From: an uncultured bacterium | GTDB lineage: Bacteria; CSSED10-310; CAZUFC01 | DNA length: 64,000 nucleotides | NCBI GenBank assembly: GCA_964619725.1 | Contig: CAZUFC010000028.1 | Span: 1 to 64,000 of the forward strand | Direction: 5' to 3' | Shown: positions 1-64,000 of the stretch, one piece after another | Layout of the letters: each line of letters begins with the position of its first letter | Position numbering within the stretch: position 1 is the first letter of the stretch | The notes under the pieces: model-generated | Seen by the model: the letters and a program-made list of their open reading frames with translations, nothing else | Databases searched by the model: none | Told to the model about the DNA's origin: nothing | Translations under genes and position numbers: made by a program

Positions 1-51
1 ATCTGCGGGAATCTGAACGCTCTCACTACGATTTTGTATGAGAAATCCGGG

Positions 52-579
52 CTAATGAGGTTCAATCAGACCGAAATTACCATCTTTTCTCCGATAAAGC
101 ACATTCACTTCCTCATTAGCGGAATTACGGAAGGCCAGAAAAGCCTCGTTGCCCATGTTCATTTGCATAACGGCTTCTTCCAGAGACATGGGTTTCGCTG
201 CAAATTTTTCGCTTCTAATGACTTTCGGCAGTTCGGGTTTGACTGTTTCGGGCATGGGAGCCGTATTGTTGGCCCGACTATTCTGCTTTTGTTTTTTTGA
301 GACGATCCGTCCCTTGTGTTTACGGATTTGTCGCTCTAAAGTGTCCATAACCTTGTCGATTGAAGAGTACATGTCTCCTGTCCATTCTTCAGCGTTCAGG
401 ACGAGCCCTTGTCCGTGCACCGAAATCTCAGCGATGTGTCGATATTTTTCGACGCTTAATGTGACTCGAATCTCAAGAATGTTTTCCAGATACTTGTCTA
501 ATTTGTGAATCTTCTTTTGAACATACTCTTTGAGGGCATCCGTCATTTCCATGCGACGCCCGGTGATTGTGATTTGCAT
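52..579 (-). CDS. hpf: Ribosome hibernation promoting factor (long HPF / sigma-54 modulation protein)
   Basis: MQITITGRRMEMTDALKEYV...DMYSSID...LERQIRKHK and C-terminal KPMSLEEAVMQM...VLYRRKDGNFGLIEP; directly downstream of rpoN; GGAG RBS before ATG 579. Confidence 0.95.
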   Translation of the reverse strand: MQITITGRRMEMTDALKEYVQKKIHKLDKYLENILEIRVTLSVEKYRHIAEISVHGQGLVLNAEEWTGDMYSSIDKVMDTLERQIRKHKGRIVSKKQKQNSRANNTAPMPETVKPELPKVIRSEKFAAKPMSLEEAVMQMNMGNEAFLAFRNSANEEVNVLYRRKDGNFGLIEPH

Positions 580-638
580 CAACTATCTCCTTCCAGAAAT
601 AAAAAATTCATCCGTAAGAATAGTTGGGTCTCTATTAA

Positions 639-2108
639 TCAGTAAACCCGTCTGCGATTCGACGGTAATATTTTTAGCTCTTCCCGGTATTTTGCCACGG
701 TCCTCCTGGCGATATTAATGCCCCTCTTTTTCAACATCGTGGCTATTTTCTGATCGCTTAACGGCTTTTTAGAATCTTCATGTGCTACAATATCTTTAAT
801 CATTTCTTTCACTCTTAATGATGATATGTCGTCGCCTGATGAAGAAGTCAATCCGCTGTGGAAGAAATATTTTATTTCAAAGATTCCCTGTGGAGTCTGC
901 ATATACTTGTTGGTTGATACGCGACTAACCGTGGATTCGTGCATCTCGATGTCCTCAGCGACATCCCGCAATACCATTGGTTTAAGGTAAGCCAGGCCTT
1001 TTTCGAAGAATTCATACTGCAGCTTGAGAATACTCGCAGAGACTTTCAGAATGGTCTGACGTCTTTGTTCGATGCTCCGCAAAAGCCACATGGCGCTTTT
1101 GTACTTCTGTTCCACGTATTGTCTTGCTTTATTGGAGGCGTCCTTTCCATAACTCAGGAAAGTCTTGTAGTTATTGCTGATCCTTAAACGGGGGATGCCC
1201 TGATCGTTCAGAGTGATGACGTATTCGTTTCCGACTTTTTCGATAAAAACATCGGGAATAATGTATGAAGACGGCTGACTGGAAAAACTGCGTCCCGGTT
1301 TCGGCTCAAAACGTCTCAACTGACTGACCGCTTCCTGGACTTCTTCTAAAGTCGCATCAAGTCTTTTTGCTATTTCAGCGTATCCGTTTCTTTCGACCAG
1401 GGGCAGATAATACATCACTATTTTTTCTACGAGAGCCCCTTTTAGTTCGCTTTCTCTTATCTGTATCAGAAGGCATTCTCTCGGATCACGGGCGCCTACT
1501 CCTATAGGATCGAACTGTTGTACAATTTTCAGGATATTTTCCACTGATTCCGGTTCGCAACCGATTTGATCAGCGATCTCTTCCGTTGAAACCGTCAAAT
1601 ATCCGTCGTCGTTAATGTTTCCAATTATTTCAGAGGCGATGTCATGGTCATCTGGAGTCAATCTTTTCATATCCAGTTGCCAGGTCAGATGCTCCGACAA
1701 GGTTGAAGCGCGAGCTCGAATGATGTTTTCGAGAGCGATCATTTCTTTCTTTTCATAGGAATAATTTCGAAATTCCCTATTGTCCAGAAGAAGTTGTTCC
1801 CATTCAGCTTCGGTCAATTTGTCGTCTTTACCGTTGTTCATATCTGAATTATCGTCGAGTTTGCCGTCATTTCCCGATTCCAGTTGCTCCAGGGTTTTGT
1901 TCCCTTCGCTTGAATCAACCGTTGAAGCGGTGAAGTGCGGGTCCTCTACCGACAAATCCTCAAGAACGGGATTCTCCAGGACTTCCTGATTCAATTCGTC
2001 AATCAATTCGAGCTTGTTCAACTGAAGCAGCTTGATCGCCTGCTGAAGACTCGGCGTCATGACCAATTTGGTCGCCAATTTCATCTGTAACCTTTGTTCT
2101 AAGGCCAT
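639..2108 (-). CDS. rpoN: RNA polymerase sigma-54 factor
   Basis: N-terminal MTPSLQQAIKLLQL, HESTVSR, and RpoN box ARRTVAKYRE. Confidence 0.98.
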   Translation of the reverse strand: MALEQRLQMKLATKLVMTPSLQQAIKLLQLNKLELIDELNQEVLENPVLEDLSVEDPHFTASTVDSSEGNKTLEQLESGNDGKLDDNSDMNNGKDDKLTEAEWEQLLLDNREFRNYSYEKKEMIALENIIRARASTLSEHLTWQLDMKRLTPDDHDIASEIIGNINDDGYLTVSTEEIADQIGCEPESVENILKIVQQFDPIGVGARDPRECLLIQIRESELKGALVEKIVMYYLPLVERNGYAEIAKRLDATLEEVQEAVSQLRRFEPKPGRSFSSQPSSYIIPDVFIEKVGNEYVITLNDQGIPRLRISNNYKTFLSYGKDASNKARQYVEQKYKSAMWLLRSIEQRRQTILKVSASILKLQYEFFEKGLAYLKPMVLRDVAEDIEMHESTVSRVSTNKYMQTPQGIFEIKYFFHSGLTSSSGDDISSLRVKEMIKDIVAHEDSKKPLSDQKIATMLKKRGINIARRTVAKYREELKILPSNRRRVY

Positions 2109-2167
2109 ATGCAAAACCCTTTACTAGTAGTCTACATGGTGACTATCCACGTCCTCCATCATTTTTT

Positions 2168-2196
2168 ATATTATCACTTTCCATGAATCTTGTCAA
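2168..2196 (-). promoter_or_regulatory. Putative sigma-70 promoter for rpoN-hpf
   Basis: Minus strand TTGACA-N17-TAATAT about 60 nt upstream of the rpoN start. Confidence 0.55.
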
Positions 2197-2202
2197 AAAG
2201 GC

Positions 2203-2931
2203 TCAGAGTCTAAAATTGTCTCCGAGATAAAACCGACGAACTTTTTCACTTCTCGCAATGGCATCCGGGTCTCCTTCTTCCAGAATTTTCCCTTCATTGA
2301 TGATATAAGCTCTGTCGGTAATTTGCAACGTGTCGCGAACGTTGTGATCGGTGATAAGAATTCCGATGCCTCTCTCTTTCAACTGAGAAACGATAGATTG
2401 AATATCGCCGACCGCCATGGGGTCTATGCCTGCAAAAGGCTCATCCAATAAAATAAAAGAGGGTGAAGAGACAAGCGCCCGTGTGATTTCAACCCGGCGC
2501 CGTTCTCCGCCCGACAATGAGTAGGCTTTCTGATCAGCCAAATGCGAGATGCTCAATTCATTCAATAATTCGTTCATACGAATTTCGCGTTCCGAACGGG
2601 ACATATCCAGCGTTTCAAGCACGGCAAGAATGTTTTCCTTGACAGTGAGTTTGCGAAATATCGAGGGCTCCTGAGTCAGATAGCCGACCCCTCTTCGGGC
2701 TCGTGCGTACATCGGGAGCAAGGTTATTCTTTCCTCATCCAGGAATACTTCACCTGAATCGGGCCTGGCCAGGCCTACAATCATGTAGAAGGTGGTAGTT
2801 TTACCTGCGCCGTTCGGGCCCAGCAAGCCGACAACTTCGCCCTGAGTAACGTGGATGTTGACTCGATCAACGACTATTTTTCTTTTATAGGATTTTATGA
2901 GATTTTTTGTTTCCAGGATTCTGTTTTTCAT
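2203..2931 (-). CDS. lptB: LPS export ABC transporter ATP-binding protein
   Basis: Walker [10 protein letters not shown], signature [26 protein letters not shown]; canonical lptB-rpoN order; start placed at MKNRILE (2931), the ORF track extends to 2967. Confidence 0.95.
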
Positions 2932-5182
2932 GAGGTTGATTATCCGATTCAAATTTTCCGTCGTCAAATGAAGGCATTTGCTCCTCAGCAGTTTTTTCCT
3001 GTTCTTTTTTCTTTCCAGCCGCGGTTTCCGGCGGCATGAAAATGGATTTCCCCTGTTTCACTTTATAGCTTCGATTAATCAAGTCAAGCTCAATCAGTTT
3101 TCCAAAACTGCCTCGATCTTCCATCCAAATACGAGCCTTATCTTCCGTTTCTCCTGTGAGATAAACGATTTTTGTTCGCTCTGAATATCTCAAACCATCG
3201 GATTGAGCTCTAATTTCATTGAGCTTTAGTTCCACATTATTTTCTGCGGATATTTCGGACAGGAAACCCGACTCTTCATCAATTTTAACGGTTAACTTTT
3301 CACATGTCAGCGCAAGGTCTCCCTTGTCGACTTTAACGTTCCCTCTGAAATTGATTATATTTCGCTCTCCGTCGAATTCCGAGCTGTCGGCTTTTATCCA
3401 TGTTGAACGAGGCAGAGACGATCCCGCCTCATCAGAACCCTCCTTCCCGCCAGGATTTCCGGCTGCTGATGCAGCATCGCTTTCAACATAAGATTCAACA
3501 GAATTGGAACACAGTATTTTCTCCTGGCTGAGCAGAAAAACCATTTTTTCTGCTCTCGTATAGGCATTGCCCTGCCAGATTTTGGCATCTCCGGCTAATA
3601 TGAAGCGATCATCCTCAGCTTCATATTTGCCCTCATCACCGGAAACTATGTAATTTTCTCTCGTATACCGGATGCCCTCAGGAAACTCGGCGCTCCGGAT
3701 ACTGTTCTGCTCCAGGTCGCTCCATTCAATCATCATTACATCGGTCAATATAGTCTCATCCTGCGTTTTTATGACGACAGAATCACGAAATTCCGTTATT
3801 CCCTGATCTTCATCATGTTCCGCATATTCCGACTGAAGCATAATCGAATCAGCCTGGTTCAGGCTGTTGAAAAACCCCAGGGATACGACGGATTCATCGC
3901 TCGATTCTTTCGAATTCTCTTTTTTGTCCTTTCGCGCAAAAGTCCCTCTAACCTCCCCCAATAAACGATATCGTTCCTCACTCATAAGATAAATTATTTT
4001 GTTCGCTTTTAAATTTGCATTTTCACTTTGAAGCCGAGGATTCTCAGTCAGTAGAATTTTTGCCTCACTCTTGTTGAGAATAGCGGAATCCGAAAACAAG
4101 AGGTCTTGTCCCATTCTACCCCTGACGTCGCCTTTAGCGACAGCTCCAAGGAATTCCCCCTCTTCGGCATTCATGAACAATTCCAGACGATCAGCGGCAA
4201 ATCTTCTGTTCGGCTGAACGATGACGACTCTAGGAAGAAAAAGGAATGACCCTGAATCAGGGTGATAGGCTAAAAAATCGCTTTTTATCTGCGTTTTTTC
4301 AGTTATTTCATATTCCAACACATCGTCATTGTCCGATTCTTGCTGTTCCTCGTCAGGCATAAGCAATACTTCGACGTTGTTTTCAGCGAAAAAATACTTC
4401 CTGCGATTATTCAATGAAAAAGATATTTTGTCTGCGGATAAGAAATGAGGGCCATGTTTCGCTATCGCATTTCGGCTGAATTCCACTATTTCGTTCGCTC
4501 GGGACCATTGAAATAGATCAGAAAATATTTTAACGGGCGAGTCCAACTTTTCCATTTCATTTCCTTCTCCTGGAATCTCAATTAACTCCGCCTCAACATC
4601 GCCTCTGATCTCCAGAGTTTCTTCATCAATATCCACAATCATCTCTTTTCCCTTAATCCAGGCGCTTCCATATTGAAAATGAACCGGCGATTCGCTTGTG
4701 ATGGTCTGCTCCGATTCCTTATAAACAATCTCTTGACCTTTGAATTTTACGGAACGATCATCTGCTATTCCCAGGGACATTGTTCCCCTGATATTTTCTT
4801 CAAGCCGCAGATATCCCTCTTTTTGATCCCAGATGCCGGAATCAGCCGTTATTTCATAAATGCGTCCCTTAAGATCGAAAAATTGAATCTGGGAAATATC
4901 TTTTAAATGCACCCGGGAATCTCTTTTATCATCGTGTCGGAAAAGATACGCTGTTTCGGAACTGATTTCCCATTCTTTTCTTCCTTCTTTCATGATGGTT
5001 CGCCGAAAATTTTTTACCGCCGCATCTGGAACGGATTGATCCGCGCTGTACGAAACAGGGGTTTCCTTCACTATATTTTCTTTTTCGTCATTCTCCCAGG
5101 TTTTCCCCCGAAGGAGGAAATAAACCGAAGAACTGATGAGAAGGAGTAGGATAAAAAGCAGGAATTTACGAAGATGCTTCAT
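2885..5182 (-). CDS. Large LptC/LptA(OstA)-like multi-jellyroll LPS transport protein
   Basis: N-terminal membrane anchor, then an LptC-like region (WEISSETA...ITADSG) and several OstA-like repeats (e.g. [19 protein letters not shown]...AENNV); sits at the lptC/lptA position upstream of lptB. Confidence 0.8.
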
Positions 5183-5199
5183 AATGTGTCAATGAGTAA

Positions 5200-5685
5200 T
5201 CATATTTCACGAAAAAAAGGTGAGAACTGATCATATGCATTCTCCAGGAGGTCCGGAATGACCCTGGTCTGAACGCAAACGCTCATGAAGTTCGTATCGC
5301 CGCTCCACCTCGGGACCATATGCCAGTGCAAATGAGATTCTACGCCGGCGCCTGCGGCTTTTCCTATGTTGACGCCTATGTTGAAACCTTGAGGCTTCAA
5401 AACCTCACGTAATATCTCTTCGCTTTTCACCAGCAGATGATTAATATCCTTCCATTCCGCGTCGGTTAATTCAGAAAAACGGCCGCAATGTCGACCGGGA
5501 CAGATCATCAAATGTCCCGGATTGTAAGGATACTTATTTAACAAAACGAATATGTTTTCATTTCTGTATAAAATGTAATCGTTTTCTTTGGTCTCTTTCC
5601 GAAAGAGACGACACAGCAGACACCCGACTTTTTTTTCGGATCTGATGTATTCGATACGCCAAGGCGCCCAGATAATGTTTTCCAT
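5200..5685 (-). CDS. HIT-family hydrolase (Ap4A phosphorylase-like)
   Basis: IWAPWR N-terminus, NKYPYNPGHLM, histidine triad HLHWH, RWSGDTNFM. Confidence 0.92.
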   Translation of the reverse strand: MENIIWAPWRIEYIRSEKKVGCLLCRLFRKETKENDYILYRNENIFVLLNKYPYNPGHLMICPGRHCGRFSELTDAEWKDINHLLVKSEEILREVLKPQGFNIGVNIGKAAGAGVESHLHWHMVPRWSGDTNFMSVCVQTRVIPDLLENAYDQFSPFFREI

Positions 5686-5789
5686 AGATATGACCTCATT
5701 TGCTCGATTTCCGGACAAAGGTCCGTACCTCAAAAAATATTAAGTTAAATTTCATAAAACTACAAACGGAATAATTTCAATGGAATGAA

Positions 5790-5832
5790 AATAAAAATAA
5801 AAGGCGGATCATGAAAATCACGAACCGCCTTT
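5790..5832 (-). terminator. Intrinsic terminator after rpsA
   Basis: Minus strand AAAGGCGG-TTCGTGATTTTCATGAT-CCGCCTTT followed by TATTTTTATTTT. Confidence 0.75.
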
Positions 5833-5983
5833 AAAGCGCTGGAGTTCATTTTATCGGTTACAGACGTTTAAATGCCGACAGCATCAAAGCATGGATGTTA
5901 TTTTCTCCATAATTCAAGATCATACTTCCATTTTCACAGGCGATTTCATTTTTCCTGATTCTTGCGGCGGGGTAACTTCTGCC

Positions 5984-8098
5984 CTATTCAGCCTTTTTTT
6001 CCTCTTCAACGTCTGTCGCTTGTTTTTCCTCTTCTGATTTCTGAGCGGCATCCTCCTCCGCCTGTTTTTCCTCTTCTGATTCTACGGACTCTTGCCCTTC
6101 CGATTCATCTGCGGTTTTTTCAGTTTTTAAATCCGCTTCATGTTCTTCCGCTGCCGTTTCGACATCAGGCGCTTCATCCTGTTCATTTTCATCGCTTTCA
6201 GCTTGAACCTTTTCTTTTTCGTCTTCCTGCGCATCTTCTGCCGTCTCGGCTGTCTCCTCTGCCTGTTCCCCTTCATCCTGCGGTTCTGAATCTTCAGCGG
6301 TTTCTATATCTTTGTCGATCACATCGCCCATGGTGGAAAGAGGTTTGTCCGCTTCGATCTGTTCCATTATTTTTTGAGTCTCGGCTTTTTCAAGCGATTC
6401 TTTGTAAGCTCTAACGCTGAGTCCAATGCGTCTTTCATCCGGTTCAATTTTGAGGACCTGCATGGTGAGTTCTTCGCCCTCATTGCAGACTTCATCGGGA
6501 TGAGAAATGCGTTTTGAATCCAATTCAGAGATGTGGACCAATCCTTCAATACCGCCTTCGAGTTCAACGAAAACGCCGAAATCAGTATTTCTGATAACTG
6601 TCCCTTTAACGATCGAACCGGGTCTGAATTTTTCGTTGGCATCGGTCCAGGGATTCTCCACCGTATGTTTAAGGCTTAAAGAAAGTCTTTCGTTTTCAGG
6701 ATCGATATCGAGCACTTTCGCTTCGACTTTCTCGCCTTTTCTAAGCATTTCCGAAGGATGATTGATTCTTTTGGTCCAGGACATGTCGGAAATGTGAATC
6801 AATCCGTCTACGCCTTCTTCAAGTTCTATGAAAGCGCCGAAATTGGTCAGATTGCGGACTCTCCCTGCAACGGTGCACCCGATAGGATATTTTTCTTCGA
6901 CCAAATCCCAGGGGTTGGGTTCCGCCTGCTTCATCCCCAGAGATATGCGTTTGTTTTCCTTGTCCAAGTCCAATACAACGGCTTCAATGGTATCAGAAAC
7001 GGAAACCAGTTTGGACGGATGCTTGATTCGTCTGGTCCAGGACATTTCAGATACGTGCACGAGACCTTCAACGCCTTCTTCCAATTCCACGAAAGCGCCG
7101 TAATCGGTAAGACTTATCACCTTGCCGGTCACCTTTGTTCCGATAGGATATTTTTTGTCGGCCGTTTCCCAGGGGTCCGGAGTTTTCTGTTTCAGGCCTA
7201 AAGAAACTCTCTCCGTCTCAGGATCAAATTTCAACACCATCACTTCAACGCGATCCCCGATTACGAATAATTCAGACGGATGGTTCACTCTGCCCCATGA
7301 CATATCAGTAATATGCAGCAAGCCGTCGATTCCGCCTAAGTCAATGAACGCTCCGTATTCCGTAATGTTTTTCACTGTGCCTTCCACAATGGCGTTTTCT
7401 GTAAGAGCTTCCAGGGTCTCTTTCTTTAATTTTTCACGTTCTTCCTCGAGGATGGCTCGTCGCGATAAAACTATGTTGCCTCGACGCTTGTTCAGTTTGA
7501 TTACTTTCATCTCCAGCGTCTGACCGATCAGCGATTCCGGGTCTCGTACGGGTCTGATGTCGATCTGGGAACCAGGCAAAAAGGCCCTTACTCCGATGTC
7601 CATGGTCAAGCCGCCTTTTATTTTGCTTATCACTTTGCCTTCGATGATTTCACCGTTTTCGTAGATGCGGTTGATCTTATCCCAAATTTTAATTTTATCC
7701 GCTTTCTCCTTGGATAAAACAATCAATCCTTCGCTGTCCTCTGTTTTTTCAAGATAAACATCAATTTCGTCGCCTACTTTAAGGCTTCCTTCGTCAAGTA
7801 CATTACGAAATTCCTCAATCGAAATAGCGCCTTCCGATTTATACCCTACATCCACAAGCACTTCATCTTCAGTGATCTCAAGAATGCGGCCTGTAACCAC
7901 CTGGCCTTCGTTGATGTTACGGAATGTTTCTTCATATATTTTTTCCATATCTTCAGGTTCGAGTTCTTCCCATTCCGCTTCGTCGACTTTCATTTCCAAT
8001 TCCGAATGAGCGCCGACATTCTGTTCCAATTCAGAATTTTGTTCCACTGAGTCTTCTGTCGTTTTAGATTCGACGTCTTGACTATCGTCTTTAATCAT
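5984..8098 (-). CDS. rpsA: 30S ribosomal protein S1 with long acidic C-terminal tail
   Basis: Six S1 repeats (DVGYKSEG; AFLPGSQID; GAFIDLGGIDGLLHITDMSW etc.); GGGGAGG RBS upstream of ATG 8098. Confidence 0.97.
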   Translation of the reverse strand: MIKDDSQDVESKTTEDSVEQNSELEQNVGAHSELEMKVDEAEWEELEPEDMEKIYEETFRNINEGQVVTGRILEITEDEVLVDVGYKSEGAISIEEFRNVLDEGSLKVGDEIDVYLEKTEDSEGLIVLSKEKADKIKIWDKINRIYENGEIIEGKVISKIKGGLTMDIGVRAFLPGSQIDIRPVRDPESLIGQTLEMKVIKLNKRRGNIVLSRRAILEEEREKLKKETLEALTENAIVEGTVKNITEYGAFIDLGGIDGLLHITDMSWGRVNHPSELFVIGDRVEVMVLKFDPETERVSLGLKQKTPDPWETADKKYPIGTKVTGKVISLTDYGAFVELEEGVEGLVHVSEMSWTRRIKHPSKLVSVSDTIEAVVLDLDKENKRISLGMKQAEPNPWDLVEEKYPIGCTVAGRVRNLTNFGAFIELEEGVDGLIHISDMSWTKRINHPSEMLRKGEKVEAKVLDIDPENERLSLSLKHTVENPWTDANEKFRPGSIVKGTVIRNTDFGVFVELEGGIEGLVHISELDSKRISHPDEVCNEGEELTMQVLKIEPDERRIGLSVRAYKESLEKAETQKIMEQIEADKPLSTMGDVIDKDIETAEDSEPQDEGEQAEETAETAEDAQEDEKEKVQAESDENEQDEAPDVETAAEEHEADLKTEKTADESEGQESVESEEEKQAEEDAAQKSEEEKQATDVEEEKKAE

Positions 8099-8184
8099 TA
8101 ATGAGGTACCTCCCCAACATAAAATCTTTCCCTTCCACCAGAAACGGCGAGGGATTACAGTCCTTGATGGGACTGCGATGGGCA

Positions 8185-8213
8185 ATTCTAACAACCCTTT
8201 CTTCTTACTGCAA
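8185..8213 (-). promoter_or_regulatory. Putative sigma-70 promoter of rpsA
   Basis: Minus strand TTGCAG-N17-TAGAAT about 85 nt upstream of the start codon. Confidence 0.6.
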
Positions 8214-8251
8214 GGAAAAAAACGAATAAATATGGACAGAATTTGATATGT

Positions 8252-9598
8252 TCAGCGAATATTTCGTCTTTTTCGCACTTTCCATTTAAATTTTACAGGC
8301 GTCCCGGTTAAATCGAACTGAACTCTCAATCTGTTTTCCAGGTATCTTTCAAATGAAAAATGGACGAATCTGCTGTCGTTCACAATAAAATGAAAAGCAG
8401 GAGGTCTAATGCCGGTTTGAGAAACGTAAAAAATTTTAAAAGGTTTGCCCGACGGCAGTCTGGGGGCATGATGCCTTTTCAGGGCATTTTCAAGCCATTC
8501 ATTCAGTTTCGACGTCGGTAATTTGGAATTATAACGCTCATAAATTTTACTGATATGATCAGGAATCATATGGATATTGCCGGCTTGAAGAGCTGAGATA
8601 AAGATAACGGGAGCATAGGCCAGAAAAGGCATTTTATCGTTTAACAGACGTAGAAATTCCTGTCTTGCTTTATTTCCTTTCGGCTTGACGTCCCATTTAT
8701 TTACGGCGATCAGGCAGCTTCTGCCGAGTTCTTTGATATATCCGCCGATCCGGACATCCTGATTTGCAATGCTTTGTTCAGCATCAAGCAAAAGCACGGC
8801 GACATCGCATTGTCGAATGCTCCGCATGGCCATAATAACGCAGTATTTTTCGAGAGCCGAGACGGTTTTGGATTTACGGCGAATGCCTGCGGTATCAATC
8901 AAAGTAAAGGTGTTTCCATTGATCTTTACTTTAGTGTCTATGGAATCTCTGGTGGTTCCTGCGACCGGAGACACGATCATTCGTTCCGAGCCAAGTATGG
9001 CATTGACCAATGAAGATTTACCCACGTTAGGTTTTCCAACTACGGAAACCCTGATTCCGGGCGAGGCCACAGGAGAAGATTTGATGTCAGGGGCTCTTTC
9101 CCTGACTATATCTATTATGTCTTCAATGCCCAGGCCGTGTTCTGCGGATACGGCAACAGGTTCTCCCAGACCGAAAGAATAAAAAACGCCGACATCTTCC
9201 TTCCTGTATTCATTATCCACTTTGTTCACAATCAGGACAATTTTTTCGCTGTATTTCCTCAATTTATCGACGATCTCCCAATCACCGGGAACCGGACCGG
9301 TTTTTACGTCAACCAGAAAAAAAATCAGGTCAGACTCTTCAAGACTCTTCCATACCTGTTCAGCGGTTTTTTCGCCTACAATGCCCTCGGCGATTTTATC
9401 CGGTCCGCCAGTATCGACTACCCTGAAGATAACGTCTCCCCAATCGCAAATGCCTGTTTTTCTGTCCCTGGTTACACCCGGATCGTTTTTGACGATGGCG
9501 CTGCGTTTCTGTACAAGCCGATTAAAAAGGGTCGACTTGCCCACATTCGTCCTGCCGATGATAGCGATTGTCGGTAAGCCGTCTTGTTCAAATATCAT
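8252..9598 (-). CDS. der: Ribosome biogenesis double GTPase Der/EngA
   Basis: Two G-domains (GRTNVGKS/DTGG/NKVD and GKPNVGKS/DTAG/NKWD) plus C-terminal KH-like domain. Confidence 0.97.
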   Translation of the reverse strand: MIFEQDGLPTIAIIGRTNVGKSTLFNRLVQKRSAIVKNDPGVTRDRKTGICDWGDVIFRVVDTGGPDKIAEGIVGEKTAEQVWKSLEESDLIFFLVDVKTGPVPGDWEIVDKLRKYSEKIVLIVNKVDNEYRKEDVGVFYSFGLGEPVAVSAEHGLGIEDIIDIVRERAPDIKSSPVASPGIRVSVVGKPNVGKSSLVNAILGSERMIVSPVAGTTRDSIDTKVKINGNTFTLIDTAGIRRKSKTVSALEKYCVIMAMRSIRQCDVAVLLLDAEQSIANQDVRIGGYIKELGRSCLIAVNKWDVKPKGNKARQEFLRLLNDKMPFLAYAPVIFISALQAGNIHMIPDHISKIYERYNSKLPTSKLNEWLENALKRHHAPRLPSGKPFKIFYVSQTGIRPPAFHFIVNDSRFVHFSFERYLENRLRVQFDLTGTPVKFKWKVRKRRNIR

Positions 9599-9797
9599 AT
9601 ATCTTCACCCGTGGTGAAATTAATTCTATCCTGATGCAGATCAGAGGACTGATATTTCTTTTTTTCTTAATAAATAGAGTCCCCGCTGAATTAGATTTTT
9701 TCATTGAATCGGACCTGCAGGGAATAAGTGATTTGACAAAGCTTTCATTTCTCGAGTAAAAATTTAGTGAATACCGACCGCCCAGGTCGGTATCCTG

Positions 9798-10025
9798 ATG
9801 GAAATTAATTCTTTGCATTTTACAGAAGGATTTAATGTCGTGAATTCAGCCCCTGAAACGGAAGAAAATGTGAAAAAGAGCGCCGACAAACCGGAATACG
9901 GCGAGGACGATCCTTTTCTGGATAAAATTGTTCTTATATTTCTGATAATTTTTTTTCTCGCCGTCATTCTTATTCCCTCTGAGTGGTTCTTGAAAGCATC
10001 CATGTGGTGGAACGGCATCGGTTAA
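9798..10025 (+). CDS. Possible small single-pass membrane protein
   Basis: Acidic N-part then one hydrophobic segment (IVLIFLIIFFLAVILIP); fills the gap between der and the DUF1573 gene; no recognisable family. Confidence 0.4.
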   Translation: MEINSLHFTEGFNVVNSAPETEENVKKSADKPEYGEDDPFLDKIVLIFLIIFFLAVILIPSEWFLKASMWWNGIG

Positions 10026-10090
10026 GACCTATCTTTTCCAGGAAGCGGCTGCCTGAATCACAAAAAATCGGATCAGAAGCGCCGATTTCA

Positions 10091-11236
10091 TTACTGCATT
10101 TCTTGAGTTTCCTGTTCAGAGTCCTGTTTTGCATTATCTTTTTTTTCCTGGTATTTGGGATCAAATTTCGGCGCTGCTCGAAGATAACCCGATATAGGAA
10201 CAGTGATGTTTTTCTGATTTTCTATATTCGTTTTGATATAAAGGTTTCCGTCAATGCTTCCGGGTTCGACGGGCGGTATCAATTGGATTAGAAGCATAAT
10301 TTTCCGGCCTGGCATCAGAGTTTTCTTTTCGATTTTAATGTCTTCTCGATCAGAGGAAGTTTCCAGAATTTCTAATTCCTTGTTCCCTTCATTTTCGATG
10401 ATGATTCTTTGTTCAGCGCCCTCAGCGGCATCAATAAACCTAAAATAGCAGTGAGTGGGCACAACTGAGAGAGGCCCTTTGATTCTGCCTCTAACCGGGA
10501 CTTCTATTCTGGGCTGTCTCGCCATGTTCGTATTAAGGAATAAAGTTTCCGAGAAAAAACCGATCGGCAGTCCGCCGTCAATGGTCATATGAACGGTCCA
10601 GGCTGAACCATCCTCTGCCGGTTTTTCCAATTCCGCCTGTATGTGATCGGAGGATGTTTCCAAACCGATGATTTCGGCTGAATAATCCGGAACTCGCTCT
10701 ATTTTTAATTCGGTCTTTATTTCTTCGTGCGGAAGGCTCTCGTTAAAAAACACGTATGCCGGTTTCGGAATGAAAGCGCTGATTATATTCCCGTAAATCT
10801 TCAAATTCAATACCGGGCGTTGAGGATCATTCGTTCGAATTGTAACGGTTTTACTGTCTGGTCCCAGTTTTTTCCCTGCTTTGTAGGTTACCGTTATCTC
10901 GGCAGATTCGCCTGGTGCGACTAATTTCTGTTCCATGAGAGCAGTAATGCAGCCGCAGGCCGAAAATATATCGTATATTTCCAGTATGCCCGTTCCTTTG
11001 TTTTGCAATACGAAGTTTTTCGTCAGTTCCTCATCAATAAACAGTTTTCCGAAATCAAATTCAGTCTCAGACATTTGAATATGGGGTCCGTAAAATTCAG
11101 TTTCCTGGGATTCTACATCAGCGTCCCCGCTGTCTTCCGTTTGTTGAGCCAGTGAGACGGGCGTGCTGTTGCATAAAACCGCAAGTAAGAACAAAAGGAC
11201 GTAAGAACGAAATTTACGGCGAAAAAGTGATTTCAT
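10091..11236 (-). CDS. Secreted DUF1573 / multi Ig-like domain protein
   Basis: Signal peptide; FDFG...NKGTGILEI...SACGC...APGESAEITVTY...TNDP typical of DUF1573, followed by two more Ig-like repeats. Confidence 0.8.
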   Translation of the reverse strand: MKSLFRRKFRSYVLLFLLAVLCNSTPVSLAQQTEDSGDADVESQETEFYGPHIQMSETEFDFGKLFIDEELTKNFVLQNKGTGILEIYDIFSACGCITALMEQKLVAPGESAEITVTYKAGKKLGPDSKTVTIRTNDPQRPVLNLKIYGNIISAFIPKPAYVFFNESLPHEEIKTELKIERVPDYSAEIIGLETSSDHIQAELEKPAEDGSAWTVHMTIDGGLPIGFFSETLFLNTNMARQPRIEVPVRGRIKGPLSVVPTHCYFRFIDAAEGAEQRIIIENEGNKELEILETSSDREDIKIEKKTLMPGRKIMLLIQLIPPVEPGSIDGNLYIKTNIENQKNITVPISGYLRAAPKFDPKYQEKKDNAKQDSEQETQEMQ

Positions 11237-11253
11237 AGTCTTTTCCTCCTGTT

Positions 11254-11760
11254 CTAATCCAACAGCCTTTCGATTGCTCGTTCAAAAACCTGTTGTTTTT
11301 TATATCCAACGAATTTGGAGTTAATATTTCCCTCTTTATCGATCAGAAAAGCGGTAGGAATGGATTGTATGGACCCAAATTTACCGGCGGTTTTTTGATC
11401 GCCCATCAGGATGGGATAGTTTATTTTATTTTTTTGCGCAAAGGCTTTTATGACTTCCCTTTTTTTATTTTCAAGATTGATGCCCAGTACGGTAAAGCCT
11501 TTTTTCGCGTATTTTTCCTGAAGTTTTATGAGGTGCGGAATTTCCATCCGGCAAGGCATGCACCATGTAGTCCAAAAGTCAATCAGGATGATCTTGCCTT
11601 TAAGGTCTTTAGAATGAACGATATTGCCGTTAATATCCTTCAATGAAAATTCCGGCATCTGCAGATTATAAGAGGATGTGTATGAGCGCGGGTCTTCTGA
11701 AGAACATGCGATGAGAAGACTCAATAAAAGGAGCAAGTTAAAAAGAAGAAAAAATCTCAT
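11254..11760 (-). CDS. TlpA/ResA-family thiol-disulfide oxidoreductase lipoprotein
   Basis: Lipobox LIAC; DFWTTWCMPC; IPTAFLIDKEG. Confidence 0.9.
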   Translation of the reverse strand: MRFFLLFNLLLLLSLLIACSSEDPRSYTSSYNLQMPEFSLKDINGNIVHSKDLKGKIILIDFWTTWCMPCRMEIPHLIKLQEKYAKKGFTVLGINLENKKREVIKAFAQKNKINYPILMGDQKTAGKFGSIQSIPTAFLIDKEGNINSKFVGYKKQQVFERAIERLLD

Positions 11761-12028
11761 TGTCTAAACCTCGTGGAATGCAATTTTTCCAGTTTCGCAC
11801 GCCGATCGGCGTCGAAAAAGAGTCTTAAAAATTACAGTCATACAAGCCGATTGTCAAGGAAGCGTTTGACTCTTTTCCATGCCGTCGGGAGAAAAAGAAA
11901 ATTATAAAGTGAAATGAAAACTTCCTCGCGTTAGAATTGACATGTTGATGAGAAAATGCTAGCAAGTAGAATAATGATGGACAATGGTCCAGACCATTGC
12001 ATCTGTTATCTTCGTGAAGGAGGAAGAA

Positions 12029-12853
12029 ATGTTACGCAGATTACGCCGACTGGTACAAGCCATTGTGAATTCAGTTTTAGGCAGAGCGGAGCGAAAATAT
12101 ACTATTGAACAGATGGATCAGGCTTTGAGAGAGATGCGGAAAAAGTTGAATGATTTTCGTCATGCAGCGGCAAAAGCCATGGCTAACAAGAAGCGAATAC
12201 AGCGTCGTTATGACGAGGAAAATAAACGTCAACAGTCGCTGGAACAAAAGGCGCGCTTAGCTGCACAGAAATCAGTCGAAGCTGAGAGTCCCGAGGAAAA
12301 GCAGAAATATGAGACTCTTGCCAAACGGGCGCTCCAATTACGCGGAGAATCGGTTGAGAAATTGTCTTTCTTAGAGCAATCTCTGAATAATGCTCAAAAT
12401 TCAGTAGAATCAGTTCAGCAAAAATTAAAAGAAGCGGCGGACAAAGTGGAAACGAGAGCGCGGCAGTTAAAAGACGCAAGAGCCCTTGAAGAATTAAATC
12501 GGGCGCGAATAGAAATAAACGAAGCCACCGGCGACTATCAGATCGACAGCGCCGCCCAGATATTCGAAGAGGGAATGGAGGAAGTAATGTCCGAATCCGA
12601 TCGAATCGAGGCGCTGGACAATCTGGCTCTAAGCGAGGGTGAAGAACTTGATGAGGAACTGGACAAACTGACTGTCGGGTCTGAAGTCGATACCGAATAT
12701 GAGCGGCTTCTGGAAGATATAAAAGAGAAACCTGGCTTGCCGGGGTCCGGCGATAGGCATTCATTGCCTTCGGGAAAAGAAGAGGCGGATTCTTCTGAGG
12801 AAGAAGAAGAAGAAGAAGAAGAAGAAGAAGAAGAAGAAGAAGCGAAGGAATGA
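12029..12853 (+). CDS. PspA/IM30 (Vipp1) family protein with poly-Glu tail
   Basis: Amphipathic N-terminal helix MLRRLRRLVQAIVNSVL then long coiled coil (EQMDQALREM...LAKRAL); AGGAGG RBS before ATG 12029. Confidence 0.8.
   Translation: MLRRLRRLVQAIVNSVLGRAERKYTIEQMDQALREMRKKLNDFRHAAAKAMANKKRIQRRYDEENKRQQSLEQKARLAAQKSVEAESPEEKQKYETLAKRALQLRGESVEKLSFLEQSLNNAQNSVESVQQKLKEAADKVETRARQLKDARALEELNRARIEINEATGDYQIDSAAQIFEEGMEEVMSESDRIEALDNLALSEGEELDEELDKLTVGSEVDTEYERLLEDIKEKPGLPGSGDRHSLPSGKEEADSSEEEEEEEEEEEEEEEAKE
12800..12841 (+). repeat. (GAA)14 trinucleotide tandem repeat encoding poly-Glu
   Basis: Perfect run of 14 GAA preceded by GAG at the 3' end of the PspA-like gene. Confidence 0.95.
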
Positions 12854-12926
12854 GAAGTCTCTCGCTTGTAATCAGCTTCGGTAGTCTGATGATTTTTACT
12901 GCGTTAAAGGTTCATCGAGACTTCGG

Positions 12927-13397
12927 TTAGAAGGGTATTTCATCATTCAAATCCGAGCCGGAATCTGATGAGTCGGGCTCATTGTAGGCTGAATCCGGCT
13001 GAGGCGGCGGTGCCGACGAACGTTGATCAGGAGTCGAGAATTGATTGGGAGAAGTCGTTTCCCTGGTACGCGGCGTCTGCAGCATCTCCATCTCCATGGC
13101 TTTAACCCTCAAAATGCTGCGTTTTTCGCCTGTTGATTGATCGTTCCACTCCTGATAACTCAGAGTTCCTCTAATGGCTATTTTACTTCCTTTTTTGAGA
13201 TATTTGGAGCAAATTTCGGCTGTTCGGCCGAAAGCTTCTATTGATATCCAATTGGTTTTTTCTCTCTTTTCGCCTGTTTGCCGATCTTTCCACACATCTG
13301 TAACCGCAAGACTAAAATTGGTCACTTGCGTTCCGCTGGGCAGATATTTAACTTCAGGATCCGCGCCCAAATTTCCGATTAAAAAAACTGAATTCAT
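12927..13397 (-). CDS. ssb: Single-stranded DNA-binding protein
   Basis: MNSVFLIGNLGADPE OB fold; acidic C-terminal tip DEIPF. Confidence 0.97.
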   Translation of the reverse strand: MNSVFLIGNLGADPEVKYLPSGTQVTNFSLAVTDVWKDRQTGEKREKTNWISIEAFGRTAEICSKYLKKGSKIAIRGTLSYQEWNDQSTGEKRSILRVKAMEMEMLQTPRTRETTSPNQFSTPDQRSSAPPPQPDSAYNEPDSSDSGSDLNDEIPF

Positions 13398-13448
13398 ATT
13401 CTTTTCTCCTTCTGTAAGCCGTTGATTATCTCCAACCGAATATCGTTA

Positions 13449-13799
13449 TTATCGTTCTGTCTCCGCTCCACGCTCATCAGCATTACCCCCGTTGATTTTC
13501 AAAAGATCGGGGTCTTTTAAAGAATATTCTATTACCCCGTCCTCGCTCACTTCATACTCCAGGATGTTCTGTCCGATCATTTCCTTCAGAACGTCCTCCG
13601 CCTCGGCATGATCCAGGGCTGTATTCAAGGAAAGTAAAGCCGGCGTTAATTTTTCCCTTTTAGAGGCGATCCTCATCACCTCTTTCATCCTCTCCAGTTT
13701 TCTCCTTTCCAGAGCCAACTTTCTGGTTTTCATGAGACCGAAATACATGAAAGCGATGAAACCCAAAGCGGTTAAGGCGATAATCAATTCCAAACTCAT
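13449..13799 (-). CDS. Hypothetical membrane-anchored protein, possible winged-helix domain
   Basis: N-terminal TM; LTPALLSL...AEAEDVLKEM...VSEDGVIEY; GGAGG RBS. Confidence 0.65.
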   Translation of the reverse strand: MSLELIIALTALGFIAFMYFGLMKTRKLALERRKLERMKEVMRIASKREKLTPALLSLNTALDHAEAEDVLKEMIGQNILEYEVSEDGVIEYSLKDPDLLKINGGNADERGAETER

Positions 13800-14078
13800 T
13801 CACCTCCGAGTTCCCGGATGATACACTGTCTTTTTTGTCATGAGTGGCGAAATCCTCATTTTTTTGAGCTTTAATGAACGCTTCACTCGCATCGCTTCTA
13901 TGATAAGAATGTTGATCGTCTTTTGTCAATCAAGAATAAAAAAGTTTTAATCGCTGTACCGATATGGAGCAGGAGGAAGACAAACGGCAGAAAATCAGTC
14001 GTTTATGGACAAAAAAACGACAATGGATTAAACTTTTTCGGCTTTCGCGGATCAAATATAAATGAGGAGGATTGAGCG

Positions 14079-14627
14079 ATTTCCGGGTCAGATGAGATAC
14101 TGATAGAACAATTTTCGAACGGCGACGAAAGAGCGTTTACAAACCTGGTCGAAAAATGGCGGGAGCCGGTTATTCGCTTCTGCGCCAGGATGTTGCGCAA
14201 TGAAGGAGAAGCTGAGGAGGCGGCTCAGGACGTATTCGTCAAAGTTTACATGAATGCAAAGAAGTTTCGAAAGGAGAGTTCTTTTAAAACCTGGATGTAT
14301 AAAATCGCTTACAACCTTTGTTTGAAGAGAATCCGGAGGAGAAGGCTTCACGACATATTTTTATCGAATGAGAAAAAAAGAACGGGGAATCGGGAAGGAG
14401 CGGACGGGCTGGCGAAACTAATCGCTGCAGAAGATAAGGAGAGGATGAACCAGGTCCTGGAATCGCTGCCGATCAAACAAAAGACCGTCATACTGCTGCG
14501 AATTCGGGAAGAGTTGTCGTTCAAGGAGATAGCTAAGATAATGCGGACGGCTTTAGGGACGGCAAAAGCTAATTTTTTCTTCGGATTGAAAAATTTGCAA
14601 AAAGCATTGGATGAGAAAAATGAATAG
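14079..14627 (+). CDS. ECF sigma-70 factor; probable ATT start
   Basis: Region 2 (AEEAAQDVFVKVY...FKTWMYKIAYN) and region 4 (LSFKEIAKIM...GTAKAN); the frame continues upstream of ATG 14190 as ISGSDEILIEQFSNGDERAFTNLVEKWREPVIRFCAR up to a TGA at 14073. Confidence 0.9.
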   Translation: MSGSDEILIEQFSNGDERAFTNLVEKWREPVIRFCARMLRNEGEAEEAAQDVFVKVYMNAKKFRKESSFKTWMYKIAYNLCLKRIRRRRLHDIFLSNEKKRTGNREGADGLAKLIAAEDKERMNQVLESLPIKQKTVILLRIREELSFKEIAKIMRTALGTAKANFFFGLKNLQKALDEKNE

Positions 14628-15243
14628 ACATTTAACAGATGAGCAATTGTATAAAATCATTGAAGTCAATGGAGAATCGGAGCCGACGTTCGCAACCGGT
14701 CGTCTGAAGGAATGTGCCGAGTGTCGACAGCGGCTGGCTGTAATGAAGCGATTGATTCGGGAAGTTCAGGATTGGGAGGAGAAACCGATAGCTCCTGACG
14801 TTCTCCGAAGATTTCAATCGGGATTGGAGCGAAAACTTGAGAAGAAGAGCTTGAGAAAGAGGACGTTCATTTTCAGGCCATTGCCGGGCGTCGCCGTCGC
14901 CGGTCTTTTCATGCTGGGGCTCATTGCAGCGATATTCAGATTCTCCTTCACGACAGAACCCGCATACGACAATAATGCGGTCCTTCCCCCTAACCTGGAC
15001 GTGCAAAAAGTGATAGCGCTCTCTGATTCCATCGAAAACTTTATTGATGAGACAGAATACGAGATAACTCTGGAAGAGGCTGAAATACCGGAGGACCTTG
15101 TGGAATTTTTTGAAACCGCAGCCTCGTCCATCAACGATCCTTCGTATGAGTTGTTCGATGATATGTCGGCACTGTCAGACGGGGAAATAAAGGAACTTCA
15201 TTCAATGCTGGAGAATTCTTACATGCCCCCCGGTTCCACATGA
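14620..15243 (+). CDS. Putative membrane anti-sigma factor (degenerate ZAS motif)
   Basis: Overlaps the sigma stop; HLTDEQL...RLKECAECR, one TM helix, acidic extracytoplasmic part. Confidence 0.75.
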   Translation: MNRHLTDEQLYKIIEVNGESEPTFATGRLKECAECRQRLAVMKRLIREVQDWEEKPIAPDVLRRFQSGLERKLEKKSLRKRTFIFRPLPGVAVAGLFMLGLIAAIFRFSFTTEPAYDNNAVLPPNLDVQKVIALSDSIENFIDETEYEITLEEAEIPEDLVEFFETAASSINDPSYELFDDMSALSDGEIKELHSMLENSYMPPGST

Positions 15244-15263
15244 TATGAAAAGGAGATAAACAG

Positions 15264-15857
15264 ATGAGAAAAGCATCAATTTTTTTTGTTGGACTTCTGG
15301 TTCTCTTCCTGATACATTCTTCAAGCGCTCAAGCGCCTTTTTACAGAATGCATCCTGATAAGGAGGCCAGAGAGGTTCTGGAGACGTTAAGAATTTGGAA
15401 ATTAACACGTGACGTTAAAATTGACTCTAAACAGGGCGAAACGGTTTTTCCGAAAATTCAGGAAATAGACGAGGCGTTGAATAAACACGAGGAAAATGAA
15501 GCTTCTTTGTTTAAGGAACTGAAAGAGTTGGTGGAAAGCGACGAAAAAAATGAGGAAGCTCTGCAGAAGGTCGTGGAAACGATTCAACAAGAGCGGGATA
15601 ATTTTCAGAAGAAAATGGATGAACTGCGTAACGAGTTAATGAGCATGCTGAGCGTCGAACAGAAGGCTCGTTATTTGCTTTTTGAACAGGATTTTCCCAG
15701 AGATGTAAGAAGGATGCTCGGTCGCCTGAAGGGAGAACGCGGTAGCCGGCAAGAACGGAGAGAAAAACGGGGAAATAGACATCACCGTCGTTGGGATGAC
15801 AAAGAATTTTCAGAGGAGGAAAATTCAAGGCGCGTGGAACCGCCGATTCGACCTTGA
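15264..15857 (+). CDS. Periplasmic Spy/CpxP-like helical protein
   Basis: Signal peptide ending AQA; helical; LSVEQKARY resembles the LTxxQ motif; third gene of the ECF triad. Confidence 0.65.
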   Translation: MRKASIFFVGLLVLFLIHSSSAQAPFYRMHPDKEAREVLETLRIWKLTRDVKIDSKQGETVFPKIQEIDEALNKHEENEASLFKELKELVESDEKNEEALQKVVETIQQERDNFQKKMDELRNELMSMLSVEQKARYLLFEQDFPRDVRRMLGRLKGERGSRQERREKRGNRHHRRWDDKEFSEEENSRRVEPPIRP

Positions 15858-15906
15858 AATGACGTAATGGTACAGAAGTACTTTCTAGATTGAAAAGGAG
15901 GACGGA

Positions 15907-16866
15907 TTGAAAAAGAGAATAATTTTCGTCAATATTCTGATGGCATTGCTTTGCTGGTTATTTTCAAGCGGCTGCGGAAGCAACGTAAACGGAATCATTA
16001 TAGAGGGCAATAATCTTTTAAAACAGGGCCGCATAGACGACGCCGTCCGCAAGTTTGAAGAAGCCATAAAAAAGGACCCGAAATCGGCCCGAGCGCACAA
16101 TAATCTGGGTTGGACTCATCAGCGTAAGGGCGAATATGAAAAAGCGGAAGAATTGTTCAGAAAAGCGATAGAACTTGAACCTGGCTTGAAGGAAGCTTAC
16201 AACAACCTGGGTTTGTCTTTGGATATGCAGCAAAAGTACGATGAAGCTCTAGCGCAATACAAAAAAGCGATTGAACTGGAACCCACATATGCCGAAGCCT
16301 ACAACAACATCGCTACGGTCTATTTCTTGCGGAATGAATATGATAAAGCCATTGAAAATTTCAAAAAATGCATTGAATTGAGCGATGAAGTTTTAGAAAT
16401 AAAATTTAATCTGGGCATTGCTTATTATAAAACTGAGGAATTTGACAAAGCTCAGGAAATCTTCGAGACCATTCTTAAACAAAATCCGTTTTCTATCGAC
16501 GGCAATGTTTTTCTGGCTTACATTTATTTAGAAAAAAACATGCTGGAAGAAGCCGGAAAATATTTTCAAAACGCCATGGACATTAATCCGCAGTCGGCTT
16601 TCGCAAAAGCCGGATACGCGCTCTTTCTGGCTCATGAAGAAAAATACGATGAAGCTCTTGAGCGAATACAGAAAGCTCTTGAGCTGGATCCGGATTCCAT
16701 ATCCGCTCACATTAATTCAGGCTTAATTTATAAAATGCAAGGCGAAACGGAGAAAGCCGTCGAAGCTTTTGAGAGAGCTCTTGAAATAGACCCTGATGAA
16801 AGTAGTGTTAAGGCTTACCTGGAGGAATTGACTGAGGATGAGGGAGAAGCGACGGAAGCTGAGTAG
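15907..16866 (+). CDS. TPR-repeat lipoprotein
   Basis: Lipobox FSSGC; about 8 TPRs (AHNNLG, AYNNLG, AYNNIA...); AAGGAGG RBS before TTG. Confidence 0.9.
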   Translation: MKKRIIFVNILMALLCWLFSSGCGSNVNGIIIEGNNLLKQGRIDDAVRKFEEAIKKDPKSARAHNNLGWTHQRKGEYEKAEELFRKAIELEPGLKEAYNNLGLSLDMQQKYDEALAQYKKAIELEPTYAEAYNNIATVYFLRNEYDKAIENFKKCIELSDEVLEIKFNLGIAYYKTEEFDKAQEIFETILKQNPFSIDGNVFLAYIYLEKNMLEEAGKYFQNAMDINPQSAFAKAGYALFLAHEEKYDEALERIQKALELDPDSISAHINSGLIYKMQGETEKAVEAFERALEIDPDESSVKAYLEELTEDEGEATEAE

Positions 16867-17026
16867 TCAGAAATTCAGAGTTAATTCGCTTTTCAAATTA
16901 GTAATCGGCAGGAATTGAAACAACTCGGTTTACCGATTTATTTTGAAATATTGTAATTAAAAGCGGTTCGTCTACAGGTCCATTCAGCGTAAAGAATATA
17001 ATGCCGGACGGAAAAGCTGCAGCAAA

Positions 17027-17779
17027 ATGAATATTGTTGAAAGATCGGCAGATTTTTTCATCCGGGGATTTCCCAGTTTAAGGATGCTTATTTTCGGAGG
17101 TCCTCCCTTCCTTTTATGGGCTTTTTTATCACTGTGGATTGCGGGCCGGTTAAAGGTCCGATATACCCTGGCTACGGGTTATTCGCGCAAGATATTCCAT
17201 TTTCTGATATTTATCACGGCTTTTGTTCTGCAATTGACTTACGGCATTTCGGCAGTATGTCTTTTTGGCGCCTGCACGACTCTGGTCATTTTTTTTTCGG
17301 TATTTCGCGGAGATGGGGATTATTTATACGAGGCGCTGGCGCGGCCGAAGGATGAACCTCACAGGACCTACTTCATAATAATTCCATATCTTTCGACATT
17401 AATCGGCGGTTTGTCGAGTAACATATTTTTCGGATCGTCATCAATAATGGGTTATCTGGTAACGGGTCTGGGCGATGCGGCTGCCGAACCAGTAGGAACC
17501 AGGTATGGAAAGCATGTGTATTATGTGCCTTCACTTCGATCTGTCAGGGCGATTCGTTCTTGGGAAGGAACCGGAGCAGTATTTTTATTATCTTTATTTT
17601 CTGTTTTCGTAGCGGGTTATCTGTCGCCTGAAGTTACAATCGATTTAAATATGATTATTTTTGCAGCTCCGTTAATTGCTGCCGCATCTTCAATAATAGA
17701 AGCTTTTTCACCTCATGGAACGGACAATTTTTTTCTACAGTTTCTGGTTTCAGGATTAAGTTACCGTCTGATCTTTTAG
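17027..17779 (+). CDS. Phytol/dolichol kinase-like CTP-dependent membrane protein
   Basis: YSRKIFH, GLGDAAAEPVG, RSWEGT, GTDNFF motifs; multiple TMs. Confidence 0.8.
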   Translation: MNIVERSADFFIRGFPSLRMLIFGGPPFLLWAFLSLWIAGRLKVRYTLATGYSRKIFHFLIFITAFVLQLTYGISAVCLFGACTTLVIFFSVFRGDGDYLYEALARPKDEPHRTYFIIIPYLSTLIGGLSSNIFFGSSSIMGYLVTGLGDAAAEPVGTRYGKHVYYVPSLRSVRAIRSWEGTGAVFLLSLFSVFVAGYLSPEVTIDLNMIIFAAPLIAAASSIIEAFSPHGTDNFFLQFLVSGLSYRLIF

Positions 17780-17886
17780 AAGTCGGAGATCAGCAGCGCT
17801 TGTCGGCGCCCGTCCAGCGCTGAAAATTGAATCTGGATGCTGGATGCGAGTTTATGGAGCGGTACTGATTAGTGGAGCTGTCCGCT

Positions 17887-19005
17887 TCATAAAATCAAGC
17901 CGGAATCCTGCATCAGTTCAATGACGGCGTCAGCAATTATTTCATGTCCTTCGGGAGTCGGATGACACATATCGGCGAAAAGCGCGCTTTTTTCATGCAT
18001 GGATATGGGGGAAACATCTGCTGCATTGTTTTTTTTGTAATTATTCCACAGCCGGCGTTCCGTTTCTGCGATAAAAAACCTGGAGTTTTCTATTTTCCGG
18101 CATTCGCTTATATAAATATGCGGAACGGAAACGGGCGCCAGAATGATTGAAATGTCTTTTTTTTCGCAAAGGTCCAGCATAGTTTCGACATTTTGCTTGT
18201 ATTCCAGAGGATTGACTCTCAATAAAATTTCATTTTCTTTAAGGTAATCGATCATGGGATCAGGTTCGTTGACGAGATGCGATACGGTCGACCTGACGAG
18301 CACTGAACTCCAGGAAGGCCCTTTTTTTTGCTGAAGGATGGGCGGAGGATTCCATTTTCCTTTCAACCAGGATTCCAGCAACCGGAATATGCCTGATTTT
18401 GAAACAAAATAACGAACTCTGTAAGCAAATTTCCGACTCATATGGTAAAGCTCTCTGTCAGTATAGCCTCTTTGCGCTGCCGGTCCCGCATCATTCCACC
18501 CGTAACTAATGATGATCAAATCGGGATTCAGCTCATCCAGTCGTCTTTGAAGAAAAATGACGCCCTGCTGAGAGGTGGTACCCGGAATACCGCCGTTCCA
18601 GGCCTGATAATGCAATTTTTCCTGTTGCATCCGGTTGAGTTTATTTTCGATAAATTCATTCAAAGGAATTTCGCTTCGCAAACCGAAGATGCTCGAATCT
18701 CCCAAAGTAATAATCCGGAAACATCCTTCCGTTTTATGCAGCTTCGTTTCGGGTCCTCTCAGTTTGAGGGAATTAATCTGATATTTCAAATTCAATCGGT
18801 CGTCCAGGGCTGTCGTATTGGGTCTGAATTCCCAGAAAGCAGCGGAAATTTCTTTAAGACAGTGAGGATTAGCGAAAGCGCCCAGAACAGGCGGCGCTTG
18901 CGGCGGAGCAAAAAAGCGGCTGACGAGCGCTTCGGCAGCGACCAGGATAGCTGCTGCAACGATGCCTGCCAGAAGAGCCAGGAAGCGCTTTCTTTTTGTC
19001 ATCAT
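17887..19005 (-). CDS. Membrane-anchored SGNH/GDSL hydrolase
   Basis: INSLKLRG, LGDSS, GGIPG, YGWND, DMCHP blocks. Confidence 0.85.
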   Translation of the reverse strand: MMTKRKRFLALLAGIVAAAILVAAEALVSRFFAPPQAPPVLGAFANPHCLKEISAAFWEFRPNTTALDDRLNLKYQINSLKLRGPETKLHKTEGCFRIITLGDSSIFGLRSEIPLNEFIENKLNRMQQEKLHYQAWNGGIPGTTSQQGVIFLQRRLDELNPDLIIISYGWNDAGPAAQRGYTDRELYHMSRKFAYRVRYFVSKSGIFRLLESWLKGKWNPPPILQQKKGPSWSSVLVRSTVSHLVNEPDPMIDYLKENEILLRVNPLEYKQNVETMLDLCEKKDISIILAPVSVPHIYISECRKIENSRFFIAETERRLWNNYKKNNAADVSPISMHEKSALFADMCHPTPEGHEIIADAVIELMQDSGLIL

Positions 19006-19025
19006 GCGAAAAACACGCTGCCGTC

Positions 19026-19427
19026 TCAGGAGTCGGATTGAATCTTGAGAAGGACCCTTCTGTTTCTGGGTCCGTCAAATTCGCAGAACATAATACCCTG
19101 CCATGTCCCCAGGAGCAGCCTTCCGCCCTCAATGATAAGGAATTCCGAATTTCCGATCAAAGAAGACTTGATATGGGCTGCAGAATTGCCTTCCATGTGA
19201 GCATAGTCGTCCTCGAAAGGGATGACCTTATTCAGTTCCTTTTCGATATCGTATTTAACGTCGGGATCAGCATTTTCGTTGATGGTTATTCCGGCCGTAG
19301 TATGCGGACAATATACAAGGCAATATCCTGAGTTGATTTTCGATTCCTTGACTGCTTTCTGAACTTCTCCGGTAATATCGATCAATTGAGTCCTCTGTCG
19401 TGTTTTGACCGATAATTCTTTAATCAT
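19026..19427 (-). CDS. yjbQ: YjbQ/UPF0047 family protein
   Basis: HTTAGITINENADPDV, HMEGNSAAHIKSSL, LGTWQGIMFCEFDGPR. Confidence 0.93.
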   Translation of the reverse strand: MIKELSVKTRQRTQLIDITGEVQKAVKESKINSGYCLVYCPHTTAGITINENADPDVKYDIEKELNKVIPFEDDYAHMEGNSAAHIKSSLIGNSEFLIIEGGRLLLGTWQGIMFCEFDGPRNRRVLLKIQSDS

Positions 19428-19538
19428 TTTCAGACCTCCCTGGCGTTCAATTAATAATATTTAAAGAATACACGTTTTTTTTCAACGGAAAGAGAAAACA
19501 GCATAATGCGAAAGCTATGAAAACCGAACGCTTTATCC

Positions 19539-20384
19539 TCACAAATAGTCGCTGAAATAAGAAGGCACAGCGAAAGCCGCCTTATGAACATCAGGATTAT
19601 AGTATCTGGTTTCAATATTCTGCTGCAGCCACCTTCGGTTGAGAGCGGATTCGTCGCAGGCGTCAATTCTTGCAGAGGCATAAGACAAAGTCCAGGGGGC
19701 GTTAGAGTAGGATGGAACGGACAGAAAGTAAGGGGCGCTGACGTCAAAAACGCGGCTGATGACATGGAATATTTCGGCGGTTTTCTGCGTTTCATAAAGA
19801 GATGAACCTATTTGTGCGGTCATAATTCCGTTGTTTTTGAGAACGTAACTAGCGTTTCGATAAAAATCTTCTGTGAACAATGTCACGCCCGGACCGACCG
19901 GGTCTGTCGAATCCACGATCATAACGTCAAAACGTTCATCCGTTTCTTTAATGAATTGAAGTCCGTCCGCGCATATAAACTCGACCTTAGGAGACTCAAA
20001 AGAGGACGACACCTCCGATAAATATTCCCTGGAAACCTTTACTACTTCTTCATCAATATCAATTATTCTGACCGACTCGACAGTATCATGCTTTAGAACC
20101 TCCCTTGCCGCTCCCCCGTCTCCTCCGCCGATAATAATAACGCGTTGGGGGTTGGGATGAGCGAAAAGCGGGACATGAACGATCATTTCATGATAGATAA
20201 ATTCATCAAATTCTGTCAGCATAACAGTATCGTCAATGATCAGCATTCTTCCGAATTCGATGGATTCCGCTATCTGAATTCGTTGATGAGGGCTTTGGCG
20301 GGTATGTAAAATGCCTTGGATTTTAATCTGTAAACGAGACGTTTTCGTATTATGTTCAACGAACCAGAGCCCATCTTGCATCAT
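19539..20384 (-). CDS. speE: Polyamine aminopropyltransferase (spermidine synthase)
   Basis: DEFIYHEM, IIGGGDGG, DVMIVDSTDPVGP; adjacent to speD. Confidence 0.95.
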   Translation of the reverse strand: MMQDGLWFVEHNTKTSRLQIKIQGILHTRQSPHQRIQIAESIEFGRMLIIDDTVMLTEFDEFIYHEMIVHVPLFAHPNPQRVIIIGGGDGGAAREVLKHDTVESVRIIDIDEEVVKVSREYLSEVSSSFESPKVEFICADGLQFIKETDERFDVMIVDSTDPVGPGVTLFTEDFYRNASYVLKNNGIMTAQIGSSLYETQKTAEIFHVISRVFDVSAPYFLSVPSYSNAPWTLSYASARIDACDESALNRRWLQQNIETRYYNPDVHKAAFAVPSYFSDYL

Positions 20385-20406
20385 TAATCAACCCGTGCAA
20401 ACTCAG

Positions 20407-20796
20407 TCAAGTCGGTTTGTGTGACAACGAACCCGCAGGTCTGTCCGCAAATATTCCTCTTTTAAATTCATTCTGTGAAGTTGATCCTGCCTGCAGTTCC
20501 GTCTTCAAAAAATCGTAGGCATTCCAGGGGTCTATTGTGTTGCCGCATGTAAAAAAGTCCACGGCGGCATAGCCATATTCGGGCCAGGTATGGATTGAAA
20601 GGTGTGATTCAGCGATTATAATCACTCCGCTGACTCCATATTCATCGAAATTTATAAAAGGAGATACGTAACGAATCGAAGCCTCCATTTTTTCGGCCGC
20701 TTTCGTCATAATTTCTTTTAATCGCTCAGCATCTTTCAGGATGCGAACATCGCAATCAAAATAATCTAATAAAACATGTCTGCCCAAAGCATCCAA
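20407..20796 (-). CDS. speD: S-adenosylmethionine decarboxylase proenzyme (class 1B)
   Basis: LGRH...GVSGVIIIAE|SHLSIHTWPEYGYAAVDFFTCG self-cleavage motif; TTG start at 20796 after GGAGAAGG. Confidence 0.95.
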   Translation of the reverse strand: MDALGRHVLLDYFDCDVRILKDAERLKEIMTKAAEKMEASIRYVSPFINFDEYGVSGVIIIAESHLSIHTWPEYGYAAVDFFTCGNTIDPWNAYDFLKTELQAGSTSQNEFKRGIFADRPAGSLSHKPT

Positions 20797-21107
20797 TTTT
20801 CCTTCTCCGACGTTTATGGTTAACCTCTTATTCCTTTTATCGCGCCCGGCGTTATGTTTCAAATTCCCGGTTATTAATATGAGATCGCTGGGCGACAGGC
20901 ACGAAAAACTGTTTAACATATTCAAAAGGTTACTGTCAATAATATTATCGAAAAGAATTCAATTTTCAGGCTTCTCCGCAATGCATCCATGGCGGCTGCG
21001 CAACGAAAATCTGGAAGCGAACAAGAAATCGCCTTGCAAAACAACGATTCTTAATGTAATAGTTACACTCCGAAGAGAAAGCGCTTTTGAAGAGGATGGA
21101 GGTTGGC

Positions 21108-22211
21108 ATGAACGATAAAAACAAGATATATTCAATCATAATGGCAGGGGGACAGGGAAAGCGTTTTTGGCCGTTAAGCCGCAGCAATCGGCCGAAACAG
21201 TTTTTAAAATTATTGGGTGATCGTTCTTTGCTGGCTGAAACCTTTCATCGTCTTTATCCAGAGATTTCCACTGAGAATGAAGTTCTAATCGTCACTCACG
21301 CAGATTACGTCGATCTGGTAAAAAAGGATATTGAAATATTGCCTCCTGAAAATATTCTGATTGAACCGCAGGGTAAAAACACCGGTCCCGCCGTCGGTTA
21401 CTCGTGCGTTCCGGTATTAAATTGCGATCCTGAAGCGGTTGTAGCCGTATTTCCATCTGATCATGTTATAAGACCAAGATCAGAATTTCAGGACGCTATC
21501 CGATTGGCAGCCGACAAAGCGGCACGGGAAGAATGCATAGTAACCCTGGGGATACCGCCCACGAGTCCGGCCACGGGTTACGGATATATTGAAATTGCCG
21601 AAGCTGTTCAGGAAAATTCTGCGGAGATTCACGAAGTTCTGGCATTCACGGAGAAACCGGATTTGTCGAAAGCCGTTGAATACTTTAAAAGCAACCGGTA
21701 TTTCTGGAATTCGGGCATATTCATTTTCCAGGTCAAAGCCGTTCTGCGAGCTTTTCAAAAACTTTTACCGCAAGTGTATGATGGGATGATTACGTTGCTC
21801 GACAACTGGAACAAGGCGAAAAAGGATGAAATTATTGAAGATTGCTTCAAGAAGTTTGATTTTGTATCATTTGATGTGGGTATAATGAATCATTATTCTC
21901 CGATTTATACTATTCCCGCAAATTTTTATTGGAACGACGTCGGCGATTTCAGTTCATTTTTCGACGAATTAAGGTCCATGGGCAAAGCGAAAGATCAGAA
22001 CAACATCTCGAACAAAGATATTTTTTTCATGGATTGCAGAAACGCTGCAGTACACGCCAAGGAACGTTTCGGCGTGGTGATAGGTTGTGAAGATGTAGTG
22101 ATTATCGATACCCCCGACGTTTTTCTGGTTTGCGATAAAGATAAAACGCAGGAAATCAATAAAGTAGTGAATAAATTGAGCTCAGACTCTGAAACAATAA
22201 AGTATACTTGA
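21108..22211 (+). CDS. manC: Mannose-1-phosphate guanylyltransferase
   Basis: IMAGGQGKRFWPLSR...PKQF, EPQGKNTGPA, PSDH, TGYGYI, FTEKP, WNSGIF, WNDVG. Confidence 0.93.
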   Translation: MNDKNKIYSIIMAGGQGKRFWPLSRSNRPKQFLKLLGDRSLLAETFHRLYPEISTENEVLIVTHADYVDLVKKDIEILPPENILIEPQGKNTGPAVGYSCVPVLNCDPEAVVAVFPSDHVIRPRSEFQDAIRLAADKAAREECIVTLGIPPTSPATGYGYIEIAEAVQENSAEIHEVLAFTEKPDLSKAVEYFKSNRYFWNSGIFIFQVKAVLRAFQKLLPQVYDGMITLLDNWNKAKKDEIIEDCFKKFDFVSFDVGIMNHYSPIYTIPANFYWNDVGDFSSFFDELRSMGKAKDQNNISNKDIFFMDCRNAAVHAKERFGVVIGCEDVVIIDTPDVFLVCDKDKTQEINKVVNKLSSDSETIKYT

Positions 22212-22229
22212 AGTTGAAAGGAGCTTTAA

Positions 22230-23351
22230 ATGAAAAATGACAAACTCAGATTAACAGCGATATTCGTATTAATCGTTTCTGCATCATGGCTTTTCGCCTG
22301 TTCTTCTGAAGAAAAAAAATCAAGGGGGAAAGACATATCGGAAATGATCGATCCTTATAAAAAAGGTGAAACCTCAGTTCAAAAGCGCGAGGTCCCTGAA
22401 GCGCCTGAGTCGTCGGTGAAGAAGCAATCGTCGGAGCGTGAAAAAGCATCCGATGAAAAGCTGGATATTGCGGCGAGAATAAACGGTACGCCTATACCCA
22501 TGAGCCGAGTCGATGAAGAAGTAGAAAAATTAACCAATAAATTTCACGAAAAAATGCCTCAATTGAAGTTTTCTGAAGCGCAACTCAAAAATATGCAAAA
22601 GGATTTTTTGAATCGCATTATCCAGAAGGAAGTGCTGCTTGGAGAATGTGATCGGCGCAACATTGCGGTGACTGAGGAGGAAATTGACAGCAAAATCGAC
22701 GGGGTTAAAAAATTATTCGGAGATTCGCCGGAAGCGAAGAAGCGTTTTGAAGAAGGCATAGATGACATGGAGAAATTCAGAGAAGAAGTGAGGAAACAAG
22801 CCAGGATCGATAAATTGCTGAATCAAATTGTTCCGGAAGAGTTAGGTTATACCGACGACGATTTGAAAGCCTTTTTCGAGGAAAACAAAGAAAGATTTCA
22901 GGAGAGACCCAAAGCGAAAGTCGAACAAATTTTCATTAAATTCGATGAAACGGATGAAGCGAGCAAAGAGGAAGCAGAAAAACGAGCCGAAGAAATACTA
23001 CAAGAGTTGAAAAGCGGCGGAAATTTCAACGAACTGGCGAAGAAACATTCTGATGACACCCAAACTGCAGAAAAAGGCGGAGATATGGGATACGTCGAGA
23101 AGGGACGACTGTTTCCTCAGTTCGATGAAGTCGTTTTTTCGATAGAGCTGAATAAAATCAGCGACATAATCGAGACGTCGATCGGTTATCATATCATAAG
23201 AGTACTTGAAAGGACCGAACCTGAAGAAGCCAGTTTCGAAGATATGAAAGAGCAAGTGGAAAAGACGTTCAAACACCGGAAGACAAAAACGATAAAAGAT
23301 GAATTCATCGAAAAGATGAAGAACGAAGCTGATATAGAAATCTATTTATAG
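22230..23351 (+). CDS. PrsA/SurA-like parvulin PPIase lipoprotein
   Basis: Lipobox LFAC; SurA-N-like region; FNELAKKHSDD...GGDMG...GYHII. Confidence 0.9.
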   Translation: MKNDKLRLTAIFVLIVSASWLFACSSEEKKSRGKDISEMIDPYKKGETSVQKREVPEAPESSVKKQSSEREKASDEKLDIAARINGTPIPMSRVDEEVEKLTNKFHEKMPQLKFSEAQLKNMQKDFLNRIIQKEVLLGECDRRNIAVTEEEIDSKIDGVKKLFGDSPEAKKRFEEGIDDMEKFREEVRKQARIDKLLNQIVPEELGYTDDDLKAFFEENKERFQERPKAKVEQIFIKFDETDEASKEEAEKRAEEILQELKSGGNFNELAKKHSDDTQTAEKGGDMGYVEKGRLFPQFDEVVFSIELNKISDIIETSIGYHIIRVLERTEPEEASFEDMKEQVEKTFKHRKTKTIKDEFIEKMKNEADIEIYL

Positions 23352-23470
23352 CCGGCGCCGCCCTGAAAACTCGCAGCGCCTCTTGATCTTTACATTAAGC
23401 CAAGCTGTCGAGTCGGCGTTTGAGTCTACATTCGAATGCCGAATGAAATTTTACTGCCGTAGAGGTATTT

Positions 23471-24268
23471 TTATTTCTGGGAATTCTGAAAAAGTTCCGG
23501 ATTGGAATCGTTGCCGTTCGCCTTCTTGTTTTTGTTGTTCGCAGATTGTTTTTTATCAGGGGTTTCGGCACTGTTCCCGGAATGGTCCGGTGATTTGCCC
23601 TGTTCTGTTCCAGTTTTTTTATTCATTTCGCTGAATTTTGTCTGAACCTTGGCTGAATTTTTTTTCTGACGGGCAACATTATTTTTTTCACCGTTCGCTG
23701 CTTTATTATCCTCGTCAGATACTTCAGGAGCTTCCGGCTTTTTTTCAGCAGAAGCTGCATCTTGCATTTCGACTTTGCCTTTGAAGACAGCGCCTTCGGA
23801 AATGATTATTTTTTCGGATCGAATATCCCCGATCATAGACCCTTGAGCGCTGAGGATCATTTTTTTTCGTGCATTGACATTTCCGACTAATCTTCCTTCC
23901 ACATTGACGACGTCAGCTTCAATATCCGCTTCAACATTGCCGTTTCTCATGATGGTAAGGTCTCTTTCCAGAATGATTTCACCTTCAAATCGCCCGTCAA
24001 TCTTGACGTTTCCGTTTCCTCTTAATTCACCTTTAAAAGAAATATCTTTTCCGAAAACAGTCGTACTTGCCTCCCTGATAGGAGGAGCGGAATTCCGAAC
24101 AGAGGAAGGAGATTTTGCAAACGAAGGTCTTCTTGAAAAATCGGCTGATGTGGGTTTCCCGGTCATTTTTTTCTCCGATTCCGTTTTTCTGGCTGCTGGT
24201 ACGGGTTTGTATTCTTTATCTTCAAACCCGTTTTCTTTTGTTTTTTTATCAAAAAATTTAAAAGCCAT
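23471..24268 (-). CDS. Bactofilin (polymer-forming cytoskeletal protein)
   Basis: FGKDISFKGEL...IDGRFEGEI...VEGRLVGNV...GDIRS...EGAVFKGKVEM beta-helix with disordered flanks. Confidence 0.9.
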   Translation of the reverse strand: MAFKFFDKKTKENGFEDKEYKPVPAARKTESEKKMTGKPTSADFSRRPSFAKSPSSVRNSAPPIREASTTVFGKDISFKGELRGNGNVKIDGRFEGEIILERDLTIMRNGNVEADIEADVVNVEGRLVGNVNARKKMILSAQGSMIGDIRSEKIIISEGAVFKGKVEMQDAASAEKKPEAPEVSDEDNKAANGEKNNVARQKKNSAKVQTKFSEMNKKTGTEQGKSPDHSGNSAETPDKKQSANNKNKKANGNDSNPELFQNSQK

Positions 24269-24420
24269 GTCTTGTCTTTCCTCCGATTTGATTCTGCTTT
24301 GCCCGGGAATGACTGCCGGGTATCAAAGAATCCGAAATTTTTCCGGAAGCATAAATTGTCGAGCTTTCCAATTCATGATCGAGAATCCAGGAAGAAGAGC
24401 TCTTACAATTATAAAGAGAA

Positions 24421-24493
24421 AGCGGGCAACGGGGTTCGAACCCGCGACACCGAGCTTGGGAAGCTCGTACTCTACCAACTGAGCTATGCCCGC
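24421..24493 (-). tRNA. tRNA-Gly (anticodon CCC)
   Basis: GCGGGCATAGCTCAGTTGGTAGAGTACGAGCTTCCCAAGCTCGGTGTCGCGGGTTCGAACCCCGTTGCCCGCT folds to a cloverleaf; CCA not encoded. Confidence 0.97.
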
Positions 24494-24509
24494 ACGATTT
24501 GGCAAAATT

Positions 24510-24537
24510 ATTATAGCAAGTCAGGGGATCATTTCAA
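24510..24537 (-). promoter_or_regulatory. Putative sigma-70 promoter of tRNA-Gly
   Basis: Minus strand TTGAAA-N16-TATAAT, 16 nt upstream of the tRNA 5' end. Confidence 0.6.
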
Positions 24538-26772
24538 GTCTTTTATTTCATTTTCGACATCGCGAAAGTGCTGGTCCTGGCTTTTAATTTTCTGGAATGT
24601 GCGCAGGGCATCCTTCAACCTGCCGGTTTGTTTATAAATGAGCGCCAGCTCATAGTTCAAGCCCATCACTTTATCTTTATCGTTGTGCACTTGCTCTATG
24701 GCTTGCGTCAGGAGCTGAACAGCTTCATCCTCCTCATTTTTTTCAATATAACACCTGGCGAGGTTGATGACGCTTTCCAGGAAAATATCGGGACTTTTTG
24801 CAGACAATTTAAATTCACTGATGGCTTCATCAATGAGTCCCATTTCCAGATAAGCTATTCCCAGATCATATCTGGTTTCATAATCTTCAGCGCTGACCTT
24901 TCTGTCAATTCCTTTTCTGAATTCGTCCACAACCTGATTCACATCCACATCGGTTTGAATGCCTACGGGAGCATCCACGCGAATTTCATCCGCATGCAAT
25001 TCCGAAGGGAAAATCGATTCATCGAACATCTCATTCTCAGGAACGCTTTTCAGGATGTCTTCGGTATTTTTATTTTTAGATAACTGCGTCATCAATTCAT
25101 TAGCCAGCTCATGATCCGGTTTTACCTGTAGAATCTCATTCAGCGTTTGTGCAGCGAGTTCCGGTTCATTTTCTTTAATCCACTGTTTGGCGAGGAATTC
25201 TGCATGTTTAACAAAAGATTCAATATCGTCTTTTGATTTATAGATATTCTTCAGACCCTGGTGAGCTCCCGGATCGGTGAAATCGATTTTCAGGATTTCC
25301 TGGAACCTGTTTATCGCGTTGTCAATCAAGTTATATTTTATAAAAACGTCAGCTTCGTTCCTAAGTTCATCAATCATATTTTTCTGTTTGCGCGTCAGAA
25401 CCGGAGCGAACCCTTTTTTTCTCCTTTCCGCTTCCGGCCGTTTCAGCCCCTGGAATTCCACGCCGAATGTTTCGTCGTAATCCGGCAATTCCATTTCTTC
25501 ATCGGTCTTTTCCATTTCAACTTTTTTTTCGATTTCATGCGACGGAGTTTTCTGCGGCGCTTTTGAAACAGGTTCCGGTTCAATGAAAACCGGTTTTTTC
25601 CCCAGCTCCCTGGCTAATTCAAAATAATTTTTCCGGTAAGCCTGGATTTCCGGATTGGCGCGATAAAGACGCTCGCTTAATTTAAAAGCCTCTCCCACAT
25701 TTCCTTCTTTTCTGTATTCATCAATGACGGCAAGAGATTCCTCCTCTGCCCTCTCCAGCATCCCCAGTCTTTGAAAAACAAGAGCGATCTTTCTGCGAAC
25801 TCTCTTATCCGACGGTTCTGCCTCTCTCATTTGCTGAAGTATTTTTAAGGCCTTTTCGTATTGTTCGTTCTCCATATACTTCTGGAGAATGCTGTTCAGA
25901 TACTTGTAACCCTTCTCATATTTTCCGATTGAAAGAAGAAGTCTTCCGACGATTTCCTGAACGTCTTCATTTTGCGGCTGTAATTTAAGGATTTTTAGGA
26001 ATGCGGTCAGAGCCGCTTCGGTACGGCCTTCTTGAATATAAGTTTTACCGAGTGTAAAAAGAGCTTCAATATCATCTGGAAAAAGACGCAATATTTTCTG
26101 CAGGGTGTCGATAACCAGGTCATTGCGGCCGGAATGCATATAGATGGAGACTATTCCTTTTAAGGAGCTGGTTTCAGTGGGGTCCAGATTGAAAGCTTTT
26201 TTGTAATAGGTAAAAGCTTTCTGAATTTCGCCCTTTCGAAAGTAGCCCTCGCCGACTTTGATATATTCGCTTGCAGCTTTATCGGGCATGGCCTGCCGGT
26301 CGTACATTTCTCCAATTTTAATTCTGACTTCCAGGTTGGAGGGGTCCAGCGCAGCAATTTGTCTGTAACTTTCCAGCGCCTTATCCAGATTCATTTTGTT
26401 TTCGTAGTGACGAGCCAGTATTTGAATCTGCTCAATGGCATCTCGAATAAGCCCCTGATCTGAATAAAGCTGGGCCAGCTTGGAGTAAACTTCAGTTCTG
26501 GAGGAATCGAGCCGTAAGATTTTTCTATAAAGCGCGATAGCTTTAGGCATAAATTCGCGCGTTTCGTAATATTCGGCAGCTACGAGAAAATTTTCCACTG
26601 CTTTCGGTATGTCACCCTTGTTCAGATACAGTTCACCAATGCTATTGTACAGGCTGGTTTCGCCGTAATCATCCTGAGACAATTTTTCGTATTCCGCAAT
26701 AGCTTTGTCCCATTGTTTTTTAGCGACATGCCTTTCGGCGCTTTTCAATATTTTCTTTTTATTGGTCGGCAT
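24529..26772 (-). CDS. Large cytoplasmic TPR protein with FimV-like C-terminal TPR
   Basis: Many TPRs; C-terminal DYETRYDLGIAYLEMGLIDEAISEF; GGAG RBS before ATG 26772. Confidence 0.8.
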   Translation of the reverse strand: MPTNKKKILKSAERHVAKKQWDKAIAEYEKLSQDDYGETSLYNSIGELYLNKGDIPKAVENFLVAAEYYETREFMPKAIALYRKILRLDSSRTEVYSKLAQLYSDQGLIRDAIEQIQILARHYENKMNLDKALESYRQIAALDPSNLEVRIKIGEMYDRQAMPDKAASEYIKVGEGYFRKGEIQKAFTYYKKAFNLDPTETSSLKGIVSIYMHSGRNDLVIDTLQKILRLFPDDIEALFTLGKTYIQEGRTEAALTAFLKILKLQPQNEDVQEIVGRLLLSIGKYEKGYKYLNSILQKYMENEQYEKALKILQQMREAEPSDKRVRRKIALVFQRLGMLERAEEESLAVIDEYRKEGNVGEAFKLSERLYRANPEIQAYRKNYFELARELGKKPVFIEPEPVSKAPQKTPSHEIEKKVEMEKTDEEMELPDYDETFGVEFQGLKRPEAERRKKGFAPVLTRKQKNMIDELRNEADVFIKYNLIDNAINRFQEILKIDFTDPGAHQGLKNIYKSKDDIESFVKHAEFLAKQWIKENEPELAAQTLNEILQVKPDHELANELMTQLSKNKNTEDILKSVPENEMFDESIFPSELHADEIRVDAPVGIQTDVDVNQVVDEFRKGIDRKVSAEDYETRYDLGIAYLEMGLIDEAISEFKLSAKSPDIFLESVINLARCYIEKNEEDEAVQLLTQAIEQVHNDKDKVMGLNYELALIYKQTGRLKDALRTFQKIKSQDQHFRDVENEIKDLK

Positions 26773-26914
26773 TTGTCTCCTTCCATGCACTCATATTTTC
26801 TCAGGATATGTAACCAAAAATCGCCCCTTTAGTCAAACTATTTGAAGCAAAAAAGGTCAAGGCCGTCAATTTCATCACAGACTAAGGCATTAAAGGCTAT
26901 TCGGCTTATCTGAT

Positions 26915-28393
26915 TCATTTATTTTCCGCGCTGTTCAATTGAACGGCATCTTTCATTTTTTTCGAAGATGACCGTTTGGTTCTCTTGTGGAATCCCCCTG
27001 ATCTCAAGGCCTCTTTAACGGCTCTTGTCAAACTGATGTTCCACCGTTTAGCATAAATGGAAAGAAAGGTAAGCCGATGGATCATCAGAAACAGTGGATT
27101 CGGCGGTAATTTAACAAGTTTTTTAACGATTGCGAAAGTCCAGGGCCATCGAAAAACCACATAAAAAAACTTATGAAAATTAACGCTCCGATTTATATCT
27201 TTTTGTTTGAGAATGCTTTTATTGTGATAGTTCGGATCGATTTCACCACAGTCTATTTTTCCGACTTTATCGGATTTTTGAAGCATATCGCCGAGTTGCG
27301 TACGGGGGTAGGGCTGAAAAATTGAACACCAAACGAAAGTCGGTTTTAAATTGAGGTTCATTTGAATAGTCTCTGAGGCGTTTTCGTATGTTTCGCCTGG
27401 AATTCCGAATATGTTCGTAGTGCAGAAATTCATGTTGTATTTTTTCAGCAGAGCGCCGGCTCTGATGATTTGTTCATTGGTTAAGGACTTTCTGAGGACT
27501 TCATTTCTCAATTTTTCATTTCCTGTTTCAATTCCGAAAATTACATTAATGCATCCTGCTTCTTTTAATCCCGAAATGATTTCTTCATCCATCAAATCAG
27601 CCCGAATGGAACATATGAAAGGTTTGCGGATATGTTCGGCATAAAGGCGATTGAAGCTGCGAAGCCACTGTTTTTGCGATCCGAAAAGATCATCTTCAAA
27701 TCGAAATGTTTTGACGGGGACCATATCTAAAATCTGTTGCAATTCCTCAATAACGTTTTCCGGGCTTCTTCGCCGGACGTATTTTCCTTTATTTTCGTAA
27801 AGTTTTTTAGAGCTGTGATTGAAGCAAAAAGCGCAATCGTAGGGACAGCCTCTTCCGCTAATAAGACGTTTAACGGGATTCTCATAAAGGTGTTTGTATT
27901 TATAATAGTCTGTTCTGTCGGGAAAAGGCAGCTCATCAAGATTATCAATCAACGGTCTGATATCGTTTTTAATTAATTTTCCGTCTCTCACGGTCCACAT
28001 ATTCCGGATTTTCGACGTATCGCCGCCTTGATCCAGGCAGTCCGCCAGGTCTTTGAGCGCTCCTTCCCCTTCTCCCCTGCAAACGAAATCAATGGAGGGT
28101 TCATTGATGATTTCGGGGAAGAAAGTAGCGTGAGGACCGCCTATGACGGTTTTAACTGATGAAGAATAGTTGTTTTTGATTAATTCGGCCAGGCTGACCA
28201 CCCAATGATGATAACCGGTGACCGCAGAAAATGCCGCTATATCCGGTTTGAACTTTCGTACTTCTTCCATCAATTGTTTTTCTTTGCCTATCCTCATCCG
28301 GCATTCGTGTCCATGTAGCTTCAGATAAGCAGAGAGAGACATAGAGCCGAGAAATTCAAACCATATCCTTTGTAAAAATATAATCCTGGCCAT
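26915..28393 (-). CDS. Cobalamin-binding radical SAM protein
   Basis: N-terminal B12-binding region (GGPHAT, GEGE); RGCPYDCAFC; GIETG. Confidence 0.92.
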   Translation of the reverse strand: MARIIFLQRIWFEFLGSMSLSAYLKLHGHECRMRIGKEKQLMEEVRKFKPDIAAFSAVTGYHHWVVSLAELIKNNYSSSVKTVIGGPHATFFPEIINEPSIDFVCRGEGEGALKDLADCLDQGGDTSKIRNMWTVRDGKLIKNDIRPLIDNLDELPFPDRTDYYKYKHLYENPVKRLISGRGCPYDCAFCFNHSSKKLYENKGKYVRRRSPENVIEELQQILDMVPVKTFRFEDDLFGSQKQWLRSFNRLYAEHIRKPFICSIRADLMDEEIISGLKEAGCINVIFGIETGNEKLRNEVLRKSLTNEQIIRAGALLKKYNMNFCTTNIFGIPGETYENASETIQMNLNLKPTFVWCSIFQPYPRTQLGDMLQKSDKVGKIDCGEIDPNYHNKSILKQKDINRSVNFHKFFYVVFRWPWTFAIVKKLVKLPPNPLFLMIHRLTFLSIYAKRWNISLTRAVKEALRSGGFHKRTKRSSSKKMKDAVQLNSAENK

Positions 28394-28399
28394 AGTTCT

Positions 28400-29071
28400 T
28401 TATTCGATCGGTTTCTCTGTTATGATCAACATGTTTTTTGCCAGAGGTTTAACTGGGGACATCAAATAAAGTCTGGTCAATAAAGCGGACTTGGGCAACC
28501 GGCTGTGAAAGGAAAACGGAATAAATTTGCCTTTTACGAGAATGTTTTTGAATCCCCTGGCCTTGAAATAGTCTTTAAGGGCAATATGCGTGAATATCTG
28601 TTTATGGGTATAATCATCGAAATATTCACGGTAAGCGTAACGAAAATTGGGCTGCATTACGATGAAACGGCCGCCGGGTTTCAAAATTCTCAAAACTCCG
28701 GATACAGTCGCTTCCATTTCTTCTCTTGTAAGATGTTCCAACAGAAAACTTTCGAATACCGTATCGAATTTCTCCGCTGGAAAAATTTCACCTATCTCTG
28801 TGCAACTGTTTAAATGAACGAAAGTTTTTTTGTCTGCATATTGCTTGACTATGCTTCCAACGTCGAGAGCGTGTTTTTCTCCTGCCTTAATATTATTAAT
28901 AAAAGTGCAATATCCCGCTCCCAATTCCAGGAGCGTTCCGTCTGAAGGGATGAATTTCTGCAAATAGGCCGCAATTTCTTTCCAGATGACGTTTCGGGCC
29001 GGATGCACCGATAACCGGGTTTGATAATAGCCTGAATCGACTTTTTTTTCTGTTTGTTCCATTTTATTCAT
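28400..29071 (-). CDS. Class I SAM-dependent methyltransferase
   Basis: LLELGAGYC motif I; LLEHL; LKPGG; FDDYTH. Confidence 0.88.
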   Translation of the reverse strand: MNKMEQTEKKVDSGYYQTRLSVHPARNVIWKEIAAYLQKFIPSDGTLLELGAGYCTFINNIKAGEKHALDVGSIVKQYADKKTFVHLNSCTEIGEIFPAEKFDTVFESFLLEHLTREEMEATVSGVLRILKPGGRFIVMQPNFRYAYREYFDDYTHKQIFTHIALKDYFKARGFKNILVKGKFIPFSFHSRLPKSALLTRLYLMSPVKPLAKNMLIITEKPIE

Positions 29072-29076
29072 AGAAA

Positions 29077-30459
29077 TTAGCCCTTTAACCTTTTTTTCAG
29101 GTAATTCATGAAAAATCGAGCTTGTTTCAACAGGAATCTCCAATTCGCATCCCTTATCCGGGAAAACAGATAATTCGGCCTTAAATAGTAATAGAAAAAA
29201 GCCTTTTTAACAACTTTCTCCAGGGATTTGAGCGACATTTGTCCGGTATAGGCCAGAGGAAAGAGATTATCGTCAATGTGTTCTTTGACCAAATAATAAA
29301 ATTCCGTTCCGGGATAGGGCAAGGCGATATGAAAGGAGGCGTAAGTAGGATTCAGCGTTTTAGCGAGCCGTATAGTTTTTTTCATATCCTCGAGCGTTTC
29401 ATCCGGCAAACCGAACATGAAAAAGCATACGGTCTGTATACCGGCTTTTTTAGTCATCCTGACGCCTTCTCTGATTTGTGAAATAGTAATATTTTTTTTC
29501 AGCTTGCCGGCAATAGTCTTCGAGCCCGTTTCGACGCCAAAATGAATAATGCGGCATCCCGCGCGTTTCATGATTTTCAGCATATGCATATCGATTGAAT
29601 CGGCACGAGTCTGGCAGCACCAGTCCAGTTTTTTATCAGAATCAATGATGTGGTTGCAGATGCTGTAGACCATTTTTTTATTCAAAGTGAATTCGAGATC
29701 GATGAAGTATGCGGAACGGACATTTAATTCGTCCAGGGCGAAATCTATTTCATCAATGACCTGTTGAGTATTTTTTACTCTGTAACCCGGACCGTACATA
29801 TTCTTGACGCAGAAGATGCATGAAAAAGGGCAACCACGTGATGTTTCAAAAAGTATAAAGCGTTCTCCAAGCACTTCATAAAAATAATCTGAATAGTCCA
29901 GCAATTCAAAAGCGGGACGAGGCAAATCCTTGAGAGGACCTGGTTTTCTATCGGGATTTGAAATTATTTTTTCATCCCGCATAAAAGTAATGCCGTCAAT
30001 CAATTGATAATCTTTTTGTTCAGCCAATTCGCCGACTGTCCATTCTGGTTCGCCTCTTATGACGGCTTTCGCTTCGGTCAGCTCGAGAATTTCGTGGGGC
30101 CGCACAGTGCCGTGTGTGCCCATGACGAAGATGTTGGTGTTAAGTTTTCTGACGGCTTCAACGGATTTCAAAAAAGGCTTGATGTCGATGTTGGGACATT
30201 GCCACCGGTCCAGACTGGCCGAAGTAATAAAGACCATATCATAGCCGGAACATATTTCCGCCAGTTCATCAGGCCCGATTTTCGCTGTAACGGCGTCCAG
30301 CGCTTTAACTTCATGACCGGAATTCCTCAGCAGAGCAGCGCAATTCAGCAGCGACAAGGGCGGCCAAATGCGATTATAAGTCGACTCAAATTTGTCTATC
30401 GGATAAGTCCAACTGGGTTTAACGAGGATTATTTTCAACCGTTCGCTCCTCTGCTTCAT
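29077..30459 (-). CDS. Cobalamin-binding radical SAM protein
   Basis: WPPLSL N-terminus; RGEPE; SRGCPFSCIFC; FGVETG. Confidence 0.92.
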   Translation of the reverse strand: MKQRSERLKIILVKPSWTYPIDKFESTYNRIWPPLSLLNCAALLRNSGHEVKALDAVTAKIGPDELAEICSGYDMVFITSASLDRWQCPNIDIKPFLKSVEAVRKLNTNIFVMGTHGTVRPHEILELTEAKAVIRGEPEWTVGELAEQKDYQLIDGITFMRDEKIISNPDRKPGPLKDLPRPAFELLDYSDYFYEVLGERFILFETSRGCPFSCIFCVKNMYGPGYRVKNTQQVIDEIDFALDELNVRSAYFIDLEFTLNKKMVYSICNHIIDSDKKLDWCCQTRADSIDMHMLKIMKRAGCRIIHFGVETGSKTIAGKLKKNITISQIREGVRMTKKAGIQTVCFFMFGLPDETLEDMKKTIRLAKTLNPTYASFHIALPYPGTEFYYLVKEHIDDNLFPLAYTGQMSLKSLEKVVKKAFFYYYLRPNYLFSRIRDANWRFLLKQARFFMNYLKKRLKG

Positions 30460-32284
30460 TTTCTATATAACCTAACGATTCCAATCTTCGTCTTATTTGC
30501 CTTTCAAGCCGAATGTCATAAGACGGCATCTCTATGCCGACGTTTTTATATTTCTTTTTCATCATGTTCGTCAAATGCTCGGTTATTTCGCCGGCATAGC
30601 CGCGCAGATTATTTTTTTCTTCAGGGTCTTCGACAAGGTTGTAAAGCTCGACGTCATCCTCGTTTAAAATCAATTTCCACGGCATCTGAATGACTGCCCG
30701 ACGCTTTTCCTCAATTTTGTTTTTATCCGGCTCATGCGCCTCCAGGTAGACTCCTTCAGCGCTTTCAGCAGTCCTGGTCTCAACAAAAGATACCTCTGCG
30801 ATGTTTCTAATCAACTTTTCCTCTTGTTCTTTGTAATTGAAGTTAAGAAACAGAATCTTAAGGATGTCCTTTATCTTTGTAATGCCGGTCGGAGCATCGA
30901 CGATCCAGGGTCTGGAAAAAGAGTCGCCGGCGAACAGAATTAACGGTACGGAAAGCGAGGGTTGATACAAATACTTGCTGTGCGAGCAATAGTATTGGTG
31001 TTCGGTCAAACTTTCGCCATGATCGGAAGTTATGATCCAGATAGTGTTTTCGAATATTCCTAATTTCATAAGCGTGCAGCCGATGTTTCTGATCATACGA
31101 TCGACCAGGGCAATTTCACCGTCATATTGCGCTTCGGCGTATTCAAAGTCCGCGCTCGCCGGGTCCAGAAGTCCGTTATTCATTTTCCATACATTCATGA
31201 CAGAACATTCAAGAGCATCCGTCCGCTTTTTATCGGTAAAAAACAGTGAATAGGGTTCGGGCGGTTCATAGGGCAAATGAGGATCGTAATAATGGACCCA
31301 AAGGAAAAAGGGTTGCTTCGTTTTTTTGAGGAAACGGGTTACGAATTCATCGACCATCCAGGCTTTTCTTTCTGCGGCTTCGATAATTCTGAATCCGGCC
31401 AATACTTTCATAAAGGACAGTTTGTAAAAAAGTTGATTTCCGCGGTCCGGCGCTAAAAACTGATTGTAAAGGTCAAATCCCTTGTTCAATCCGGAAACGC
31501 CGGCAAGCAGAGGATAAGCGCTGACAAAGGCTGCGGTGTGGAATCCCAAGTCCCGGTAATCGGCAGCCAGTGTCGCAATTTCATCTTTAATGGGTACCGC
31601 GTTGAATAAGCTCCCATGATCTGTCGGCTCCATACCTGTCATTATGCCGGCGTGGCCGGGCGTGGTCGCCGGAATATCCGTGCAGCAATCCTGGAAGACG
31701 ACGCCGTTTCTGCTTAATTTCGAAATGAACGGAGCCGTCGGTCGATTATGCCCGTAAAGATCAAGATGGTCTGATCTGAGAGTATCGATGCTGATTAAGA
31801 GGATATTGGGATAATCTTTATCTTGTTCGTATTTCTTCGGGCCCTCGTGTTCGACTTCGAATGGGACTTCCGGAGTGAAAAAAGAGACTGCATCGATTGA
31901 AAAAATCAATACTGCAGTCAAAGCGCCCATTATGAAGTATGAGACCTTATGTTTCTTGCGAAAAAGGATGAATGAGAGCAGCGCCGCGGGGATGCCTATC
32001 AGCAATGAATGTAAAAATGTTGAACCGATCAGAAATAAGAATTTATCCGTCCAGGATTGATCTACATTGGTTTTCCTTATTATTTCAACAGCTTCGATTA
32101 ATCCGCGAAGACCGCCGAGTGATGTTCCGATGAGTATGCTCTTCAATCTCAACTTACGATCCCGTCGCTGTAAGAGGTTGAGGAAACCCTGCAAAGCCTT
32201 AACAGCATTGAATTCAGTCGCAAATTTCTCACCGGATCGCCGGTGAGAAACACTAAGGGTATAATGTTTCAGCGTATTTTTCAA
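30419..32284 (-). CDS. Membrane-anchored sulfatase-like (alkaline phosphatase superfamily) hydrolase/transferase
   Basis: About 3 N-terminal TMs; PNILLISIDTLRSDH, TTPGH, HYYDPH, YDGEI, SDHGE, LESLGY; true start may lie downstream of 32284. Confidence 0.85.
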   Translation of the reverse strand: MKNTLKHYTLSVSHRRSGEKFATEFNAVKALQGFLNLLQRRDRKLRLKSILIGTSLGGLRGLIEAVEIIRKTNVDQSWTDKFLFLIGSTFLHSLLIGIPAALLSFILFRKKHKVSYFIMGALTAVLIFSIDAVSFFTPEVPFEVEHEGPKKYEQDKDYPNILLISIDTLRSDHLDLYGHNRPTAPFISKLSRNGVVFQDCCTDIPATTPGHAGIMTGMEPTDHGSLFNAVPIKDEIATLAADYRDLGFHTAAFVSAYPLLAGVSGLNKGFDLYNQFLAPDRGNQLFYKLSFMKVLAGFRIIEAAERKAWMVDEFVTRFLKKTKQPFFLWVHYYDPHLPYEPPEPYSLFFTDKKRTDALECSVMNVWKMNNGLLDPASADFEYAEAQYDGEIALVDRMIRNIGCTLMKLGIFENTIWIITSDHGESLTEHQYYCSHSKYLYQPSLSVPLILFAGDSFSRPWIVDAPTGITKIKDILKILFLNFNYKEQEEKLIRNIAEVSFVETRTAESAEGVYLEAHEPDKNKIEEKRRAVIQMPWKLILNEDDVELYNLVEDPEEKNNLRGYAGEITEHLTNMMKKKYKNVGIEMPSYDIRLERQIRRRLESLGYIENEAEERTVENNPR

Positions 32285-32450
32285 TATTCTTGAAGACGGA
32301 TACTTGCAGGTATTTACTTCATAATGAAATGTCGGTCGTGGAACCGGCGGCTCTAAACGCTGATTTTACATGTAAAAAGATGCTTTTTATGCTCTTATCC
32401 GGCTCTTTCCTGAGAATATTTTTTTTTAATCGGAGTTTTACAAGCAGTCA

Positions 32451-33299
32451 CTATTTGTTTTCTTCTTCCAGAAAATTGGCGGCTTTTTTTATTTTATCGA
32501 GAGAGGACGCCATGATGACATCCAGATGGCTTTTTTTGATGCCGTATTTTTTACAAATTTCGGGATAGCCTTTATAAGAGAGTCCATCAATGGCTGAAGC
32601 ATAACCTGCCAGCATAGCGAGCGTATTGGCGATCGATACGAAATGAGTCAAGGGATGGTCCGGCGATATGTCGGGAGAATGGTGGTATCTGACGGCATGG
32701 ATCATTTCATCGGGAAAATTCCATTTTTCCAGTATTCTGGCTCCCACCTCAGCATGGTTGATCTGAAACATTTCTTCCTCAGCAGAAAGAAAATCCATGC
32801 CTTTCTCCTCTAACAGCCTGTTTATCTCCTTCACCGCATACCCCACATGGTCGCTCATAACTATTTTTCCTGCATCATGAAGCAGGACGGCAGTGAACAA
32901 ATCGGATTCCATTTCGGGAGCATACTGTTTTAAATTCGTGGAAAAAATGGCTGCAGCGATTGAGTGCTCCCATACCTGGCCTTGTTCAGTCTCATAACCT
33001 GACAATTTTTTATTGAATATGTTTTTACTCACCAGGATAAGAATCATTCGTTTAAGTTCCTCCAATCCTACATAAAGCAAGGCTTCACGGACTGAACTGA
33101 TTTTCCGGGTAAGCGGCGTCATGGGTGAATTGCATATCTTCAGAAGGTTGGCGGTGATGGTTATATCGGTCTCTATGTCCTTCAGAATATCGTCAGTAGT
33201 CACATCGGGATCGTCGATTTTTTTCAAAGCTCTATGAAGCGTGGGATGCATTCCAGGAAAATAATCGATTCCCTCGACTATTTCTTGCAATACGGTCAT
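32451..33299 (-). CDS. HDOD-domain signalling protein
   Basis: D..ITANLLKICNS, ISSVREAL, WEHS, LLHDAGK, NHAEVGA..LEKWNFP, RYHH. Confidence 0.9.
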   Translation of the reverse strand: MTVLQEIVEGIDYFPGMHPTLHRALKKIDDPDVTTDDILKDIETDITITANLLKICNSPMTPLTRKISSVREALLYVGLEELKRMILILVSKNIFNKKLSGYETEQGQVWEHSIAAAIFSTNLKQYAPEMESDLFTAVLLHDAGKIVMSDHVGYAVKEINRLLEEKGMDFLSAEEEMFQINHAEVGARILEKWNFPDEMIHAVRYHHSPDISPDHPLTHFVSIANTLAMLAGYASAIDGLSYKGYPEICKKYGIKKSHLDVIMASSLDKIKKAANFLEEENK

Positions 33300-33509
33300 A
33301 AAACCATCCTTTCATTACTTACATGTTTTTTTCTTTAGATGTTCGTTCATTTTCAGAGCCGGCGTTTGTTCGATTTACAGGAAATTTCGACCTTGTATTA
33401 TTACCGAGAGCCGGATGTGAGCGAGCTGAATAAAAAAGCTTTTTTTCGTTATAAATGACTTGACTGTGAGTTAAGCGAATGGGCTACGAATCCCATCAAC
33501 CCCAATTAC

Positions 33510-33537
33510 ATTATAGGCTAATATATTGAAATGTCAA
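33510..33537 (-). promoter_or_regulatory. Consensus sigma-70 promoter upstream of the HDOD gene
   Basis: Minus strand TTGACA-N16-TATAAT. Confidence 0.65.
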
Positions 33538-33641
33538 ATTTATGACATCATTTCGACGGTTTTGAATGAGTATTAAGTCAAGCTATATTACACGCCGAGT
33601 CTGAATGACAAGCGGCGACGGCGCTTTTTAGGAAGTTGTTA

Positions 33642-34808
33642 TTACCTGTAAGCCGGGATTCCTGTGATTGCCTCTCCGACGATCAAGCCGTGCATATGAT
33701 CGGTGCCTTCATAAGTGTAGACGGATTCGATATTCTTCATGATTCTCATGACGGGATATTCCGAAGAGACCCCATTAGCGCCGAAGAGGTCCCGAGTCAT
33801 TGCGGCGATGGAGCGCGCTGCGTCGCAGTTCATTTTTTTGGCTAAAGAGACGTGGAAATATTTAGATTTTCCAGCTTCTCTGAGTCTTCCGAGGTGAAGC
33901 GCCAGGGAGAGCCCTGCAGTGATTTTAGCAGCCATATCAGCCAGTTTCCATTGCACGAGCTGAAAAGAAGCGATTGGTTTATTGAATTGCGTACGATTAA
34001 GAGTATATTCTTTTGCAGCATTCATAAGCGACATGGAAGCTCCCAGGATACCCCAGGCGATGCTGTATCTGGCTTCATTAAGGCATTTAAGGGGAGATTT
34101 AAGTCCTTTGCTTTGCGGCATGATGTTGTCGAGTGGTATGAGGACATCCTGGAGGATTATTTCACCGACATGTCCGGCCTGCAGGCTTTCCCGGCGATCC
34201 ATGGCCGGTGCGGACAAACCTTCAGCGCCTTTTTCTACGAGAAAACCGAATATTTCGCCGTCCAATTTAGCCCAGACGACAAAGAGGTCAGCTTTATCGG
34301 CGTTAGTTATCCATTGCTTAGCTCCATTAATGACAAATCCCTGTTCTGTTCTTTTAGCGACCGTTTTCATGCTGCCCGGGTCAGAGCCGTGATCCGGTTC
34401 AGTCAATCCGAAGGCCCCTGCCAGTTCACCTTCGGCTAACTTTTTCAGATATTTTTGTTTTTGTTGTTCTGAGCCGAATTGAAGGATCGGATATCCGACG
34501 AGGGCATTTTGCACTGAGGCGGAACTTCTCAGGCTGGAATCCGCTGATTCGAGCGCCAGCATCATCAGTCCGTACTGCACTTCAGAGAGGCCGGTCCCGC
34601 CGTATTTTTCCGGTATATGGGCGCCGAAGACCCCTAATTCCGCCATCATATCCCATGCTTTATCGTAAGGTTTTCTTTCCCAGGCTGCGGCATCGACATG
34701 AGGAGTAATTTCATCTGCAAAGCGCATAAAGGTTTCCAGAATGGCAGATTCATCATCCGAAAGGAAGTGTCTCAGACCGTAGAAGTCGAAAAAATTTTTC
34801 ATTTTCAT
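33642..34808 (-). CDS. Acyl-CoA dehydrogenase, glutaryl-CoA dehydrogenase-like
   Basis: FGLTEPDHGSDPGSM, NGAKQWITN, CLNEARYSIAWG, TYEGT. Confidence 0.9.
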   Translation of the reverse strand: MKMKNFFDFYGLRHFLSDDESAILETFMRFADEITPHVDAAAWERKPYDKAWDMMAELGVFGAHIPEKYGGTGLSEVQYGLMMLALESADSSLRSSASVQNALVGYPILQFGSEQQKQKYLKKLAEGELAGAFGLTEPDHGSDPGSMKTVAKRTEQGFVINGAKQWITNADKADLFVVWAKLDGEIFGFLVEKGAEGLSAPAMDRRESLQAGHVGEIILQDVLIPLDNIMPQSKGLKSPLKCLNEARYSIAWGILGASMSLMNAAKEYTLNRTQFNKPIASFQLVQWKLADMAAKITAGLSLALHLGRLREAGKSKYFHVSLAKKMNCDAARSIAAMTRDLFGANGVSSEYPVMRIMKNIESVYTYEGTDHMHGLIVGEAITGIPAYR

Positions 34809-34851
34809 TTCTCCAATAGGAAAATCAAATTTTTGTTTACAGGATGCGAAA

Positions 34852-34882
34852 GACGGCGACCGGCCGGAAACCGTTCGCCGTC
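34852..34882 (-). terminator. GC-rich hairpin downstream of the C25 protease gene (possible terminator)
   Basis: GACGGCGA...TCGCCGTC inverted repeat; only a short T run on the minus strand. Confidence 0.4.
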
Positions 34883-34967
34883 AGCGTATCTTAGCGTAAA
34901 ACCCGGAGTACAAAAAGTTTAATCGAACCGGCAATTCTTAATAATATGTCGCTGCAACGACTTGATT

Positions 34968-37900
34968 TTATTCCTCCCCTATAGTGAAATCGCTCCAGGA
35001 AAGTCCTCCGGCCAGTTCACCAGAGTCGCTAAAGACTGTAGCGGCATAGAAAGTTCCTGAAATAAGAGGAATTCCCGGCGGAACATCCAGGTCAAGCAGT
35101 GGGCCTGAATAGACGACATCCTTTGTGAGGGGGACACTGGAGAAAAAGGACATCGGTTCTTCGGTGAAGGTGGGGAAAGCCGGATCGGCAGTAAGGAAGT
35201 AAAATTCATCGAAGACTTCCATGGCCACGAAGCAGTCGACAGGCTCTGCAGCGTCATCGCCGGCAATGTCCATATCGATGTATAGCCGCCCTCCGTCCGG
35301 AACTGTATCCGGAAAGGTCCTGATATTGACCCAGGAGCCTTCCGGATCAGGTCCCAACTGCAGAACCGCTGTATTGCCGTAAAGCAGCTCATAGTATCCT
35401 CCGACCATCCATACTGCAGGCCCCCTGGGCCCCGGCGCCGTAAGGAGATTGGAATGAAGCATTCGCGGGAGTTTAGTAGGCCAGTACGGGCTCCAGGAAT
35501 CAGTCTGGAGATCATAAAGATATGCCGAAGGATCGTCGTTCATCATCATACCGCCTGCGACCAGGATTTTATTTTCAAAAAGCACATTGCTGCCTTCGGC
35601 TATTCCGACGCCGGCGGCAAAAAACAGGGCTTTCGGCAGGTCCTGAGCGGCGGAATCGTTCCACTGCGGAGTTGAATCTGAGAGGTCCAGGACGTCTACT
35701 CTGTCGTAAACGCGGATGGAATCCTGATCTATTTGCGAAATGCCTCCGATCAGAAAAATTTTTTCATCCAGGTAGGCCGTAGCGGCGAAAAAGCGAGGGG
35801 GAGAGATATCGGCATCCAATTGAGTCCAGCGTTCACCCGGTTCGGCATTCGGATCGAAAACCCACGTTTTTCCTCTCTGATAAGGCGGCGTCAGCAGGGC
35901 TTCTCCGATTATGTAAAGCTTGTTTTGAGCGGTGACCCAGGAGCCCGGAATTCCCTGGAATCCGACAGGCAGGGGATCGTCATCCCAGACCGAAATTTCA
36001 CCTGTAAGAGGATCGTACGCCTCAACGTCGTTCACTAATTGAGAATAGAAATTTATACCTCCGATGAAGAAAATTTTGGGTCCTGAAGGTGTGAACAGGC
36101 AGGCTGAAGCATGATAAAAACGATCATGCAGCAAGTCGACGCCGGCGTCTCCGCTCAATCCGGTCGAAGTTTCAATATAAACCACAGACTTGTCGGCTGA
36201 ACCTCCGGCAAAATCTTCCGGGATGCCTCCCGCCCGATAGATTCTGTTGTCATACGGACAGAATACGGCATCCGCATACATGGAATTCAGGGGAAGTTCC
36301 GGACCTATCCACCATCCCGGCGACTGATTCCAGGGCAGTCCGACATAATCCTCATCAGGAGCCAGGCCAAAATAATTCATGATGTCTGCCATCAGATCGC
36401 ATCTGTCTTTTTGAGAGGCTATGCCTTCAAAACCGAAAGCCAGATAAACGTGTTTGGCTCCGTTACGTTGAGCGTAGATAGCAGCGGTACCGGACTGGGG
36501 GCCGGAATAATCTTTATAGGTCAGACATGTTTGTGCGGGAGCTATAGGTTCTATGAGGCTGGGCCATTGCTGGTTTTTAGCGCCGCTGCCGCCGTCGATA
36601 TTGAATTCCAGTCCGACCGAGACAGGATTCCCCGGAATGCCGCATACTGTTTTTTGAGGGACGGAATCTTTGATGTATTCTGCCAGCAGAGTATTTTCGT
36701 ACCACTGCTGAGTCTCCGGCGTACCCTCATCGACCATCGCCCAACCCAGGTCCTGTTCAGTAATCAAAAGGTTCCCGCCTTTGCTGAGATAATAGTCGAT
36801 GGCGTCGCGTTCCTGTTCTTCCAGCATGGGAAACGTATGGGAATAGAACCAGACGACAGCGCCGTCCGTGTATTCGTCGAGGACAGCTTCAGGAGGCATG
36901 CCTCCACGGTACCACGACCACACATCAAAGTTGTAACCGGCATCCAGAAGCGCCTGTGTAAAAAGACCCAGATAAGCGTCATTGTCAGCGCAGGGCACGA
37001 TAAGAATGGAATCATTGGAAACGAAGGGAACGGTCGAAGCGCCGCCGGCTCCCGGGACCGTGCCTTTATTTCCCAAAGTATCAGCGACATACATATCGGC
37101 CTGATAATATGTCGGAACAGAACTTAATGTGATCTCTGCTCCGAATATATAGTCTCCTTCGTTTCCATCTCCATGTTCGCCGTCGTCGTACATCGAGAAT
37201 GTTAAAGGGGTTTCTATCTCATAACTGCGTAATGTGCATTGAACGATTTCGACTCCTGAACTGTCTTTAACCGTTGCGGTGACGAAGACGGTTTGCCCTG
37301 GTTCCGGTTCTGCAGGATTCACTTTAAAATTTTCCACGACAGGCAGAGTGTAATCCAGAACAGGAATTTGAAGCTCGTATTGCCATTCCAGTCGTGATTC
37401 TTCGTCCGTCAGGGTGATAAAACATTCGATCATGTGTTGGTGAGGCGTCATGGGCGCCAATTCGGCAAAAAATAATCTCTGCGGAATAAACGTTTCTCCT
37501 GGATGAATATCAGCCACGGTTCCATTTCCGCGAACGCCGTAATTTCTGACCCATTGGTCGTCTATTTCTATTTGAGCCGTGAATCCCGTTGCTGCGGCAC
37601 AACCTATATTATGAAACGCCGGCGCAAATTTAATCTCTTCGCCCGGAGAAGCTATGTTGTCATTATTGTCGTCTCCGGTTATCCAGATTTTTTCGGCGGT
37701 CAGATAAGGGTATTCTCCGATGAAAAGCGTTTCTGAAAAAGAAGTTTCCCCTTCGGTCCAACTGACCCGAAAATCTAATGGCAGCGAGCGGCCCGCCGGA
37801 CAATCCTCGCTCAGATCAATACATAAAAGCGGTGATATTGCTTTTCTTGTACCTCGACCCATGTCGTTCAGGACTGCTGACGCATTCAACAGAGTTATTT

Positions 37901-39830
37901 CGGGGTCAACCAGAGTCATTTCTATTTCAACGCCTTCAGCGGCTGCTCCGTCATTGGCCAGGTACATTATGAAATCGATGGTTTCTCCCGGTTCGATGCA
38001 TCCGTCTCCGTCTCCGTTTGCGGAATCATCGATTCCCGACCAGATAAGATGAAAATCGGGAGACTCCGGCGCTCCTCCCGTCGCCAGACTGGGATCGCCG
38101 AAATATTCGAATTGAAGAACCGTTATGAAATCAACGGTGTCCGCGAGACCTTTATCCAGAAGTAAAGAAGAAAGGGCCGACAGAGCTGCATAACCTTGCG
38201 TTTTGTGACCCGCTCCAATAGCCTGAAAATATTTTTCATCCAGGTAACCCATGGCGCCCAAATGCCCGCCCATGCCGTATCCGCCGGCAAAAGCCGTACG
38301 TGTGGCGCCGTAATAACCTACCGCTCCTCCATCAGGATGCAAAATTATCGCCTCGCCGAAACAGCGGTCATAACCGTTCACGGGACATTCAGGATTCTCC
38401 GTATCAAAAACGCTGGTCGAACAAGCGTATCCGAATGTGACCGGCAACGTCTCATAATTCGTCAATTCATCAACCTGGGATGTCGTGAAACCGCCCTCGA
38501 ACGACCAGCCGTCAATCCAACCATGATTCGCAAAATTCACATATAACGCCCCGTCTTCGAATGCGTCGAAAAGACTCTCGGTCGTTAACTCGGCCGTTCG
38601 CTCATACGTCCCGGTTTCATATAACTTTATTAATTCATAATCATTCAAATGATGTTCGGCAATAAATTCCTTGGTCGCTTCTCCCTCTGGAATGCCGCTT
38701 GTTTCGCCGTGACTTTCGTAAGAAAAAGTATCAGCTCCGGCAAGCACAATCCGGCTCAACCATGCCTCTTCTCCCGCTAGCGATTGTTCGTAGTGCAATA
38801 TCTTGCCCGTAGCCGCTTCCAGTTCGCTCAGCGTGCCGGCAGGGATACGGCCGATAAGCACATCGGGCAGGAAATCGCATTGATCCGCATTGCCGTTTTC
38901 ATACTCTCCGAAAATATCATCTCCATCAGCATCCCAATCGCAGAAGTTACCGGCGCCGTCGAACAGATCGGCATAATAGAGATCGCTCGGAATATTTTCC
39001 CAATCGTCGCTTCCGCCGTAGTCGCTGTGAAATGTATAGCGAACCGGTATCCTGTCTACGTCGCCCAGCAATAAAACATAACGGATGTCATTACCATAAT
39101 AAGATGTTTCGATCGCCTTCTTAATCTTTTCAGCCTCATCGCGACCCGTTTCGTTCTCTTGAATATATTCCATCGATAAAGTCATCGTATCAATTCCCGC
39201 GTTCAACTTATGAGCGACGAATTCGTCAACGCACGTCGCACTGAGGAATTCTTCCGGTCCTATGATCAATAAAGCTGCAGAATCCCTGGATTCGGGAAAA
39301 TCAGGAATTTCCACCGGCAAGAACAAGTCAATCGACTCGATATATTTTACGTGCACTCCCTTGACCCGGACGGGATAAATGTGGACCGTAGCAAATACAG
39401 TCGGTTCAAACGTTTCACTGTCAATGCCCTGCCTTACTTCCATTCGAAACCATCGATCGGGATAATAATCGCCGCCGCATAAAATATTGGATACAGGCCC
39501 TGTCAGTTTTCCGCCATACACCGGCGGCTTGGGAGGCAGCACACTCAAAGGCTCCCTCAGTTCCGTTTCCTTAATCAGAAGTTGATCGATTTTCAAATCG
39601 CCTACAACCGTCCCTTCAGGAAATTTAAAACTCTTGATTAAATATGGTAATTCATAACCGCCCGAAGCCGTCAAACGGGAATCGGCGCCCAGTAGAAATA
39701 CTTTCTCTCCTTCCTGCATTATGCCGGAAGCAGGAGAAAAATGTATGACGCGTTCCTGAACCTCAGCCGACGCCGGCGCTGAAAGACATAAAAAAAATAC
39801 CAATATCAACTTTGCCGTATTTTTCCGCAT
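34968..39830 (-). CDS. Secreted multidomain gingipain-like (peptidase C25) protein with Ig-like, Kelch and shared C-terminal domains
   Basis: Signal peptide; YVLLLGD, SDLYYAD, IGRIP, catalytic NHG and YAC, FGDP; MYDDGEHGD..GDYIF (choice-of-anchor X-like); Kelch-like GG repeats. Confidence 0.88.
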   Translation of the reverse strand: MRKNTAKLILVFFLCLSAPASAEVQERVIHFSPASGIMQEGEKVFLLGADSRLTASGGYELPYLIKSFKFPEGTVVGDLKIDQLLIKETELREPLSVLPPKPPVYGGKLTGPVSNILCGGDYYPDRWFRMEVRQGIDSETFEPTVFATVHIYPVRVKGVHVKYIESIDLFLPVEIPDFPESRDSAALLIIGPEEFLSATCVDEFVAHKLNAGIDTMTLSMEYIQENETGRDEAEKIKKAIETSYYGNDIRYVLLLGDVDRIPVRYTFHSDYGGSDDWENIPSDLYYADLFDGAGNFCDWDADGDDIFGEYENGNADQCDFLPDVLIGRIPAGTLSELEAATGKILHYEQSLAGEEAWLSRIVLAGADTFSYESHGETSGIPEGEATKEFIAEHHLNDYELIKLYETGTYERTAELTTESLFDAFEDGALYVNFANHGWIDGWSFEGGFTTSQVDELTNYETLPVTFGYACSTSVFDTENPECPVNGYDRCFGEAIILHPDGGAVGYYGATRTAFAGGYGMGGHLGAMGYLDEKYFQAIGAGHKTQGYAALSALSSLLLDKGLADTVDFITVLQFEYFGDPSLATGGAPESPDFHLIWSGIDDSANGDGDGCIEPGETIDFIMYLANDGAAAEGVEIEMTLVDPEITLLNASAVLNDMGRGTRKAISPLLCIDLSEDCPAGRSLPLDFRVSWTEGETSFSETLFIGEYPYLTAEKIWITGDDNNDNIASPGEEIKFAPAFHNIGCAAATGFTAQIEIDDQWVRNYGVRGNGTVADIHPGETFIPQRLFFAELAPMTPHQHMIECFITLTDEESRLEWQYELQIPVLDYTLPVVENFKVNPAEPEPGQTVFVTATVKDSSGVEIVQCTLRSYEIETPLTFSMYDDGEHGDGNEGDYIFGAEITLSSVPTYYQADMYVADTLGNKGTVPGAGGASTVPFVSNDSILIVPCADNDAYLGLFTQALLDAGYNFDVWSWYRGGMPPEAVLDEYTDGAVVWFYSHTFPMLEEQERDAIDYYLSKGGNLLITEQDLGWAMVDEGTPETQQWYENTLLAEYIKDSVPQKTVCGIPGNPVSVGLEFNIDGGSGAKNQQWPSLIEPIAPAQTCLTYKDYSGPQSGTAAIYAQRNGAKHVYLAFGFEGIASQKDRCDLMADIMNYFGLAPDEDYVGLPWNQSPGWWIGPELPLNSMYADAVFCPYDNRIYRAGGIPEDFAGGSADKSVVYIETSTGLSGDAGVDLLHDRFYHASACLFTPSGPKIFFIGGINFYSQLVNDVEAYDPLTGEISVWDDDPLPVGFQGIPGSWVTAQNKLYIIGEALLTPPYQRGKTWVFDPNAEPGERWTQLDADISPPRFFAATAYLDEKIFLIGGISQIDQDSIRVYDRVDVLDLSDSTPQWNDSAAQDLPKALFFAAGVGIAEGSNVLFENKILVAGGMMMNDDPSAYLYDLQTDSWSPYWPTKLPRMLHSNLLTAPGPRGPAVWMVGGYYELLYGNTAVLQLGPDPEGSWVNIRTFPDTVPDGGRLYIDMDIAGDDAAEPVDCFVAMEVFDEFYFLTADPAFPTFTEEPMSFFSSVPLTKDVVYSGPLLDLDVPPGIPLISGTFYAATVFSDSGELAGGLSWSDFTIGEE

Positions 39831-40490
39831 GGTGATTCCTCCTTTACCATCCTTATATTATTGACAGAGAATTCAGAAAGTCAAAGACATGCGATGAATG
39901 CCTCCTTCATACTTTATACACAGAAGCGCGCAGAAATGTTCATTTTAAATTTCTTTCCGGGGTTTGTCGATGCCGGCATGGTCCCGTTTTGGAGTGAATC
40001 CACAATCGGTAATATCAGGTCTTAAATGCAACCGTTTAATGTCTTGAAAAAACCGGAACTGATCAAACCGGGGGTACGCTTCTTTCAAAAACTTTTGACA
40101 TTTTGTTGAGTAATCGGGGTCGGTATCGGTATCGGGAGCAAAATCGAAATAAAATGATGGAAGGTTCTGTAGAATTGTAACCTCAAAAGCCGATTTTTTG
40201 ATCAATGCCGCAAACCTTTTTTCTCTGTATCATACGATCGACGTCACTTATCGTTTAAACCCCGAACAGCCGTCTCAAAACAGATGCCGATAGATTATTT
40301 GATAGTCTATTTCAATTTCAATCGGTAGAGATTCCTGCCTCTTTTGCTATAATATTACTGGGAGAAAAGTCGAATACGGGACATTGGTTCTCGGAATCAG
40401 TCGATCCTGTCGAATTTCAGGAAACTTATATTTTTTTGACGCATCTCTGAATGGAGGAGTTTGTTTATTCTTTTTTAAGGAGGACATAGA

Positions 40491-42035
40491 ATGAAACATT
40501 TCAAAAAGCAAATAATGCCGAAGTTTTTGACGATTATCGCCCTCATTTTTGTAAGCGTTTGGGCTGAAAAAACGATCTGCGCTGAACCGGGAACTCCGAA
40601 CGATTGGAATATAGAACTGATTTTATTTGCCGAAGGATTGGACAATCCTGTCGATATCGTTCACGCTTTCGACGGCAGGTTGTTCATTTTGGAAAAAGCG
40701 GGTTACATCCGCATAGCACGGCCCGACGGCAGCCTGGAGTCGACTCCTTTTCTGGATATTTCAGACAGGGTTACATCGACCGCTTCAGAGCAGGGTTTGC
40801 TGGGACTGGCGTTTCATCCTGAATATTCGGAAAATGGTTACTTTTATGTGAACTATACGGACTTAGAGGGAGATACGGCGGTTTCCCGATTTGAAGTCGA
40901 TGATAATGATCCCGATCAGGCTGATCCGGGAAGTGAAACTCTAATCCTGGGCATTTCACAGCCTTTCGATAATCATAACGGCGGGGACCTCGCTTTCGGA
41001 CCTGACGGATATCTTTACATTTCGACAGGAGACGGCGGAAGCGGAGGCGATCCGGGAAATCGATCTCAAAACCTGGAGGATTTACTCGGTAAAATCCTGC
41101 GAATTGATGTGGACGGGACAGCGCCTTACGGCATTCCTCCCGACAATCCTTTTATTGACGATCCGGCAGCCTTGGATGAAATATGGGCGTGGGGATTACG
41201 GAATCCCTGGCGCTTTTCTTTTGACAGGGACACCGATGATTTCTTCATAGCAGACGTCGGTCAGAGCAACTGGGAGGAGATAAATTATCAACCGGCTGAC
41301 AGCCAGGGCGGAGAAAATTACGGATGGAGATGCTATGAAGGCAACCATGAATTCAATACCAACGGTTGCGCTTCCCCCGATGAATACGTTTTTCCCATCT
41401 TTGAATACGATCATGGATCGGGATGCTCTGTAACCGGCGGTTACGTTTACAGAGGATACCTTTATCCGGAATTAAACGGCGCCTATTTCCTGGCCGATCA
41501 TTGCAGCGGGGAGTTCTGGGCTTTGGCGCCCGACGGCCAGGGCGGCTGGTCGGAAACTTCGCTTGGAATAGTACAATCCGGCATTACCTCTTTCGGTGAA
41601 GATCAAAACGGCGAACTGTATATCGCTTCATATTTTGAAGGCAAAATATATCGAATAAAGCAGGCCGATGCCGACTCCGATCTCAAATTGAATATTAGTC
41701 TCAATCAAAGCATGTACGAAAAAGGTGATCGATTTCTGCTGAATCTGCAATTAATAAATTATGAAGAACCTCTTAACGCTCAATTATACCTCTTCCTGGA
41801 CCCGGGCACGGGGAATGAATTCTTCTTCTGGCCCTCCTGGTGCCGGTACCCCGATTGCGTTGACTTTGAAACAGTCAATCTGCCGCAAAACTCCTTCGAA
41901 TCGAATGATCTCCTGGACTTCACCTGGCCGGCTGATGCCGGCAGCGCTCAAGGATTCTTCTTTTACGCCGGACTCGTCGATCCTGAAGCAATGGAATTGA
42001 TCGTCATGGATTCTGTTGATTTTTCCTACCGATAA
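40491..42035 (+). CDS. Secreted PQQ-dependent sugar dehydrogenase (GSDH/Asd family) with shared C-terminal domain
   Basis: EQGLLGLAFHP, NHNGG.LAFGPDGYLY, GKILRID, GLRNPWR, ADVG, NYGW, SFGED; AAGGAGG RBS. Confidence 0.92.
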   Translation: MKHFKKQIMPKFLTIIALIFVSVWAEKTICAEPGTPNDWNIELILFAEGLDNPVDIVHAFDGRLFILEKAGYIRIARPDGSLESTPFLDISDRVTSTASEQGLLGLAFHPEYSENGYFYVNYTDLEGDTAVSRFEVDDNDPDQADPGSETLILGISQPFDNHNGGDLAFGPDGYLYISTGDGGSGGDPGNRSQNLEDLLGKILRIDVDGTAPYGIPPDNPFIDDPAALDEIWAWGLRNPWRFSFDRDTDDFFIADVGQSNWEEINYQPADSQGGENYGWRCYEGNHEFNTNGCASPDEYVFPIFEYDHGSGCSVTGGYVYRGYLYPELNGAYFLADHCSGEFWALAPDGQGGWSETSLGIVQSGITSFGEDQNGELYIASYFEGKIYRIKQADADSDLKLNISLNQSMYEKGDRFLLNLQLINYEEPLNAQLYLFLDPGTGNEFFFWPSWCRYPDCVDFETVNLPQNSFESNDLLDFTWPADAGSAQGFFFYAGLVDPEAMELIVMDSVDFSYR

Positions 42036-42098
42036 TTTTATTGTTCAGAAGAGCATTTGTATTGCTTCTGAAAACAGGACAGAACCAAAGGATCGATA

Positions 42099-43160
42099 AT
42101 GGAAAATTTAAACCAATCCCCGAAAAAAAATGAAATCAGCAGCATCTACCTCAAAATTTACGGCATGCCGTGCGTTAATCACTGCAAGCATTGTTACGCT
42201 TTCGGCGCTCCAGGAAAACCGGCCATGAAATTCGAGGATATCCTTTTCATTCTGCAAAAGGCCGCTGAATTGAAAAAAGACTATCCTTTCGTTCTGCCGC
42301 AATATTTTGAAGAACCTACCATCCATCCCCAATTTACGGAAATGTTTGAATACCAGGCCGAAGCAGGAATGGTCTGGCCGGGCTTCTTCTTCCCTACTAA
42401 CGGCTTCGGATTAGCCCGAATGAATAACGAGCAATGGCGCCGCCTTAAAAAAGCAGGACTAACTGACATTCAACTCACATTTTATGGATGGAAGGATAAT
42501 CATGATGCTTTTGCGGGAAGAAAAGGAGCTTTCCAGGACCTGCTCGAAACCGCTAAAAAAGCTGACGAGCACGACATCGGCTGGTATGCCGGAATCATCA
42601 TCCACACCGGTAATGTTGACAAACTAGGCGATATAAAGTCCAGAATCAGTGAAATCGGCAGAAACGGCGCCCAGGCGGGTTGCTTTCCTTTTCATTACCA
42701 AGGCAGAGGAGCTGTCGACGATTGGAGAATTAGAGAAGCGGATATAGTAAATACGCCGCTTAAAAAGGAACTATGGAAATCCGAAAGACAATACATTAAT
42801 GAGATCACCAATGATGATGAAGCCGGAAAAAAATTCGCTGTCGAAAGCGCTTGTCAGGGAGCTTCTTTTGACATAAACGTAGACATGGATGTTTTATATG
42901 GGGGAGATTGCGATTCCGCTCCGTTTCCCGAACTTCGGCCTTATCTTAAAATAGGCAGTCTGAAAAACGAATGTCTGGCGTCAATGATAAAAAAGGCAGT
43001 AAACGATCCGCCTCTGCCCTTTAAAATCTTACAGCGAACAAACAGGCGCGAACTGGCCGAACAATACGGCGATGAAGCCAACGACCGGATTTACTGGTTG
43101 AACGATCTGATTGTAAATAAATGGGGGCGACTCCACCTGAAAAAAACACTGGATATTTAG
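42099..43160 (+). CDS. Radical SAM protein of unknown function
   Basis: CVNHCKHC; EP motif; TNG; HDAFAGRKGAF. Confidence 0.85.
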   Translation: MENLNQSPKKNEISSIYLKIYGMPCVNHCKHCYAFGAPGKPAMKFEDILFILQKAAELKKDYPFVLPQYFEEPTIHPQFTEMFEYQAEAGMVWPGFFFPTNGFGLARMNNEQWRRLKKAGLTDIQLTFYGWKDNHDAFAGRKGAFQDLLETAKKADEHDIGWYAGIIIHTGNVDKLGDIKSRISEIGRNGAQAGCFPFHYQGRGAVDDWRIREADIVNTPLKKELWKSERQYINEITNDDEAGKKFAVESACQGASFDINVDMDVLYGGDCDSAPFPELRPYLKIGSLKNECLASMIKKAVNDPPLPFKILQRTNRRELAEQYGDEANDRIYWLNDLIVNKWGRLHLKKTLDI

Positions 43161-43225
43161 CCCGAATCAGCGCCTCTCCGCCGACTTACTTATTCTCTGT
43201 TTCGGACATTATCCCCTGCATTCCG

Positions 43226-44113
43226 TTACTCAAATATATCGTGAGACTCCAGCTTTTCCAGAATTCGGAGATAATAGTTTTTCCAGCTTTTGTTCAATTT
43301 AATGGAATAAGGTACGACATCGTTGCTTCTTAAGAGATCGATTTTATTTTTTATTAACTTGCAATATTTATCTGGAAAAAAGTAGACGATCTTGTTGTTT
43401 ATGGGCATTTTTTTTTCAAATTTTCTTCTGGCTCTGTAAGTGAGCAGCCACCAGAGATGAATTTCAACGAAATCCATGGTAAAGCCAATGATATAGATGT
43501 TGTCCGTGAAGAAGAAATCGATCCAACTGTCGAATTGAATTTTATTTTCCAGGAATCTTTTCATAAGCGGATCAAAAACGATATTTTTGTAAGTTTTTCC
43601 CGTTCCGGTAACGACATAGTTTCTCATTTGCTGAAGGTATCCGGCATAATGTTCGTAACCCAGGGAAATAGAGGCGGGGATGCTGCTTTCGCCGTGAATG
43701 TGCCAGATTCTTTTTTGTCCGATGCGGTTATGTCTGAACAGACTGAAAACGTTTTCCTTTATTTTGCCTTCGTTTCTCAGTCCGCTGAGATTACTGGTAA
43801 GAACTTTTTCCAGTGAATAATCGTAGTTTGTGGTGAGAAATTCATTGCAGTCAAGTTCCAGCAGTTTTTTATGAATTTCATTGTCGGGGATTTCCGAAAC
43901 TTTTTCAGCAATGAACTTTTTAATTTTTCTTTCTCTGGCGCCCCTGTAACGGACGGCTTCCAGGAAAATTTCTTCATAAAGCAAGGGGAATGGTTTGTGG
44001 TTAATGTCGATTTGTCCGCCGGCGCCGATAAATTCGATAAGGTCTTCGATGAGGTTCTGCCAGTTGTATTCAGATGAGACGTTGTTTACTCCGTTACCCA
44101 TAAGTATAATCAT
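43226..44113 (-). CDS. SIR2-like (SIR2_2) domain protein
   Basis: GNG...W..L N-terminus, LTTNYD, HIHG, IIGF motifs; AAGGAG RBS before ATG 44113. Confidence 0.8.
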   Translation of the reverse strand: MIILMGNGVNNVSSEYNWQNLIEDLIEFIGAGGQIDINHKPFPLLYEEIFLEAVRYRGARERKIKKFIAEKVSEIPDNEIHKKLLELDCNEFLTTNYDYSLEKVLTSNLSGLRNEGKIKENVFSLFRHNRIGQKRIWHIHGESSIPASISLGYEHYAGYLQQMRNYVVTGTGKTYKNIVFDPLMKRFLENKIQFDSWIDFFFTDNIYIIGFTMDFVEIHLWWLLTYRARRKFEKKMPINNKIVYFFPDKYCKLIKNKIDLLRSNDVVPYSIKLNKSWKNYYLRILEKLESHDIFE

Positions 44114-44172
44114 TTGGGCTCCTTTTTCATTCAACCTGTAATCCGAAAATCCGGCGAGCGGACTGAGGGAAT

Positions 44173-45216
44173 CTAAAGCAACATTATTTCATGAAAATTA
44201 TCCACGGCGATTTGGATGTCCTCGCTGGTTATTCCGTGATGCGTGACCGCCCTGAACTGATCCTGTCCCGTCGCCAGGATCAAAACGTCTCTGTCGGCGG
44301 CCCTTCTCACGAAATCAGAAGCATCCATTGTGGGATGCTTAATATTGAAATAGACGAGATTCGTATGAACCAGATCGAGATCAATTTCAAGTCCCTGAAT
44401 AGACGATATGCCTTCAGCCAAAAGTTTGGCATTCTGGTGATCTTCCTCCAGGCGTCCGATCATTTTTTCGACAGCCACCAGGCACGGAGCGGCAATAATG
44501 CCGGCTTGCCTCATGCCGCCGCCCAGCATTTTCCGAGTTCGACGCGCTTCTGAGATGAATTTCTCAGAACCGCATACGATGGAGCCGACAGGCGCTGCAA
44601 GACCTTTCGAAAAGCAGATATTAATGGAATCGAATCCTGCAGCGAGTTCTTTCACGTCGACATCCAGGGCAACGGCTGCATTGAATATGCGAGCGCCGTC
44701 CAGATGTATTTTTAAATTTCTCTGTTTAGCCTCTTTGACTACAGAGCGCGTATAATCAACGCTCAGAGGCGAACCGAAACAACGGTTATGCGTATTCTCC
44801 AGGCAAATGAGCCTGGTTCTGGGATAATGAACGTCTTCTTTGCGCACGGCTTTTCTGATGTCGTCCAGATCAATGGTTCCGTCAGGCTGATTCTGAACTG
44901 TGCGAGGATGGACCCCGCCGTGAGCCGACATGGCTCCAGCTTCATTTATGAAAATATGAGACACGTCGCCCAGTATCGCCTCTTCCCCGCGCCGGCAATG
45001 AGTCAAAACCGATACCTGGTTGCCCATGGTGCCGCTTACTACCAGCAATGCGGCTTCAGTTCCAATCATTTCCGCTACTCTTTTCTCCAGAAGGTTTACA
45101 TTCGGGTCCTCGCTGAAAACATCATCTCCGAGTTTTGCAGTAAACATCGCGCTTCTCATTTCATCCGTAGGCAACGTAACTGTATCGCTTCGAAGGTCAA
45201 CAACCTTTTTTCTCAT
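44173..45216 (-). CDS. ltaE: Low-specificity L-threonine aldolase
   Basis: DLRSDTVT, SGTMGN, LENTHN, HLDGARIFNA, CFSKGLAAPVGS, GGGMRQAG. Confidence 0.95.
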   Translation of the reverse strand: MRKKVVDLRSDTVTLPTDEMRSAMFTAKLGDDVFSEDPNVNLLEKRVAEMIGTEAALLVVSGTMGNQVSVLTHCRRGEEAILGDVSHIFINEAGAMSAHGGVHPRTVQNQPDGTIDLDDIRKAVRKEDVHYPRTRLICLENTHNRCFGSPLSVDYTRSVVKEAKQRNLKIHLDGARIFNAAVALDVDVKELAAGFDSINICFSKGLAAPVGSIVCGSEKFISEARRTRKMLGGGMRQAGIIAAPCLVAVEKMIGRLEEDHQNAKLLAEGISSIQGLEIDLDLVHTNLVYFNIKHPTMDASDFVRRAADRDVLILATGQDQFRAVTHHGITSEDIQIAVDNFHEIMLL

Positions 45217-45409
45217 TTCTTATTTCTCCTTAAAACTTTTTTATCATCGTATGACAATAGAAAAAATAAACACGAATAATGAAAATGCCCATAAAGAGCC
45301 CCTCAGTCTCCATTCAACTACAAAAAATTGATTTTGTAAAACTGATATCAGTGAGTTGTCTTTGGCGCCGATCTTTCCGAAAGGCGAGGATCAGGAAAAT
45401 GTCGAAGAG

Positions 45410-45785
45410 TGGAACAAGCGGTGAAATGGGGGGTTTTATGAAGGAACAGTCTCTTGCATTAAAAAAAGATGATTGGTCCGTCGTCATTACGGGTTGTTCG
45501 CATCCAGTCATCCTCAATATCGTCAGAAAAGCCGAAGAAATTCTTAATGTCGATGAGTTGTCCCTGGTTGCCGGAGGATTCCATCTGCTAAGACATACTG
45601 ATGAACAGGTCAATTCGATAATTGATGAGTTCAAAACATTAAATGTTCGACGGTGCGGAGCGACTCATCGTACGGGAGATCATCAAATTGAGATGCTTAG
45701 GAACGTCTACAAAGAAAAATTCATCCCTATGGGAACAGGCCGAATAATCGAGTTTTCTGCTGCAGGCATAAAAATAAAAAAATGA
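45410..45785 (+). pseudogene. C-terminal fragment of an MBL-fold metallo-hydrolase
   Basis: EQSL...ITGCSHP...GGFHL...H(R)TG...GTG match the C-half only; no HxHxDH N-half; family GCSHPG and HCTG motifs altered. Confidence 0.65.
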
Positions 45786-45799
45786 TTCGTTTCTCGATT

Positions 45800-46696
45800 T
45801 CAATAGTCATACTCGCAAGGCGCGCTTCGATAGCGTTGAGGCACGGCGTAGCGAGCCGCCTTCCCGTGAAGCTGATTAATCTGGTCCTGTGTCGTCTCTA
45901 TCATGAAATCGAGATACGGCTTCAAATCCTGTTTAGACATGCGAAACCTTCTTCGTAATCTTCTCTCTGAGCGTTTCGCCATTTTTTTCCAGAAATCTCT
46001 CATCGAATGAAGTCTTTCAAATTTTCTGCACCACCATATTCCGGGTTTTCCGCCGTATTCTTTTTTACCCGTTACGAGCGATTCGAATCTGATAATTTTC
46101 CTGGCGGGATCAATTTCCATTTTATAATTCATAAGAAAATCCTGGCCGAGTAACCCGTCGAATTCCCAATCCTGATCTTCTCCAACTATTATCTCCATGT
46201 CTTCTTCTACCAATTTTCCTATTCCGATTGACTTCAATTCGTACCCGGATACAAAAAGAAAACTCGTATATGCGCCGGAAGCCAAATAAGGTCCCTTGAG
46301 CCGGCTTTTATAACTCGGATTAATCCTGCTTAATGCATCTCCGGTTATCAGGCTGGTTGCAGCGCCGGTATCCAGAATCATATTAACGTGATGATATTCG
46401 TTTATGTCCACTCGCACCAGGGGTGATGCTCCGTGCCATCTGAACCTGACATTCTGAACGACTTTTTGTTTTTTTGCGTAGGGATTCTCTTGATAATCAA
46501 GAAGCCCTTCAGGAGGCTGGTATTCTCTGGATTCGCTTTTTTCAGGTTCTTTTTTCTTTTCGGCATCAGGATCGGGAGCAGGATTCGTATAAACCGGCAC
46601 GCCGTCTTCGCCGATCTTCACTGAAATATCAGATTCCTGCGCAACGGCGCTGCAGCCGAGAATCATGGCCGACATTATGAACAACAATTTTTTCAT
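45800..46696 (-). CDS. Secreted retropepsin-like aspartic protease with DUF4124-like N-terminus
   Basis: Signal peptide; GEDGVPVYTNP; MILDTGA; DGLLGQDFL. Confidence 0.85.
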   Translation of the reverse strand: MKKLLFIMSAMILGCSAVAQESDISVKIGEDGVPVYTNPAPDPDAEKKKEPEKSESREYQPPEGLLDYQENPYAKKQKVVQNVRFRWHGASPLVRVDINEYHHVNMILDTGAATSLITGDALSRINPSYKSRLKGPYLASGAYTSFLFVSGYELKSIGIGKLVEEDMEIIVGEDQDWEFDGLLGQDFLMNYKMEIDPARKIIRFESLVTGKKEYGGKPGIWWCRKFERLHSMRDFWKKMAKRSERRLRRRFRMSKQDLKPYLDFMIETTQDQINQLHGKAARYAVPQRYRSAPCEYDY

Positions 46697-46850
46697 TGGT
46701 CTGACTCCATACTTTTGAAGAATGACTTATGTCTTCCATATCATATTGTACAATAATCATTCAGAATAATAAAGCCGTTCTTCAAACATGCGTCACTTGT
46801 AGTTTTTCGGGAGCTTTCGGTAACCGGTCGGGCGCGATTTCCAAATCGGA

Positions 46851-48119
46851 CTATTCACCCCAGGTAAATCCCCAACTGCCTAAATTTCCTACCATATCAT
46901 TCACGCCCGGATCGGTTATCGCCCCATAAAAGGTCGCTTCGCCGGTTCCTGCTCCGCCGGGCCAGTAAAACTCCCCGATAATCCTGTAAGTCGACTCGCC
47001 CACCGGTATAACCGGGTAAATCGACCGGTAATCATCCAGGCTTTCCGTGAACGACGGACCGAAAAAATAACTCCCGTAAACCTCCAGAATGATGAATAAC
47101 GGATAATTATCTAAAGCGTATCCCTCGCTGTTGCACACGATCGCATCCAAAAGACACCAGTCGTTCTGGTGATATTGAACGCAGGGCATCCATAACTGAA
47201 CGCCCGTTTCATAACAATCATGATACGTAGGAGACGGCGCAGGCGTATGAACCGGCGTCGGCGTCGGCGTTGACGTCGGACCGCTCGTCCATCCCGCCAT
47301 CCTCGCCATCATCCACCAGAACGCTCGCCCCTTTAAATTGCAGTTTAAAGGCTGAGAATGCGCGCAATCGCAATCCCAGCACAAATCTGAATCGGGGTGC
47401 TCCGCACACCACTCCTGAGCCCAGTTCCCGCCGTCGTAATTGCAATTGTCGTCCGCACCACGGTCCAAAAAATATTCTCCGTCAGGATCGTAACTCTCAA
47501 TGTCCGCAAAATCGAAAAGTATCTTGTTATGAGCGACGCAAAAATCTCGAATCTGATTATTGCGTATATGTAAATTCCCCCCTTCTCCGCTGCCGTCCAA
47601 ATGACCCGTCATATAAATGAATTGAACTCCCGGATAGTCGTTCTCCAATTCCGCCATGGCATTCAAATATATGTTTATACCCTCTTCAGTGTTGTCCGAT
47701 ACTCCACCGCACCACGACCACATCACGACATTCCTGTCATTACCGGGACTGTTCATCTGATCTCGCGTCATCTGTTCCCACGCCAGATCGCCGTTATGAC
47801 CTAAATCTCCGTATACCTCCTGATACGAAAGGGCCCCGCCGGAACCGGATTCATTAAAAGTGTAAGGATATCCGTAGTGTGACTGAAGATTCTCTATTCC
47901 CGTCGTTATCTGGCTGCCATGCGACGTATGACCGTACCATATCCTGAAATTTGTCCTTGCCGCATCGATATAACTTTGCGGAACTTCAGCGAGTCCTGTG
48001 CAGTTATGATCGATAACTAACGCCGATGCCCCTTCAAAGCCTGAAATTAATAATATTGATAATATTCCTGTAATTATTATGGTTTTCCCCCGACGATACC
48101 AATTAACTTTTCCTTTCAT
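46851..48119 (-). CDS. Secreted hypothetical protein (HTSHGSQ family) with PT linker and shared C-terminal domain
   Basis: Signal peptide; IIDH...YGHTSHGSQ...WSWCG...YMTGHLDG...FDFADIES...HSQPLNC; TPTPTP linker; GGAGG RBS before ATG 48119. Confidence 0.85.
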   Translation of the reverse strand: MKGKVNWYRRGKTIIITGILSILLISGFEGASALVIDHNCTGLAEVPQSYIDAARTNFRIWYGHTSHGSQITTGIENLQSHYGYPYTFNESGSGGALSYQEVYGDLGHNGDLAWEQMTRDQMNSPGNDRNVVMWSWCGGVSDNTEEGINIYLNAMAELENDYPGVQFIYMTGHLDGSGEGGNLHIRNNQIRDFCVAHNKILFDFADIESYDPDGEYFLDRGADDNCNYDGGNWAQEWCAEHPDSDLCWDCDCAHSQPLNCNLKGRAFWWMMARMAGWTSGPTSTPTPTPVHTPAPSPTYHDCYETGVQLWMPCVQYHQNDWCLLDAIVCNSEGYALDNYPLFIILEVYGSYFFGPSFTESLDDYRSIYPVIPVGESTYRIIGEFYWPGGAGTGEATFYGAITDPGVNDMVGNLGSWGFTWGE

Positions 48120-48444
48120 GACTCCTCCCAAATATTAAAGTTTTACTTTATATTTCTTGCCGGGTGAAAAAGGAACCGGCTTCCGGCGGCGGCAATTGGG
48201 TTGACCGACAGAGATTTGATGCTGAGAGGGACCCGTCTTGTCAAGGATTCTCAGCAGGACCGGCTTTTTTTTCATTCCCGAGAAATATCAAACCGAACTG
48301 TTGAACGGCGCCTGGTGAAGATTTACTTCGGACGTGCAAGGAATTTTGAACGCCCGGCATTCCCTGTCATCATATTAATCAAATTTCAGGAAGACTTCAA
48401 GAATCAATTTTAAGAGCGATGAATCTAAATAAGGGGGTGATGAA

Positions 48445-50109
48445 ATGCAAAAGAAATATTTATTTTTTTTGATATTGGCGGCGGTTTTGACGTGGAATGT
48501 TAAGGCGCCTTGTGAAGCCAACGTGCGGTTCGATTCCTGGACGACGGGTCCGGTAATATATCCTGGATTTGGAGGAGCTTATGATGCAGGGTCAGCGCTT
48601 GACCCTGAGATATACTGGGATGGAGATGAATTTCGCCTGTATTACACGGCGGTTGATGCTGCAGGAAGGCATCACATTGCACTGGCGCTGTCGCCGGATG
48701 CATTGACGTGGAGGCCGTATGGGATTGTCTTTAAGGGCGGTGAGGAAGGATTTGACGCAGGCGGCGTATCCGACCCGGCGATAGTAAGAGCAGAGGAAGG
48801 GTTCAGACTTTACTACACCGGGCATTCAATTTCTGAGACGTTATCTGTCGGTTTAGTGGAATCTCCTGACGGTTATTGGTTTTCCAGAAACACGGGTAAA
48901 CCCCGAAGAGTATTATCGGGATCAGGCAATCCTGGGCTTTTCGATGAGACGGGAGCGAGCAATCCTTCGGTATTGTTAAGAAACGGAGTGTTCATGATGA
49001 TGTATCAGGGACACGACGGAACAGTGTGGAAGCGTTTGGGATTAGCTATATCTCAGGATGGCGAGAGCTTTTTAAAGATTCAGGGTGATGAAGGAAAAGG
49101 CGCGGTATTCGGATTGGGGCCGCATGGGTTCGATGATGCCGGGGCTTTGGCTCCAGAATTGTGGTCGATTGATGATGATGTTCGGATGTTTTATACAAGT
49201 CTCCATTACTGACTGGCCAGCCCGATGTATCGCATAGGTTATGCGACGAACGGATTCTTTGATTGGATCAGAAGAGGCCCTACCGTGGAAACGGGCCATT
49301 TGCCGGGATGGGATCAGATGCACGTAAGATCGCCGTCGGTTTTTTCCATTATGGGATTCACGCTTCTCGCCTATGAAGGTTGGGATGAATCCGGACCCAC
49401 TGGAATAGGTTTTGCCCTGGGTCGGGAACGCTGGTTGATTCCTTCGGAAAGTGAATTATATTTCTACTCAAAACAGGGGTACGATGCGCCTTCGCAGGAA
49501 ATTGAAGTGCACAACAGAGGTTTGGGTCCGTTATCGATAAGTGAGATTCAATTACCTGAGTCAGGTTTTCAGGTTTCTGTTCCCGATACGCCGTTAACAT
49601 TGGAGTCAGATGAAAAAACCGTTATTGAGGTCCTGTTCGAACCGGATAATTTCGGCTCCTATGAAGATGAAATGGTAATTTTGAGCAACGATCCGCTGGA
49701 GAGCAGGATACTCCTTGAACTGCAAGGGTATTATTCGAATATTTCCTCAGCCGATGAATTAAATTTGAACCTCAACATGCCCGCCGATTTCTATAATCCA
49801 TCGGACTATTTCTATCTGGATATTACTGTTGAAAACTCAACGCCGATACCCATTACCGATCAGCGTCTGTTCGTGATATTGGAAATTGACGGAAATTACT
49901 GGTTTGCTCCTGAATGGCAGGCTGAACCCGGCATAGCCTCCTGGTATGAAATCGCTATTGAACCGGGCATTCAAACGATAAACGTTATTCCTCAATCGAG
50001 CTGGCCGGAAACTACAACGTCGCTTGATGCCGTTTTTTACGCCGGCATTACTGATCCGAAAGCTGAACGACTGTTGAGCAACGTGGCGAAATGGGAATTC
50101 GGTTGGTAA
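48445..50109 (+). CDS. Secreted five-bladed beta-propeller glycosidase-like protein with Ig-like and shared C-terminal domains; in-frame TGA at 49210-49212 (candidate selenocysteine)
   Basis: ORFs 48445..49212 and 49225..50109 are in the same frame, separated only by one TGA; five D-x5-P...Y..G..I-G-hA blade repeats run across the stop. Confidence 0.75.
49222..49253 (+). promoter_or_regulatory. Putative bacterial SECIS element
   Basis: TCGCATA-GGT-TATGCGA perfect 7-bp stem (49230-49246) with a G-first apical loop 24 nt after the TGA; lower CCG/CGG pairing. Confidence 0.6.
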
Positions 50110-50185
50110 GGTTGATTCAACGAAATTCGAAGCGCCTGTCCGCCATTGGAAGCCGAGTAAAAATAAGATCGTGGACAGGCGCCGA

Positions 50186-50914
50186 CTACATTCGTTTCCA
50201 GGCCTCAAAGGCTTCGGATATTCTTTCAAATAAGAATTCAACGGCTTTTTCCATGAAAATTTCCGCTTTTTTCTCATCAAAGTCCGGTTTTATTGATTTC
50301 TCGTCATAAAGCAGAACAGTGCCGGGATGAGGGTAGGCTACGATTCCCTTTTTCGGTGAATAACAAGAGATATCATCATATTTTTCTTTTTTAACCAGCT
50401 CTGGTCTGTAAGCGAGAATGACGGCAGTTTCTTCGCAGGCTGCATGACCGCCTTTTCCTTCATATACGGCTGCAACGGCATCGTCAACTGCGTCCCACCA
50501 GTGAACGACGATAACGCGTGCGTTTTTGTCTTTCATAATGTTCAAAGCGGCCCAATTAAGGGCTTCGACGTTGCCTCCGTGGCCGTTGACCAGGACGAAT
50601 TCACGAAATCCCGCCTCTATAAATGATTCAAGCAGTTCCAGTACGAAATTATTATACGTTTCCTTTTTAAAGGTTGAGGCTCCTTTATAACGAAACAGTC
50701 CGTTGGTGACGCCGTATGAAAGCACGGGGGCAGACATTATTGAAAAGCGCTCAGCGATTTTATCCGAAAAAGCTTGAGCACAGAAGCCGTCTGTTCCCAT
50801 GGGCAAATGCCGTCCATGAGCTTCCAGGGTCCCGAAAGGAATCGCAATGGCTTGTTTTTTTTCGAGATATTCTGACGTTTCCTGCTGTGTGAGTTCATCC
50901 AATCGAAGAATCAT
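50186..50914 (-). CDS. Creatininase family protein
   Basis: PFGTLEAHGRHLPMGTD, VNGHGGN, HAACEET. Confidence 0.92.
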   Translation of the reverse strand: MILRLDELTQQETSEYLEKKQAIAIPFGTLEAHGRHLPMGTDGFCAQAFSDKIAERFSIMSAPVLSYGVTNGLFRYKGASTFKKETYNNFVLELLESFIEAGFREFVLVNGHGGNVEALNWAALNIMKDKNARVIVVHWWDAVDDAVAAVYEGKGGHAACEETAVILAYRPELVKKEKYDDISCYSPKKGIVAYPHPGTVLLYDEKSIKPDFDEKKAEIFMEKAVEFLFERISEAFEAWKRM

Positions 50915-50995
50915 AATAGCCCTCCATGCTATAAAAATTCTGAATCGGAAATCAAACGCCGAGGAGACCCATCAAATCTTTCCCAGCGAATCGTA

Positions 50996-51033
50996 ATAAA
51001 AAGCGACATGCGCTGCTGCACAGCGCATGTCGC
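50996..51033 (-). terminator. Intrinsic terminator after the papain-like gene
   Basis: Perfect 13-bp inverted repeat GCGACATGCGCTG-N5-CAGCGCATGTCGC (51003-51033) followed on the minus strand by TTTTTATT. Confidence 0.8.
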
Positions 51034-51090
51034 ATTATGTTCATACGTCTGCTTCCCGTTTCAAGGGAAGCGCAACGGTTCAGGCGACCT

Positions 51091-53181
51091 TTAGAAGTAT
51101 TCGGTGTCAGTTCCCCCGCAGTCGCTCCTGACCTCGACGAAAACCGGCATCGGAGACCATGTTTCCTTTAATACGTAAAGGTCTTTACTCGCCCTGTAAG
51201 TCATTTCGCCAACATAATCTTCACCGTTCGCCCATACCGTCAGCGTAGCCCCAGCTTCGTCGCATACCGCGCTGACTCTCAAGCTGTTCCAGAGTGCGAA
51301 ATAGGCGATGCGATCAACATCAACAGTGCAATCCTGCGGATCGGGAGTCGGAGAAGGCGTCGGCGTCGGCGTGTTGGGCGGCTGTGTCGGAGTGGCCGTG
51401 GGATCGCCTCCGGGGACTCCCACCAGTTTGAACTCGTCTATGTTCCAACCTCCAAAAACTACTCCTCCGTCGGAAATCATTTCGAACTTGACCGTGACGT
51501 CGGGATTGTCGTCCGCTATGGAAGAAATATCCAGATCAATGGCGTGCCATGAAGTATCCACCAGGTCCGCGTTATAAGGATTCGTCCAGACCTGCTGATC
51601 GTTGACTAAAATGTTGGCGTGATCATATTGCCCTTTTTCCACCGTCAGCCATCTCATGAATTGCAGATGCACGTTCGAGTATCCGGAACAGTTGATCGAA
51701 GGCGATTGCAAATAGTTGTGCACGTTGTTCTTGTAGTTGCCGTCCCATCCGGAAGGCGCCAGATCGTTACCCCACATTTTGCTGCCCATATAGGCTGATC
51801 CCGGATCATAATTGTTGGCCCCGGTCGGACTGCCTCTCTGCCAGTCATCCTGAGTGTATACCTCATAATGGGTCCAACCGTCGTCGCCGGCCGCTTCAAA
51901 CCCGTTGTAATAAATCTCCGGAGGCTGTCCTACAGTTATGCTGAACGATCCGTACCATTCCCCCTCATTACTGTTGAGCCTCAACATGAAGGGTATTTTC
52001 GTTCCGATCTCTATCGAATCGTCGAAAGTCATATTGAAATGCGGCGATAATGATGTTCTCGCTTCTCCTCCAGGAATATCAGGAAATACCGAGTGATTAT
52101 CGTTAAGCGCAACATTCTGGTTGAAACAGAAAACCCCGGCGCTCACGCCAGTGGCTGCTGAATTTCCTGAATTATACAAATCCATCGTCAAGGTGATGGT
52201 TGCGCCAGGATCAGCATTGCCCTGCACGTCATGCCCCGCGTAAAGCAGTTCCACGGTCGGTCCTGACGGCGTGTAATACAGTTTGCACGCAGCGTATCCG
52301 ATCTGACACGAACCGTATTTGATCCTGAAGAATCCGTTTTCACCCCAGCCTGCTCCCCAACTGTTCTTGACGATCCAGGCGCCCTGGCCGCTGCAATCGT
52401 TGTCGTCCCATCCGACTATCATTACCGCATGATTCACGCTGCTTGAACCCGTGTGAGAATAGCATCCGCCCGAATAGTATGAAAAATCCGAATATACTGT
52501 CATCGCACAAGGAACCGGACCGTAATTCATCACAGCATCCTTAATTGAATTAACGCTCGTGTTGATGTATTCCCAACCGTCAAGACTCGCCAGTATGTCG
52601 CATTGATCCTGGATACACTGCACATAATCGCTCGCCTGATAAGGCATGCAGGATTCCCCTACCGAACCCGGATTCACCAGCAGGTTCAATGCATCCATCC
52701 AACCGCCGTTGCAGCCGTAACCGTAATTGTTGCACGATACCATCTGCTGCTCCGATAAATCAGGCGTCCAACCGTCATAAATCATCACCATGGATTCTAA
52801 TCCGGCCAATGTTCCGAATGCCCAGCAACTTCCGCAGTTGCCCTGTGCCTTCACCGGAGATACTCCGTTCATCGTTCGCCAGTCGAAAGATGACGGATAT
52901 GACTTGGTGTTCACCGCCGGATCAATCGGCGGCTCTACATAATCCTTCGGCGGTATTAATCCGCAACGATTCATGAATTCATCTAAAGGAAGCGCCGACA
53001 TCGACGTCTCACCCGCTGTCCAATCCAGTCCTTCTCGCTCAATTCGCTCCTGTACATCCTCCAGTTCCATGTCATGCGCTTCCCGATCAAAAACGGGCAT
53101 CGCTTTCGTCGGCCCGCCAATCAATAAAATTATTCCTAATGTAACTACTCCAAGAAACCCTAATGACCTTTTCAAATTCAT
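51091..53181 (-). CDS. Secreted papain-family (C1A) cysteine protease with accessory domains
   Basis: Propeptide WTAGET; FDWR; QGNCGSCWAF; NHAV; KNSWG; then Ig-like and jelly-roll (GGWNID) domains and a PT linker; GGAGG RBS before ATG 53181. Confidence 0.93.
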   Translation of the reverse strand: MNLKRSLGFLGVVTLGIILLIGGPTKAMPVFDREAHDMELEDVQERIEREGLDWTAGETSMSALPLDEFMNRCGLIPPKDYVEPPIDPAVNTKSYPSSFDWRTMNGVSPVKAQGNCGSCWAFGTLAGLESMVMIYDGWTPDLSEQQMVSCNNYGYGCNGGWMDALNLLVNPGSVGESCMPYQASDYVQCIQDQCDILASLDGWEYINTSVNSIKDAVMNYGPVPCAMTVYSDFSYYSGGCYSHTGSSSVNHAVMIVGWDDNDCSGQGAWIVKNSWGAGWGENGFFRIKYGSCQIGYAACKLYYTPSGPTVELLYAGHDVQGNADPGATITLTMDLYNSGNSAATGVSAGVFCFNQNVALNDNHSVFPDIPGGEARTSLSPHFNMTFDDSIEIGTKIPFMLRLNSNEGEWYGSFSITVGQPPEIYYNGFEAAGDDGWTHYEVYTQDDWQRGSPTGANNYDPGSAYMGSKMWGNDLAPSGWDGNYKNNVHNYLQSPSINCSGYSNVHLQFMRWLTVEKGQYDHANILVNDQQVWTNPYNADLVDTSWHAIDLDISSIADDNPDVTVKFEMISDGGVVFGGWNIDEFKLVGVPGGDPTATPTQPPNTPTPTPSPTPDPQDCTVDVDRIAYFALWNSLRVSAVCDEAGATLTVWANGEDYVGEMTYRASKDLYVLKETWSPMPVFVEVRSDCGGTDTEYF

Positions 53182-53540
53182 TTTACCTCCTTTGGACTCC
53201 ACCATTAATTCAGTGGCCCAGCTACATTATATAGCAAAATATCTGCCGATTTCCAAAAATTGAGGAATTTTTTTTAATCTATTGCAAACAAAGCCTTTTA
53301 TGAAAAAACGCCGTTTCTTATACGGCTGATTTCCGTAAAAAAAATCGAATCGTCATGCAAAAAATGCATTGATTTTCCATTTTATCGCGTGTTTAGCTGC
53401 CTTTGCCGTCAGAGGCGCCCGGACATTGCATGCAAAAGTTGCAGCCATGCGGGAGCGTTCTGATTCCTTGATATGAAATGCTTTTTGGGATAATTACCGA
53501 TTGATTCAATTTTCCTGAGCTCTTGTTGACGATTTATAAC

Positions 53541-53569
53541 TTGTGAATCGCCGCGACAGAGATTATAAT
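53541..53569 (+). promoter_or_regulatory. Putative sigma-70 promoter of the rsbW/V/U-like operon
   Basis: TTGTGA-N17-TATAAT, 35 nt upstream of ATG 53605. Confidence 0.55.
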
Positions 53570-53604
53570 GATAAGGAGAAATCGAACTTCGGCGTTTTAA
53601 GTGC

Positions 53605-54066
53605 ATGAAGAAACAAACAAAGAAACCTAACGAAATAGTGATGACGATTCCAATGAAGCAAAATCTGGAGCTTACGGGTTCACTGATGGCTGCAGTGATT
53701 GCGGAGTCTATGGATTTCAGCGACGACCAGGTCGATGAGATGAAGATAGCGGTCATAGAGGGATGTTTAAATGCTTTTGAGCACAGCGGGAGTCGGGACC
53801 ACAAGGTGAATTTGCGTTTTATCATGAAAGAGGGTGAATTGCAGATAATAATCCAGGATCACGGTAAAGGCGGCGAGGCCAAGGATTTTCAATCTGATCG
53901 CATTGCATTTCAGTCGGGCAAGCTGAAGAAAAGGGGATGGGGATTAACGCTGATATCGGAGTTAATGGATGGTGTCAGGATTTATTCCGGATCAAGAGGC
54001 ACGACATTAATCATGGTAAAAAAAACTCAAAACGGTATGGAGGAATCAAGGAATGCAGACGCCTGA
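53605..54066 (+). CDS. RsbW/SpoIIAB-like anti-sigma factor kinase (HATPase_c_2)
   Basis: KIAVIEGCLNAFEH, DHGKG, RGWGLTLISELMD. Confidence 0.9.
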   Translation: MKKQTKKPNEIVMTIPMKQNLELTGSLMAAVIAESMDFSDDQVDEMKIAVIEGCLNAFEHSGSRDHKVNLRFIMKEGELQIIIQDHGKGGEAKDFQSDRIAFQSGKLKKRGWGLTLISELMDGVRIYSGSRGTTLIMVKKTQNGMEESRNADA

Positions 54067-54430
54067 GCTTTCGGTCCTGAAACAGGATTCTTTGGTGATT
54101 CTTGAAACTCATGGATACATCAACAATTTAGCCGGCGAGAAGATAGCGGAAAAGTGCTTTGAGTTGACGGATAAAGGATATAAGAATTTCATATTAGACC
54201 TGGCAGATTCGAAGGTTGTAAACAGCATCGGGATATCGATATTAATTGAAATAATTGAAAAAATCATAGAGATAGAGGGCAAGCTGTCTTTTTGCAATCT
54301 GACGCCGACGATTGACAAGACGTTTCGGATCATGGGTTTATTCCAGTTTACGAGAGCTTTTCCTTCAAGAGAAGAAGCATTGGCGGCCTTTGAATCGGAA
54401 ATCAGCGGGCAGAATAATTCTTCTCCATAG
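54053..54430 (+). CDS. STAS-domain anti-anti-sigma factor (RsbV-like)
   Basis: FILDL...VNSIGISIL, F.IMGL, REEAL; overlaps the upstream kinase gene. Confidence 0.88.
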   Translation: MQTPELSVLKQDSLVILETHGYINNLAGEKIAEKCFELTDKGYKNFILDLADSKVVNSIGISILIEIIEKIIEIEGKLSFCNLTPTIDKTFRIMGLFQFTRAFPSREEALAAFESEISGQNNSSP

Positions 54431-54509
54431 GCCAGGGGTTTTGATAAACGGCTGCGGGAAATTCTTTTATCTCTTATTTTAACGTTGACATCACTGATTG
54501 CATTGAGTC

Positions 54510-56282
54510 ATGGATGAATTCCAGGAAAAATTAAGGATAATACTGAGTTCAATCGAAGAGATGTCTGAGGCGTCTCATTTTGCCGGCAACATAAAGAAAT
54601 CGGGGCGATATTTGCTTCGATTGCTGCTGGGGACGATAGCATCGCCTCGCGGCGCCATCCTGGTGCGTTTTTTACAATCGAATGAAATTCGTCCTCATGT
54701 AATGGTGGGTATGAACAAAGAGGCTGATTTTCGTTTACAGCCCGAAAAAGAGGTAACCGACTATTATATTAAGAATCCATTTCCGCATGCTATCGCTTCT
54801 CCCCCTGCAACGACAGCCCATTTTTTCGATTCAGTCAATTCGGATTGGAATCGACTGGGATTAACGTTAGTACAACCGATGACAGCGAGAATGGAATTCA
54901 TCGGTTTCGTATGTCTTGGAGACAAGATATCGAATGAATGTTACAATGAGTCGGATTATGAATTGATACGATTATTGAGTCACCCTATCACGAATGCGTA
55001 TTTTCAGCACATGACGATGCAGAAGATGCAGAAGAACCGGTTTGAATTGAATCGGAAGGTTCTGGAGATGGAGACGTTATACGAGGTGGGATTGGCGATT
55101 AATTCTTTGAGAGATATTGACTCATTGATGGAGGAGGTACTGGTCCGATCGACGAGTCTACTTGATGCCAGGCATGGATTGCTGGTATTACGAGAATCGA
55201 GCAATTCACATTTCAGTCTGTTACGATCTTTCGGGATAGACATGGAATCTGAAAGCGAGAAGCTGCCTTCAAACGTTAAAGATTTTCTGGGAGCCATAAA
55301 GGATAAAAGCGTCGAAGAAATCGAATCGCCCGAAGAAATTATCGAAAAATTGAAGGGCAAGCGCTTGTTGATCGTTCCTCTCCGGTTTGAATCCAAGTTA
55401 CTGGGATTCTTATGTGTTTGCGACAAAGAGGAGCGTCACGGCGGAGTAAGCGATTTTTCTGCGGCGGACGAAAGGTTATTGAGTGCATTCGCTAATCTGG
55501 CTTCGGTGGCGTTGGAGAACACCAGGCTTCAGAGGGAGGCCATTGAGAAGGAGCGACTGGCGCGAGAAATGGAGCTGGCTGCAGAAATACAGAAGGAGTT
55601 GTTGCCGGAGAGCGTACCGAAGATAGAGGGTTATTCTGCGGCGGTAAAGACTATTCAGAGCCTCCAGGTAGGGGGAGATTTTTACGATGTTCTGGATATA
55701 GGCGAAGGCCGAGTAGTCTTTGCAATTGCAGACGTAACGGGAAAAGGAGTGCCTGCAGGTCTTCTGGTTTCCACTCTGCATGCCGGACTGCACCTGTCTC
55801 GCCCGCACCTGGGCACACCTGTAAAAGCGGTATCCGAATTAAACAGGCTGATATACGAGGCATCCAAAAGCAACAAATTCATAAGCATGGCGCTGGCGTT
55901 GCTTGATACCGAAAAACATACCCTGACTTACGTCAACGCCGGGCACAATCATCCGATTTTAATCTCAGACAACAATGAATCCCGGGAACTCGGCACAGGA
56001 GGATTAATACTCGGAGTCATGCCCGACTGGGAGTATAAATCGGAAACCATCCCCATAAACAAGGGCGACGTGATCGTTTTCTTTACGGATGGATTAGCGG
56101 AAGCCCGCAACCCGGAGGGAGAGGAATTCGGCAACGCCAGAATTCTGGAAGCGGTGAACAAGCGACGGGAACTGGACAGTCGCCGCATACTCGAAGAAAC
56201 ATACCAGGAGCGTCATTCCTTTACATGCTTTGCGCCGCTGGCGGACGACACGACAATAATGATACTGAAAAGAGAAAAATAA
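54510..56282 (+). CDS. GAF-GAF-PP2C (SpoIIE/RsbU-like) phosphatase
   Basis: AAEIQKELLP, VGGDFYD, ADVTGKG, NAGH, FTDGLAE, DDTT. Confidence 0.93.
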   Translation: MDEFQEKLRIILSSIEEMSEASHFAGNIKKSGRYLLRLLLGTIASPRGAILVRFLQSNEIRPHVMVGMNKEADFRLQPEKEVTDYYIKNPFPHAIASPPATTAHFFDSVNSDWNRLGLTLVQPMTARMEFIGFVCLGDKISNECYNESDYELIRLLSHPITNAYFQHMTMQKMQKNRFELNRKVLEMETLYEVGLAINSLRDIDSLMEEVLVRSTSLLDARHGLLVLRESSNSHFSLLRSFGIDMESESEKLPSNVKDFLGAIKDKSVEEIESPEEIIEKLKGKRLLIVPLRFESKLLGFLCVCDKEERHGGVSDFSAADERLLSAFANLASVALENTRLQREAIEKERLAREMELAAEIQKELLPESVPKIEGYSAAVKTIQSLQVGGDFYDVLDIGEGRVVFAIADVTGKGVPAGLLVSTLHAGLHLSRPHLGTPVKAVSELNRLIYEASKSNKFISMALALLDTEKHTLTYVNAGHNHPILISDNNESRELGTGGLILGVMPDWEYKSETIPINKGDVIVFFTDGLAEARNPEGEEFGNARILEAVNKRRELDSRRILEETYQERHSFTCFAPLADDTTIMILKREK

Positions 56283-56290
56283 TTCCGGGA

Positions 56291-58291
56291 TCAGCTTTTA
56301 TATTTCCTCACCCATTCGATAAATTGTTCCGGCTTGATCAAACCTGTTCTGTGAGAAACCGTTTTTCCCGTGGAATCGATGATGATGTAAGAAGGTAAGC
56401 CTGTAGGAACATTTGCAATCTGATAGTAGGATTTCAGAAGGTCCTTCAATAACCGTCCGCCTTCGGTTTCCAGCGATTCCGCCTGAATTTTGATCAGAAT
56501 GAAATCATCCAGCGCCGCTTTCGCCCTTTCATCTTCAAAAGTGGTTTTGTCCATATGCCGGCAATTTTTGCACCATGTCGCCCAGAAATCCAGGAATAGG
56601 GGCTTATTCTTTTGAACGGCCATGTCGCTGAAGTCCGGAATCTGTTTTTCATAGTGGAGCCATTCCTGACGAACGGGTTCTCCAATCTTCGCTGTTCCCA
56701 GCGACAAATCGATCCAGTTCAATCCGATCATTCCGTCGCAGACCAGCAATGCGCCGGCGATAATGAGCAAATACGCCGTTCCTCTTTTCAGCCGCTCTAT
56801 AACGGAGGGAGCTTCCGGCATAACGGAGCCCAATCCGAAAAAGACGGAGCTCAAAGTGAAGAAAATGCCCCAGAGCAACCTGGAGACACTTTCATTGTGA
56901 AATAGTTTTCCCGTATAGTAAACAGCGACGGCAAAAATCATGAATGCAAAAATGCGCTGCACCGATTTCATCCAGACTCCGCTTTTCGGAAGCACATTGA
57001 CGGCCCCGGAAAAAAGGGCCAAAACTATAAACAGAAGCCCCATTCCCCAGGCGAAAATAAACAGGCCCCAGAATCCCAGAAAATAATTTCCGGTTTTGGC
57101 GATAAACAACAGCAGGCTGAGGATGATCGGACCTACGCAGGGAGCGGCTATAAAACCCAGCGCCAATCCCATCAGAAGAGCTCCGACGTACCCTTTTTTG
57201 CCGGATACCTGCACACGGCTGGACAGCCAGTAAGGCAGACGAAATTCAAAAGAACCGAGCAGCGAAAAACCGAGAATGACGAAAATGACTATTAGAGGAA
57301 CGATTACGAAAGGATGATTGGAGTAACTCCCGAAAGTTTCTCCCGCACCCGCGGCGAAAAGTCCCAAAGCGGAATATGTTATAGATATTCCCAGCACATA
57401 GACCAACGCCAGCGATAAGGTTTTGGATTTCTTTTCACTTCCCTGCCGGGTAAAGAAGGCGACAGTGATCGGAATCATAGGAAAAACGCACGGAGTAAAC
57501 GATGCTGCTATGCCCAGAAAAAAAAGCGTTAATAATGCCGTGAATGAGCCCCTGGTTCTGATTATTCTTTCAAACTGTCCTTCCGCTTCTTCAGGTACGG
57601 CATCCGACTCTATTGAGGAAGGCATTTTTTCTACGGTTTCCTTCGCAGCGCTCTTCCACACCCAGGACAGCTCCTGTTTCGCCGCTTCTTTGAATTTTTC
57701 GGGAAATTCCAGGTCCGACACAGCCTCCATAAATTCGTTTTTATTCCTGACGCCGGGCAGCTCCCCTGTATCGGGCGATACGGTCAACGAAAAATTTTCT
57801 TTTTTATCGACGGGCGGAGTGCAGACGCCCGTTGCATCGTTGCAGCTCTGCCACCCGTATTCGAATTGAAAATCCGCTTTGTCCTGATTGAGACCATCCG
57901 GGATAAAACAAATGAAAAGTGCATAAACGACATCTTTATAAACTTTCGTATCAAACTGCTTTTCAATTTCATACGAGGTGTAAAAGGGCCCGGCGATCTC
58001 AATCGAATCCCCAGACTGGAGGCGGGTATAAAGAGGATAGGTAAAATCCTCATCATAGGAATAAGAATGATGAAAAATATGCTGATTTTCGGCGATGTCG
58101 AATTTTGCGCCGAATAATATTTGACCGCCTTGAATAGCTTTGTCTGCTGAAAAGAACCATTCGGCTTCAACCGGACCGGTCGATGAATACTGAGCGTTCG
58201 TTCCGAATGAAAAAGAAATCAGTAAAATTATGAAAATTAAAAAAACTCGTTTTGTGAAATCTAAGCATCCGAATCGATTTAAACCGGACAT
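56291..58291 (-). CDS. dsbD: Thiol:disulfide interchange protein DsbD-like
   Basis: N-domain QSCNDATGVC; TM domain FTPCVFPMIP and AAPCVGP; C-terminal thioredoxin WATWCKNC. Confidence 0.88.
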   Translation of the reverse strand: MSGLNRFGCLDFTKRVFLIFIILLISFSFGTNAQYSSTGPVEAEWFFSADKAIQGGQILFGAKFDIAENQHIFHHSYSYDEDFTYPLYTRLQSGDSIEIAGPFYTSYEIEKQFDTKVYKDVVYALFICFIPDGLNQDKADFQFEYGWQSCNDATGVCTPPVDKKENFSLTVSPDTGELPGVRNKNEFMEAVSDLEFPEKFKEAAKQELSWVWKSAAKETVEKMPSSIESDAVPEEAEGQFERIIRTRGSFTALLTLFFLGIAASFTPCVFPMIPITVAFFTRQGSEKKSKTLSLALVYVLGISITYSALGLFAAGAGETFGSYSNHPFVIVPLIVIFVILGFSLLGSFEFRLPYWLSSRVQVSGKKGYVGALLMGLALGFIAAPCVGPIILSLLLFIAKTGNYFLGFWGLFIFAWGMGLLFIVLALFSGAVNVLPKSGVWMKSVQRIFAFMIFAVAVYYTGKLFHNESVSRLLWGIFFTLSSVFFGLGSVMPEAPSVIERLKRGTAYLLIIAGALLVCDGMIGLNWIDLSLGTAKIGEPVRQEWLHYEKQIPDFSDMAVQKNKPLFLDFWATWCKNCRHMDKTTFEDERAKAALDDFILIKIQAESLETEGGRLLKDLLKSYYQIANVPTGLPSYIIIDSTGKTVSHRTGLIKPEQFIEWVRKYKS

Positions 58292-58333
58292 TTCCTATCC
58301 CTCCTTAATCAGCTTGACATTACAGTTGAAAAT

Positions 58334-59872
58334 TCACTGCCTCAATATCGCCTCAAGCTCTATAGACTTCACCGGCCTGCCGTCACGCTTAAAGAGATTG
58401 AGCCTGTCGGCGCTGAAAAGATAAATGATTTCATCGGAAGTTACAATAACGCTTTCGATATGATGGCCGGTTTCAATTATTTTATGCGGTTCGGCCTGCC
58501 GATCGCTCCGTTTCCAAATGCTTGCCTTTCCTTGTAAATACATTGTTTCGTCATCGTGAATGACGACATTCTCGATTATTTCTCTCTCAGGAAATCTTAT
58601 TGCCGCGCTGTCCCATCCGTCAGTCACCCTTTTTTTCTCATACAAACCTTCCGGGGTTTGAATGATAAGACGCTGATAAGAGTTCTGGAAAAAAGACATT
58701 TTTCGTATCCAGGGAGTCCTGCTTTGCGTCCCGACAGTTTCAGACGAAAAACGCGTCCAGAAGTTCATTCCCGGCTTTCGTTCATAGAGCCCCCCGCCGA
58801 AAATCGCACAATAAATGAGGTTTTCTTCTGATGAAAAGGCCAGCCCGGTCACTTCACCGTAGTGTTTGTTTTCTATCAGCGACTTGAGGTTGCGAGAATA
58901 CAAGCTCCATTCCTTGCGGACATCCGTTGACAGGTAAACGCCGTCCAGAGTACCGGCCAGGAATATTTTCTCACCGGCTTCTTTCAGACATATTAGTTCA
59001 GTTATTTCTGCAGGAGGAGCAGCGCAAGGAGCGGGAGAAGCGACGGGATATACTTCATAGAGCGATCCGGCGGACGTCGTGCCGAAGACGCGATTATCCG
59101 CCTCAAGAAATTCAATGCAATATTCGGGCAATTCCGCCCGGTCGATTATGGCCGGCGTTAGCTCATTCGGATTTATCAGGATTCTGGCAAGTTTACGGTT
59201 TTTGCCGGCGATGAAAAATTCATTATCCGACAGAGCTGCGACAGCCGTTATCATTTGGGAAGGTTCGCCGGCTTTTTGTCGTTCGACTGAACTTAATGCT
59301 TCAAAACGCCAGATCAGCAGCGACAGTAAAATAACGGCGAAAGCGGAAGAGAACGTTTTAATTGATGACCACCAGGGTTTCAGAAGATTCAGGCCGAATC
59401 TTGCAGCCAAAAAGGGGCATATTATGACAGCGGTCAGATAAGCGACCCGGCCAGCCCAGAGAGTGATGGAATAAACCGCTGCCATGCCGAAAATCGAACC
59501 GAATATCGTTTTCCACAGTGAGACTTTCACATTCATTCGTTTTGATTTGACGTAGACGGCGAATCCGCAGCCCGAAGCAACGATGAACGGTCCGATGTGC
59601 CATATGGTGAATGAAACATAACTGGTCAGCAGACTGCTGGGCAAGCCCCCAATAAATTTCTGAATCCATAAAAAAAACGCTCCTGCTGCGGGAAGAAACA
59701 GGGCCGTAACGACGGCGCCGATCAGAGAAGCGCTCCATAACGCTCTAAAATCGCAATCGGCCATCTCATCCGATCCTGGAACCGATATTATTTGCAGTCC
59801 CATTCCGCATTTACTGCAAATAAACGCTTCTTCCGTATTCGCGGTACCGCAGCGGCTACATTTTATCGTCAT
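58334..59872 (-). CDS. Zinc-ribbon + multi-TM + beta-propeller-like hypothetical protein
   Basis: CSRCG...CSKCG; about 5 TMs; AGTLDGVYLSTD-type BNR/propeller motifs. Confidence 0.7.
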   Translation of the reverse strand: MTIKCSRCGTANTEEAFICSKCGMGLQIISVPGSDEMADCDFRALWSASLIGAVVTALFLPAAGAFFLWIQKFIGGLPSSLLTSYVSFTIWHIGPFIVASGCGFAVYVKSKRMNVKVSLWKTIFGSIFGMAAVYSITLWAGRVAYLTAVIICPFLAARFGLNLLKPWWSSIKTFSSAFAVILLSLLIWRFEALSSVERQKAGEPSQMITAVAALSDNEFFIAGKNRKLARILINPNELTPAIIDRAELPEYCIEFLEADNRVFGTTSAGSLYEVYPVASPAPCAAPPAEITELICLKEAGEKIFLAGTLDGVYLSTDVRKEWSLYSRNLKSLIENKHYGEVTGLAFSSEENLIYCAIFGGGLYERKPGMNFWTRFSSETVGTQSRTPWIRKMSFFQNSYQRLIIQTPEGLYEKKRVTDGWDSAAIRFPEREIIENVVIHDDETMYLQGKASIWKRSDRQAEPHKIIETGHHIESVIVTSDEIIYLFSADRLNLFKRDGRPVKSIELEAILRQ

Positions 59873-60153
59873 TCATTATTTTCCGCTGACTTTTTCATCC
59901 TGTCCATCTGTTTTTGAACTCGCTTCAACTCCCTGTTCAGCTTCCGGATTCGGTCATCCAATTCGTCTACGTCGCCTCGCGTCGCCACATTCATCGAATT
60001 CAACACCTTCTCGATCTTCTTTTCCACTATTCCCTTCGTTAAAATTATCCGCTCCAACGTAGATGAAAAATGCTCGTTCATCATCAGCTCTCTGGTAAAG
60101 TCATCAACCGTCTCATTGCCTTTCTGAATAGCCTTTTCAATAAAATTCAACAT
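59869..60153 (-). CDS. Small coiled-coil protein, phasin/PHA-granule-associated-like
   Basis: VLNSMNVATRGDVDELDDRIRKL motif; GAGG RBS. Confidence 0.6.
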   Translation of the reverse strand: MLNFIEKAIQKGNETVDDFTRELMMNEHFSSTLERIILTKGIVEKKIEKVLNSMNVATRGDVDELDDRIRKLNRELKRVQKQMDRMKKSAENNE

Positions 60154-60209
60154 ATTTCACCTCATTGTCCTATGATTTTTATACCGACGTAATCCCTGAC
60201 AGCATGAAA

Positions 60210-60530
60210 TCAATCCTGTAACTCATCATCGGATATCGAATCAGGTATCTCGGTATCCAGGGGCAAATTCAAAGGATTGACCATTAATCGTTCACGACAG
60301 TGAGAACACACGATGTATTCGACTTTATAATAAACGTCCTTTTCCAGTCGTTTTTCACTTTTTCTTTTTATCTTGTCGAGGAGCCGTTTCAAATCGTCTT
60401 CGGTCTGAAAAGAGTCTTGTTCCGGTAAAATACCGTCGAATGCAGCCCAACTTTCGACTCTGTAGAAATATTTGAGCGATCCCGGTTTCAATTTTCTGCC
60501 GCACTTAGCGCAAAGATTTGTATTTTCCAT
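60210..60530 (-). CDS. Small Zn-binding hypothetical protein
   Basis: CAKCG and CSHC pairs, then NPL; overlaps the end of the rmlD-like gene. Confidence 0.7.
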   Translation of the reverse strand: MENTNLCAKCGRKLKPGSLKYFYRVESWAAFDGILPEQDSFQTEDDLKRLLDKIKRKSEKRLEKDVYYKVEYIVCSHCRERLMVNPLNLPLDTEIPDSISDDELQD

Positions 60531-61410
60531 TCCAATGTTCCCTCATGATGATGCAATTTTCTTCAAGAGATTTTTGTTTCCAATTGAAAGTGTTCTGAAA
60601 TTTGGATGAATCCAGGGAGCAGTCCGGCGGTCTGCTTTCCGGAAGTCCTGCTTCCTTCATTTTAGCGCTGTGAATCAACTCCGGTGATAACCCGAACACC
60701 TCGGCGATTTTCAAACCCATATTGAGCCGTGATATGCGTTCAGGTCCACCCAGATGATATAAGCCGGGTTGAGGATTCTCCAGGGCGGCTTGAAAAGCTC
60801 TGACGACGTCTCCGGTAAATATTGGGGTCCTGAACTGGTCGGAAAACAGCGGCGTTTTTTCGCCGTCGGACCATTTGTTCAGCATGCTTTCAGTAAATCC
60901 CCTCGGACAAAAATAACCTATGCCGAAGCAGAGCGCCAACCGTAATACCGTCGATCCTTTGGGATAAATTGAAAAAATCGCGTTTTCAGCTTCAACTTTT
61001 TGACGTCCGTACAGGTTCAGCGGATTCGGTTCGTCGTCTTCAGAGTAGTCGCCTTTCCTGCCGTCAAAAACTAAATCAGTCGACAAAAAATAAAACGGAA
61101 CTTCCATTTCTGCTGCCGCTTCAGCCAATGCCGCCGTGGAATCGATGTTGATGGCGCCTGAAGATCGGGGATCATTTTTACACTTTTCCGCATTCGTGAC
61201 GGCCGCGGTATGAATGATATGGGTCGGCTCTATTTTTAAAGCGCTTTCTTTCACAATATTCGGAAACCTCAAATCCAGTTCCACGGTTTCAGACTTTCCG
61301 AAATTGCCTTCCCTGCGGTGAACGGTAAATATCAAATCATTCCGTTCCCGCCATTCCCGATATAAATTCGATCCGATCAAGCCCGTTCCGCCAGTTATTA
61401 GTATCTTCAC
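60505..61410 (-). CDS. dTDP-4-dehydrorhamnose reductase-like SDR (RmlD family)
   Basis: ITGGTGLIG, STDLVFDG, YGRQK, DQFRTP, RPPDCSLD; GTG start after GAGGAGG. Confidence 0.88.
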   Translation of the reverse strand: MKILITGGTGLIGSNLYREWRERNDLIFTVHRREGNFGKSETVELDLRFPNIVKESALKIEPTHIIHTAAVTNAEKCKNDPRSSGAINIDSTAALAEAAAEMEVPFYFLSTDLVFDGRKGDYSEDDEPNPLNLYGRQKVEAENAIFSIYPKGSTVLRLALCFGIGYFCPRGFTESMLNKWSDGEKTPLFSDQFRTPIFTGDVVRAFQAALENPQPGLYHLGGPERISRLNMGLKIAEVFGLSPELIHSAKMKEAGLPESRPPDCSLDSSKFQNTFNWKQKSLEENCIIMREHWNGKYKSLR

Positions 61411-61568
61411 TGGTTTGTTCCTCCTCAACCATTATATAAACTCATTTTTCCGGGTCAACCGTCTGCATGAAACGACAAATATCTGGAGTTGCTCAAGCGC
61501 ATCCGGCAATGCCCGTTGTGAAAAAATTTCATGCCGGTATAATGAATCCGGGAGAAACAACCCTTCAA

Positions 61569-62078
61569 ATGACGGATTTTACGGGAAATACAGAAGATAA
61601 AAAATTTATATGCGATCGAATGCTAGGAAAGCTGGCTAAATGGCTGCGAATATTCGGTTATGATTGTACATTCATTCCTCCGGGAACAGGGATTGATCCC
61701 CTGAGGGAGGCGGAAACGGAAAACCGTTTTTTCCTGACCAGAGATCGTTCGTTCATTAAACGGTTGAAACGCGCTGATTCAATTCCCCGATGTCTGTTTA
61801 TAGAACATGATAATGTTCAAGATCAACTTGATCAGTTGCGTTCGGCGCTGAAACTCAATCTGGAATCGCCCGGATTGAACCGTTGCCTGCGATGCAATGA
61901 AAAGATCGTTTCCATTACAAAGGATGACGCCCGTAAATCAGGACAAGCGCCGGAATATGTCCTGACAAACCATTCTGAGTTCAAACGCTGTCCCCAATGC
62001 AAAAAGATTTACTGGAAAGGCTCGCATTTTCAAAGAATGAAAGATTTTGCCCGCATTATTGATGCAAATTCTTGCTGA
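61569..62078 (+). CDS. Mut7-C RNase domain protein (DUF82)
   Basis: FICDRMLGKLAKWLRIFGYD, LTRD, RCLRCN, CPQCKKIYWKGSH; start uncertain (61467-61569). Confidence 0.9.
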   Translation: MTDFTGNTEDKKFICDRMLGKLAKWLRIFGYDCTFIPPGTGIDPLREAETENRFFLTRDRSFIKRLKRADSIPRCLFIEHDNVQDQLDQLRSALKLNLESPGLNRCLRCNEKIVSITKDDARKSGQAPEYVLTNHSEFKRCPQCKKIYWKGSHFQRMKDFARIIDANSC

Positions 62079-62227
62079 TACATTCCGAGTACCGCAGACC
62101 GGTATTACGAGTCGGCCAATCAAGAATGGGCTTCCCCGAACATGATCAGCATGAAACAGGAATCCCCGCATCTTGCGAATTGAGCGGAATACCGTTATAG
62201 TCACTTGATCGCTTCGGGCGGGAAGGA

Positions 62228-63523
62228 GTGATAAGGATCATCATAAGGGAAAATTTTCGAAAAAAATTATCGTGGGTCTTGCTCTTCTGTGGTCTTTTCG
62301 TTCACGCCAACTTCCTTATTTCGCTTCATACGGGAGTCTGCGACCGTTTTTTTCATGACGCAACCAGGGACTACGGCAAGGGGTTTGATTTTTTTTCGAT
62401 TTACCAGGCGGGATACAATTTTCTGCACGGCATGAGCGTTTATTTTGGAGTCAGGGAGCATCGTTTCGGCGATGAACACCTGGTGGTCCCTTACTTCAGC
62501 GGTTTCCGATATTTGCCGGTTTATGCATACGCTTACGGAGCAGCATTGAACGTTTTTCCGCCATGGCTTTCTTACTGGAGCTGGATAAGCGTTGTGGAGC
62601 TTCTTTTTCTTTTTTGTATCTTCTTGACATGGAAGCTTGTCAGGAACCACACCGTTTTTCGCTTGGCCGCGTCCATGTGGTTGCTTTATTCCCCCTACTA
62701 CCTGGAACTGTATATGGGGCAGCAATCTTTCGTTACAGTCGCTTTGCTTTTCTTGATGGGTTACGGGATACTGAAAAATCGCGATAAACTGTTCAACGCC
62801 GCTTATGCCGGCAGCGCCGTTTGGAAATTGAATACGCTTCTGGCCGCGCCTCTGCTCGTAAGAATGAAACGTTTCAAGACGCTTATTATTATCGGATTAA
62901 TAATCATCTTAACTTCAGCCCCTTACTTCATTGCCGTGGAAGGCAGTTTTCCCGAATTCGCCTCCTATTTCAAACATAAACTGATCAGCGACGGACCCAA
63001 CAGCCTGGGTTTCTGGGCACTTTTCTCCGTCGTATGGAAAAGAGCCGGCGCAGACCCCTCTCTGATTCTTCCCATGCTCAAAATGCTGGCGAACATTTTC
63101 ATTTTAATTTCGATCATCGTTACCTTCCTTAACCTCCGATACGATCCCCTGAAATTACTCAGCATGTGGATTTGCACTTACTTTATCGCTTACAGATACG
63201 TCTGGGAACATCATTACATCATGATGCTGCCTGTTCTCGTGCTGCTTTTTCTTCATACCCGAGATCGTATCGTAATTTTTACTTTCATCTTCACGGCAAT
63301 CCCGACTCCATTCGTTTTCTGGAATGATCCTTCTCTCCCTATGCCGCAGGTTTCCTGGTCAGCATTCCAGGACATTTTTTATCATTCGATAAAAATTGTT
63401 CCCGTTATGGTTTTATATGCCTGGCTGGTCGGCGGCGAAATAAGGAGAGCCGTTCGAAACAAGGAACTGCTGATTTCTCACATTTGGAAAAAATTCTGGA
63501 GTTACGCCAATGCGGAAAATTAA
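62228..63523 (+). CDS. GT-C fold glycosyltransferase (GT87/DUF2029-like)
   Basis: DFFSIYQAG, FRYLP, GQ, VWK, VWEHHY; many TMs. Confidence 0.75.
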   Translation: MIRIIIRENFRKKLSWVLLFCGLFVHANFLISLHTGVCDRFFHDATRDYGKGFDFFSIYQAGYNFLHGMSVYFGVREHRFGDEHLVVPYFSGFRYLPVYAYAYGAALNVFPPWLSYWSWISVVELLFLFCIFLTWKLVRNHTVFRLAASMWLLYSPYYLELYMGQQSFVTVALLFLMGYGILKNRDKLFNAAYAGSAVWKLNTLLAAPLLVRMKRFKTLIIIGLIIILTSAPYFIAVEGSFPEFASYFKHKLISDGPNSLGFWALFSVVWKRAGADPSLILPMLKMLANIFILISIIVTFLNLRYDPLKLLSMWICTYFIAYRYVWEHHYIMMLPVLVLLFLHTRDRIVIFTFIFTAIPTPFVFWNDPSLPMPQVSWSAFQDIFYHSIKIVPVMVLYAWLVGGEIRRAVRNKELLISHIWKKFWSYANAEN

Positions 63524-64000
63524 GCCCGTTACCTGGATAACGGCGGCTATACTTTTGTTTTCCTTGATTCACATGCTTTCCTTTTATTTCTACACGGTTG
63601 AGGACGCTTATATCTCTTTCAGATACGCCCGGTTTTTCGCTGAAGGAGAAGGACTCGTCTATAATCCCGGCGAATATGTGGAAGGATATACGAATTTTCT
63701 GTGGGTCGTTATCCTGGGCCTTCTTTATGCCGCCGGTTTTCCCATGATACATGCGGCGAAAGTCCTGGGCATGGCGTTAGGAACTTTTACCGTATTTCTG
63801 GTTATGAAAAAAAGTAAATCCCTCGTTCATGATGAAATGAAGGCGTTGGTTCCCGGCGTTCTTCTGGGGGCTTGCAGCGCATTCGCTGTCTGGTGCCAGG
63901 CCGGCCTGGAAACGCCGCTGTTTTCATGCCTGCTTACCGCAGCGGTCCTCCGGTTTGCGGATGAATTGCAGGATGACTCCAGAATATCATTCTCCGGGGT
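63510..64000 (+). CDS. GT-C fold glycosyltransferase (AftB-like), partial, runs off the window
   Basis: Not in the ORF track; ATG 63510 gives MRKIKPVTWITAAILLFSLIHMLSFYFYTVEDAYISFRYARFFAEGEGLVYNPGEYVEGYTNFLW...GLETPLF. Confidence 0.8.
   Translation, partial: MRKIKPVTWITAAILLFSLIHMLSFYFYTVEDAYISFRYARFFAEGEGLVYNPGEYVEGYTNFLWVVILGLLYAAGFPMIHAAKVLGMALGTFTVFLVMKKSKSLVHDEMKALVPGVLLGACSAFAVWCQAGLETPLFSCLLTAAVLRFADELQDDSRISFSG

Follow-up and report, generated by a model that had tools for sequence, protein, structure and literature searches.

The window analysed here, a stretch of 64,000 nucleotides from an uncultured bacterium, contains two open reading frames, 48445-49212 (255 aa) and 49225-50109 (294 aa), that share one frame with a lone TGA between them, as the initial annotation had noticed. 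The text across this stop reads ...VRMFYTSLHY-TGA-LASPMYRIGYAT..., and translation through it yields a product of 554 residues in which the TGA is codon 256, in agreement with the length and position first proposed. The features of the locus are collected in Table 1.

Table 1. Features of the TGA-interrupted propeller gene, with positions in the window.
Feature	Position	Strand	Remarks
Putative selenoprotein gene	48445..50109	+	554 codons + TAA, single in-frame TGA; orthologues read alike
TGA probably read as Sec, residue 256	49210..49212	+	turn between strands 2 and 3 of blade 4, after invariant His254 and Tyr255
Putative Shine-Dalgarno-like site AAGGGGGTGA	48431..48440	+	ahead of ATG 48445; suggested by sequence
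Candidate SECIS-like element	49222..49253	+	upper stem-loop 49230-49246 (7 bp, GGU loop); 3-bp lower stem 49222-24/49251-53
Predicted signal peptide, residues 1-~25	48445..48519	+	MQKK + hydrophobic run + VKA/CEA; helix 2-17 in the model
Five-bladed beta-propeller, GH130-like, residues ~28-333	48526..49443	+	AlphaFold2 strands; Foldseek GH130 matches
Ig-like domain (HYDIN/VesB-like; 'choice-of-anchor D'-like), residues ~336-431	49450..49737	+	Pfam PF22544; model strands
C-terminal domain, ~119 aa, common to many secreted proteins of the genome	49750..50106	+	tblastn; pLDDT 53-81

The first half begins with MQKKYLFFLILAAVLTW..., a signal-peptide-like pattern that had already been recognised and that suggests export. 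In the AlphaFold2 model (mean pLDDT 84.8, mostly above 90 in the propeller), the chain forms five four-stranded blades, and residue 256 stands between strand 245-255 and strand 260-268, which places the stop inside blade 4 as had been deduced from the five-blade repeat. The best single-domain Foldseek matches are GH130 structures (7fir_C, TM-score 0.71 on target and 18% identity; 9fj8_A, 0.72; 5a7v_B, 0.65). The fold is thus GH130-like, one of the GH43/GH32/GH130-like possibilities named at first, although the Pfam GH130 model PF04041 stays below its cut-off of 26 (16.6 bits for the whole protein, 20.1 bits for the first ORF). The Ig-like domain assigned to the second half is matched by PF22544 (HYDIN/VesB-like) over residues 350-428, with 30.6 bits against a cut-off of 25.5. 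The C-terminal domain is without a family match, but it is indeed a shared tail: residues 436-554 recur at 134-138 places in the genome, and 129 of 138 tblastn matches end at most five residues from the stop of their frame. Among the models of NCBIfam release 20, none scores above its cut-off, the best being NF012200 choice_anch_D (23.2 against 45) and a GH130 equivalog (20.6 against 450).

In every database record examined, gene callers split or truncate the TGA-form genes, so the propeller family is invisible to ordinary annotation; one protein cluster, P0044, is such a called downstream product. These calls would suit a pair of genes, one for a secreted N-terminal half-propeller and the other for an independent C-terminal protein starting at ATG 49225. 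Such an arrangement is nevertheless very improbable, as the split falls inside a blade, the Cys homologues are single chains, and the second part has no signal peptide and, on inspection of the 12 nt between the TGA and ATG 49225, no Shine-Dalgarno-like site, both of which had been reported missing from the outset. An error of sequencing or assembly could also have created the TGA, since the source is a draft metagenome-assembled genome of 344 contigs with 6.5% estimated contamination, and the depth of the supporting runs is low (3.7-7.9). The chance of this is negligible: contigs from three runs of one study (X1, X2 and X3) span 49210-49212 with 0 differences, this support coming from assembled Logan contigs rather than from the raw reads in which the TGA was to be confirmed, and the same TGA is present in independent assemblies from other genera.

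Word-index searches were too insensitive for this family, yielding two weak matches for the whole protein and, when residues 1-80 of the second ORF served as query, its own downstream product only; an exhaustive search recovered the homologues. At the DNA level, TGA occupies the same column in four loci, namely the present gene, those of two further genera in the organism's small phylum (G003 and G004) and that of a metagenome contig (L043), with the motifs HYULAS, HYULEG, HYULDR and HYULAG in the Sec forms. The column is TGC or TGT in three distinct Cys forms from three other genomes (G006, G001 and G002) and in L044, which repeats one of these three over the stretch compared. A single peptide pattern, run against genome and metagenome contigs, returned these loci only. 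Among proteins, four clusters (P0006, P0016, P0017 and P0024) have Cys at the column, giving the motif HY[U/C], and the representatives of six others (P0008, P0009, P0010, P0012, P0042 and P0083; 34-50% identity) terminate exactly at query residue 255 (..HY or ..HF). These six were seen as proteins, with the TGA assumed; for three of them the contigs measure 52,958-132,847 bases, so contig ends did not cut these proteins. Within the 150 best matches and the cluster members, every sequence with Y-x-x-x-H-Y in register has Cys or the protein end at the column and no other residue, so that the Trp, Arg or Gly expected by the initial annotation for a plain nonsense mutation is absent from the members with the HY motif. 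Altogether, seven clusters have TGA or an end at the column, against four with Cys, where the seven comprise four seen as TGA in DNA and three with TGA assumed and DNA unseen; the present locus, G003 and G004 are assumed to share their 50% clusters with three of the six truncated representatives.

The sequence behind the TGA is maintained in the orthologous loci, which show no further stops and no frameshifts there and remain open and conserved for 170-298 codons each. Downstream identity is 0.34-0.47 between U forms, and 0.34-0.56 for U-versus-C pairs in the closer clade (the present locus, G003, G004, L043 and G006). The tree places the Cys form G006 within the U forms and joins the truncated P0042 to the distant Cys clade as its sister; branch lengths are 0.2-1.1 substitutions per site. 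A recent nonsense mutation, leaving a pseudogene with at most a 255-residue fragment as its product, would take one base change from the TGC or TGT of neighbouring Cys forms and would create the commonest ordinary stop of this genome, TGA ending 1137 of its 2439 frames of at least 400 aa. It is most unlikely all the same, given that the four loci sharing the TGA are just 40-55% identical upstream of it, that six more clusters end at this column, that the frame beyond stays open and conserved, and that blade 4 would be severed in a product of 255 residues.

The genome encodes the whole selenocysteine machinery that had been singled out for a search: a tRNA-Sec with anticodon TCA (78.6 bits), selB (377.5 bits), selA (551.2 bits) and two copies of selD, one with an in-frame TGA of its own. 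Across the phylum, 13 of 14 genomes have a selB match above the cut-off, and 13 of 14 have a tRNA-Sec. As for the genomes of the other TGA-bearing genera, both selB and tRNA-Sec are present in G003, and selB only in G004, which is 60% complete. In a genome-wide list of TGA-interrupted frames, 456 candidates align with a paralogue that continues through the TGA. The column is mostly G, R or S in these, and the list is swamped by antisense-frame artefacts of paralogous families. Its subset with Cys at the column holds 21 entries, five of which were accepted as known families.

Downstream of the TGA, the perfect hairpin TCGCATA/GGT/TATGCGA pointed out in the initial annotation is present at 49230-49246; it starts 17 nt past the TGA and its loop 24 nt past it. 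Only two distinct perfect hairpins of at least 6 bp with a loop of 3-6 nt exist in the 1665-nt gene, and this is one of them. Hairpins of at least 7 bp with a GG-containing loop 14-30 nt downstream occur at 33 of 37,448 coding positions sampled genome-wide and after one of 1,684 real TGA stops. The 66-nt fold starting at the TGA is not more stable than its shuffles (z = -0.14), so raw stability by itself shows nothing. Homologues were also compared, as had been advised. In each of the four TGA forms, the choice among synonymous codons keeps the hairpin, which is absent from the closest Cys form, G006; in the distant Cys forms G001 and G002 it is weakened or partly kept as a version of 3-5 bp, the conserved peptide itself supplying part of the hairpin potential. 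When synonymous codons are shuffled in the TGA forms, 0.5%, 8.2%, 0.4% and 1.7% of the trials attain the stem that is observed; in the Cys forms, 95%, 69% and 16% do. The TGA forms conserve the hairpin beyond what the peptide dictates.

The published description of the bSECIS model gives a loop of 3-9 nt with a G within the first two positions, a stem of 4-16 bp, a spacing of 16-37 nt and an MFE of at most -7.5. All four TGA forms conform to it when evaluated with a custom script (not bSECISearch itself), with a loop of 3 or 5 nt (GGU or CGGGU) starting at 23-24 nt, a stem of 5-7 bp and an MFE of -10.3, -13.0, -8.6 and -10.4 kcal/mol. Stem covariation among these four is weak: five of seven pairs are invariant, a single change is compensatory, and the observed score is reached by 76 of 500 shuffles. 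On the RNA side, the evidence therefore consists of synonymous sites that stay invariant across only four related sequences. An Rfam scan of 49100-49400 returned no SECIS family, and its three chance snoRNA-like matches lie far below gathering scores. The SECIS of E. coli fdhF has an AGGU loop. In selenoprotein genes of known families in the same genome, the loops are GGUC (two peroxiredoxins), AGUUG (one TlpA-like gene) and CGGGC (two DUF1573 genes), and the GGU hairpin resembles these G-rich loops in the comparison that had been suggested.

The UGA might be read through or decoded otherwise, by a near-cognate Trp or Cys tRNA or a suppressor, with the hairpin merely slowing the ribosome, or two products might be made. 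UGA followed by C is a weak termination context, and C follows the UGA in all four TGA forms; the weak covariation, too, leaves room for something less specific than a SECIS. This reading is improbable, if less so than the three above, because the TGA-carrying organisms have selB, plus tRNA-Sec where the assembly allows, because loop and spacing match both the bSECIS model and the other selenoprotein-gene loops of the genome, and because every homologue without the TGA has Cys at the column. The last of these is the hallmark of Sec. None of the refutation tests run went against the candidate Sec. In all likelihood, UGA-256 of a 554-residue, presumably exported protein is decoded as Sec through SelA/SelB/SelC/SelD and a SECIS stem-loop. 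The product would be one exported protein running from the signal peptide through the GH130-like propeller and the Ig-like domain to the genome-specific C-terminal domain. The SelA/SelB/SelC/SelD system would decode UGA-256 as Sec, directed by the stem-loop lying 17 nt downstream in the Arg-Ile-Gly-Tyr-Ala codons (CGC AUA GGU UAU GCG).

With known bacterial selenoproteins such as FdhA, SelD and peroxiredoxin, the protein shares the in-frame UGA, the Sec/Cys pairing, TGA orthologues in Sec-using bacteria, a small apical loop led by G 23-24 nt past the UGA and a full selABCD set. It differs from them as a propeller protein without the thioredoxin-like fold, whose Sec forms lack UxxC/CxxU. According to a 2026 review (PMC13188914), the catalogued prokaryotic selenoprotein families number more than 110, with 119 in its Table 1, and most characterised members show either the fold of thioredoxin or a redox motif. 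The propeller family is absent from the 119 families of that table, and no propeller or glycoside-hydrolase selenoprotein was found in the main texts of PMC13188914, PMC9312934 and PMC12013277; Table S2 of PMC12013277 and the lists underlying Table 1 of PMC13188914 may name candidates. Sec in such a fold had been expected to be unusual, and its absence from Table 1 of PMC13188914 and from NCBIfam agrees with this. The in-frame TGA very probably marks a family of bacterial selenoproteins whose fold is unusual and resembles that of glycoside phosphorylases. A Sec residue in a GH130-like propeller that is exported and lacks UxxC/CxxU would widen the range of folds and compartments using selenium, and a rare, uncultured phylum, nearly every genome of which carries the Sec machinery, would gain a selenoprotein.

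The five-bladed propeller is shared with GH130 mannoside phosphorylases and hydrolases, including beta-1,2-mannobiose phosphorylase (7fip/7fir) and BT3780 (5a7v), at TM-scores of 0.65-0.72 on target, but at just 13-18% identity and with the Pfam GH130 model and NCBIfam GH130 equivalogs far below cut-offs. The family profile matches GH130 structures over blades 1-3 (E = 1e-20), in alignments that stop short of the HY[U/C] region. D53 in 'LDPE' aligns with the Asp of the GH130 'EDPR' stretch, which we take to be catalytic; S, Q or E stands there in P0042, P0016 and P0017. To our knowledge, GH130 enzymes do not use Cys or Sec.

The DUF1573 selenoprotein, listed with a UGC motif in Table 1 of PMC13188914, is likewise an extracytoplasmic Ig-like-domain protein with Sec. 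Here, however, the Ig-like domain (residues 350-428) scores just 15.3 bits for DUF1573 against a cut-off of 26.1, and Sec-256 would lie in the propeller, about 95 residues before the Ig-like domain, rather than in a UGC within DUF1573. Two DUF1573 selenoprotein genes (C27 and C139) are present in the genome, and a Cys paralogue of both is located at 10091-11236 in the window.

A further parallel concerns rhodanese-like selenoproteins and sulfurtransferases, since three distant Cys homologues have a rhodanese-like C-terminus. In P0016, this domain is matched, below cut-offs, by PspE/GlpE/MoeB-type models; in P0017 and P0024 it was read from the alignment. P0016 and P0017 also carry HYCxxC. The protein of the window has no rhodanese domain, and its Sec would lie outside any rhodanese active-site loop.

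In blade 4, which an invariant G-x-G-P-H-G-F-D-D loop opens, strand 2 ends with an invariant His-Tyr, and the Sec/Cys position comes directly after it. Strand topology, rather than coordinates, suggests that the loop and the Sec/Cys position share one face and, together with conservation, points to a putative His/Asp/Sec working centre on blade 4. There, a selenol or thiol beside His and Asp may act as a nucleophile, as a redox or sulfur/selenium-transfer site, or as a metal ligand, and such a centre would be unlike that of GH130, a glycosidase or phosphorylase centre of the acid/base type. More tentatively, the protein could be the founding extracytoplasmic selenoenzyme on a glycoside-phosphorylase-like propeller, with Sec forms outnumbering Cys forms and a selenol, His and an Asp-Asp loop performing new chemistry, which remains rather doubtful. 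Candidate chemistries would include chalcogen (sulfur/selenium) transfer or a metal-dependent reaction with extracellular substrates in sulfidic sediments; a hint of such chemistry comes from the distant Cys relatives, with their rhodanese fusions and CxxC. Residue 256, with His254 and Asp230/231, offers a concrete site for probing this uncharacterised enzyme family. The gene neighbourhood gives no functional hint, either at the orthologue loci or in the window. The orthologues are flanked by genes for FBPase, GreA, a PHP-domain protein and an M29-like peptidase, and the neighbours in the window are a creatininase, a papain-like peptidase and an aspartyl-protease-like gene.

The gene for the secreted five-bladed beta-propeller very probably encodes a genuine selenoprotein and founds a new selenoprotein family, of which it would be the first member described. 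The initial annotation had read its in-frame TGA (codon 256) as a candidate selenocysteine (Sec) codon followed by a SECIS-like hairpin. This interpretation is supported by the Sec machinery of the host, a homologue column occupied by TGA or Cys, an open and conserved frame and the hairpin itself, and the frame, TGA position, two-ORF split and hairpin proved correct wherever they could be checked against sequence, ORF calls and a hairpin scan. Ordinary ORF calling yields a 255-aa and a 294-aa piece in the same frame. As read from the sequence, the first starts 7 nt past a G-rich Shine-Dalgarno-like site and opens with a typical signal-peptide pattern, whereas the 12-nt spacer that leads from the TGA to the following ATG has no Shine-Dalgarno-like site and the second piece no signal peptide.

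Coordinates of the features, and stem-loops of the TGA forms
Feature	Location	Position	Strand	Remarks
Read-through gene	window	48445-50109	+	554 codons, single frame
Interrupting TGA	window	49210-49212	+	sole one in frame
Closing stop TAA	window	50107-50109	+	
Perfect hairpin	window	49230-49246	+	7-bp stem, loop GGT starting 24 nt after TGA; U-CGCAU-A GGU U-AUGCG-A
Stem-loop, TGA form	G004			C-CGCAU-A GGU U-AUGCG-G; one compensatory change, U-A to C-G
Stem-loop, TGA form	G003			CGCAU CGGGU AUGCG
Stem-loop, TGA form	L043			UCGCAU CGGGU AUGCGA
Second perfect hairpin	window	48587-48607		8 bp, CAGGGTCA GCGCT TGACCCTG, blade 1 coding sequence
C-terminal domain, ~119 aa	window	49750-50106	+	selenoprotein gene
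C-terminal domain, further copy	window	46860-47210	-	
C-terminal domain, further copy	window	41670-42002	+	
DUF1573/Ig-like protein	window	10091-11236	-	motif ACGC
Peroxiredoxin	C25	TGA at 58843	+	FTFVU
Peroxiredoxin	C71	TGA at 25361		FTFVU; reverse-complemented contig
TlpA/thioredoxin-like gene	C16	TGA at 57744		UGYC; reverse-complemented contig
DUF1573 gene	C27			GUGS
DUF1573 gene	C139			GUGC
selD	C204	698		

The TGA is covered by Logan contigs of three sequencing runs (X1, X2 and X3; depths 3.7-7.9) with 0 differences, this support consisting of assembled contigs, not raw reads, from a single microbial mat metagenome study in which X2 and X3 are samples other than X1, perhaps the source. 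Because the three runs agree, a private assembly error is excluded.

The host genome (G000) is a 9.17-Mb draft of 344 contigs, the window being contig C28, with completeness and contamination estimated by the tool at 90.9% and 6.5%. All components of the Sec machinery sought in it are present, namely tRNA-Sec (78.6 bits; SeC with anticodon TCA according to ARAGORN), selA (551.2 bits), selB (377.5 bits) and two selD, one with its own in-frame TGA. A genetic code reading TGA as sense is excluded, since TGA is also the ordinary stop used most often and closes 1137 of the 2439 frames of at least 400 aa. Across the phylum set, selB scores above cut-off in 13 of 14 genomes and tRNA-Sec is likewise found in 13, the genomes missing one or the other being assemblies 69% and 60% complete. 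The selB match of G004, a TGA-form genome, lies at C192:11246-13129 and has one in-frame TAG, for which an assembly error, pseudogene formation or some other cause may account.

Residues 1-335, with X in place of the TGA, were used for an exhaustive, profile-free search, which retrieved 3444 proteins at E <= 1e-3, the majority being generic blade repeats. Six cluster representatives stop exactly at query residue 255, after HY or, in one, HF: P0008 (46% identity), P0009 (50%), P0010 (46%), P0012 (41%), P0042 (34%) and P0083, a 101-aa fragment. Three of them are encoded on contigs 52,958 to 132,847 bases long and are therefore not cut by contig ends. Full-length relatives carry Cys at the column (P0006 HYCLDG, P0016 HYCVSC, P0017 HYCVTC, P0024 HYCVTR), and among 156 proteins examined, a motif in register always had Cys or the protein end there. 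At the DNA level, the gene is found in 6 of the 14 phylum genomes, with TGA in G000, G003 (50% identity) and G004 (45% identity), TGC in G006 and G001, and TGT in G002; a JGI metagenome contig (L043) supplies a fourth TGA form and locus L044 a further TGT form. Wherever the motif is present, the column holds Cys, TGA or the protein end and no other residue. Behind each TGA the frame stays open up to a proper stop 170-298 codons on. Downstream identity is 0.34-0.47 between TGA forms and 0.34-0.56 between TGA forms and Cys forms of the closer clade; it rises and falls with upstream identity, TGA pairs resembling these mixed pairs. When the N-terminal parts are placed in a tree (13 of the 14 rows, without the 101-aa fragment), the Cys form of G006 is nested within the TGA group and the short P0042 adjoins a distant Cys clade, with branches of 0.2-1.1 substitutions per site. 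A simple nonsense mutation is ruled out by a TGA kept at one column across such distances with an intact frame behind it. Judged from these alignments, the persistent TGA column, the intact frame and the Cys homologues together read as the classical Sec/Cys signature.

The hairpin stem is encoded by the conserved strand Arg-Ile-Gly-Tyr-Ala, and CGC ... UAU GCG recurs in all four TGA forms. Only two distinct perfect hairpins of at least 6 bp with a 3-6 nt loop occur within the gene. Genome-wide, a hairpin of at least 7 bp with a GG-containing loop lies 14-30 nt downstream of 33 of 37,448 sampled coding positions, and of 1 of 1,684 real TGA stops. The 66 nt beginning at the TGA have a folding energy that gives no signal against shuffles (z = -0.14), so that the argument from this single sequence is suggestive only and the weight falls on comparative data. 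When synonymous codons were drawn at random by genome usage (20,000 trials), a control for self-complementarity favoured by the peptide, the observed stem was reached in 0.47%, 8.2%, 0.41% and 1.7% of trials for the TGA forms, percentages that are not independent as the four sequences are related, versus 95%, 69% and 16% for the Cys forms of G006, G001 and G002. At 40-55% protein identity, however, saturation of synonymous sites is to be expected. Covariation support is weak, with 25 of 28 cells pairing, five of seven pairs invariant and one pair showing a compensatory change, the score being matched in 76 of 500 shuffles. When +3 to +50 is folded, each of the four TGA forms has the register hairpin in its minimum-energy structure (-10.3, -13.0, -8.6 and -10.4 kcal/mol), and in a 70-nt fold G003 takes a shifted hairpin. 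These values agree with the bacterial SECIS model in the Fig 2 legend of PMC13188914 (loop of 3-9 nt with G in its first two positions, stem of 4-16 bp, 16-37 nt from the UGA, MFE <= -7.5).

Hairpins with similar loops follow selenoprotein genes elsewhere in G000. A Sec/Cys paralogue screen of this genome returned 21 rows in which the column holds Cys, five of which were accepted as known families; selD is a sixth known-family gene. The screen detects only genes having a Cys paralogue in the genome, and the selenoproteome therefore exceeds the genes found. Downstream loops are GGUC in both peroxiredoxins, AGUUG in the TlpA-like gene and CGGGC in both DUF1573 genes, the same small G-rich loops as the GGU and CGGGU of the propeller gene. 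Both DUF1573 genes fit the DUF1573 'UGC' family of the selenoprotein catalogue and have a Cys paralogue in the window; they share the hairpin UUCCCC-CGGGC-GGGGAA, its loop starting about 40 nt past the TGA, a little farther than the usual 16-37 nt. G000 also contains hundreds of apparent TGA-interrupted frames whose paralogues have G, R or S where the TGA lies (for instance C2:120-140 kb, C8:11-27 kb, C34, C171 and C203; assembly contamination 6.5%), most of which are taken to be antisense frames of large paralogous families.

An AlphaFold2 model built on the 14-row alignment (mean pLDDT 84.8, propeller mostly >90) has five blades of four strands each, as well as an Ig-like domain and a C-terminal beta domain modelled with lower confidence. 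Residue 256 sits in the turn of blade 4 between strand 2 (245-255) and strand 3 (260-268). The best single-domain Foldseek matches are GH130 structures (7fir_C, TM 0.71; 9fj8_A, 0.72; 5a7v_B, 0.65; 13-18% identity), followed by GH117, GH43 and GH32, and the family profile matches GH130 structures at E = 1e-20 over blades 1-3 only. Pfam GH130 scores 16.6-20.1 bits against a cut-off of 26 and the NCBIfam GH130 equivalogs also fall far below theirs; the protein is therefore not assigned to GH130. F166, D167, G225, G228, D230, D231, G233, R247, Y250, T251, H254 and Y255 are among the residues that are invariant or nearly so. Within a blade, strand 1 begins on the same face on which strand 2 ends, so that the G-x-G-P-H-G-F-D-D loop and H254-Y255-U256 would be neighbours and may form the working site.

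Three distant Cys homologues, P0016, P0017 and P0024 (G001/G002 and L036/L037/L041/L042/L044), are fusions of about 650 aa in the order propeller, Ig-like domain, C-terminal-type domain and rhodanese-like domain, and two of the three have CxxC at the Sec/Cys site. The rhodanese-like domain and CxxC point to possible thiol/selenol chemistry, perhaps sulfur transfer, as a lead and not a result.

The decoding mechanism is the known bacterial one; the protein is an unusual selenoprotein in its fold, its predicted export (signal-peptide pattern) and its absence of a redox motif. The initial annotation had called Sec in such a fold unusual, and indeed Table 1 of a 2026 review (PMC13188914), with 119 prokaryotic selenoprotein families or subfamilies, lists no propeller, glycoside-hydrolase-like protein or HYU motif, and NCBIfam release 20, which has many selenoprotein models, has none for this family. 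The words 'propeller', 'glycos' and 'hydrolase' are absent from the accessible text of PMC13188914, PMC9312934 and PMC12013277, and selenium from that of the CSSED10-310 genome announcement (PMC8248873). Full-text searches of the main text of open papers turned up no relevant beta-propeller, GH130 or glycoside hydrolase selenoprotein, a prior mention being possible.

The protein ends with a domain of about 119 aa that is found at the end of a great many large secreted proteins in G000 (138 tblastn hits, 129 of them ending no more than 5 residues from the stop codon). It has no Pfam or NCBIfam match and resembles a lineage-specific domain for sorting or anchoring at the C-terminus. In P0016, P0017 and P0024, a similar stretch is internal and followed by the rhodanese-like domain.
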